Below, one piece after another: positions 1-32,000 of a stretch of 32,000 nucleotides of DNA. The notes beneath the pieces were generated by a model. That model searched no databases and was not told where the DNA came from. It worked only from the letters and a program-made list of their open reading frames with translations. A program made the position numbers and the translations under genes. Numbering within the stretch: the stretch's first letter is position 1; each line of letters opens with the position of its first letter. Source of the DNA: Cupriavidus necator (GTDB lineage: Bacteria; Pseudomonadota; Gammaproteobacteria; Burkholderiales; Burkholderiaceae); NCBI RefSeq assembly GCF_016127575.1, contig NZ_CP066018.1, positions 30,001 through 62,000 of the forward strand, given 5' to 3'.

Positions 1-136
1 CCTGAACAAGCAGATCGCCGACGACCTGGGCATTTCCATCAAGACCGTGGAGGCGCACCGCGCCAACATCATGGAAAAGCTCAACGTCAACACCGTCGCC
101 GACCTGCTGCGCCTGGCGCTGTCACGCAACAGCTGA
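1..136 (+). CDS. 3' end of a LuxR/FixJ-family response regulator (C-terminal HTH only; 5' part lies outside the window)
   Basis: The frame from nt 2 reads [44 protein letters not shown], then TGA at 134-136. This is the classic LuxR-type HTH signature (IS-K-TVE-HR-NIM-KL). Confidence 0.75.
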
Positions 137-162
137 GCGGCTGGCGCCTGCCTCTGCCTGAC

Positions 163-187
163 CCGGTGCGGCCCGCGGCCGCACCGG
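163..187. terminator. GC-rich hairpin between convergent genes (possible bidirectional terminator)
   Basis: CCGGTGCGGCC-CGC-GGCCGCACCGG gives a perfect 11-bp stem. It sits between the LuxR stop (136) and the stop of the minus-strand membrane gene (235). There is no clear U-tract. Confidence 0.35.
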
Positions 188-234
188 CTGCCCTCTCCGC
201 GCCGTCCGGCGCCGCCCCTGCCCCCTCAGTCCCG

Positions 235-915
235 TCAGCGGTCCAGGTATTCCTCGTCCCGGAACGTGACCACCCATTGTGGCCGATAGACCACAAAAAT
301 CGCCACCAGCATGCCGGTCAGGAAGGCCTCGCCAAAGGCCAGGATGACGGCTGCCGTCAGGGTATCGGCAATGCTCCATGGCAGGCCCGGCGCCGTCAGG
401 TGGCGCCAGCCGGCCTCGGCCGCGCTGGCGCCCAGCGCGGCCAGCCCGGCCGTGAAATAGCCGTGCCCGAGGATAAAGACGAACGGATGCCGCGGCAGCA
501 GACGCCGCATCATCGCCTGCAACGCTGCGGAGATCAGCGCCGGCAGCAGCGCCAGCCAGACGTAGCGCACCCACAGCGAGGGCCAGTCGAACTGTGCCCA
601 GCCATGCCCGGCCAGGTATTCGAGCCCGAACAGCGACACCACGTCCACCACGAACAGCGACAGCAGCGCCAGCGGCAGCCCGAACAGCGTCACCATCAGC
701 GTGGCGCCGAGCAACTGGATCACCAGCCCGCCGACCAGGGTGGCGCGCAACGTCCACAGCAGCGCCACCAGCACCATCGCACCCAGCCAGGCGTTCTGCA
801 GCGCATTGCGCCGCAACAGCTGCCAGGGCCGGCGCGTCAGCGCCCACAGCAGTGCCGCCAGGGACAGCAACAACAGCAAGGGATGGGACAGCAGGGATGG
901 AAGCGCGGTGTGCAT
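235..915 (-). CDS. Integral membrane protein, about 6 predicted TM helices (possibly an ECF-transporter-like permease component; family not certain)
   Basis: 226-aa ORF with an ATG start (CAT at 913-915). It is very hydrophobic ([55 protein letters not shown]). It is divergent from folD. Confidence 0.7.
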
Positions 916-970
916 TCGGCCGATGCTACCAGCGCTGCCCCCGCCCGGCCTTGCACCCGCTCAAGCTCCG

Positions 971-999
971 TGCGGCAAGCCCCACGCAACCTTTATAAT
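971..999 (+). promoter_or_regulatory. Possible sigma70 promoter for folD
   Basis: Perfect -10 TATAAT at 994-999. A weak -35 (TGCGGC, 971-976) lies 17 nt upstream. The element is about 75 nt upstream of the folD ATG. Confidence 0.3.
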
Positions 1000-1074
1000 T
1001 CCGCCTTTAGCCCAACCCGCGCTCCGGCGCGCGGCGGCACCTCCACCTCCCGGCCACAAACCCGCCCTGCCTCC

Positions 1075-1926
1075 ATGCCTGCCCAACTGATCGACGGCAA
1101 TGCCCTTGCCAAACAAATCCGCTCCGAAGCCGCCCTGCGCGCCGCCCGCCTGACCGAGCGTGGCCACCGGCCCGGCCTGGCCGTGATCCTGGTCGGCGAG
1201 GACCCGGCCAGCCAGGTCTACGTCCGCAACAAGGTCAAGGCCTGCCAGGACAACGGCTTTCATTCCTCGCTCGACCGCTACCCGGCCGACCTGTCGGAGG
1301 CGGAACTGCTGGCCCGTATCGAGGCCCTGAACCAGGACCCCAACATCCACGGCATCCTGGTGCAGCTGCCCCTGCCCAAGCATATCGACAGCCACAAGGT
1401 GCTTGAAGCCATCGCCCCCGAAAAGGATGTCGACGGCTTCCATGTGGCCAATGCCGGCGCGCTGATGACCGGCGCCCCGCTGTTCCGCCCGTGCACGCCC
1501 TACGGCTGCATGAAGATGCTGGAATCGGTCCAGTTCCCGCTGCGCGGCGCCCGCGCCGTGGTGGTGGGCGCCTCCAATATCGTCGGCAAGCCGATGGCGA
1601 TGCTGCTGCTGCAGGCCGGCGCCACCGTCACCATCTGCAACAGCAAGACGCGCGACATCGGCGCCCACACCCGCGACGCGGATGTGGTGGTGGCCGCGGT
1701 CGGCAAACGCAACCTGATCACCGCCGACATGGTCAAACCGGGCGCGGTGGTGATCGACGTGGGCATGAACCGCGACGACAACGGCAAGCTGTGCGGCGAC
1801 GTCGACTTTGCCGGCGTGCGTGAAGTCGCCGGCTACATCACGCCGGTGCCGGGCGGCGTCGGCCCGATGACCATCACCATGCTGCTGGTCAATACGCTGG
1901 AAGCCGCCGAGCGCGCCGCCGGCTGA
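1075..1926 (+). CDS. folD: Bifunctional methylenetetrahydrofolate dehydrogenase / methenyl-THF cyclohydrolase
   Basis: [18 protein letters not shown]...[20 protein letters not shown]...GILVQLPLP...DVDGFH...PCTPYG...[14 protein letters not shown]...[13 protein letters not shown] is collinear with E. coli FolD. The internal ATG at 1075 was chosen over the 586-aa track ORF, whose N-terminus is Arg/Gln/Pro junk. Confidence 0.95.
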
Positions 1927-2029
1927 GGCCGCGCGTACGATACGCCACCCGGGGCCCTGGAAAATCCGGCGCCCCGGCCCCATCTGCGGGATTATTGCCC
2001 GATCGAGGCCAGCCAACCGAGAACACGCC

Positions 2030-4114
2030 ATGGACCAAGCCGCCAACGCTACCAATCCTCTGCTGGACTTTTCCGACCTGCCCCGCTTTGCCGAGATCCG
2101 GCCCGAGCACATCAGCCCGGCGCTGGACGTGCTGCTGGAACGCGCGCAGCAGGCCGTCGCCCGCGCCGAAGATCCGGCCACGCCCGCCGACTGGAGCAAC
2201 GCCGTGCAGGCGCTGGAAGCGGCCACCGAGCCGCTGGGCCGCGCCTGGGGCGTGGTCAGCCACCTGAGCGCCGTGGCCGATACGCCCGAACTGCGCAAGG
2301 CTCACGCCGAGAACCTGCCGCGCATGACCGAGTTCTGGTCCTCGCTCGGCCAGAGCCTGGCGCTGTATGAGAAGTACAAGGCGCTGGCTGCCAGCCCGGA
2401 GTTCGCCGGCATGAGCGCGGCGCGCCACCAGCTGATCGAGAACGAACTGCGCGGCTTCCGCCTGGGCGGTGCCGAACTGCCTGAAGGCAAGAAGCCGCGC
2501 TTCGCCGAGATCCAGGAGCAGCAGGCCCAGCTGTCCAAGGCCTTTTCCGACCACGTGCTGGATGCCACCAACGCCTACGCGCTGCATGTCGAGGACGAGG
2601 GCCGCCTGTCCGGCCTGCCCGATGACGCCAGGGAAGCCGCCCGCCATGCCGCAGAGAAGGATGGCAAGGCCGGCTGGAAATTCACGCTGCACTTCCCGTC
2701 CTACTTCCCGGTGCTGCAGTACGCGGACGACCGCGCGCTGCGCCAGACCCTGTATGTAGCCAATGTAACGCGCGCCTCGGAACTGGGCCCGCAGCATGGT
2801 CAGGGCCAGGCCGACTGGGACAATACCGCCAATATGCGCGAGCAGCTGGCCCTGCGCCGCGAAGAGGCGCAGATGCTGGGCTACCAGTGCTACGGCGAAG
2901 TCTCGCTGGTGCCGAAGATGGCCGAATCGCCGGCCGAGGTGCTGAAGTTCCTCGACGAGCTCGCCGTCAAGGCGCGCCCCTACGCCGAGAAGGACTGGGC
3001 CGAAATGAAGGCCTTTGCCGCCGCAGAGCTGGGGCTGCCTGAGCTGGCGCCATGGGATGTCGCCTATGCCTCGGAGAAGCTGCGCCAGCAGCGCTATGCG
3101 TTCTCCGAGCAAGAGGTCAAGCAGTACTTCCCGGAAGCGAAGGTGCTCGAGGGCCTGTTCGGCGTGGTGCAGAAGCTGTTCTCGGTGCGCATCGAGCCCG
3201 AGCAGGCGCAGACCTGGCACAAGGACGCGCGCTTCTTCCGCGTCACCACCGCCGACGGCACGCTGCTGGCCCAGTTCTACATCGACCTGTACGCGCGCGA
3301 AGGCAAGCGCGGCGGCGCCTGGATGGACGACGCGCGCGGCCGCAAGGTGCTGGAGCAAGGCGGCGTGCAGACGCCGGTGGCCTACCTGACCTGCAACTTC
3401 TCCGCGCCGGTGGGCGACAAGCCCGCGCTGTTCACGCACGATGAAGTGATCACCCTGTTCCATGAGTTCGGCCACGGCCTGCACCACATGCTGACGCAGG
3501 TGGGCGAGCTCGGCGTGTCGGGCATCAACGGCGTGGAATGGGATGCGGTGGAGCTGCCGTCGCAGTTCATGGAGAACTTCTGCTGGGAGTACGAGGTGCT
3601 GACCGGCATGACGCAGCACATCGACACCGGCGAGCCGCTGCCACGCGCGCTGTTCGACCGCATGCTGGCCGCCAAGAACTTCCAGAACGGCATGATGACG
3701 CTGCGCCAGATCGTGTTTTCGTCGTTCGACATGCACCTGCACACCGACTTCGATCCGGCCGGCGCCACCTCGGTGCTGGACCTGTCGCGCCAGATCAACG
3801 ACCGCGTGCACGTGGTGCCACAGCATCCGCTGTCGCGCTGGCCGAACACCTTCAGCCATATCTTCGCCGGCGGCTATGCGGCGGGCTACTACAGCTACAA
3901 GTGGGCCGAGGTGCTGTCGGCCGACGTGTACGCGGCGTTCGAGGAAGCCGCTCAGCTGTCGGGCAGCGTGCTCGACAGCGAGACCGGCGCGCGCTACCAG
4001 CGCGAGATCCTGTCGGTGGGCGGCAGCCGTCCGGCAATGGACTCGTTTGTCGCGTTCCGCGGCCGCGCGCCGCAGATCGACGCGCTGCTGCGCCACGGCG
4101 GGATGGCAGCATGA
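2030..4114 (+). CDS. prlC: Oligopeptidase A (M3 family zinc metallopeptidase)
   Basis: 694 aa with the HEFGH zinc motif (LFHEFGHGLHHML) and an M3-family C-terminus (FSHIFAGGYAAGYYSYKWAEVLSAD). ATG at 2030. Confidence 0.95.
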   Translation: MDQAANATNPLLDFSDLPRFAEIRPEHISPALDVLLERAQQAVARAEDPATPADWSNAVQALEAATEPLGRAWGVVSHLSAVADTPELRKAHAENLPRMTEFWSSLGQSLALYEKYKALAASPEFAGMSAARHQLIENELRGFRLGGAELPEGKKPRFAEIQEQQAQLSKAFSDHVLDATNAYALHVEDEGRLSGLPDDAREAARHAAEKDGKAGWKFTLHFPSYFPVLQYADDRALRQTLYVANVTRASELGPQHGQGQADWDNTANMREQLALRREEAQMLGYQCYGEVSLVPKMAESPAEVLKFLDELAVKARPYAEKDWAEMKAFAAAELGLPELAPWDVAYASEKLRQQRYAFSEQEVKQYFPEAKVLEGLFGVVQKLFSVRIEPEQAQTWHKDARFFRVTTADGTLLAQFYIDLYAREGKRGGAWMDDARGRKVLEQGGVQTPVAYLTCNFSAPVGDKPALFTHDEVITLFHEFGHGLHHMLTQVGELGVSGINGVEWDAVELPSQFMENFCWEYEVLTGMTQHIDTGEPLPRALFDRMLAAKNFQNGMMTLRQIVFSSFDMHLHTDFDPAGATSVLDLSRQINDRVHVVPQHPLSRWPNTFSHIFAGGYAAGYYSYKWAEVLSADVYAAFEEAAQLSGSVLDSETGARYQREILSVGGSRPAMDSFVAFRGRAPQIDALLRHGGMAA

Positions 4115-4941
4115 GCGCGGCCGCCCTGCCCGCCAGCGGCCCGCTTCGCATTGCCAGCTGGAACGTCAACTCGCTCAAGGTGCGCCTGCCGCAGGTGCTG
4201 CAATGGCTGGCCGAGCAGGACCAGACCGGCGCGCCGATCGACGCGCTGTGCCTGCAGGAACTGAAGCTGCCGGACGACAAGTACCCGCTGGCCGAACTGG
4301 AGAACGCGGGCTTCCACAGCATCTACACCGGGCAGAAGACGTACAACGGCGTGGCCATCCTCGCACGCGACGCCAGCATGCCCGGCCCCGCCGACGTGGT
4401 GCGCAACATCCCCGGCTTCGAGGACGCGCAGCAGCGCGTGATCGCTGCCACTTATGGCGACCTGCGGCTGGTCTGCGCCTACTTCCCCAACGGGCAGGCG
4501 CCGGACTCGGACAAGTTCGTCTACAAGCTCAAGTGGCTGGACGCGATGACGGCGTGGCTGCGCGAAGAAATGAAGCGCTACCCGAAGCTGGCGCTGCTGG
4601 GCGACTTCAATATCGCGCCGGAAGACCGCGACGTGCACGACCCCAAGAAATGGGAAGGCCAGAACCTGGTCTCGCCGCAGGAGCGCGCCGCCTTTGCCGC
4701 ACTGGTGGAGCTCGGCCTGGCGGATGCGTTCCGCCAGTTCGAGCAGCCGGAGAAGGCCTTCTCGTGGTGGGACTACCGCATGATGGCGTTCCGCCGCAAT
4801 GCGGGCCTGCGCATCGACCACATCCTGCTGTCGCCGGCATTGACCAGCGGCTGCAGCGCCTGCGTGATCGACCGCGTGCCGCGCACGTGGGAGCAGCCGT
4901 CGGACCACACGCCGGTGGTCGCCACGCTCAGTTGCAACTGA
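4111..4941 (+). CDS. xthA: Exodeoxyribonuclease III (AP endonuclease, EEP fold)
   Basis: MSAAALPASGPLRIASWNVNSLKVRL...CLQELK...YNGVAIL...NGQ...LLGDFNIAPEDRD...FSWWDYR...GLRIDHILLS...SDHTPV is collinear with E. coli XthA. Its ATG (4111) overlaps the prlC TGA (4112-4114) as ATGA. Confidence 0.93.
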   Translation: MSAAALPASGPLRIASWNVNSLKVRLPQVLQWLAEQDQTGAPIDALCLQELKLPDDKYPLAELENAGFHSIYTGQKTYNGVAILARDASMPGPADVVRNIPGFEDAQQRVIAATYGDLRLVCAYFPNGQAPDSDKFVYKLKWLDAMTAWLREEMKRYPKLALLGDFNIAPEDRDVHDPKKWEGQNLVSPQERAAFAALVELGLADAFRQFEQPEKAFSWWDYRMMAFRRNAGLRIDHILLSPALTSGCSACVIDRVPRTWEQPSDHTPVVATLSCN

Positions 4942-5027
4942 ACGCGCCGCTGGCGCCGCGCGCGGGTTCAGGCAAGTCCGCACAAGCCCCGCTCGCCGCG
5001 CGGCGCCGCGCCCGCTACACTGCGGGC

Positions 5028-5546
5028 ATGAGCCACACCCGCCAGGCCATGTTCCGCCACCGCAACCTTCCTCACCTGCTGCTGCAAGCGCGCGAGACAT
5101 TGCTGGCCGGCTTTCGCCCGATCCTGCGGCAGTTCGGCATCACCGAGCAGCAATGGCGCGTGATGCGCACGCTCAACGAGCGCGAGCCGATGGAGCCGAA
5201 CCAGCTGGCCGACGCCTGCCTGATCCTGAGCCCCAGCCTGACCCGCATGCTGTGCGGCATGGAAGACGCCGGGCTGGTCGAACGGACCCGCTCTGCCACC
5301 GACCAGCGCCGCCAGCTGGTCAGCCTGACGCCGTCGGCGCGCGCCATCATCGTGCAAATGGAGCCGCTGGTCGATGCGCGCTACCAGGAGCTGGCGCAGC
5401 GGCTCGGCCCGGAGCGCCTGACCGAGGTCTACCGCGCGCTCGACGCCATGCTGGCCGGCCTGGCGCCGCAGCCGAACCTGCCCGAATCCACCCCGCCCGA
5501 ATCCGTTGCCTCGCCACCGCCTGGGCGCGGCGGCGAGGCCGGCTGA
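5028..5546 (+). CDS. MarR-family transcriptional regulator (HpaR-like)
   Basis: 172 aa. LLQARETLLAGFRPILRQFGITEQQWRVMRTLNE...LADACLILSPSLTRMLCGMEDAGLVERTRSATDQRRQLVSLTPSA is a typical MarR winged helix. The C-terminal tail is Pro-rich. Confidence 0.85.
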   Translation: MSHTRQAMFRHRNLPHLLLQARETLLAGFRPILRQFGITEQQWRVMRTLNEREPMEPNQLADACLILSPSLTRMLCGMEDAGLVERTRSATDQRRQLVSLTPSARAIIVQMEPLVDARYQELAQRLGPERLTEVYRALDAMLAGLAPQPNLPESTPPESVASPPPGRGGEAG

Positions 5547-5565
5547 GCCTGCCCCTTCATTGCCG

Positions 5566-7356
5566 ATGCCCGCGTCCCATCCCGGATCACTCCTGCCGCG
5601 CCTGTTCCCATGGAGCCAGCGCGTCGACAAGACCACGCTGCGCGCCGACCTGGTGGCCGGCCTGCTCGGCGCCGTGCTGGTGCTGCCGCAGGGCGTGGCC
5701 TTCGCCACGCTGGCGGGCCTGCCGCCGCAATATGGCATCTACAGCGCGGTGGTGCCGTGCATCGTGGCGGCGCTGTTCGGTTCGAGCTGGCACGTGATGT
5801 CGGGGCCGACCAACGCCAATTCGCTGGCATTGTTCGCGATGCTGAGCCCGCTTGCGTTTGCCGGCAGCCCAGCCTATATCGCGCTGGCGCTGGCGGTCAC
5901 CATCGTGGTGGGCGTGATGCAGCTCGCCGTGGGCACGTTGCGGCTGGGCACGCTGGCCAACTTTATTTCGCCGTCGGTGCTGCTCGGTTTCACCTGCGGC
6001 GCCGCGACGCTGATCGGCCTGTATGCGCTCAAGGACCTGTTCGGGCTGGCGGTGCCGACCGGCACCAGTGCATTCGGCGTGCTGCGCCACCTGTTCGAGA
6101 ACATCGACGCCATCAACTGGGGCGCGGCCGCCGTAGGCGCGGTCACGCTGGTGGTGACGCTGCTGTGCAAGCGGCTGTGGCCGCGGCTGCCGTTCATGCT
6201 GCTGGGGCTGCTGGCCGGCTACGGCGTGGCGCTGCTGCTGAACCAGTCCGGCGCGGGCGGCGCCCACCATGTCAACGTGGTCGGGCCGATCCCGTCGGCG
6301 CTGCCGCGCTTCCACCTTCCCGATGTGGACTGGCGCAAGCTGCCAGACCTGCTGGGCATCGCCTCGGCGCTGACCATCGTCGCGCTGGGCCAGTCGATCT
6401 CGATCGCCAAGGCGGTGGCGCTGCGCTCGGGCCAGCATATCGACGCCAACCGCGAGTTCATCGGCCAGGGCCTGTCCAATATCGCGGGCGGCTTCTTCTC
6501 GGGCTATATCTCGTGCGGCTCGCTCAACCGCTCGGTACCCAATTTCGAAGCCGGCGCGCGCACGCCGCTGGCCAGCGTGTTCTCGGCGCTGTGGCTGGTG
6601 GCGCTGGTGGCTGTCAGCGCCCCGCTGCTGGCACAGATCCCGATGGCGGCGATCGCCGCGATGTTGCTGCTGGTGGCGTGGGGCCTGCTCGACACCGCGC
6701 GGCTGCGCCGCATCTTCACGCTCAGCCGCACGGAATTTGCCATCGCCATCGGCACCTTCGCCGCCACGCTGGTGATCCGGCTGGAGATGGCGGTGCTGCT
6801 CGGCACCGTGCTGTCGCTGGTGGCGTACCTGTACCGCACCTCGCGGCCGGCCGTGCGCAGCCTGGTGCCCGATGCCGACGATCCCGGCCGGCGCTTCACG
6901 CCGCTGGACGAGCTGCGCCGCCCGCAGCCGGAATGCCCGCAACTGAAGCTGCTGCGCATGGAAGGCGCGATCTACTTCGGCGCGGTGCAGTACGTGACGG
7001 ATCGCCTGCACTGGCTGCGCACGGTCAACGCCGGCCAGACGCACCTGCTGGCGATGACCAAGAGCATGAACTTCATCGACCTGGCCGGTGCCGAGATGTG
7101 GGAAAACGAGCTCGCCGAACGGCGCGCGCTGGGCGGCGATCTGTACTTCCACCGCCCGCGCACGCAGGTCTTGCAGACCTGGGCGCAGACCGGCTTTACC
7201 GACAAGCTCGGAGCCGACCATATCTTCCCGACGAAGCGGCAGGCGCTGCACACGATCGTCGGCCAGCTCTCGCCGGAAATCTGCGCGCAATGCACCGTGC
7301 GGATCTTTGAAGAATGCGCATCACGACCAGGCGCCGCGACCCCGGCAGCACAATGA
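5566..7356 (+). CDS. SulP-family anion (sulfate/bicarbonate-type) transporter with C-terminal STAS domain
   Basis: Polytopic membrane N-terminal part (LRADLVAGLLGAVLVLPQGVAFATLAGLPPQYGIYS; NREFIGQGLSNIAGGFFSGY). STAS-like C-terminus (KLLRMEGAIYFGAVQYV...MNFIDLAGAEMW). The ATG at 5566 was chosen; there is no obvious SD. Confidence 0.88.
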   Translation: MPASHPGSLLPRLFPWSQRVDKTTLRADLVAGLLGAVLVLPQGVAFATLAGLPPQYGIYSAVVPCIVAALFGSSWHVMSGPTNANSLALFAMLSPLAFAGSPAYIALALAVTIVVGVMQLAVGTLRLGTLANFISPSVLLGFTCGAATLIGLYALKDLFGLAVPTGTSAFGVLRHLFENIDAINWGAAAVGAVTLVVTLLCKRLWPRLPFMLLGLLAGYGVALLLNQSGAGGAHHVNVVGPIPSALPRFHLPDVDWRKLPDLLGIASALTIVALGQSISIAKAVALRSGQHIDANREFIGQGLSNIAGGFFSGYISCGSLNRSVPNFEAGARTPLASVFSALWLVALVAVSAPLLAQIPMAAIAAMLLLVAWGLLDTARLRRIFTLSRTEFAIAIGTFAATLVIRLEMAVLLGTVLSLVAYLYRTSRPAVRSLVPDADDPGRRFTPLDELRRPQPECPQLKLLRMEGAIYFGAVQYVTDRLHWLRTVNAGQTHLLAMTKSMNFIDLAGAEMWENELAERRALGGDLYFHRPRTQVLQTWAQTGFTDKLGADHIFPTKRQALHTIVGQLSPEICAQCTVRIFEECASRPGAATPAAQ

Positions 7357-7577
7357 ACTGAAGCGCCGGCGCGTCGGCATGAGCGGCGGCCGCGCGCCAG
7401 CGTTCAGCAACAGTACGGCTGCAGGAAAAACCTGGAAACTGAAACGGGAAAAGCGGGGATCTGCCTGTGCCGGCGTTGCCGGCTTGGCACGCAAGGCCGG
7501 ACGGCCCTACGTCTGGGAACCTGATAACAGATAGGCGCCCGCGGCATGCCGGGGCCTGGCCGGGGCATCCATCCGCA

Positions 7578-7841
7578 TCAGATCGGCGCCACGTGGGCGC
7601 GCTTGACGACGATTGGCTGGGGCGCGCCCTGCTCGATCAGCACCACGGCGGCGCGTTCGATGGTTTCGCGGCCGGCACGGAATGCCTCTTCCAGCGACAG
7701 TACCTGGTCGGCACTGAAGCCTTCCCACAGTGCTTCGCGTGTCACCACGCAAGTCACCTTCTCGCCATTGACAAGTGCCTGGAACAACAAGCCTTCATTA
7801 TTGATGTCGTAGCGCTCTTGCTCTTGGAATTTGATTTCCAT
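7578..7841 (-). CDS. Small cytoplasmic protein, DUF1488-like (function unknown)
   Basis: MEIKFQEQERYDINNEGLLFQALVNGEKVTCVVTREALWEGF...AFRAGRETIERAA (87 aa). GGAGG lies 9 nt upstream of the ATG (CAT at 7839-7841). The family call is from memory of the DUF1488 pattern. Confidence 0.6.
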   Translation of the reverse strand: MEIKFQEQERYDINNEGLLFQALVNGEKVTCVVTREALWEGFSADQVLSLEEAFRAGRETIERAAVVLIEQGAPQPIVVKRAHVAPI

Positions 7842-8025
7842 CGGTGCAGCCCTCCATATGCAAGTGGAGAAACATCCTAACATGGCTCCGGCAAAATCGT
7901 ATGGATAGAGCCCATGCGAATGCGCTCATTGCGAAGACCATCACGGCCGCCTTCGAGTTCCATCCGCGCGTATGTGTGGCTCCCGGTCACAATGACGGGG
8001 TTGTTCCGGCAAGTGCGTCAAACAT

Positions 8026-8053
8026 TTGACAGCGCCGAAAATCATGCTAGAAT
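8026..8053 (+). promoter_or_regulatory. sigma70-type promoter of tRNA-Lys copy 1
   Basis: TTGACA (8026-8031), a 16-nt spacer, then TAGAAT (8048-8053). The tRNA 5' end is 14 nt downstream. Confidence 0.55.
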
Positions 8054-8066
8054 CTCGTTCTTCGTT

Positions 8067-8142
8067 GGGGCGTTAGCTCAGTTGGTAGAGCAGCGGACTC
8101 TTAATCCGTAGGTCGAGTGTTCGAGTCACTCACGCCCCACCA
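8067..8142 (+). tRNA. tRNA-Lys (anticodon CUU), copy 1
   Basis: 76 nt: GGGGCGT acceptor stem pairing with ACGCCCC, then ACCA. D-loop AGCTCAGTTGGTAGAGC. Anticodon arm GCGGA-CTCTTAA-TCCGT (C-U-CUU-A-A). T-arm GTTCGAGTC. Closely resembles E. coli tRNA-Lys. Confidence 0.93.
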
Positions 8143-8155
8143 CCGAATACAGAAA

Positions 8156-8188
8156 GGCCGGAAGCAGCAATGCTTCCGGCCTTTTGCT
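8156..8188 (+). terminator. Rho-independent terminator of tRNA-Lys copy 1
   Basis: GGCCGGAAGCA-GCAA-TGCTTCCGGCC (11-bp stem, GNRA-type loop) followed by TTTTGCTTT. Confidence 0.8.
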
Positions 8189-8258
8189 TTGTGCGCTTGC
8201 CTGATTGGCTAATCCGCCGCGGCGCAGGCACGTGCCCACGCCACAGCGGCCCCGTGCA

Positions 8259-9647
8259 TCAGGCGCCCTGGCTGGCGCGCTCGAACAGCGTACGTGCCAG
8301 CGCGCGATGGCACAGCAGCACGTTGGGCAGGTCGACCGTCAGCAGTGCACCGTCGCGCACCACTTCCCTGCCGTTGATCACGCTCGCCGCGACATTGGCC
8401 GGCGTGCAGAACACCAGCGCCGCCACCGGGTCATGGCCGGCGCCGGCAAAGCCGACCTGCGACATGTCGAAGGCGACAAAATCCGCCGACATGCCCGGCG
8501 CCAGCGCACCGATATCGTCGCGGTTGAGCACGCGCGCGCCACCCAGCGTGGCAATCTCCAGCGCCTCGCGCGCGCTCATGGCGGCCGGCCCGTAGCCAAC
8601 GCGCTGCAGCAGCATGGCCTGGCGCGCCTCGCCCAGCATATGCGCGCCGTCGTTCGACGCGCTGCCGTCCACGCCCAGGCCCACCGGCACGCCGGCATCG
8701 CGCATGGCGCGCACCGGTGCAATGCCGGATGCCAGCCGCATGTTCGAGCACGGGCAATGCGCCACGCCGGTCCCGGTGCGGGCAAACAGTGCGATGCCCT
8801 CGTCGTCCAGCTTGACGCAGTGCGCATGCCACACATCGTGTCCGACCCAGCCCAGGTCCTCGGCATACTGGGCCGGCGTCAGGCCGAATTTCTCACGCGA
8901 GTAGGCAATGTCGTTGTCGTTCTCGGCCAGGTGCGTGTGCAGCGACACGCCATAGTGCCGCGCCATATTGGCCGACTCGCGCATCAGGTCGCGTGACACC
9001 GAAAACGGCGAGCACGGCGCCAGCACCACGCGCAGCATCGCGTGGCGCGCACTGTCGTGGTACTGCTCCACCAGCCGCTGGCTGTCGCGCAGGATGGCGG
9101 CCTCCTCTTCCACCACCACGTCCGGCGGCAGGCCGCCCTTGCTGCGGCCCACGCTCATCGAGCCGCGCGCGGCGTGGAAGCGCATGCCCATCTCCTGCGC
9201 CGCGGCAATCGAGTCATCCAGGCGCGACCCGTTCGGGAACAAGTAGAGGTGGTCGCTGGTGGTGGTGCAGCCCGACAGCATCAGCTCGGCCATCGCGGTC
9301 TTGGTCGACACCGCGATCATTTCCGGCGTCAGGTGCGACCACAGCATGTACAGGTTGGTCAGCCACGAGAACAGCTCGGCGTCCTGCGCGGCTGGCACCG
9401 CGCGCGTCAGGCTCTGGTACATGTGGTGGTGGGTGTTGACCAGACCGGGCGTGACCACGCGACCGCGCATGTCGAGCACCTGCGCGCTGCCGTCGTCGAC
9501 CATGCGCCGGTACTGCGGCGGCAGTTCCGAGGTCGGGCCGACCCACTGCACGGCGGGGCCTTCGGCAACCAGGGCGCCATCGCGGATCTCGCGGCGCTGC
9601 GCATCCATGGTGACCAGCACGTCGGCGTTCAGGGCAATCAGGGTCAT
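8259..9647 (-). CDS. Amidohydrolase-superfamily deaminase, 8-oxoguanine deaminase-like
   Basis: 462 aa with metal ligand motifs VNTHHHMYQ, HTHLAEN, HCPCSN and GLGVDGSASND. It is collinear, from memory, with Pseudomonas PA0142-type 8-oxoguanine deaminase. ATG at 9647. Confidence 0.82.
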   Translation of the reverse strand: MTLIALNADVLVTMDAQRREIRDGALVAEGPAVQWVGPTSELPPQYRRMVDDGSAQVLDMRGRVVTPGLVNTHHHMYQSLTRAVPAAQDAELFSWLTNLYMLWSHLTPEMIAVSTKTAMAELMLSGCTTTSDHLYLFPNGSRLDDSIAAAQEMGMRFHAARGSMSVGRSKGGLPPDVVVEEEAAILRDSQRLVEQYHDSARHAMLRVVLAPCSPFSVSRDLMRESANMARHYGVSLHTHLAENDNDIAYSREKFGLTPAQYAEDLGWVGHDVWHAHCVKLDDEGIALFARTGTGVAHCPCSNMRLASGIAPVRAMRDAGVPVGLGVDGSASNDGAHMLGEARQAMLLQRVGYGPAAMSAREALEIATLGGARVLNRDDIGALAPGMSADFVAFDMSQVGFAGAGHDPVAALVFCTPANVAASVINGREVVRDGALLTVDLPNVLLCHRALARTLFERASQGA

Positions 9648-9743
9648 GGCGGAATTCCTTCTGCAAAACGAATTGGGGGACTGGATGGCAGCCAGTCTAC
9701 GGCGGCGAAGTGCAATCCCCCAAGCGCAGAATTCCGATCATCC

Positions 9744-9762
9744 TGTCCACAAAAAGTGGACA
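9744..9762. promoter_or_regulatory. Perfect inverted repeat TGTCCAC-N5-GTGGACA between the LysR gene and the deaminase gene (candidate operator)
   Basis: Seen directly: 7-bp arms, A5 spacer. It lies 19 nt downstream of the LysR stop and about 100 nt upstream of the deaminase ATG. Confidence 0.3.
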
Positions 9763-9780
9763 CCTGCGACACCCTGTTGC

Positions 9781-10689
9781 TCAGCGCGCCTGCGCGAACA
9801 AGACCGCCAGCGCGTCGCCGATGCGCTCGGCCATCAGCTCGGCAGCGGCGCTGAGCGGGCCGCGAGCGCGCGCCACCAGCGTCAGCGTCTGGCCCTGCAG
9901 GTGGCGGTCGCGCAGTGGCACGTAGACCAGCGCCTGGCGGGCGCGCTCTTCCATCACATCGAGCGGGTTCAGCAGCGCGATGCCGGTGCCCAGCATCACC
10001 AGTTGCCGGATCAGCGCGGTCGAGGTGGACTCCGCCACCGGCGAGACCTCGATCGCATTGCGGGCAAAGGCCGCATCCAGGATGGCGCGGATCGACAGCG
10101 AGGGCGCCGGCAGGATCAGCGGATAGCCGACGCATTCGCTCAGCAGCGCCGATTGCCGGGCCGCCAGCGCATGGCCCGGCGGCACCACCGCGCCGATCTG
10201 CCAGTCGCTGGTGGCCAGCGCGCGGAAGGCGGGCAGCTCAGGCAGGTCATAGCCAAGGCCCAGGTCGGCGTCGCCCTGCCCCACCGCCGTGGTGATATCG
10301 GCCACCGGCAGGTCGGCGACGCGCACCACGATGCCCGGGTAGCGCTGGCGGAAGTCATGCACCAGCGACGGCATCAGCGAGCCCGCCAGGCCGGCCGTGA
10401 CCGCCACGGTGACCTCGCCGCGGCGCGCGCCCTTGAAGTCCTCGATGCGCTCGCGCAGCGCGTCGTGCTCGCGCAGCGTCTGGCGCACGTGGGCCAGCAC
10501 CATCTCGCCCAGCGGCGTCAGCCGCAGCCGCTTGTTGATGCGCTCGAACAGCGGCGCGCCCAGTTCCGCCTCCAGGTCCAGGATCTGGCGGTTGACCGCG
10601 GTCGGCGCCACATGCAGGTGCTCGGCCGCCTTGCGGATCGAACCGCGGCGGACGACCTCGTCGAGATAGCGCAGGACTCTGGCGTGCAT
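9781..10689 (-). CDS. LysR-family transcriptional regulator
   Basis: MHARVLRYLDEVVRRGSIRKAAEHLHVAPTAVNRQILDLEAELGAPLFERINKRLRLTPLGE is the canonical LysR N-terminal HTH, followed by a substrate-binding domain. The internal ATG (CAT at 10687-10689) was chosen over the TTG-initiated 331-aa track ORF. Confidence 0.9.
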   Translation of the reverse strand: MHARVLRYLDEVVRRGSIRKAAEHLHVAPTAVNRQILDLEAELGAPLFERINKRLRLTPLGEMVLAHVRQTLREHDALRERIEDFKGARRGEVTVAVTAGLAGSLMPSLVHDFRQRYPGIVVRVADLPVADITTAVGQGDADLGLGYDLPELPAFRALATSDWQIGAVVPPGHALAARQSALLSECVGYPLILPAPSLSIRAILDAAFARNAIEVSPVAESTSTALIRQLVMLGTGIALLNPLDVMEERARQALVYVPLRDRHLQGQTLTLVARARGPLSAAAELMAERIGDALAVLFAQAR

Positions 10690-10793
10690 GGACTGGGCAA
10701 GCAGTTGGATAGTAACCACCGCGCGGGACGCGCGCGGTGGCTGGCATTGTAGCGGCCAGTGCAGCCTGGCTCGCAAAAATTGCGCGAAGGCTA

Positions 10794-10822
10794 TTGCGTC
10801 TTATCAGATACCTTGCTAAAAT
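10794..10822 (+). promoter_or_regulatory. sigma70-type promoter of tRNA-Lys copy 2
   Basis: TTGCGT (10794-10799), a 17-nt spacer, then TAAAAT (10817-10822). The geometry relative to the tRNA is the same as in copy 1. Confidence 0.5.
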
Positions 10823-10835
10823 CTTTTTCTTCGTT

Positions 10836-10911
10836 GGGGCGTTAGCTCAGTTGGTAGAGCAGCGGACTCTTAATCCGTAGGTCGAGTGTTCGAGTCACTC
10901 ACGCCCCACCA
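10836..10911 (+). tRNA. tRNA-Lys (anticodon CUU), copy 2, identical to copy 1
   Basis: The 76-nt sequence is identical base for base to 8067-8142 by visual alignment. Confidence 0.93.
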
Positions 10912-10926
10912 GCGAATTCAGGAAAA

Positions 10927-10953
10927 GCCGGAAGCCTTGCTTCCGGCTTTTTT
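10927..10953 (+). terminator. Rho-independent terminator of tRNA-Lys copy 2
   Basis: GCCGGAAGC-CTT-GCTTCCGGC followed by TTTTTT. Confidence 0.8.
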
Positions 10954-11252
10954 CATTTCCGCCGCGCTGCTTTGCGCGCGCGGTCGGCATGGCTGCCGGT
11001 TTCTTGATACGCGGGTTCTCACCAATTCCCCTGCGCCCGCTTTCCCGGTTGAATCGCATCCGCGCACATTGTGGAACATGGTTCCGTATCGCGGAACTAT
11101 CGCAAGGTGCCGGCCGTCGCCGCATCCCGGCACGGCCCGGTCATGCCAGCGCGGGGAACCGTGACAGCGCGGGGCGCAGACGAAAGGTCTGGGTCCGAAG
11201 AAACGCCTGCAGCCCGCCTGGCGAATCAGTGAAAGAAGAACGGAGGCACTCC

Positions 11253-12230
11253 TTGAAAGCAGTTATCAGCGCCGGCGCAGCCGCCTGCATCGCGGCCCTT
11301 GGCCTGGCCCACGGCCTGGCCCAAGCCCAGTCCTACCCCAACAAGCCGATCCGCCTGATCGTTCCGTTCGCGGCCGGCGGCACCACCGACATCGTTGCGC
11401 GCGCGGTCTCCGACGGCCTTGGCCGCGAGCTGGGCCAGCCGGTGGTGGTGGAAAACCGCGGCGGCGGCGGCGGCGCGATCGGCGCCGACGCGCTCGCCAA
11501 GTCCGCCCCGGACGGCTACACGCTGGGCATCGCCACCGTCAGCACGATGGCGACCAACCCCGCCACCAACCCCAAGAACCCGTACGACCCGCTCAAGGAC
11601 TTCGCGCCGATCACCAACCTGGTCAACGTGCCGAACGTGCTGACGGTCAACCCGAAGGTGCCGGCCAAGACCCTTAAGGAGTTCGTCGCGATGCTGCAGG
11701 CCAGCCCCGGCAAGTACAGCTACGCCTCGGCCGGCAAGGGCAGCATCTCGCACCTGGACGGCGAGCTGTTCAAGGACATCACCAAGACCGACATGGTCCA
11801 TATCCCCTACCGCGGATCGGGCCCTGCGCTGAACGACACGCTGGCCGGCCAGGTCAACGCGCAGTTCGACAACCTGCCGTCGTCGATGCCGCATATCCAG
11901 GTCGGCAAGCTGCGCGCGCTGGCAGTGGCGGCGCCCAAGCGGGTCGAGGGCCTGCCAGACGTGCCGACCTTTGCCGAAGCCGGCATGAAGGACATGAACA
12001 ACATGGCCTGGTACGGCCTGGTGGCCCCGGCCGGCACGCCGGCGGCAATCATCACGCGCGTGCATGATGCCGCGGTCAAGGCGCTGCAGGACCCCAACGT
12101 CAAGCGCCGCCTGGCCGACAGCGGTGCCTACACCGACGGCAACACCCCGGCGCAGTACGCCGCCCAGATCAAGCGCGAGCTGGACCTGCGCAAGAAGATC
12201 GCACGCGACCAGAACATCACACTGGAATAA
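11253..12230 (+). CDS. Bug-family / TctC-type tripartite tricarboxylate transporter periplasmic substrate-binding protein (orphan receptor)
   Basis: Signal peptide (M)KAVISAGAAACIAALGLAHGLAQA, then QSYPNKPIRLIVPFAAGGTTDIVARA...PDGYTLG...PYRGSGPALNDTLAGQV is the Bug hallmark. A TTG start at 11253 sits 6 nt after GGAGG (11242-11246); there is no in-frame ATG near the signal peptide. Confidence 0.87.
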   Translation: MKAVISAGAAACIAALGLAHGLAQAQSYPNKPIRLIVPFAAGGTTDIVARAVSDGLGRELGQPVVVENRGGGGGAIGADALAKSAPDGYTLGIATVSTMATNPATNPKNPYDPLKDFAPITNLVNVPNVLTVNPKVPAKTLKEFVAMLQASPGKYSYASAGKGSISHLDGELFKDITKTDMVHIPYRGSGPALNDTLAGQVNAQFDNLPSSMPHIQVGKLRALAVAAPKRVEGLPDVPTFAEAGMKDMNNMAWYGLVAPAGTPAAIITRVHDAAVKALQDPNVKRRLADSGAYTDGNTPAQYAAQIKRELDLRKKIARDQNITLE

Positions 12231-12263
12231 CCGGACGGCGAAACCGTCCCGCGAGGGGTCATG

Positions 12264-12293
12264 ACCGGCTGCCACCTGGCAGCCGGTTTTTTT
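12264..12293 (+). terminator. Rho-independent terminator after the Bug-family gene
   Basis: ACCGGCTGCC-ACCT-GGCAGCCGGT (10-bp stem) followed by a T7 run. Confidence 0.85.
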
Positions 12294-12549
12294 ATGGCTG
12301 CCAGTTGAAAATGTGCCATCAGTCACCCACATCTGCCCCAGAATCGTTGCATTTGATCCGGCGCAGTACGCAGGCAACGCCATCGGTATTCAATACTTGT
12401 AGAAGAAACTTTCACTTTGCGGACAAGCGCTGACTCGGTACATTAACCGGGTGTTCCGCCACATGTGCCCAGCCGCCACCGGCCAGGCTCGGCCCCAAAA
12501 CCGGATTCGCGCAGGCGCTGCGCGACCGTCAATCGCGAGGATAAGCAAG

Positions 12550-12909
12550 ATGCTGAAGAAGACCGTTTCGACCCTGATCGTTGCAGCACTGGCCGCGCTG
12601 GGCGCGACGCAGGTCTATGCGCAGAAGAACTACACCGAAGGCGGCGATCTCTACGGTGGCAGCCACACCAAGAAGGCCAGCCCGAACCAGAACCCCGCCA
12701 AATCCGGCAAGTTCGACCCGTACACCGATGGCGCCAAGCAATCGACCAAGTCGGACCTGACCAACTCGGGCAAGAAGTTCGACCCGAACACGGATGGCGC
12801 CAAGGCCGGCAAGTTCGATCCGTACACCGACGGCGCCAAGGCCGGCAAGGCTGATCCGTACACCGACGGCGCCAAGGCGCCTGCCAGCCAGGGCGGCAAG
12901 GCGCAGTAA
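12550..12909 (+). CDS. Small secreted Lys/Gly/Asp-rich protein with tandem (G)KFDPYTDGAK repeats (unknown function)
   Basis: 119 aa. Signal peptide MLKKTVSTLIVAALAALGATQVYA-Q. The mature part contains GKFDPYTDGAK, GKKFDPNTDGAK, GKFDPYTDGAK and GKADPYTDGAK. GAGGA lies upstream of the ATG at 12550, and a terminator follows. Confidence 0.7.
   Translation: MLKKTVSTLIVAALAALGATQVYAQKNYTEGGDLYGGSHTKKASPNQNPAKSGKFDPYTDGAKQSTKSDLTNSGKKFDPNTDGAKAGKFDPYTDGAKAGKADPYTDGAKAPASQGGKAQ
12706..12879 (+). repeat. Coding tandem repeats (36-39 nt units) inside the small secreted protein gene
   Basis: GGCAAG(AAG)TTCGAYCCGWACACSGAYGGCGCCAAG units begin at 12706, 12769, 12808 and 12844. The last three are contiguous. 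Confidence 0.8.
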
Positions 12910-12932
12910 GCCTGCCCCGGCGGCACCAAGGC

Positions 12933-12965
12933 AAACAGCCCGCTTGCGCGGGCTGTTTTGCTTTC
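12933..12965. terminator. Rho-independent terminator between convergent genes
   Basis: AAACAGCCCGC-TTGC-GCGGGCTGTTT followed by TGCTTTC. The A-run on the other side allows bidirectional use. Confidence 0.75.
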
Positions 12966-12980
12966 TGGCGGAAGCCGCGC

Positions 12981-14498
12981 TCAGGCTGCCATCGCCTGGG
13001 CCGGCTGCGCGGGCAGCATGGTGCCGCGGTCGCGGAAGCCGACATGCCAGGACAGCGCCTCTTCCAGCAGGTGCGGGGTCTGGCCGCCATGGGTGCTGGC
13101 GCGCCGGAAGTAGTCGCCCAGCAGCTCGCGGTATTGCGGGTCGGCACAGTTGTCGATGACCGTGCGCGCGCGTTCGCGCGGCGCCAGGCCGCGCAGGTCG
13201 GCCAGGCCGTGCTCGGTGACGATGATGTCGACGTCGTGCTCGGTATGGTCCACGTGCGCCACCATCGGCACGATGCTGGAGGCATCGCCGTCCTTGGCCA
13301 CCGACTTGGTCACGAATACCGACAGGTGCGCATTGCGCGCAAAATCGCCGGAGCCACCGATGCCGTTCATCATGTGCGTGCCCCCCACATGCGTGGAGTT
13401 GACGTTGCCGTAAATGTCGCACTCGAGCGCCGTGTTGATGGTAATCAGCCCGAGCCGGCGCAGGATCTCAGGATGGTTGCTGATCTCCTGCGGACGCAGC
13501 AGCAGGCGCGAGCGATAGCGGTCCAGGTTGGACAGGAAGCGCTGGTACACCTCGCGCGTCAGCGTCACCGAAGAGGCCGAGGCAAACGCCAGGCGCCCCG
13601 CATCCAGAAGTTCGATGGTGCTGTCCTGCAGCACCTCGGAATACATCTGCAAGTCGCGGAACGGTGAATCGACCATGCCGTGCAACACCGCGTTGGCAAT
13701 GGTGCCAATGCCCGCCTGCAGCGGCTGCAGCGAGGGCGAGAGCCTGCCGGCGCGGACTTCGCGCAGCAGGAAATCGTTGAGATGGCCGGCGATATTGCGG
13801 GTATCGGCATCCGGCGGCAGCGCGTTGGACGGGCTATCGTCCTTGGCGGTGATGACGATGGCCGCGATCTTCTCGGGATCGATGGGGATATACGGCAGGC
13901 GAATGCGCTGCTCGGGCGCAATCAGCGGGATCGGCTGGCGGTACGGGCGCCGCACCGGGAAGTAGATGTCGTGCAGCCCTTCCAGCTCCAGCGGCATGTT
14001 CAGGTTGATCTCGACGATCACCTTGCGCGCCAGTATGGCGAAGCTGGCCGAGTTGCCGACCGAGGTGCTGGGGATGATGCCGCCCTGCTCGGTGATCGCC
14101 ACCGCTTCCACCACGGCAACGTCCACCGGTGCGATCTGGCCGGAACGCAGTTGCTCCACGGTCTCGGACAGGTGCTGGTCGATGAACATCACTTCGCCTG
14201 CGTTGATCTTGCGGCGCAGCGTCGCGTCGGACTGGAACGGCAGGCGGCGCGCAATCACGTCCGCCTCGGCGAGTACCCGATCGATGTCGTTTCCCAGCGA
14301 CGCGCCGGTCATCAGGGTGATGCGCAGAGGCTCGGTGGCCGCGCGCCGCGCCAGCGCAAACGGGACTTCCTTGCAGTCGCCCGCGCGCGTGAAACCGCTC
14401 ATGCCTACCGTCATGCCATCGCGGATCAGCGCGGCGGCTTCGTCGGCCGAGACTACCTTGTCGTGCAGCCTGGCCAGGCGAATGCGTTCCTTGTACAT
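12981..14498 (-). CDS. Acetyl-CoA hydrolase/transferase family enzyme, succinate/propionyl-CoA CoA-transferase-like (YgfH/ScpC-type)
   Basis: 505 aa. MYKERIRLARLHDKVVSADEAAALIRDGMTVGMSGFT...LLRPQEISNHPEILRRLGLITINTALECDIYGNVNSTHVGGTHMMNGIGGSGDFARNAHLSVF...IIVTEHGLADLRGLAPRERA is collinear with E. coli YgfH from memory. ATG at 14498 with GGAGAT upstream. Confidence 0.9.
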   Translation of the reverse strand: MYKERIRLARLHDKVVSADEAAALIRDGMTVGMSGFTRAGDCKEVPFALARRAATEPLRITLMTGASLGNDIDRVLAEADVIARRLPFQSDATLRRKINAGEVMFIDQHLSETVEQLRSGQIAPVDVAVVEAVAITEQGGIIPSTSVGNSASFAILARKVIVEINLNMPLELEGLHDIYFPVRRPYRQPIPLIAPEQRIRLPYIPIDPEKIAAIVITAKDDSPSNALPPDADTRNIAGHLNDFLLREVRAGRLSPSLQPLQAGIGTIANAVLHGMVDSPFRDLQMYSEVLQDSTIELLDAGRLAFASASSVTLTREVYQRFLSNLDRYRSRLLLRPQEISNHPEILRRLGLITINTALECDIYGNVNSTHVGGTHMMNGIGGSGDFARNAHLSVFVTKSVAKDGDASSIVPMVAHVDHTEHDVDIIVTEHGLADLRGLAPRERARTVIDNCADPQYRELLGDYFRRASTHGGQTPHLLEEALSWHVGFRDRGTMLPAQPAQAMAA

Positions 14499-14688
14499 CC
14501 TTATCTCCGGTCTGGCGGCCGGGCCCGTGCCCGCGCCGCGCGCCCCTGCTGGCCTGAAGGCTCGTTGGCGGGGTCTCCGGCAGGCAGTGTAGCCAGCCGC
14601 ATACATTCTGGCTGTGATTTAAAGTCATGGCTCCCAGTCGCTTTATTCATAGCTCAAGCCATGCCAGGGGTCGTGCGGGATACTATGT

Positions 14689-14706
14689 CCCTGTGGTGCC
14701 ACAGGG
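14689..14706. promoter_or_regulatory. Perfect palindrome CCCTGTGG-TG-CCACAGGG in the divergent CoA-transferase / MarR-like intergenic region (candidate operator)
   Basis: Seen directly: 8-bp arms within a comparatively AT-rich 394-bp divergent promoter region. Confidence 0.3.
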
Positions 14707-14892
14707 CATTCCCGACCTGTCACAATTCCGGCAAAAGATTCTGGTAGTGTCTGGCCCATCGGTCGACCGTGCCCCGCCAGAGAGGCTGCGGCGCCCGTGC
14801 CGCCCGGGCCGGCCATGCTCCGGCCCCTGGTACCCGCGCGACGGATGCCAGCGCATCGCAGTGGCGGCAAACCAAAACAGGAGACGCCATTC

Positions 14893-15447
14893 ATGCAGCC
14901 AAGACCCCTCGAACCCAGCGAGCCGGTTGTCCTTGCCCTGGTTGATGCCGTAACCGCCTGGCAAGGTGCGTTGGAACAGACGCTATGCGCCTCTGGCCTG
15001 AACTACTCCCAGTGGCTGCTGCTGCGGGCCATCCGCCAGGATGCCTTCGTGCGCGGCTCGCCATTGACGGGCCCGATGCCGATCGATGTCGAGCGTTCCG
15101 AGACGATGCTGGATGAACTGCGGCGCGACGGCTGGATCGAGTACGCCGGCACTCAGGCGCCCCGCATTGCAGAAAGCGCAGCCAACCGGCTGCAGCGCAC
15201 CGCCCAGGCCCTCAGCGCGCTGCACAGCGTGTCAGTGGCGGCGTTCAGTTCGCAAGAGCGCGCTGCGCTGGGCACCCTGCTGGAGCGGATGAAGACCACG
15301 CTGAGCGACCACACCACTCGCCAGGTTCGCGCGGGCACCGAAGCCGCCCGGCAGGAAAAAGCTGTCGCGCCCTCGCATTGCCCCGGCCTGCCGCCGGTCG
15401 CACACCGCCCCACCTCTTGCCCCACCCTCGCCGCCACGCGCCTCTGA
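14893..15447 (+). CDS. Divergent MarR-like winged-helix protein (weak call)
   Basis: 184 aa. ATG at 14893 preceded by AGGAGA. GLNYSQWLLLRAIRQD...MLDELRRDGWIEY...RLQRTAQAL resembles a MarR scaffold, but the recognition helix and wing are atypical. The tail is Pro/Cys-containing and low complexity. Confidence 0.5.
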   Translation: MQPRPLEPSEPVVLALVDAVTAWQGALEQTLCASGLNYSQWLLLRAIRQDAFVRGSPLTGPMPIDVERSETMLDELRRDGWIEYAGTQAPRIAESAANRLQRTAQALSALHSVSVAAFSSQERAALGTLLERMKTTLSDHTTRQVRAGTEAARQEKAVAPSHCPGLPPVAHRPTSCPTLAATRL

Positions 15448-15617
15448 GCGCCGCGCAAGCCGTCCCGCGGGCAGCAGCGGGAGGCCGCCCACCTTTTCTT
15501 CGCGCGCCATCGTCATACCCGCCACTTTTCTTGCGCCGGGCATGCGGATTTTTCCTAAAGTATGAGCATGCCCCGGCACATGCCGCGGGCCGCCCGTCGA
15601 CACCGCGAGGAGGGATC

Positions 15618-18600
15618 ATGCCGCAGGAGAACGAAGACAAGGTCGCGCACCTGCTGGACGAACTGGCCAGCTTCGCGCGCGAGCGGCTGCCGGCGGCGAT
15701 GTTCGCCGTGGTCGAGCCCTTCCTGCTGCACTACTACGATCAGGCCGACGCCGAGGACTTGCTCCAGCGCGACGTCGACGATCTCTACGGCGCCGTGATG
15801 GCGCACTGGCAGACCGCACAGAAATTCACCCCCGGCAATGCGCGCATCCGCGTCTACAATCCCAACCTGGAAGAGCACGGCTGGCACTCGGACCACACCG
15901 TGGTCGAGATCGTCAATGACGACATGCCCTTCCTGGTCGACTCGGTGACGATGGAGATCAACCGGCAGGGACTGGCGCTGCACTCGGCCATCCATCCCGT
16001 GTTCCGGGTCTGGCGCGACGCGCGCGGCGGCATCGAGCGGATCGCCCCGGGCGGCGCCGGCGAGGCCGGGGACAGCTCGCGCCTGGAATCCTTTATCCAT
16101 TTCGAGATCGACCGCAGCGGCGAGGCCGCGCGGCTGGAGGCGCTGCGCAGCGGCATTGCGCAGGTGCTGGTCGACGTGCGCGCGGCGGTGGAAGACTGGT
16201 CGAAGATGTGCGGCATCACCCAGGCCACCATCGCCGCCATGGCGCAGGCGCCCGACGCGGCCGCGCCGGAGAGCGTCGAGGCGCGCGCCTTCCTGGACTG
16301 GATGATGGATGACCACTTCTCCTTCCTCGGCCAGCGTGACTACCAGCTGGTGTCGCAGGACGGCCGCTACTTCCTGCGCGGCGTGCCGGGCTCGGGCGCG
16401 GGCATCCTGCGCGAAAGCCTGCGCGAGCCTGATGCCGAAGATCTCACGCTGCTGCCCGCCGCGGCCACCGCGATCATCGAAGGGGCCTCGCCGATCTTCC
16501 TGACCAAGGCCAATTCGCGCGCCACCGTGCACCGCCCGGGCTATCTCGACTATGTCGGCGTCAAGCTGCTCGATGAAAAGGGGCAGCTGTTCGGCGAGCG
16601 GCGCTTTGTCGGCCTGTACACCTCGACTGCCTATACGGCGCCGATTGCGGAAATTCCGCTGGTGCGGCTCAAGTGCGCCAATATCCTGGCGCGCGCGGGC
16701 TTCCTGGCCAAGGGGCACCTTTACAAGTCGCTGGTGACCATCCTTGAGCAATATCCGCGCGATGAACTGTTCCAGGCCACCGAGGATGAACTGTTCGACA
16801 TCACCACCGGCATCCTGCGGCTGCAGGAACACCAGCGCACCCGGCTCTTTGTACGGCGCGACCGCTTCGACCGCTTTGTCTCGTGCCTGGTGTTCGTGCC
16901 GCGCGACAAGTACAACACCGACCTGCGCCAGAAGATCCAGAGGCTGCTGACCGCGGCCTTCCACGGCACCAGCTGCGAGTTCACGCCGCTGCTGTCCGAG
17001 TCGCCGCTGGCGCGCATCCAGCTGACCGTGCGCGGCGAGCCCGGCACCATGCCGCATGTTGATACGCGTGAGCTGGAGGCGCGCATCGTGCACGCCAGCC
17101 GCCGCTGGCAGGACGATCTCGCCGAAGCCCTGCATGAAAGCCACGGCGAAGAGCAAGGCAACCGGCTGCTGCAGCGCTACGGCGGCTCGTTCCCCGCCGG
17201 CTACCGTGAGGACTACCCGGCCCGCACCGCGGTGCGCGATATCGAGCTGATGGAGCACGCGCTGCGCGGCAACGGCATGGCGATGAACCTGTACCGGCCG
17301 ATCGAGGCCGCGCCGGGGGTGTTCCGCTTCAAGGTGTACCGTGCCGGCGAGCCGATCGCGCTGTCGCACAGCCTGCCCATGCTGGAACACCTGGGCGTGC
17401 GCGTGGATGAAGAGCGCCCCTACCTGATCGAACCCGACAGCGGCGCGCCGGTATGGGTGCACGACTTCGGGCTGGAGATTGCCGACAGCGGCGGCGCGGC
17501 GGAATTCGACATCGCGCGCGTCAAGGCCTTGTTCGAGGATGCGTTCGCGCGCGCCTGGCACGGCGAGATCGAGAACGACGACTTCAACCGCCTGGTGCTG
17601 CGCGCCGAGCTGGCCGCACGCGACGTCACCATCCTGCGCGCCTATGCCCGCTACCTGCGCCAGGTAGGCTCGACCTTCAGCGACGCCTATATCGAGCGCG
17701 CGCTGACCGGCAACGCGGCCATTGCCGCCATGCTGGTCGGCCTGTTCGTGGCGCGCTTCGACACCTTCAGCGAGGTCGCCACCGACACCGCCCGCCAGGC
17801 GCGCTGCGACAAGCTGCTGGCCGATATCGGCGCGGCGCTGGACAAGGTGCCCAACCTGGACGAGGACCGCATCCTGCGGCTTTTCCTGGGCGTGATCAAC
17901 GCCACCGTGCGCACCAACTATTTCCACCGCGGCGAGGAAGGCCAGCCGCGCCCATATGTGTCGTTCAAGTTCAATCCCGCGCTGGTCCCCGGCCTGCCCG
18001 AGCCGCGCCCGATGTTCGAGATCTGGGTCTACTCGCCGCGCGTTGAGGGCGTGCACCTGCGCGGCGGGCGCGTGGCCCGCGGCGGACTGCGCTGGTCAGA
18101 CCGGCGCGAGGACTTCCGCACTGAAGTGCTGGGCCTGATGAAGGCGCAGATGGTCAAGAACACGGTGATCGTGCCGGTGGGCTCCAAGGGCGGCTTCGTG
18201 GTCAAGCGCCCGCCCCCGCCCACCGACCGCGATGCGTTCCTGCAGGAGGGCATCGCCTGCTACCAGACCTTCCTGCGCGGGCTGCTGGACCTCACCGACA
18301 ACCTCGTCGGCGGCCAGCTGGTGCCGCCACCCGAGGTGGTGCGCCACGACGACAACGACCCCTACCTGGTGGTCGCCGCCGACAAGGGCACCGCGACGTT
18401 CTCCGACTTCGCCAACGCGATCTCGGCCGAATACGGCTTCTGGCTGGGCGATGCCTTTGCGTCCGGGGGCTCGGTCGGCTATGACCACAAGAAGATGGGC
18501 ATTACCGCGCGCGGTGCGTGGGAATCGGTCAAGCGGCATTTCCGCGAGATGGGTGTCGATATCCAGACCACGGACTTCACCGTGGCCGGCATCGGCGACA

Positions 18601-20474
18601 TGTCGGGCGATGTGTTCGGCAACGGCATGCTGCTGTCGCCGCATATCCGGCTGGTGGCGGCTTTCGACCACCGGCATATCTTCCTCGATCCCGACCCGGA
18701 CACGACAAGGAGCCTGCAGGAACGCACGCGGCTGTTCGGCCTGCCCCGCTCAAGCTGGGCCGACTACGACGCCACGCTGATTTCCGCCGGCGGCGGCATC
18801 TATCCGCGCAGCGCCAAGACCATCGCGCTGTCGCCGCAGGTGCAGGCGGTGCTGGGGGTCACGGCAGCCACGCTGTCGCCGGCCGAGCTGATCCACGCCA
18901 TCCTGATGGCGCCGGTCGACCTGCTCTACAACGGCGGCATCGGCACTTACGTCAAGTCCAGCCAGGAAACCCACCTGCAGGCCGGCGACCGCACCAACGA
19001 CGCGGTGCGTGTCAACGGCAATGACCTGCGCTGCAAGGTGGTCGGCGAAGGCGGCAACCTCGGCTTCACCCAGCTGGGCCGCATCGAGTTCGCGCGCAAG
19101 GGCGGGCGCATCAACACCGACGCCATCGACAACTCGGCCGGGGTGGACTGCTCGGACCACGAGGTCAATATCAAGATCCTGCTCGGGCTGGTGGTTGCCG
19201 ACGGCGAAATGACCGAGAAGCAGCGCAACAAGCTGCTGGCCGAGATGACCGACGAGGTCGGCCTGCTGGTGCTGCAGGACAACTACTACCAGACCCAGGC
19301 ACTGTCCGTGGCCGGGCGCAGCAGCCCCGCGCTGCTCGACGGCGAGGCGCGCCTGGTGCGCTGGCTGGAGCGCGCCGGACGGCTCAACCGGCCGCTGGAG
19401 TTCCTGCCTTCGGAGGAAGAAATCGCCGAGCGCAAGCTGGCCGATGAAGGCCTGGCATCGCCCGAGCGTGCCGTGCTGCTTGCCTACAGCAAGATGTGGC
19501 TGTACGACGAACTGCTGGCCTCCGACGTGCCGGAAGACACGCTGGTCGCCGGACTGCTGTCGGACTATTTCCCGGTGCCGCTGCGCCAGCGTTACGCCGA
19601 CGCGATGCAGCGCCACCCGCTGCGGCGCGAGATCCTGTCGACACACCTGACCAATATGCTGGTCAACCGTATCGGCGCCACCTTCGTGCACCGGATCATG
19701 GAAGAGACCGACGCACGCCCGGCCGATATCGTGCGCGCCTGCCTGATCGCACGCGATGTCTTCGGCCTGACCACCCTGTGGCAGGAGATCGATGCGCTGG
19801 ACAACCGTGTGGCCGATGCCGAGCAGGCGCGCATGTTCGGGGCCGTGGCGCTGCTGCTGGAGCGCGCGTGCCTGTGGTTCATCCGCTATCTGCGCAGCGG
19901 CAGCAAGGCCGCCGAGGACCTGGCGCGCTTTGCCCAGGCCGCGCAATGGCTGGCCCCGCAACTGCCGCGGCTGCTGCCGCCGGCCGATGCGACGGCACTG
20001 TCAGAGCGCGCCCGGGCCTTGACGGATGCAGGGGTCGACGAAGCGCTGGCTGTGCGCGTGGCCGGCAGCGAGATCTCCGCCGCCGCGCTCGATATCGCCG
20101 AAGTGGCCACGGCGTGCAAACGCAGCCTGGACCTGGTGGCGGGGGTTTATTTCGCGCTGGACAGCCACCTGAGCTTCAGCTGGCTGCGCGAGCGCGCGCT
20201 GGCGCTGCCATCGGACACGCACTGGGACCTGCTGGCACGCACCACCACGCTGGAAGACCTGGGGCGGCTCAAGCGCGCACTGACCGTCAGCGTGCTGTCA
20301 CAGGAGGGTGAACTGGATACGCCCGACGCCATGATCGATGCCTGGCGCTCCAGCCGTCATGGCGCGCTGGAACGCTTTACGCGCATGCTGGCCGACCAGC
20401 GCGCCTCGGGGGCTGCGGGGCTGTCGATGCTGTCGGTCGCGGTGCGCGAGATCGGCATGCTGGAACGCGCATAG
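15618..20474 (+). CDS. gdhB: NAD-specific glutamate dehydrogenase, large (~180 kDa) GdhB type
   Basis: 1618 aa. ATG at 15618 preceded by GGAGGGA. Family hallmarks include [69 protein letters not shown] and GNGMLLS. Confidence 0.95.
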   Translation: [1618 protein letters not shown]

Positions 20475-20491
20475 CGCTGGCCAGCCCAGGC

Positions 20492-20851
20492 TTATTCGTC
20501 TGCTTCCGCGTCCGTGTCGAGGTCCGCATCGTCGCCGATGCCGGCGCCTGCGCCACGCGGGCGCAGTTCCAGCCCGAGCAGGACCAGCAGGTCGAAGGCA
20601 TCGGAAAGCAGGTGTTTCTGCCTGGGCAGCAGGCTGGCGTACGGCATGTCGTAGATCGACTGGTGCGCGGCACGCTCGCCCTTGAGGCCGCGGTCGCGCG
20701 CGATATCCGACAGCAGCGCGGCAAACCCTGAGAGGTCCTGCGCTGCCAGTGCTGAATTCAATACCTTGGCGATCACTTCCGGCGAAGCGTTCGCCCAGCC
20801 CATGCGTTCAGCATTGGAGGCAGAGTCTTGAGGAGGGTCGGCAAAGTCCAT
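20492..20851 (-). CDS. Degenerate HigA-like 'addiction module antidote' family protein with acidic C-terminal tail; no cognate toxin gene
   Basis: MDFADPPQDS...SPEVIAKVLNSALAAQDLSGFAALLSDIARDRGLKGERAAHQSIYDMP...LSDAFDLLVLLGLELRP parallels, from memory, the antidote-family pattern SxEAIAAYLNxxLEDGDxxLxxxALGDIARARGM...LxKVLxALGLxL. Codon GC3 is high. There is no SD before the ATG at 20851, so the start is uncertain. Confidence 0.5.
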   Translation of the reverse strand: MDFADPPQDSASNAERMGWANASPEVIAKVLNSALAAQDLSGFAALLSDIARDRGLKGERAAHQSIYDMPYASLLPRQKHLLSDAFDLLVLLGLELRPRGAGAGIGDDADLDTDAEADE

Positions 20852-20953
20852 GATTGTGTATAACGGTCCCGCCTGAGCAAGCTTAAGGCGGCAACCATGT
20901 GAATTTGACCCCACATGCGTGGGGTGACATGGCTTGCCGCCCGACGATCCGGG

Positions 20954-21142
20954 CTAGCGCGGTACCGGCTTCGCCGCCACCTGGCGGTAGACCGTGCTGC
21001 CGTCGCGCGCGGTGCGTGCCTGGACGTGATTGCGTGCGCCGCATTGCGGGCAGCGGAACACGGGACCCTGCCCTTCATTGCGGATCTGCACCTCATTCGG
21101 CTCCCAGCGCGCACCGCAAGCCTGGTTCCCACAAACAAACAT
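20954..21142 (-). CDS. 62-aa zinc-ribbon mini-protein (4 Cys), unknown function
   Basis: MFVCGNQACGARWEPNEVQIRNEGQGPVFRCPQCGARNHVQ... has Cys pairs C4/C9 and C31/C34. AAGGAGA lies 5 nt upstream of the ATG (CAT at 21140-21142). GC3 is about 77%. Confidence 0.6.
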   Translation of the reverse strand: MFVCGNQACGARWEPNEVQIRNEGQGPVFRCPQCGARNHVQARTARDGSTVYRQVAAKPVPR

Positions 21143-21192
21143 GAAATCTCCTTGAAACAGACGCCCGAGAGCCTGAGCCGGGCGCGATACGG

Positions 21193-21230
21193 GGCATGGC
21201 CGCACTGCCCGGTGGCGGCGCGGCCATGCC
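21193..21230 (-). other. Strong GC hairpin between the two zinc-ribbon genes (terminator, processing or stabiliser element)
   Basis: GGCATGGCCGC - 16 nt - GCGGCCATGCC gives a perfect 11-bp stem, starting immediately after the stop of the 21234-21467 gene. There is no U-tract. Confidence 0.35.
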
Positions 21231-21233
21231 TGC

Positions 21234-21467
21234 TCAGCCGTCATTATCAGGCCAGTCGACCGGGCGCGGGCCCATTCGCCACATATTCGGCGGCTCACCC
21301 AATGCCGTGCTCTGGTACATCCAGGCGCCGCAGCCCGTGCAGCGCCAGCGGCTGTCGACCTTGCACCGGTTGCTCATGGCCGCAATGCCAGAGGCAGCCA
21401 GGTGCTCGTGTGGCGGCACGCTGGACGGTTCGCCCACCAGCTGATGACACAGGTCACAGGCGTGCAT
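21234..21467 (-). CDS. 77-aa Cys-containing (zinc-ribbon-like) mini-protein, unknown function
   Basis: MHACDLCHQLVGEP...CKVDSRWRCTGCGAWMYQ... has CxxC at the N-terminus and CxxC at residues 43-46. AGGAG lies 5 nt upstream of the ATG (CAT at 21465-21467). GC3 is high. Confidence 0.6.
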   Translation of the reverse strand: MHACDLCHQLVGEPSSVPPHEHLAASGIAAMSNRCKVDSRWRCTGCGAWMYQSTALGEPPNMWRMGPRPVDWPDNDG

Positions 21468-21506
21468 GGCATCTCCTGTCACGGCGATGATTGCGCGGCG
21501 GCGCCC

Positions 21507-21893
21507 TCAGCCATTGTGCTGCACCCATTGCCGCGCCCACGAAATCGCCGCGGCCCGCGCATCTTCGGGCGTGGCGTGCGTGGCCGGCGGCGCGCCGCCC
21601 TCCAGCACCACGGCGCCCGACTCCCAGATATCGCACAGGGCCTTGAACCGCCCCATGCCCAGCGCGTGGCAATACACGTGGATCACGAAGCCGCCGTACT
21701 CCACCACGTCAGTGGCAGTATCGGTCAGCGCCTGATCCGCGGTGGGATCGGACGGCACCAGCGGCACATCGGGCTGGCGCAGCACCCGCCGCTCCGCGGC
21801 CGTGCGCACCAGCATGGCGCAGGCACCGCCCATCGCCGCGCCCAGCACCACGCCCAAACCAAACCAGCAAGCCCTGCTCCCGCACCTCGCCAT
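21507..21893 (-). CDS. 128-aa N-terminally membrane-anchored hypothetical protein (ORF stays open up to a GTG at 22040; start uncertain)
   Basis: MARCGSRACWFGLGVVLGAAMGGACAMLV is a single TM helix or signal anchor. It is followed by a soluble domain, VVEYGGFVIHVYCHALGMGRFKALCDIWESG...TPEDARAAAISWARQWVQHNG. GGGGGA precedes the ATG at 21893. The gene ends 39 nt before the next gene, so it looks operon-linked. Confidence 0.5.
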   Translation of the reverse strand: MARCGSRACWFGLGVVLGAAMGGACAMLVRTAAERRVLRQPDVPLVPSDPTADQALTDTATDVVEYGGFVIHVYCHALGMGRFKALCDIWESGAVVLEGGAPPATHATPEDARAAAISWARQWVQHNG

Positions 21894-22060
21894 GGCATCC
21901 CCCGCAGCGACCCTGCCGGTCCTGGCACGACCATGCTGTGCGACCGGCATCGCTTTCAGGTTATACCAATCCAGGCCGACACCGCCTGCCACCAACTTCG
22001 ACGCGGCAATGGCACAGCGCCGCAGGGTGTGGCGGCGCACGAAAATGAGAATCGTCGGGG

Positions 22061-22089
22061 ATGACCGAAGCGCTGGCCAGAGCTATACT
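22061..22089 (+). promoter_or_regulatory. sigma70-type promoter for the 86-aa ORF
   Basis: -35 ATGACC (22061-22066), a 17-nt spacer, then -10 TATACT (22084-22089). The ATG follows 31 nt after the -10. Confidence 0.5.
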
Positions 22090-22105
22090 GTACATCCATA
22101 CAGTA
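22086..22105. promoter_or_regulatory. LexA operator (SOS box), E. coli / Betaproteobacteria type
   Basis: TACTGT-ACATCCAT-ACAGTA is a perfect CTGT-N8-ACAG with the flanking TA/TA also palindromic (12 fixed positions). It overlaps the -10 hexamer and the predicted transcription start. Confidence 0.72.
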
Positions 22106-22119
22106 TCCGGATACTGCCC

Positions 22120-22380
22120 ATGCCCTTGTACCAGTCCGATTCCATCCTGCTCGAGGCCTACTACTTCGGCGACGACTGCGAATCCCTGCGCCTGCCTTGC
22201 GGCAGTGTCTGCGTGGACGCCGGCGCCATCCTCGTCGACGGCATCGAGCCACTCCAGTTGCAGGCCCTGCGCTGGACGCCGGATTTCCTGTCCTTCGACG
22301 CCCAGGGCACCCGTCACCGCTACCCGGTCAGCCGCCCCGCCCTCGTCGGCCCCGGCCAGGCACGCTTCGCACTGCTTTAA
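22120..22380 (+). CDS. 86-aa hypothetical protein, putatively LexA-regulated
   Basis: MPLYQSDSILLEAYYFGDDCESLRLPCGSVCVDAGAILVDGIEPLQLQALRWTPDFLSFDAQGTRHRYPVSRPALVGPGQARFALL has strongly C/G-ending codons typical of this genome. In-frame codons upstream of 22120 are rare types (AGA, CGA, GTA, ATA, AGT), supporting the 22120 start. The SD is weak. Confidence 0.6.
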   Translation: MPLYQSDSILLEAYYFGDDCESLRLPCGSVCVDAGAILVDGIEPLQLQALRWTPDFLSFDAQGTRHRYPVSRPALVGPGQARFALL

Positions 22381-22423
22381 GCTACGGCTTCCGCATCGCC
22401 GATGCGCCACGCCGCTTGCCCAC

Positions 22424-22930
22424 ATGCCAGACCTCAGCCCGACCGCCAGCCAACTGATCCGCTCGCTCGACCTGCAGCCGCATCCGGAAGGCGGCTACTA
22501 CCGCGAAACCTATCGCGGCGAAGAGCAGGTCGTCTGCCAGGACGGTCGCACACGCGCAGCCTGCACCGCGATCCACTACATGCTGTGCGGCAACGACTAT
22601 TCCGCGTGGCATCGCATCCGGTCCGACGAACTCTGGCACTACCACGCAGGCTCCCCCGTGGACGTGCACCGGATCGTGGACGGCACCATCGTCACGCAGC
22701 GCCTGGGCGACCCGCTGCGGCATCCCGGCGCGGCCTTCCAGGCAATGGTGCCCGCCGGCCAATGGTTTGCCGCCGAACGCGTGGATATGGCCGATGGCGT
22801 GGACTTCGCCCTGGTCGGCTGCACCGTGGCACCAGCCTTCCAGTTCAGCGAATTCGAACTGGCCGACGCAACGGCGCTTGCCGGCCTGGCAAGCGGACAT
22901 GACGCGCTGTTGCGCAGGCTGACGCGCTAG
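22424..22930 (+). CDS. Cupin-fold protein, DUF985 family
   Basis: 168 aa. LIRSLDLQPHPEGGYYRETYR...TAIHYML...SAWHRIRSDELWHYHAGSP...FQAMVPAGQWFAAE...FALVGCTVAPAFQFSEFEL is the characteristic DUF985 pattern. Confidence 0.85.
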   Translation: MPDLSPTASQLIRSLDLQPHPEGGYYRETYRGEEQVVCQDGRTRAACTAIHYMLCGNDYSAWHRIRSDELWHYHAGSPVDVHRIVDGTIVTQRLGDPLRHPGAAFQAMVPAGQWFAAERVDMADGVDFALVGCTVAPAFQFSEFELADATALAGLASGHDALLRRLTR

Positions 22931-22945
22931 TCTCCACCCAAGAAA

Positions 22946-22976
22946 CAGCCCGCCGCGGTGGGGTGCGGGCGGGCTG
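22946..22976 (+). terminator. Hairpin after the cupin gene (possible terminator, no U-tract)
   Basis: CAGCCCGCC - 13 nt - GGCGGGCTG, beginning 16 nt after the stop codon. Confidence 0.35.
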
Positions 22977-23157
22977 GTGAGTACAGCGGGACCAGTCTAA
23001 GCCAGGGTGCCGGCGGGCCATGACGGGAGAACCTGGGTATCTCGCCGCCTTTGCTGGCAACGACCGAGCAGCGCGTATAGCCCAACAGGCACTCAGGATG
23101 CGGATTCATATCCTGCAGCACAGATAATCTTGGGCTCACCCATTATTTGCAGCTACA

Positions 23158-23412
23158 ATTATTGCCAAGGATGTCAGCAACCAGTCCAAGCACGGTGTTT
23201 CGCTCGCGCTGGCAGCAAGGTTCCACTGGCCGAGCCTGTTGGCAGGGGTAGATGACAGGGCCGACTACAGAGAACTCCGCGAGATCGGCTTCGGCGTCAT
23301 TGATGAGCGCCTCTATTGCGTGGTGTTCACCCAGGGCGGGAATGCAATGCATATCATCAGCCTGCGCAAGGCCAACAAACGCGAGGCAAGGAACTATGTC
23401 GACCAAGCCTAA
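23158..23412 (+). CDS. brnT: BrnT-like toxin (DUF497 family) lacking a canonical start codon; possibly ATT-initiated or N-terminally decayed
   Basis: The frame open from 23128 (after TAA at 23125) reads SWAHPLFAATIIAKDVSNQSKHGVSLALAARFHWPSLLAGVDDRADYRELREIGFGVIDERLYCVVFTQGGNAMHIISLRKANKREARNYVDQA, then TAA at 23410-23412. It matches the BrnT motifs K-x3-N-x2-KHG-[VI]-S, D-x-R-x-DY-x-E-x-R and R-IIS-x-RKA-x3-E. There is no ATG, GTG or TTG in frame before the KHG motif. The listed start is the first in-frame ATT. Confidence 0.55.
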   Translation: MIAKDVSNQSKHGVSLALAARFHWPSLLAGVDDRADYRELREIGFGVIDERLYCVVFTQGGNAMHIISLRKANKREARNYVDQA

Positions 23413-23950
23413 GATCGTCGTGCCGACCGACGAAGAGGACGCGGCCATCAACCGCGGCATCGCTGCGGATCCGGACACGTACGAGGTCTCGGCGAAAGAG
23501 ATGCAGGCCATGAAGCCGCTCGGCAAACGCGGCCGCGGTCGACCCAGGCTCGCCAGCACCAAGGAACTGGTGAGCATTCGCTATGACGCGGACATACTGG
23601 ATGCATTCCGCGCCAGCGGGGAAGGTTGGCAGACGCTGATGAACGCAACGCTGAACGTTGCGCTTCAACAGGCCATGGACATTACCTACGTTGGGGGCCC
23701 ACTGCATGGAACCACGGTCCGTGACAACCCCAACACCTTGTCATCCGTTCTCACCTATCGCCCGGTAACAGCCTTCGCGAACGACCCTGCGCGTCAGGCA
23801 ACGTATCGTCGAGTAACCCTCGAACGTACCATTGGAAACAACGTCGAACGCCGCGAGTTCTTTGTGAGTGACAGTCTCACCGACAGCGAAGCCGATTCCC
23901 TGGTCCAGCGAGAAGACCTTTGGCCTATGTCAGAGCCACACCATGCCTGA
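23396..23950 (+). CDS. brnA: BrnA-family antitoxin (DUF4415) fused in frame to a ~90-aa C-terminal extension
   Basis: MSTKPKIVVPTDEEDAAINRGIAADPDTYEVSAKEM...GKRGRGRPRLASTKELVSIRYDADILDAFRASGEGWQTLMNATL matches the BrnA pattern (GRP...V[ST][IL]R[LY]D.D[VI]L..F[RK]A.G.G[YW]QT..N..L). The ATG at 23396 overlaps the brnT-like frame by 17 nt. The ORF then continues for 92 more codons. Confidence 0.78.
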   Translation: MSTKPKIVVPTDEEDAAINRGIAADPDTYEVSAKEMQAMKPLGKRGRGRPRLASTKELVSIRYDADILDAFRASGEGWQTLMNATLNVALQQAMDITYVGGPLHGTTVRDNPNTLSSVLTYRPVTAFANDPARQATYRRVTLERTIGNNVERREFFVSDSLTDSEADSLVQREDLWPMSEPHHA

Positions 23951-24220
23951 GTATTGGATGCAGTCCAATAGGGCAGCTTGGCAGGCTAGCCGGAGTCAGC
24001 CAGCACCGGCCGCGTCAACCAAGCTGCTGATGCAATCGGCGACCTGCCCTTCCCAGGCGTCCGAGTGCTTGCGTGCGTTGCGCATATATGGCGCAAGCTC
24101 CACAGGAAAAGTAAGGACGACAGCAGCGATCGCTATCGTTGCAACAGGTTAGGTAGAAAGCGGGCCTGCTTTTCGCAGTAACAGCCAGCGCCGCGCATGG
24201 CGGGCCGAAAGGTCATGCAC

Positions 24221-24532
24221 TTATCCACGCTTGCATTCGACCTTCTCTTCATATTCACCGTCGTCCTTCCATTCGCGCTCGATCAGGCAAGGGCCGTCGC
24301 GGTACTTCTGCTTCCGCTCATAGCCACGCGGACCGCCCTTGCATTTGCGCTCTTCCTTGTATTCGCCATCGCGCTTCTGTTCGCGTTCGATTTCACAAGG
24401 GCCGCTACGGAATTTCTCTTTGTACTCACCGCCACGATATGCGCTCGGGTAGCCGCGGTCGTCGGCGCGTGCGGCAGCCGCGGCCGTCAGCCAGAGGAGC
24501 GCAAGGGTAGCCACACAGAGCTTTCGGAACAT
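24221..24532 (-). CDS. Small secreted, highly charged protein with two Cys-containing internal repeats (unknown function)
   Basis: Signal peptide MFRKLCVATLALLWLTAAAAARA-DD. Two 28-aa repeats, KFRSGPCEIEREQKRDGEYKEERKCKGG and KYRDGPCLIEREWKDDGEYEEKVECKRG, share 18/28 residues. The SD is weak, and an alternative ATG lies at 24571. Confidence 0.6.
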   Translation of the reverse strand: MFRKLCVATLALLWLTAAAAARADDRGYPSAYRGGEYKEKFRSGPCEIEREQKRDGEYKEERKCKGGPRGYERKQKYRDGPCLIEREWKDDGEYEEKVECKRG

Positions 24533-24630
24533 AAGTGGGGAATCGGTCGGGAGGATGGCAGAGCATAGCAACGGGCATCGGCGACGGCTGTATCAAAGCG
24601 TTACCGCACCGGCCGGCCATTTCCACGCAG

Positions 24631-24667
24631 AAAATAAAAAACCCGCTTGGCTATTCACCAAGCGGGT
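24631..24667 (-). terminator. Rho-independent terminator of tRNA-Pro
   Basis: On the minus strand, ACCCGCTTGGTGAATAGCCAAGCGGGT forms a hairpin followed by TTTTTTATTTT, directly after the tRNA 3' end. Confidence 0.75.
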
Positions 24668-24673
24668 TTTGTC

Positions 24674-24750
<77 letters not shown>

Positions 24751-24759
24751 AAGCAAAAG

Positions 24760-24789
24760 ATTATAACAGAAGCATTTCCCGTATGACTA
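24760..24789 (-). promoter_or_regulatory. Possible sigma70 promoter of tRNA-Pro
   Basis: On the minus strand: TAGTCA, an 18-nt spacer, then a perfect TATAAT (24760-24765) ending 9 nt before the tRNA 5' end. Confidence 0.45.
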
Positions 24790-24805
24790 GCTCCCGACGT
24801 CGAAA

Positions 24806-25231
24806 TTATCCGTGCTTCGCGATCTCCCGCAGTTGCGCGAGCAGGTGCTGCACTTCGACCAGTTCATTGCGCAGGCCGCCGATGTCGACCGACAATGCCG
24901 CCGCATTTTCTTCACCAACTTCTGCGGCCTCAGGCGCTGCCGCTGCCCCACTGTGATGACGGCCTTCATCGAGGCGATTGCGCGCGCCGTTGATGGTGAA
25001 GCCCTGTTCGTAGAGCAGTTCGCGGATGCGGCGGATCAGCAGGACTTCATGGTGCTGGTAGTAGCGGCGATTGCCGCGGCGCTTGACGGGCTTGAGTTGC
25101 GTGAACTCCTGTTCCCAATAGCGCAGGACGTGCGGCTTGACGGCGCAAAGCTCGCTCACCTCACCGATGGTGAAGTAGCGCTTGGCCGGAATCGGCGGCA
25201 ACGCGATGCGATCGCTGGATTTGTCCGACAT
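24806..25231 (-). CDS. MerR-family transcriptional regulator (conserved neighbour of ihfA)
   Basis: 141 aa. YFTIGEVSELCAVKPHVLRYWEQEFTQLKPVKRRGNRRYYQHHEVLLIRRIRELL is the canonical MerR HTH and wing. Confidence 0.88.
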   Translation of the reverse strand: MSDKSSDRIALPPIPAKRYFTIGEVSELCAVKPHVLRYWEQEFTQLKPVKRRGNRRYYQHHEVLLIRRIRELLYEQGFTINGARNRLDEGRHHSGAAAAPEAAEVGEENAAALSVDIGGLRNELVEVQHLLAQLREIAKHG

Positions 25232-25347
25232 GTGGTGTGTAGACGAGCGTCAGGCCATGCCGGCCATGCGGTTGGCGCGCACCAGGTGCGCGCCCAGAAG
25301 CATACCGATGCCGGCTTCGGGAAGCAATCCGCCGTTCGGGTGACGCG

Positions 25348-25758
25348 TCAGCCGACGATGCCGGCGCGTTCTTCCACCAGGCCCTTGAGTTTCTGGCTGG
25401 CGTGGAACGTGACCACGCGGCGCGCGGTGATTGGAATGACTTCGCCGGTCTTGGGATTGCGGCCGGGCCGCTGCGGCTTGTCGCGCAACTGGAAGTTGCC
25501 GAAGCCGGACAGCTTGACGCTGTCGCCCTGCTCCAGCGCTTCGCGGATGACGTCGAAGAAGGCCTCGACCATGTCCTTCGATTCGCGCTTGTTCAGGCCC
25601 ACCTGGTCGAACAGCATCTCGGCGAGTTCGGCCTTGGTCAGCGTGGGAACTTCGGTCGCGCGCGCATCCGGCATAGCGTCGTCAAGGGAGGAAGCCTGCC
25701 GGTCGCTCATCTCACCCAGTGCTGCAGCGGTCATGGAATTCGCGCCTCGATCATTCAT
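25348..25758 (-). CDS. ihfA: Integration host factor subunit alpha (with N-terminal extension; start codon ambiguous among ATGs at 25758, 25734, 25710, 25674)
   Basis: [86 protein letters not shown] is nearly collinear with E. coli IhfA. Confidence 0.9.
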
Positions 25759-25859
25759 GTCGATCGCTCAAGTGTGTGTCTGGCGATCCGCCCGGGGCAA
25801 GCCCGGGCGCCCTTGTTTATCGTGTGTCCGTCGCGTACTTGTTGCGTACTGGCGATGGC

Positions 25860-28307
25860 TTAGCCGCGCAGCCGGGCCTGGAAGGCCTCTGTCAGCGCGT
25901 CGACCATGCAGCGCACTGCGCTGTCGACGGTTTCGTCCTGGAGGGTCGACCCAGTATCTTGCAAGGTCACCCGGAACGCAAGGCTTTTCTCGTCCGCGCC
26001 AATGGCAGCGGAAGCGCCCTTGGGACGGAACTCGTCGAACACCACCAGGCTCTGGCAGTAGCGGCCGTAGCCCTGCTTTTCCAGTGCCGCGCGCATGGCG
26101 TCGAGCAGGTCCTGCACGCGCACCGATTGCTTCACGACCACGGCCAGGTCGCGCACGGCGGCCGGGAACTTGGAGATCTCGGTGTACAACGGCAGGCCGG
26201 TGTCGCGCAGCGCGTCAAGCGCCAGTTCGAACACTACCGGGGCATGCGTCAGCTCGTATTCCTGCAGCCAGCGCGGATGCAACTCGCCGACCACGCCCAC
26301 GGCCTTGCCGTCGAGCAGCACGCGCGCGGCGCGGCCCGGGTGCAGCGCCGGGTGCGACACCGGCTCGAAGCGCGGCACGCGCGGATGGAACAGTGCCTCG
26401 ACATCGCCCTTGATGTCGAAGAAGTCGACGTTGCGCGCGGGGATGCCCCACTGCTCTTCGAACGCCGGGCCATAGGCAATGCCCGCGGCCATCATCGGCT
26501 GATCGTAGCCGGCCACCGTCAGGCCGCCATCCTTCACGCTGGCGTCGCGATGGAACACGCGGCCCACCTCGAACAGGCGCACGCGCGCAGCCTTGCGGTT
26601 CAGGTTGTAGCGCACCTTGTCGACCAGGCCGCCGATCAGCGTCGAGCGCATCACCGCCAGCTGGCTGGCGATCGGGTTCAGCAGGCGGATCGGGTTGTCG
26701 TTGGCGGCGAAGTCGCGCTCCCACTTCTCTTCGACGAAGGCGAAGTTGATGACTTCCTGGTAATCGCGCGCGGCCACGGCGTGGCGCACCACGTGGCTGG
26801 AGCGGCGGGCCTCGTTGGTCGGGCGCATCTCGCTCTCGGCGATCGGCGGACGTGCCGGGATGCGCTCGAAACCATAGATGCGGGCCACTTCCTCGATCAG
26901 GTCTTCCTCGATCTCGATATCGAAGCGGTAGCTCGGCGGCGTGACTTCAAACACCTCGCCCTCGGCGCCCTGGGTGCGTGTGAACGGCAGCTGCAGGCGC
27001 TGGAATACATCGGCGATGGCTGCAGACGACAGCTCGATGCCCAGCACGCGCTCGGCGCGCGCCACGCGCAGGCTGACCGGCTTGCGCTGCGGCAGGTTGA
27101 CCACGTGGTCGTCCACCGGGCCGGCCTGGCCGCCGCAGATCTCGAGGATCAGCGCGGTGATGCGCTCGATATGCTCGACCGTGGTGGCGTAGTCCACGCC
27201 GCGCTCGAAGCGGTGTCCGGCATCGGTCGAGAAGTTGTAGCGGCGGCCACGGCCCTGGATCGCGGCGGGCCACCAGAATGCGGCCTCGAGATAGATGTCC
27301 GTGGTGTCCAGCGTCACGGCGGTGCTGTCGCCGCCCATGATACCGGCCAGGCTTTCGATCTCCTTGTCATCGGCGATCACGCCGACCTGCTCGTCGACCT
27401 CGATGGTATTGCCGTTGAGCAGCTTGATCTGCTCGCCCTTGCGGCCCCAGCGCACGTCGAGGCCGCCGTGGATCTTGCTCAGGTCGAACACGTGCGACGG
27501 ACGGCCCAGTTCCAGCATCACGTAGTTCGAGATATCGACCAGCGCGGAAACACTGCGCTGGCCCGAGCGCTCCAGGCGCTGCACCATCCATGCCGGCGTG
27601 GCCGCGCGCGCATTCACGCCGCGGATCACGCGACCGGAGAAGCGGCCGCACAGGTCCGGCGCCGATACCTTGACCGGCAGCTTGTCCTGGATCGTCACCG
27701 GCACCGGCTTCATCTCCGGCAGGTTCAGCGCGGCACCGGTCAGCGCCGACACTTCGCGCGCCACGCCGTGGATCGACAGGCAGTCGGCCTTGTTCGGCGT
27801 CAGCTTGATGACAAAGACCTGGTCGTCCAGGTCGAGGTACTGGCGGATATCCTGGCCGACCGGCGCGTCTTCCGGCAGCACCATCAGGCCACCGTGGTCC
27901 TCCGACAGCTTGAGTTCGCGCGCCGAGCACAGCATGCCGTAGCTGTCCACGCCGCGCAGCTTGCCGATCTTGATCTCGAACGGCTTGCCGCCATCCTCGG
28001 ACGGCGGCAGCACGGCGCCGACCAGTGCGCACGGCACCAGAATGCCGGGCTTGACGTTGGGCGCGCCGCAGACGATCTGCAGGGTCTCGCCGGTGCCGGC
28101 ATCGACCTGGCACACGTTGAGGCGGTCGGCATTGGGATGGCGCTCGGTCGACAGCACGCGCGCGACCACCACCCTGTCGAACGGCGGCGCGACCGAGCCC
28201 ACTTCTTCCACTTCCAGGCCGGCCATGGTCAGCGTGTGCGACAGCGCGTCGGTGGAGATCTTTTCAGGGTTGGCGAAGGTGCGAAGCCAGGATTCCGAGA
28301 ATTGCAT
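25860..28307 (-). CDS. pheT: Phenylalanine--tRNA ligase beta subunit
   Basis: 815 aa. [36 protein letters not shown] is the typical PheT N-terminus (tRNA-binding domain), followed by B3/4, B5 and FDX-ACB regions. Synteny with pheS supports the call. Confidence 0.96.
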
Positions 28308-28364
28308 GGCGCTTCTGATCCGGTAAGTATTCTGTGTGGTCGTTGACGAGGGGACGGCGGCGCG

Positions 28365-29396
28365 TCAGGCGAACTGGCGCAGGAAGCGCACGTCGCCCTC
28401 GAAGAACAGGCGCAGGTCGTTGATGCCATAGCGCAGCATGGTCAGGCGCTCCAGGCCGGAGCCGAACGCGAAACCGATATAGCGCTCGGGATCGAGGCCC
28501 ATGTTGCGCAGCACGTTCGGATGCACCTGGCCCGAACCGGAGATCTCCAGCCACTTGCCATTGCCGAAGGCCATGTCGATCTCCGCCGACGGCTCGGTGA
28601 ACGGGAAGTACGACGGGCGGAAGCGCACCTGGATGTCATCGCGCTCGAAGAACTTGCGCAGGAAGTCTGTGTACACGCCCTTCAGGTCGGCAAAGCTGAC
28701 GTCCTCGCCGATCCACAGGCCTTCGACCTGGTTGAACATCGGCGAGTGCGTGGCGTCGCTGTCGACACGGTAGGTACGGCCCGGGCAGATCACCTTGATC
28801 GGCGGCATCGCCTTGCCGGCGTACTTCTCGACATGCATCTTGGCGTAGCGGACCTGCATCGGACTGGTATGCGTGCGCAGCAGCAACAGCTTGTCTTCGC
28901 TGTCGCGGCCATCCACGTAGAACGTGTCCTGCATCGAACGCGCCGGATGGTTGTCCGGATTGTTCAGCGCGGTGAAGTTCATCCAGTCGGTCTCGATCTC
29001 GGGGCCGTCGGCCACATCGAAACCGATCGAGCCGAAGATCTGCTCGACGCGCTCCCACGTGCGCATCACCGGGTGCAGGCTGCCGCGGCTGACCGCACGG
29101 CCAGGCAGCGTGACGTCGATGGCCTCGGCGGCCAGGCGCGCGTTCATCAGCGCATCGGCCAGCGCCTGGCGGCGTGCCTGCAGTGCGGCTTCAACCTGCT
29201 GCTTGATCTGGTTGATGCGGGCGCCTTCCGTCTTGCGGGTTTCCGGGTCGAGCTTGCCGAGGCCCTTGAGCAGTTCGGTCAGCGCGCCGGTCTTGCCCAG
29301 GAAGCGGGCCTTTTCGTTTTCCAGCGTGGCGTTGTCGTTGGCAGCAGCGAAGGCGGCCTGGGCATCGGCGACAATTTGATCCAGATCCTGAGACAT
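28365..29396 (-). CDS. pheS: Phenylalanine--tRNA ligase alpha subunit
   Basis: 343 aa from the ATG at 29396 ([20 protein letters not shown]...). Class II motifs include [37 protein letters not shown] and [18 protein letters not shown]. The 80-codon upstream extension in the track is Arg/Pro junk crossing a terminator. Confidence 0.96.
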
Positions 29397-29524
29397 GGCG
29401 GCGGTCGTGGGATTTTTGGCGTCGGGGCCGGTACGCACCGGTCCGACGTGGGTTGGCACTACGTGCGGTGTTCGTTTCGAATGCGGTCTCGGCAACCGGA
29501 TAGCGGCAACTGAAACGGCATTCG

Positions 29525-29558
29525 AAATAAAAACGGGGCTCGGTGAGGAGCCCCGTTT
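29525..29558 (-). terminator. Rho-independent terminator between rplT and pheS
   Basis: On the minus strand, AAACGGGGCTC-CTCACC-GAGCCCCGTTT is followed by TTATTTCG. Confidence 0.8.
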
Positions 29559-29635
29559 CAGCGGACCTTGCAGTCGGCGGTCGACCTTGCGGTCGGTGCT
29601 TGCCCGGCAGCGCTTACGCGCTGCCGCAGCCGGCA

Positions 29636-29992
29636 TCAGGCAACGGTGGCTTTCACCTGGTTGACGATGGCGGCAAAGGCAGGCTTGTCGTGAATAGCCA
29701 TGTCCGACAGCACCTTGCGGTCCAGTTCAATCGAGGCCTTCTTCAGACCGTTCATGAACACGCTGTAGGTCATGCCATGCTCACGCGTCGCGGCATTGAT
29801 ACGCGCAATCCACAGGGCGCGGAACACGCGCTTCTTGTTGCGGCGATCGCGGTATGCGTACTGGCCAGCACGCATGACCGCCTGCTTGGCGATGCGGTAG
29901 ACATTATTGCGACGGCCGCGGTAACCCTTGGCAGCGTCGATGACTTTCTTGTGACGGGCCCGTGCAGTGACCCCACGCTTTACTCGAGGCAT
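29636..29992 (-). CDS. rplT: 50S ribosomal protein L20
   Basis: [68 protein letters not shown] is the canonical L20 sequence. Confidence 0.96.
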
Positions 29993-30020
29993 GTAATTCT
30001 CCTTTCGTTTTCGTCAGGGG

Positions 30021-30218
30021 TTATGCGTAAGGCATCATCGCGCGCACCGACTTCAGGTTCGTCTCATGGACGTCCTGAGTACCGCGCAGTTGACGCTTGT
30101 TCTTGGTGGTCTTCTTGGTCAGGATGTGACGCTTGAAGGCCTGGCCACGCTTGAACGAACCGTTCGGACGTGCAGTAAAGCGCTTGGAGGCGCTTTTCTT
30201 CGTCTTCATCTTCGGCAT
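30021..30218 (-). CDS. rpmI: 50S ribosomal protein L35
   Basis: [46 protein letters not shown] (65 aa). GGAG lies upstream of the ATG (CAT at 30216-30218). Confidence 0.94.
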
Positions 30219-30344
30219 GAAAAACTCCAGCTCATATGACATGCATGCAGGTGGACGGCTCACGCCGACGCTTGCAAGACCCGCATCCACTTGTTGTTGC
30301 ACAGCGGCCCTTGCGGACCGCGCGCGACTTCCGCACGAAGCAAC

Positions 30345-30367
30345 GCCGGGATGCCTGGCATCCCGGC
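30345..30367 (-). other. Hairpin just downstream of infC (partial terminator or part of the rpmI-rplT leader)
   Basis: GCCGGGATGCC-T-GGCATCCCGGC is a near-perfect palindrome 19 nt after the infC stop. In E. coli the rpmI leader is the L20 translational operator, but I cannot verify an equivalent pseudoknot here. Confidence 0.3.
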
Positions 30368-30385
30368 CGCTGCACCGCGCAGGAA

Positions 30386-30907
30386 TTACTTCTTCTTCTT
30401 GGGGGCGAGCACCATCACCATCTGGCGCCCTTCCATCTTCGGCATCTGCTCGACCTGGCCGATTTCTTCCAGGTCCGCCTTCAGGCGTTCGAGCATGCGC
30501 GCGCCGATTTCCTGGTGCGCCATCTCGCGACCACGGAACCGCAGCGTGATCTTGGTCTTGTCGCCGTCTTCCAGGAAGCGCTTCAGGTTGCGCAGCTTGA
30601 CGTTGTAGTCGCCATCATCCGTACCCGGCCGGAACTTGACTTCCTTGACCTGGATGATTTTCTGCTTCAGCTTCGCCTCGTGGGCGCGCTTGGCTTCCTC
30701 GTACTTGAACTTCCCGTAATCCATGATCCGGGCGACGGGCGGAACCGCGTTCGGCGCGATCTCGACCAGGTCCAAGTCCTTATCTTCAGCCAGCCGGAGC
30801 GCGTCCATGAACTTGACGATGCCGAGCTGTTCGTTATCAACCCCTACCAGGCGCAGCTCAGGCGCGCTGATTTCCCGGTTGATGCGATGACCTTTGTCCG
30901 TAGCGAT
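30386..30907 (-). CDS. infC: Translation initiation factor IF-3, non-AUG (ATC) start
   Basis: (I/M)[69 protein letters not shown]... is collinear with IF-3. The reading frame opens only 2 codons upstream (TAA CGC AAC ATC). The conserved N-terminus precedes the first ATG (30808) by 33 codons. GAGG lies 9 nt upstream of the ATC (30905-30907). Confidence 0.9.
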
Positions 30908-30955
30908 GTTGCGTTACCTCAAGAAGACAAAAAAACAAGCCGTGCTCACCACCCA

Positions 30956-32000
30956 TCAGGCTTTGCTGGCGACGTCGTTTTTCAGACGCTCAACAAACGC
31001 GGAGACGGGCATCACACCCAGATCCACGTTGCCACGGGCACGCACGGCCACTTGACTGGCATCCCGCTCCTTGTCGCCCACTACCAGCAGGTAGGGAACC
31101 TTTTGAAGCGAATGCTCGCGGATTTTATACGTAATTTTCTCATTACGCAAATCAGCCTTGGCCCTAAACCCTTGTTTTTGCAGCAATTGCACGACGCTTT
31201 CGGCGTATTCCGCCTGCGAATCCGCAATATTCATGACCACCACCTGCTCCGGGGCCAGCCAGGCCGGCAGCGCACCGGCGTGGTTTTCCAGCAGGATGCC
31301 CAGGAAACGCTCGAACGAGCCCAGGATGGCCCGGTGCAGCATCACCGGGCGCTTGCGCGAATTGTCCTCGGAGACGTATTCGGCATCCAGGCGCTCCGGC
31401 AGCACCAGGTCAAGCTGCAGCGTGCCGCACTGCCACGAGCGGCCGATCGCGTCCTTGATGTGGTACTCGACCTTGGGGCCGTAGAACGCGCCCTCGCCCG
31501 GCAGCTCCTCCCAATCCACGCCGCAGGCGCGCAGCGCCAGGCGCAGGCCCTCTTCGGCGTGATCCCAGATCTCGTCGGAGCCGGCACGCTGGTCCGGGCG
31601 CAGCGACAGCTTGACCTTCACATCCTTGAAGCCGAAGTCGTCGTAGACCGAGAACGCCAGTTCGTTGAAGGCCTTGGCCTCCGCCACGATCTGCTCTTCC
31701 GTGCAGAAGATGTGCGCATCATCCTGCACAAAGCCGCGCACGCGCATCAGCCCGTGCAGCGCGCCCGACGGCTCGTTGCGGTGGCAGGCGCCGAACTCGG
31801 CCAGGCGCAGCGGCAGGTCGCGGTACGAACGCAGGCCGTGGTTGAAGATCTGCACATGGCCCGGGCAGTTCATCGGCTTGATCGCGTAGTCGCGCTTCTC
31901 CGACTCCGTGACGAACATATTCTCCTTGTAGTTCTGCCAGTGGCCGGACTTTTCCCAAAGCGAACGATCCATCACCTGCGGCGTACGAACCTCATCGTAG
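30956..32000 (-). CDS. thrS: Threonine--tRNA ligase, C-terminal ~348 codons (5' part outside the window)
   Basis: ...[21 protein letters not shown]...NCPGHVQIF...[39 protein letters not shown]...QCGTLQLD... plus an anticodon-binding domain. The frame stays open to the window edge. Confidence 0.95.

What the first reader, a model, noticed from the sequence alone, without database searches (positions are those of the whole stretch)
20492..22930. Candidate uncharacterised stress / TA-like module: divergent small-protein cluster centred on the SOS box
Inference from architecture. In about 2.4 kb there are five or six short genes with no recognisable enzymatic domain. On the minus strand lie an anchored 128-aa protein, a 77-aa Cys protein (39-nt gap, strong SD), a 62-aa zinc ribbon (strong SD) and a HigA-like antidote remnant. 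On the plus strand lie the LexA-box promoter, the 86-aa ORF and the DUF985 cupin. The patch is wedged between housekeeping gdhB and the tRNA-Pro-proximal islet. Small zinc-ribbon proteins, an antitoxin-like DNA binder, a membrane-anchored protein and DNA-damage control are a combination typical of toxin-antitoxin, abortive-infection or prophage-remnant modules. None of the components matches a described system that I know.
Basis: inference. Interest (0 to 1): 0.68.

Follow-up and report, generated by a model that had tools for sequence, protein, structure and literature searches.

The report
Orphan small genes plus a new SOS gene
The six small genes are real and conserved across the genus Cupriavidus, but they are three separate transcription units rather than a toxin-antitoxin or defence module, and only the 86-aa gene, founder of an unannotated protein family, carries a conserved DNA-damage (LexA) switch.

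Summary
Window 20492-22930 (Cupriavidus necator chromosome 1) carries six small genes, all under purifying selection, and a perfect LexA operator (TACTGTACATCCATACAGTA, 22086-22105; 0 of 100 shuffles).

The TA/Abi/prophage-module reading is not supported.
- GC content is native. The patch sits between gdhB and tRNA-Pro in 32 Cupriavidus species, with synonymous divergence like gdhB.
- Parts are lost independently: p119 32/32, p128 30/32, p62 27/32, cupin 20/32, p77 6/32.
- There are no PADLOC hits and no toxin partner.
- The "HigA-like remnant" (p119) is an intact, constrained gene with only sub-threshold similarity to an antidote family.
- I infer three transcription units: p128-p77-p62, p119 alone, and LexA-controlled p86-cupin.

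The operator overlaps the -10 of p86 only and is kept in 32 of 33 orthologous loci. p86 founds an unannotated family of small proteins. It models as an all-beta fold (pLDDT 93) with no significant structural relative. Relatives carry the same operator in four other contexts, beside a UvrA-like gene, a Zn-ribbon plus YdjM, a DNA-ligase-domain gene on a plasmid, and SRAP/YedK plus NUDIX. Ralstonia relatives lack the operator and follow an Osa-like fertility-inhibition gene.

Best reading: p86 is a new SOS-regulon member. I infer that it is a non-enzymatic protein-binding effector.

The parts
20492..20851 (-). p119: a 119-aa acidic, mostly helical protein found only in Cupriavidus. Residues 17-96 are conserved and the acidic C-terminal tail is variable.
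   Evidence: The exact sequence is in public genomes. Homologues occur only in Cupriavidus. It is present in 32/32 loci with dN/dS 0.05-0.19. PF21716 gives E 0.05-0.08 in 10 of 22 members, below threshold. phrog_4268 (repressor) gives E 0.014. The AF2 model has pLDDT 57 and returns no fold hit.
20858..20886 (-). Putative own promoter of p119: TTAAGC, 17-nt spacer, TTATAC. The -10 ends 6 nt before the ATG and there is no SD, so the mRNA is probably leaderless. This is an inference.
   Evidence: Read directly from the sequence. The ACCGTTA(A/T/G)AC block just before the ATG is conserved in 18 loci.
20890..20938 (-). Conserved stem-loop after p62. The inner stem is ACCCCAC/GTGGGGT at 20908-20925. 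It is the probable terminator of the p128-p77-p62 unit.
   Evidence: The fold has -24.8 kcal/mol and z -2.7. A hairpin at the same place, with changed stem sequence, is seen in the other clades.
20954..21142 (-). p62: a CxxxxC...CxxC zinc-ribbon protein (pI 9.7). In other species it carries a variable Lys/Pro/Ala-rich basic tail.
   Evidence: Only sub-threshold zinc-ribbon hits. Present in 27/32 loci. Orthologue sequences are. dN/dS is 0.03-0.37.
21234..21467 (-). p77: a Cys-rich (CxxC...CxxC) protein that is very constrained but present in few species.
   Evidence: Present in 6/32 loci at 83-95% identity. dN/dS is 0.04-0.16, with dS 0.9-1.1 to the distant species, so it is ancestral with repeated losses. 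phrog_27215 gives E 5e-4. A 64%-identical relative lies beside a tRNA-Pro att fragment in L046 and L047.
21507..21893 (-). p128: an N-terminal hydrophobic anchor (ACWFGLG...), a variable linker and a conserved 65-aa C-terminal domain (EYRGFVIHVFCHALG...WARQWVQ.NG).
   Evidence: Present in 30/32 loci. DUF6566 and CV_2116 match only at E about 0.05. There is no PDB sequence relative.
21960..21968 (-). Invariant TGGTATAAC (extended -10), about 65 nt upstream of the p128 ATG. It is the putative LexA-independent promoter of the minus-strand unit.
   Evidence: AGGTTATACCAA is conserved (at least 85% per column) in all 17 aligned intergenic regions. It is kept in L033, where p128 itself is absent.
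22061..22089 (+). p86 promoter: ATGACC, 17-nt spacer, TATACT.
   Evidence: It is the only sigma-70-like match in 20300-23300. Both hexamers are conserved across the aligned Cupriavidus loci.
22086..22105 (.). LexA (SOS) operator TACTGTACATCCATACAGTA, overlapping the -10 and the predicted transcription start of p86.
   Evidence: It is the single match in the window, with 0 of 100 shuffles matching. CTGT-N8-ACAG is kept upstream of p86 in 32/33 loci, and L022 has one mismatch.
22120..22380 (+). p86: an 86-aa acidic (pI 4.6), lysine-free, all-beta protein. It is the founder of an unannotated family.
   Evidence: AF2 gives pLDDT 93 and pTM 0.82, with 9 strands and 1 short helix. No significant PDB or BFVD fold match; the best is PilZ-like at E 0.05, TM 0.45-0.5. 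There is no Pfam, NCBIfam, PHROG or PADLOC hit. The family has 28 representatives. dN/dS is 0.11-0.43.
22424..22930 (+). DUF985 (Cupin_5) protein, 43 nt downstream of p86. It is probably co-transcribed in C. necator but is not an obligate partner.
   Evidence: PF06172 matches at E 4.7e-47. Present after p86 in 20/32 loci. In the metallidurans/pauculus clade a convergent enolase-like gene follows p86 directly.
22946..22976 (+). GC-rich hairpin (CAGCCCGCCGC...GCGGGCGGGCTG) that closes the p86-cupin unit.
   Evidence: Read directly from the sequence. The same hairpin follows the cupin in L014. It was not folded.

Best explanation
The patch is not one module. It is a genus-conserved, vertically inherited stretch of Cupriavidus-specific small genes organised as three transcription units.

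1. p128-p77-p62. This unit encodes a membrane-anchored protein and two small zinc-ribbon proteins. It is read from an invariant extended -10 promoter and closed by a conserved hairpin. It is not LexA-controlled.
2. p119. This is a monocistronic, probably leaderless gene for an acidic helical protein. At most it is a very distant, toxin-less relative of an antidote/repressor family.
3. p86(-cupin). Its -10 box and transcription start are covered by a canonical LexA operator.

Mechanism for unit 3: in undamaged cells LexA sits on 22086-22105 and blocks RNA polymerase. After DNA damage, RecA-stimulated LexA self-cleavage frees the promoter, and p86 is made (with the cupin in C. necator).

Shown here: the operator is present, it overlaps the promoter, and it is conserved both in orthologues and in four other genomic contexts. 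Inferred from the established LexA model: repression and induction.

p86 has no catalytic motifs, is acidic and folds as a small beta-barrel-like domain. I therefore infer that it binds and modulates another protein of DNA-damage processing, rather than binding DNA or acting as a toxin. This last step is inference only.

Confidence by part: not a TA or defence module, about 0.8; p86 is LexA-regulated, about 0.85; p86 is a protein-binding effector, about 0.35. The overall figure of 0.6 is for the statement as a whole.
For: Vertical inheritance and reality of the genes:
- The order gdhB | p119 | p62 | p77 | p128 | box | p86 | cupin is found in 32 species, with independent losses.
- dN/dS is 0.03-0.52 and dS resembles gdhB.
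- GC is 63-70% inside the patch, against 57-60% in the adjacent islet.

Separate transcription units:
- There are two separately conserved promoter blocks about 120 bp apart, and L019 has an EF-hand gene between them.
- A conserved hairpin lies after p62.
- A conserved -10-like block abuts the p119 ATG.

SOS control of p86:
- The operator is unique in the window, overlaps the only sigma-70-like promoter, and is kept in 32/33 loci.
- Paralogues and relatives carry the same operator in four other contexts:
  - divergent from a 1962-aa UvrA-like gene (L042, L043);
  - box, then an 87-aa Zn-ribbon, then the p86-like gene, then YdjM (L044);
  - on plasmid p1 of C. pinatubonensis, beside an ATP-dependent DNA-ligase-domain gene (L045);
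  - box, then the p86-like gene, then a 128-aa ORF, then SRAP/YedK, then NUDIX, beside a tRNA-Pro att fragment (L047).

p86 as a folded non-enzyme:
- pLDDT is 93.
- No family or fold match reaches significance.
- pI is 4.6-6.8 in nearly all of the family.
Against: - No expression, LexA-binding or phenotype data exist, and I found no paper describing the gene.
- The unit boundaries, the leaderless p119 start and the terminators are read from conservation, not mapped.
- Ralstonia and more distant p86 relatives have no LexA box, so SOS control is not a property of the whole family.
- The protein-binding role rests only on the lack of other features.
- A p77-like gene lies 1.5 kb from a p86-like gene in L047, and an SOS-controlled Zn-ribbon accompanies p86 relatives in two arrangements. 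A functional link between p86 and small zinc-ribbon proteins is therefore not excluded.
Confidence: 0.6

Rival explanations
1. First reader's reading. The six genes act together as a toxin-antitoxin, abortive-infection or other defence module. p119 is the antitoxin-like DNA binder, one of the small zinc-ribbon or anchored proteins is the toxin, and the SOS box is the trigger.
For: - The genes stay together across the genus.
- p119 has faint similarity to an antidote family and to a phage repressor PHROG.
- p77 has a weak PHROG hit and relatives on IMG/VR contigs.
- A real brnT/brnA remnant and a tRNA-Pro integration site lie next door.
Against: - No PADLOC hit for any component.
- No toxin-family hit next to p119.
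- Components are lost independently (p77 in 6/32 loci, p62 in 27/32, cupin in 20/32, p128 in 30/32) while p119 and p86 persist.
- GC is native and dS resembles gdhB, so there is no sign of mobility.
- The operator is placed to control p86 only.
- p86 relatives elsewhere lack p119, p128 and p62 neighbours.
- No plasmid or viral copies of p128 were found.
Confidence: 0.07
2. Origin hypothesis, compatible with the best explanation. The p86 unit, and possibly p77, is a domesticated remnant of an ancient element integrated at tRNA-Pro. The element was fixed at the base of the genus, and the -10/LexA-box/p86 unit is a portable SOS cassette that also travels on islands and plasmids.
For: - In L047 a 51-nt 3' fragment of tRNA-Pro is followed by the same GCTATACTGTACATCCATACAGT promoter-operator, a p86-like gene, SRAP and NUDIX. 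A p77-like gene lies on the other side of the att fragment.
- L046 shares the p77 flank but has phage genes on the other side.
- A LexA-boxed p86 relative sits on a plasmid.
- Ralstonia relatives sit in islands with integrase, KfrA, IS elements and an Osa-like gene.
- The window patch lies 1.7 kb from tRNA-Pro.
Against: - GC content and dS in the window patch are indistinguishable from the core gene gdhB.
- No att repeat, integrase or transposase lies within 20492-22930.
- No viral-contig relative of p86 was found with the close-family patterns.
Confidence: 0.25
3. p119 is an orphan antitoxin-derived transcription factor that represses the neighbouring p128-p77-p62 unit or itself. The minus-strand genes would then form one small regulatory circuit unrelated to SOS.
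For: - p119 is the best-conserved gene of the patch and is always present.
- Sub-threshold hits to PF21716 and to a repressor PHROG fall on the same residues, 23-57.
- From memory, the rest of the sequence is collinear with the TIGR02684 consensus. This is a lead, not a test.
Against: - Scores are far below the cut-offs: 13 bits against 27, and no NCBIfam hit.
- The AF2 model is poor and gives no HTH fold match.
- A profile search of the PDB finds only designed helical repeats.
- The protein is strongly acidic (pI 4.35), which is unusual for a DNA binder.
Confidence: 0.15

Closest known systems
Lineage-specific LexA-regulated hypothetical genes, such as hypA and hypB predicted in multi-chromosome Betaproteobacteria (Sanchez-Alberola et al. 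2012, PMC3323433)
   Same: A small hypothetical gene behind a canonical CTGT-N8-ACAG operator that is conserved across related species. The same genera were analysed there (Ralstonia eutropha H16, C. metallidurans CH34, C. taiwanensis).
   Different: This is a different gene. hypA in that table is H16_B0943 / Rmet_1637, with two boxes of different sequence. Neither the H16 operator sequence of p86 nor the one found here in the metallidurans/pauculus-clade loci appears in the held text of that paper's supplementary files, one of which was truncated when stored.
DinI-type small SOS-induced modulators (E. coli DinI, 81 aa; comparison from general knowledge)
   Same: About 80-90 aa, acidic, no catalytic motif, directly LexA-repressed. 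DinI is thought to act by binding another protein.
   Different: There is no sequence or fold relation. p86 is predicted all-beta, and its partner is unknown. This says what p86 may work like, not what family it belongs to.
PilZ-like split beta-barrels
   Same: They are the best, though non-significant, Foldseek matches: BcsA PilZ, YcgR and MotI, at E 0.05-0.4 and TM 0.45-0.5.
   Different: The c-di-GMP-binding motifs RxxxR and (D/N)xSxxG are absent from p86 and from the family consensus (sequence, alignment). There is no Pfam PilZ hit.
PF21716 / TIGR02684 'dnstrm_HI1420' addiction-module antidote family (HigA-like), compared with p119
   Same: Faint similarity over residues 23-56, with similar length and helical content.
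   Different: The hit is below threshold, there is no adjacent killer gene, the gene is genus-restricted and vertically inherited, and it has an acidic tail.
Known SOS-associated genes found next to p86 relatives: YdjM (PF04307), SRAP/YedK (PF02586) and UvrA paralogues
   Same: They share an operon or a divergent promoter, and a LexA operator, with p86-family genes.
   Different: p86 shares no domain with any of them. The association is by neighbourhood only.
Osa-like plasmid fertility-inhibition factor (PF22162 PFIN) two-gene cassettes in Ralstonia
   Same: p86 relatives (34-39% identity) lie 16 nt downstream of a called PFIN gene in two homologue clusters (L036/L037 and L049/L050). In the third (L034/L035) DNA matching the PFIN gene's 3' end lies upstream but no PFIN gene is called. 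All are in island or plasmid-like contexts.
   Different: There is no PFIN gene at the Cupriavidus locus. p128 shows no similarity to PFIN, and the Ralstonia copies lack a LexA box.

Membership tests
Type II toxin-antitoxin system (HigBA / dnstrm_HI1420 type) | The antitoxin matches the family model above its curated threshold. | tested here: not met
   PF21716 scores 13.2 bits against a cut-off of 27, at E 0.05-0.08 in 10 of 22 orthologues. There is no NCBIfam hit.
Type II toxin-antitoxin system (HigBA / dnstrm_HI1420 type) | An adjacent, co-transcribed cognate toxin gene. | tested here: not met
   The neighbours are gdhB (convergent) and p62, or p128 where p62 is absent. None hits a toxin family in Pfam, NCBIfam or PADLOC.
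Type II toxin-antitoxin system (HigBA / dnstrm_HI1420 type) | Toxicity of one component, neutralised by the other. | not testable with these tools
   This needs expression experiments.
Anti-phage defence system / defence island | At least one component matches a model of a known or candidate defence system. | tested here: not met
   All six proteins give 0 families in PADLOC-DB at E <= 0.1.
Anti-phage defence system / defence island | Patchy, horizontally mobile distribution with atypical composition. | tested here: not met
   The position is the same in 32 species, dS resembles gdhB, and GC is 63-70% as in the flanking core genes.
LexA (SOS) regulon, for p86 | A canonical proteobacterial operator CTGT-N8-ACAG within the promoter. 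| tested here: met
   TACTGTACATCCATACAGTA at 22086-22105 overlaps the -10 TATACT at 22084-22089. It matches in 0 of 100 shuffles.
LexA (SOS) regulon, for p86 | The operator is conserved upstream of orthologues and paralogues. | tested here: met
   32/33 orthologous loci have it perfect and one has a single mismatch. Four further contexts with p86 relatives carry it.
LexA (SOS) regulon, for p86 | LexA binding, and RecA/LexA-dependent induction by DNA damage. | not testable with these tools
   No expression or binding data were found in the literature searched.
LexA (SOS) regulon, for the minus-strand genes p128, p77, p62 and p119 | An operator overlapping or immediately downstream of their promoter. 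| tested here: not met
   The window has only one box. It lies about 120 bp upstream of the conserved minus-strand extended -10, and in L019 a whole gene separates the two.
Cupin_5 / DUF985, for the 168-aa protein | A Pfam PF06172 match above the gathering score. | tested here: met
   160 bits against a cut-off of 25, covering the full-length profile.
PilZ domain, for p86 | A significant fold or sequence match, and the RxxxR plus (D/N)xSxxG c-di-GMP motifs. | tested here: not met
   Foldseek gives E >= 0.05 and TM <= 0.5. There is no Pfam hit. The motifs are absent from the sequence and from the family alignment.
DUF6566 / CV_2116 domain, for the p128 C-terminal domain | A match above the curated threshold. 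| tested here: inconclusive
   14 bits against 26.7, at E about 0.05, in 4 of 12 orthologues. NF046097 scores 13.9 bits against 58.

The most novel reading that the evidence does not exclude
p86 defines a previously undescribed family of small beta-barrel SOS effectors. The family moves between chromosomes, plasmids and tRNA-integrated islands together with its own -10/LexA-operator cassette. It acts by binding a DNA-damage-processing or cell-cycle protein, for example as a modulator of repair, translesion synthesis or division in a lineage where no SulA-type inhibitor is listed in the predicted SOS regulon. It possibly works with a small SOS-controlled zinc-ribbon protein.
Probability: 0.3. 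Interest if true: 0.65.

Novelty: new member of a known kind. Interest (0 to 1): 0.42.

Why it matters
SOS regulons outside E. coli still contain lineage-specific genes of unknown role. Several key effectors, such as division inhibitors and modulators of RecA or of error-prone polymerases, are unidentified in Betaproteobacteria.

p86 is a cleanly defined candidate.
- It has a confident fold model and a perfect operator conserved throughout the genus.
- It recurs next to UvrA-like, SRAP/YedK, YdjM and DNA-ligase-domain genes.
- It sits in a genetically tractable industrial organism, C. necator H16.

The work also removes a false lead. The patch should not be catalogued as a TA or defence system.

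For annotation, it supplies start sites and evidence of constraint for six 'hypothetical' genes. It also shows that p119 is a conserved gene, not an antitoxin remnant.

Tried and rejected
- **Family scans.** Pfam, NCBIfam, PHROG and PADLOC scans of all six proteins found only Cupin_5 above threshold.
- **p119 as HigA.** I tried a profile search against PDB sequences, scans of each orthologue, an AF2 model (pLDDT 57) and Foldseek. None gave support, and the model is too poor for the fold search to count either way. tblastn against plasmids found only an unannotated fragment on a Cupriavidus plasmid.
- **p86 fold.** Foldseek against PDB and BFVD gave nothing below E 0.02. I rejected PilZ likeness as membership.
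- **p128.** DUF6566 stays sub-threshold in orthologues. There is no PDB relative, no similarity to PFIN, no plasmid or viral relatives, and no significant relation to the 'HYRGYVI' ORF beside p77-like in L047 (hhalign probability 10%).
- **Zinc-ribbon relations.** The similarity of the SOS-controlled zr85 to p62 or p77 is confined to the CxxC knuckle. I did not accept it as homology.
- **Rfam.** No RNA family lies in 20000-25500 except tRNA-Pro.
- **Literature.** I found no paper on this gene, on Cupriavidus SOS transcriptomics, or on a DUF985 function relevant here.
- **Prophage origin of p119.** I considered this because of L048 and rejected it. The match is at the very edge of a predicted viral contig, so it is probably host flank.

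Full report
**Source and gene content**

The window comes from Cupriavidus necator. The six exact protein sequences are gene calls on chromosome-sized C. necator and other Cupriavidus contigs. All are named hypothetical protein except the cupin.

The ORF list and sequence give these genes on the minus strand:
- p119, 20492-20851.
- p62, 20954-21142.
- p77, 21234-21467.
- p128, 21507-21893.

On the plus strand:
- p86, 22120-22380.
- A 168-aa protein, 22424-22930.

gdhB ends at 20474. A tRNA-Pro(GGG) gene lies at 24674-24750.

Only the 168-aa protein has a family assignment above threshold: Cupin_5/DUF985, E 4.7e-47. p62 gives many sub-threshold zinc-ribbon hits. p128 gives E about 0.05 to DUF6566 and CV_2116. 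p119, p77 and p86 give nothing in Pfam or NCBIfam.

**Are the genes and the box real?**

I fetched the orthologous locus from 33 Cupriavidus species representatives, two of them mislabelled Ralstonia, and mapped all window proteins onto them. One locus, L012, is a 1.2-kb contig.

The other 32 loci share the order gdhB > | < p119 | < p62 | < p77 | < p128 | box | p86 > | cupin >. Occupancy is:
- p119 32/32.
- p86 32/32.
- p128 30/32.
- p62 27/32.
- cupin 20/32.
- p77 6/32.

Nei-Gojobori estimates against 11 species give dN/dS of 0.03-0.52 for every gene. The dS values rise in step with those of the gdhB 3' end.

All six genes are therefore protein-coding and under purifying selection, and they have diverged with the host. 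p77 is the most constrained (0.04-0.16). Its dS of 0.9-1.1 to the distant species shows that its sparse distribution reflects repeated loss, not recent transfer.

GC content is 63-70% across the patch, like the flanking core genes. It drops to 57-60% only in the islet at 23000-24800.

CTGT-N8-ACAG occurs once in the window, with 0.28 expected by chance. The 20-nt palindrome TACTGTACATCCATACAGTA occurs once, even allowing one mismatch, and in 0 of 100 shuffles.

**Transcription architecture**

The only sigma-70-like match in 20300-23300 is ATGACC-17-TATACT at 22061-22089 on the plus strand. Its -10 overlaps the operator.

An alignment of 17 p128-p86 intergenic regions shows two separately conserved blocks.
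- (A/G)TGAC-N17-TATACTGTAYATNCATACAGTAT, in front of p86. The metallidurans-clade loci L024 and L031 keep the operator but have CACGG/CACTG in place of the -35-like hexamer.
- AGGTTATACCAA, about 120 bp away. On the minus strand this reads TGGTATAAC, an extended -10, about 65 nt before the p128 ATG.

In L019 an EF-hand gene is inserted between the two blocks. In L033 the block persists although p128 is gone. The operator is thus placed to repress p86 and not the minus-strand genes.

After p62 there is a stable hairpin, -24.8 kcal/mol with z -2.7. A hairpin at the same place, with changed stem sequence, is seen in the other clades.

p119 has no Shine-Dalgarno sequence. A conserved ACCGTTA(A/T/G)AC block ends 6 nt before its ATG. 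With TTAAGC 17 nt upstream, this reads as a promoter for a leaderless mRNA. That reading is an inference.

I therefore read three units:
1. p128-p77-p62.
2. p119.
3. LexA-controlled p86, plus the cupin.

In the metallidurans/pauculus clade p86 is monocistronic, and a convergent enolase-like gene follows it.

**The SOS gene p86**

The operator is present upstream of p86 in 32 of 33 loci. L022 has CTGG in place of CTGT.

Word-indexed searching finds p86 only in Cupriavidus, at 63% identity or more. An exhaustive profile search finds 28 cluster representatives of 37-4282 aa; the full-length small members are 86-110 aa. A second indexed search with the broadened alignment adds Ralstonia members.

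The AF2 model is confident (pLDDT 93.4, pTM 0.82), with nine strands and one short helix. Foldseek finds nothing significant in PDB or BFVD. The best matches are PilZ-type split barrels at E 0.05-0.1 and TM 0.45-0.5. The c-di-GMP motifs are absent.

The family is acidic to neutral, and the Cupriavidus members have no lysine. Only E12, C27, W52 and F83 are invariant across the broad alignment.

**Contexts of p86 relatives**

| Context | Loci | LexA box | Neighbours |
|---|---|---|---|
| C. malaysiensis-type second replicon | L042, L043 | ATACTGTATATCCGTACAGTAT, 42 nt before the gene | Divergent from a 1962-aa UvrA-like gene |
| Same sample, another locus | L044 | ATACTGTATATTCATACAGTAT | Box, 87-aa zinc-ribbon ORF, p86-like (2-nt gap), YdjM |
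| C. pinatubonensis HN-2 plasmid p1 | L045 | ATACTGTATATTTATACAGTAT, about 25 nt before the annotated start | After an ATP-dependent DNA-ligase-domain gene |
| IMG/VR contig | L047 | GCTATACTGTACATCCATACAGT, the same -10/operator string as in the window | 51-nt 3' fragment of tRNA-Pro, box, p86-like, 128-aa ORF, SRAP/YedK, NUDIX |
| Ralstonia, three homologue clusters | L034-L037, L049, L050 | None | 16 nt after an Osa-like PFIN gene (PF22162) in L036/L037 and L049/L050; only DNA matching the PFIN 3' end in L034/L035. Islands with integrase, KfrA, IS or metal-resistance genes |
| Distant 108-110-aa group | L038-L041, L051, L052 | None | Beside an IS200-type transposase, a tRNA plus integrase, or an HNH gene |

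None of these loci holds a p119, p128 or p62 relative. The only overlap with the minus-strand genes is a p77-like gene (64% identity) in L046 and L047, on the other side of the att fragment.

Six Cupriavidus species have a second operator directly after the cupin terminator. It drives an 82-aa zinc-ribbon gene (zr85) that is 48% identical to the zinc-ribbon preceding the p86 paralogue in L044. In the window the low-GC islet replaces this site.

**The minus-strand proteins**

*p119.*
- It is found only in Cupriavidus.
- It is acidic (pI 4.35) and predicted helical with low confidence.
- It hits PF21716 (addiction-module antidote) at E 0.05-0.08 in 10 of 22 orthologues, and a repressor PHROG at E 0.014. 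Both hits fall on residues 23-57.
- That is a hint of distant ancestry, not membership.
- There is no killer gene beside it, and it is as constrained as gdhB.

*p62.*
- The zinc ribbon is invariant.
- In other species it carries a Lys/Pro/Ala-rich basic tail of variable length.
- That tail would suit nucleic-acid binding, which is an inference.

*p128.*
- The anchor (ACWF.G) and a 65-aa C-terminal domain are conserved, and the linker is free to vary.

No PADLOC model matches any of the six proteins.

**Literature**

The comparative SOS analysis of multi-chromosome bacteria covered H16, CH34 and C. taiwanensis. It lists two hypothetical LexA-regulated genes in Betaproteobacteria. Its hypA is H16_B0943 / Rmet_1637, and the p86 operator sequences are absent from the held text of its supplements, one file of which was truncated when stored (PMC3323433). 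Other searches found nothing on this gene.

**Verdict**

The unified TA/Abi/prophage-module interpretation is not supported.

What remains of interest is p86. It is a new member of the LexA regulon, with very good comparative support for its regulation. It founds an unannotated protein family that recurs next to DNA-repair genes and on mobile elements.

Its molecular action is unknown. I commit, at low confidence, to a non-enzymatic protein-binding modulator of DNA-damage processing.

Noticed in passing
window 23239-23950: A truncated BrnT toxin (57-aa ORF covering only profile positions 32-77 of 77) overlaps a BrnA-antitoxin gene extended to 184 aa. Both lie inside the low-GC (57-60%) islet next to tRNA-Pro. 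This is the only recognisable TA, and it is degenerate. It lies outside the finding.
   Followed up: partly
L008, L010, L011, L013, L014, L015 at about 10960-11250; window about 23060-23080: In six Cupriavidus species a second perfect LexA box directly after the cupin terminator drives an 82-aa zinc-ribbon gene (zr85). In the window, similarity to these loci stops just where the -10 and box would begin, and the brnTA islet follows. H16 has therefore lost this SOS gene at this site.
   Followed up: partly
L044 5648-7088: An apparent SOS operon: LexA box, then an 87-aa zinc-ribbon (48% identical to zr85), then a p86 paralogue, then YdjM. It links the zinc-ribbon and p86 families in a second arrangement.
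   Followed up: partly
L047 2179-3760; L046 about 3780-3900: A 51-nt 3' fragment of tRNA-Pro (att-like) separates a LexA-controlled p86-like/128-aa/SRAP/NUDIX unit from a p77-like gene. L046 has the same p77 flank but phage genes on the other side. This suggests alternative elements at one tRNA-Pro site.
   Followed up: partly
L036 5520-6261, L037 4033-4774, L049 3517-4258: In Ralstonia, p86 relatives lie 16 nt downstream of an Osa-like plasmid fertility-inhibition (PFIN, PF22162) gene, in island or plasmid-like contexts. This is a recurrent two-gene cassette of unknown meaning.
   Followed up: partly
L019 about 9560-9900: An EF-hand protein gene is inserted between the p128 promoter and the p86 promoter in Cupriavidus sp. 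IDO.
   Followed up: yes
L004 about 9133-9816: p128 and p62 read as one fused ORF in C. nantongensis. This is either a frameshift or an assembly error near the end of p128.
   Followed up: no
window 22041-22054 and the aligned loci: An A-rich block GAAA(A/T)TGAGAATC between the two divergent promoters is conserved in the necator and metallidurans clades but not in the pinatubonensis clade. It has no assigned role.
   Followed up: no
NZ_AP025174.1 203617-203778 (hit H2): An unannotated fragment 80% identical to p119 residues 15-70 lies on a 356-kb plasmid of Cupriavidus sp. P-10.
   Followed up: no
window 24221-24571 (-): A 116-aa ORF with a signal-peptide-like N-terminus and three repeats of a C-x-I/E-REx-K-DGEY-E motif. 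It has no Pfam hit and lies in the low-GC islet.
   Followed up: no
window 8067-8142 and 10836-10911: Two tRNA-Lys(CTT) genes lie 2.7 kb apart on the plus strand.
   Followed up: no

Follow-up and report, generated by a model that had tools for sequence, protein, structure and literature searches.

A predicted LexA-repressed orf86-cupin operon in the Cupriavidus core genome and the relatives of orf86 on prophages, islands, and a plasmid

In Cupriavidus, LexA sites have been predicted at lexA, recA, imuA, dinB, and splB of C. necator H16, C. metallidurans CH34, and C. taiwanensis (Sanchez-Alberola et al. 2012, PMC3323433). The regulon table of that study, which covers multi-chromosome Betaproteobacteria, also includes two hypothetical genes, hypA (H16_B0943 / Rmet_1637), which has two boxes, and hypB, which is given for Burkholderia only. 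A second group of relevant systems is found in temperate phages, where 186 Tum, Gifsy GfoA/GftA/GfhA, and N15 AntC constitute LexA-controlled antirepressor modules that can act in trans (PMC3121763). A module of this kind consists of a small gene with its own LexA-repressed promoter, carried by a temperate phage and often situated close to the immunity region or at one end of the prophage.

Here, we analyse a small gene of Cupriavidus necator, hereafter orf86, which lies in a stretch of 32,000 nucleotides (this whole stretch is referred to as the window). It is preceded by a LexA-type box fused to a promoter and followed by a gene for a DUF985 / Cupin_5 protein, and the arrangement very probably represents an orf86-cupin operon repressed by the host LexA, which would block transcription at the combined -10/operator element. 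The features of the locus are collected in Table 1. The published LexA regulon table (PMC3323433) does not list orf86. The gene is not obviously hypA or hypB, since the orf86 family has no Burkholderia members, and both hypothetical genes are set apart from it by box number and taxonomic range as tabulated. With regard to the phage modules, prophage copies of the orf86 family match the layout of Tum, Gfo, and AntC (eight box-bearing viral contigs, with att cores alongside), whereas no homology to these proteins is detectable and the window copy occupies a conserved chromosomal core locus together with the cupin gene.

Table 1. Coordinates of the features discussed, as positions in the window
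Feature	Position	Strand	Basis or remark
Small Cys-rich ORF, 82 aa	21234-21482	-	Neighbour, outside the operon; phrog_27215 match, E 2.5e-4
-35 hexamer ATGACC	22061-22066	+	Consensus promoter scan and upstream alignment
-10 hexamer TATACT	22084-22089	+	17-nt spacer after the -35; direct reading and promoter scan
Predicted LexA (SOS) operator TACTGTACATCCATACAGTA	22086-22105	.	CTGT-N8-ACAG type, read directly from the sequence
orf86, 86 aa, predicted compact all-beta domain	22120-22380	+	Intact in 19 genomes; AlphaFold2
DUF985 / Cupin_5 gene	22424-22930	+	Pfam PF06172, E 4.7e-47
GC-rich hairpin CAGCCCGCCGCGG/CGCGGGCGGGCTG	22947-22976	+	Candidate operon end after the cupin gene; no U-tract
tRNA-Pro(GGG)	24674-24750	-	3' end faces the orf86 locus; prophage integration target

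The operator was first described in an earlier note, made from the letters of the sequence, as a perfect CTGT-N8-ACAG 20-mer with TA flanks, and direct reading of TACTGTACATCCATACAGTA confirms this description; it is the single such site in the 32-kb window. Like the published Cupriavidus LexA sites, it is a 16-bp imperfect palindrome flanked by TA, with AT-rich DNA between its arms, and it overlaps a promoter. The window has a GC content of 66.1%. By chance it should contain the bare CTGT-N8-ACAG core 0.28 times, and the core turned up in 25 of 100 shuffled sequences, so that the core alone is unremarkable. The 12-position pattern TACTGT-N8-ACAGTA, by comparison, was found in none of the 100 shuffles, which upholds the earlier claim that twelve fixed positions are unlikely to arise by chance. 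For scoring, a matrix was derived from published predictions comprising 22 distinct LexA sites in C. necator H16, C. metallidurans CH34, and C. taiwanensis (PMC3323433, supplement 4). With this matrix, whose specificity is borrowed from predictions for related strains, lexA itself lying outside the window, TACTGTACATCCATACAGTA reached 37.2 bits when read in the plus and 26.6 bits in the minus orientation, as against 27.3-41.8 bits (median 34.4) for the published sites. The runner-up anywhere in the window scored 4.9 bits, and the top score in 300 simulated 32-kb sequences was 18.3 bits, none of the 300 reaching 27.3 bits. The same motif is given at lexA and recA of the three Cupriavidus strains in the published tables (PMC3323433). 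As predicted from its motif, placement, and conservation, TACTGTACATCCATACAGTA is a genuine LexA-type operator.

The position of the box within the promoter is that of a repressor site. A consensus scan of 21400-23300 on both strands returned ATGACC-17-TATACT as the sole sigma-70-like promoter, and the last four bases of TATACT are the first four of TACTGTACATCCATACAGTA; the overlap of the box with the -10 hexamer and the 17-nt distance from the -35, both reported in the earlier note, are thus borne out by the sequence and by the promoter scan. According to this predicted geometry, the box covers the -10 and likely the transcription start as well, which would be expected close to 22096-22097. 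The ATG of orf86 does follow shortly after the box, although the count is 14 nt rather than the 15 nt given before. The Shine-Dalgarno sequence of orf86 is weak and consists of a GGA about 10 nt upstream of the start codon.

A genome scan recovered orthologues of orf86 in 19 Cupriavidus genomes, one of which is a record titled Ralstonia pickettii RAL3; the orthologue in C. metallidurans CH34 is ABF08063.1. The box is located upstream of the orthologue in all 19, with 18 exact copies and one carrying a single mismatch (CTGG, in C. laharis); the proposed check of whether orthologues keep a CTGT-N8-ACAG box therefore shows full retention, and loss in close relatives was not observed. When 17 upstream regions were aligned, little was invariant apart from ATGAC of the -35 hexamer, constant or almost constant in 16 of the 17, and TATACTGTAyATyCATACAGTA, while the DNA flanking the -35 and the -10/box unit is freely substituted among the orthologous loci. 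An insertion in the C. oxalaticus group lengthens the 5' leader and leaves the fused -10/box unit unaltered. Nearly every family locus, prophage and plasmid copies among them, has the sequence TATACTGTA unchanged.

The gene under this promoter is real and subject to purifying selection: its reading frame is intact in all 19 genomes, with dN/dS values of 0.11-0.29 and a GC3 of 0.88, and synonymous divergence between the genomes carrying it extends up to about 1.0. The earlier note had found its product unrecognisable, and no curated family or solved structure was matched in our searches either, with no hit in Pfam, NCBIfam, or PADLOC, nor among PDB sequences in a profile search. When 1.84 billion representative proteins were searched exhaustively with an HMM, only 26 relatives came up, the named ones originating from Cupriavidus and Ralstonia, and among the PHROGs, phrog_35995 (function not annotated) matches 3 of 20 family members. 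The product contains cysteines at positions 20, 27, and 31, of which C27 alone is invariant in the family. The AlphaFold2 model, a step suggested in the earlier note, is confident (pLDDT 94.2, pTM 0.84) and shows a compact all-beta domain for which Foldseek found no match at E <= 0.001 in PDB or BFVD. The top Foldseek matches, PilZ domains and protease half-barrels, were non-significant (E >= 0.02, TM about 0.45-0.5). The resemblance to protease half-barrels was rejected on this ground. A PilZ identity was rejected as well: the PilZ domain of BcsA gave a Foldseek E of 0.07 with a TM of 0.45, Pfam returned no PilZ match, and, unlike PilZ proteins, the orf86 product lacks the N-terminal RxxxR (it starts with MPLYQSDS...) and shows a spacing that misfits D/NxSxxG (TPDFLSFDAQG). 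No report on orf86 was found in the literature on the Cupriavidus LexA regulon or mitomycin transcriptomes. We treat the orf86 products as an undescribed family of small, predicted beta-domain proteins with no enzymatic signature. An enzymatic role appears unlikely given the size and the modelled fold; the product would instead act by binding protein or DNA, since it comprises a single small beta domain without a catalytic signature.

The gene downstream of orf86 was previously named as a DUF985 cupin at a distance of 43 nt, and both points hold: the PF06172 match scores 160 bits against a gathering cut-off of 25 and spans profile positions 2-139 of 139, i.e., the full length, and the cupin start lies 43 nt past the orf86 stop. 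No intrinsic terminator between the two genes was found in this 43-nt gap (spacer fold z = -0.57). With so short a gap and no terminator, the cupin gene is probably co-transcribed with orf86. The hairpin that follows it is only a candidate for the operon end, as its energy is not significantly below that of shuffled sequences (z = -1.09). The cupin gene occurs at equal spacing in 18 of the 19 orthologous loci; it is missing from the remaining one (L009) and from every mobile copy of the orf86 family, and may therefore be a mere passenger. To our knowledge, DUF985 / Cupin_5 proteins have no link to the SOS response, and their pairing with orf86 is seen at the Cupriavidus core locus only. The gene order of this locus is conserved and comprises gdh (NAD-glutamate dehydrogenase), three to four small minus-strand genes, the box, orf86, and the cupin gene, followed by a variable segment, tRNA-Pro(GGG), and a gene for a MerR-family regulator. 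As a separate observation, the small Cys-rich ORF of this neighbourhood has a 64%-identical homologue in viral contig L040, 1.5 kb from the orf86 homologue of that contig.

Far from being an isolated orphan, orf86 is one of a family of genes that reside on mobile elements and almost always carry their own LexA box. When 41 family loci were inspected for a box within 450 nt upstream, 34 had an exact copy and 2 a copy with one mismatch, while 1 locus was truncated and 4 were boxless, three of them Ralstonia loci and the fourth a distant metagenomic clade. Members lacking a box comprise the Ralstonia homologues L020, L021, L028, and L029 and the metagenomic clade represented by L023 and L024, and LexA control is thus not universal in the family. 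Elsewhere in these loci, the remaining 257 kb contain 7 exact boxes, 6 of which precede other small genes. The box stays at -30 to -45 relative to the orf86-family gene in prophage, plasmid, and island copies, for instance at -31 in a C. gilardii island; a second C. gilardii copy is situated at the tRNA-Pro/MerR site, where its box is decaying. The surroundings of the mobile copies are diverse. A prophage remnant of C. basilensis has the box in front of an 81-aa gene located upstream of the homologue, and in another arrangement, one box heads a three-gene operon composed of a zinc-ribbon gene, the orf86 homologue, and a YdjM-family gene. The copy on a 238-kb plasmid of C. pinatubonensis comes directly after a gene with an ATP-dependent DNA-ligase domain, and the Ralstonia copies follow a PFIN (plasmid fertility inhibition) gene. 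Further copies are found in eight IMG/VR viral contigs, all box-bearing, and in five metagenome contigs. Some loci have a DUF2471 gene ahead of the homologue and translationally coupled to it, and the box then belongs to this DUF2471 gene; a DUF2471 search for a link to hypA returned no H16 or CH34 locus tags, and no paper mentioning DUF2471 was found. Among the named relatives, the family and its mobile elements are, by sequence, confined to Cupriavidus and Ralstonia.

Several of the viral contigs connect the family to the tRNA-Pro(GGG) gene that lies beyond the cupin gene in the core locus. Exact copies, 45-52 nt long, of the 3' part of this tRNA are present in contigs L036, L039, and L040 as att cores, and in L036 and L040 the core is 130-160 nt from the family's LexA box, which places the orf86-type cassette first within prophages that have tRNA-Pro as their integration site. 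Two other contigs, L046 and L047, are myovirus-like, with genes for tail sheath, tape measure, and DnaB, and in both the homologue is placed directly downstream of a gene for a CI-like repressor with an S24/UmuD-like domain (GQSMEP). The S24 peptidase is the LexA-type self-cleavage domain. Neither the window protein nor three family members used as tblastn queries had a match among GenBank phages, and the phage link is accordingly drawn solely from predicted prophage contigs; for the 109-aa clade of the family, nothing was found in viral contigs. Within the window, no second tRNA-Pro att remnant was found, and an Rfam scan returned tRNAs only. Judged by these sequence comparisons, orf86 is most likely a chromosomally fixed, domesticated copy of a prophage-type SOS cassette.

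The mode of action that we propose follows the layout of the promoter. In the undamaged cell, a LexA dimer bound to TACTGT-N8-ACAGTA would cover the -10 hexamer and the start site and would thereby block RNA polymerase. Upon DNA damage, RecA filaments would stimulate LexA self-cleavage, and the two-gene operon would be switched on, with the promoter at the operator driving orf86 and then, by read-through, the cupin gene. The cassette of promoter, operator, and gene would be fixed in the chromosome, with counterparts at att-proximal prophage ends, beside CI-type repressors, and on plasmids. In this scheme, we infer LexA binding, damage induction, the position of the transcription start, and co-transcription of the cupin gene from sequence.

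Two other readings of the site itself were weighed. Were the palindrome fortuitous, or the decayed remnant of a site to which LexA can no longer bind, the frequency expected for the bare core in a window of this size would be in keeping with it; however, the full pattern never appeared in the shuffles, the matrix score was unapproached in the 300 simulations, and the box has been kept in every one of the 19 orthologous loci at a synonymous divergence of about 1. Conservation effectively refutes this reading, which we consider scarcely credible. The operator might also, or even mainly, control the divergent small genes on the minus strand (21507-21893 and beyond), as the earlier note had allowed: the site is palindromic, the 226-nt intergenic region at 21894-22119 is common to both directions, and most Cupriavidus genomes show these genes in synteny with orf86. 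Nevertheless, the first of them has its conserved start (M50 of the naive ORF, 21893) about 190 nt from the box, no minus-strand promoter near the box was detected in the consensus scan, and the minus orientation of the box scores lower than the plus orientation by the values given above. Moreover, in the mobile copies the box tracks the orf86 family even though the upstream genes wholly differ. Control of the minus-strand genes is thus improbable, and repression of the orf86-cupin operon by LexA remains the preferred reading.

As for what the LexA-controlled product does, one proposal is that orf86 encodes a prophage antirepressor or induction factor comparable to 186 Tum, Gifsy GfoA/GftA, or N15 AntC, the chromosomal copy acting in trans on resident prophages. 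LexA-controlled small prophage antirepressors form an established class (PMC3121763), relatives of orf86 lie at prophage ends beside att cores or, in the two myovirus-like contigs, directly downstream of a CI-like repressor gene, and the product is small and single-domain, with no enzymatic signature. Yet neither sequence nor fold similarity to DinI/Tum or to annotated antirepressors was seen in Pfam, PHROG, or Foldseek searches. Furthermore, the Tum/Gfo/AntC modules are defined by a non-cleaving phage repressor that the damage-induced small protein binds and thereby inactivates, whereas the adjacent repressor in L046 and L047 has the S24 self-cleavage domain, so these phages should need no antirepressor, which would be superfluous there. 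The core copy is also under purifying selection throughout the genus with no obvious intact prophage alongside, and on balance this role seems rather unlikely. We hold slightly more open, as a tentative option, that orf86 is a phage-derived SOS effector of the host, for example a division or replication inhibitor or an accessory factor of damage tolerance, perhaps together with the cupin. The genus-wide conservation of gene and operator in the core genome under purifying selection is consistent with such a role, as are the DNA-damage-linked neighbours found elsewhere (YdjM-family, ATP-dependent DNA-ligase-domain, and SRAP-like genes), but the latter is an association only, with neighbours that vary widely between contexts, and no homology of the product to SulA, DinI, YebG, or ImuA-type proteins was found.

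The operator itself is ordinary, a textbook SOS box on a promoter and a typical representative of the LexA boxes of Beta- and Gammaproteobacteria, and does not amount to a new kind of system. What the locus contributes is a genus-wide, previously unlisted predicted member of the Cupriavidus SOS regulon, belonging to an unnamed family that has neither a Pfam entry nor a structure and whose link to the LexA box holds with unusual consistency on chromosomes, in prophages, and on a plasmid. This tight link across unrelated contexts indicates that the requirement for the product is specific to DNA damage. The tRNA-Pro(GGG) locus emerges as an integration hot spot that collects several small SOS cassettes. 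As a speculative extension, the 86-aa beta-barrel proteins might constitute an unrecognised class of LexA-controlled effectors spread by tRNA-Pro prophages and plasmids, one of which has been domesticated, with a damage-triggered regulatory job as a new antirepressor, an induction modulator, or a Burkholderiaceae SOS inhibitor of division or replication. The family-wide coupling to LexA makes the uncharacterised orf86 protein directly testable, and thereby a cheap and well-defined target.

Upstream of orf86, the 86-aa gene whose promoter carries a predicted LexA box, the motif AAAATGAGAATC (in relatives, AAATTGAGAATC) is kept in the C. necator/taiwanensis clade and not in the pinatubonensis/laharis clade, and may act as an UP-like element or as an additional site of regulation. 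Both the box and orf86 are retained in a Cupriavidus metagenome-assembled genome (MAG) whose orf86 locus is missing the cupin (DUF985/Cupin_5) gene. In the window, the stretch between the cupin gene and tRNA-Pro(GGG) holds a BrnT toxin fragment whose profile match is limited to positions 32-77 of 77; a BrnA antitoxin domain comes after it, within a 232-aa ORF that bears a long C-terminal extension. Since this segment is missing from most orthologous loci, it is a strain-variable insertion. A 116-aa ORF, with a hydrophobic N-terminal segment and internal repeats (…GEYKEE.KCKGGPRGYE.KQKYR.GPC.IERE…), is kept beside tRNA-Pro in several loci. Elsewhere in the window, a pair of tRNA-Lys(CTT) genes, 2.7 kb apart, brackets the genes for an amidohydrolase and a LysR regulator.

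Feature coordinates in the window and in the compared loci (L-numbers)
Feature	Locus	Coordinates	Strand	Remark
AAAATGAGAATC motif	window	22043-22056		immediately upstream of -35
tRNA-Lys(CTT), two genes	window	8067-8142; 10836-10911		Rfam, equal scores
BrnT fragment, then BrnA domain	window	23239-23950
116-aa ORF	window	24221-24571	-	adjoins tRNA-Pro
orf86 5' leader	L011	2904-3006		tandem duplications of CTGCCATATGCCCC between box and ATG
Cupriavidus MAG locus	L009	3001-4651
Second exact LexA box region	L008, L010, L011, L013, L014	~3963-4550
LexA box region	L039	4227-4533		box 5' of 97/112-aa gene relative
tRNA-Pro(GGG) 3'-part copies	L036; L039; L040	247-291; 4038-4083; 1867-1918		exact, 45-52 nt
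CI-like repressor gene	L046; L047	8798-9811; 6992-8002
SRAP-like gene	L040	2750-3397		assigned by eye; product begins MCTNY
Ralstonia orf86 homologues	L020/L021; L028/L029	3520-4261
DUF2471 gene with LexA box	L033; L041 and L043; L042	361-648; 589-879; 288-575

Homologues of orf86 occur in several settings. At some, the LexA box belongs to a DUF2471 gene, which in L033 has two of them. The 3' end of this gene and the 5' end of the orf86 homologue share bases (ATG...TGA), an arrangement that suggests translational coupling of the two genes. DUF2471, a family with no described function, is restricted to Burkholderiales, and the gene might be the 'hypA' of PMC3323433. The LexA box is absent at the Ralstonia homologues, two of which (L028, L029) follow a PFIN gene (plasmid fertility inhibition factor, PF22162) after a 17-nt gap, with KfrA and IS genes close by. 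In two myovirus-like contigs, the homologue lies directly 3' of the gene for a CI-like repressor whose S24 domain (GQSMEP) is accompanied by two HTH-like regions. In a further viral contig (L040), a gene resembling the SOS response-associated peptidase (SRAP) lies two genes downstream of the homologue.

In five loci, a second exact LexA box is found immediately 3' of the cupin gene and upstream of an 82-aa zinc-ribbon gene, after which come two further genes, one of 97 aa and one of the DUF2188 family. The zinc-ribbon gene shares 50% identity with the gene located 5' of the orf86 homologue in L027. All of these cassettes (zinc-ribbon, 97-aa, DUF2188 and the L039 type) are absent from the window. 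Given the boxes and small genes found there, the tRNA-Pro locus brings together several small SOS cassettes. The tRNA-Pro(GGG) copies in three viral contigs correspond to window positions 24673-24724, and partial tRNA copies are also held by four chromosomal loci (L003, L004, L007, L018). The viral copies are att cores and identify tRNA-Pro(GGG) as a hot spot at which prophages of Cupriavidus integrate.
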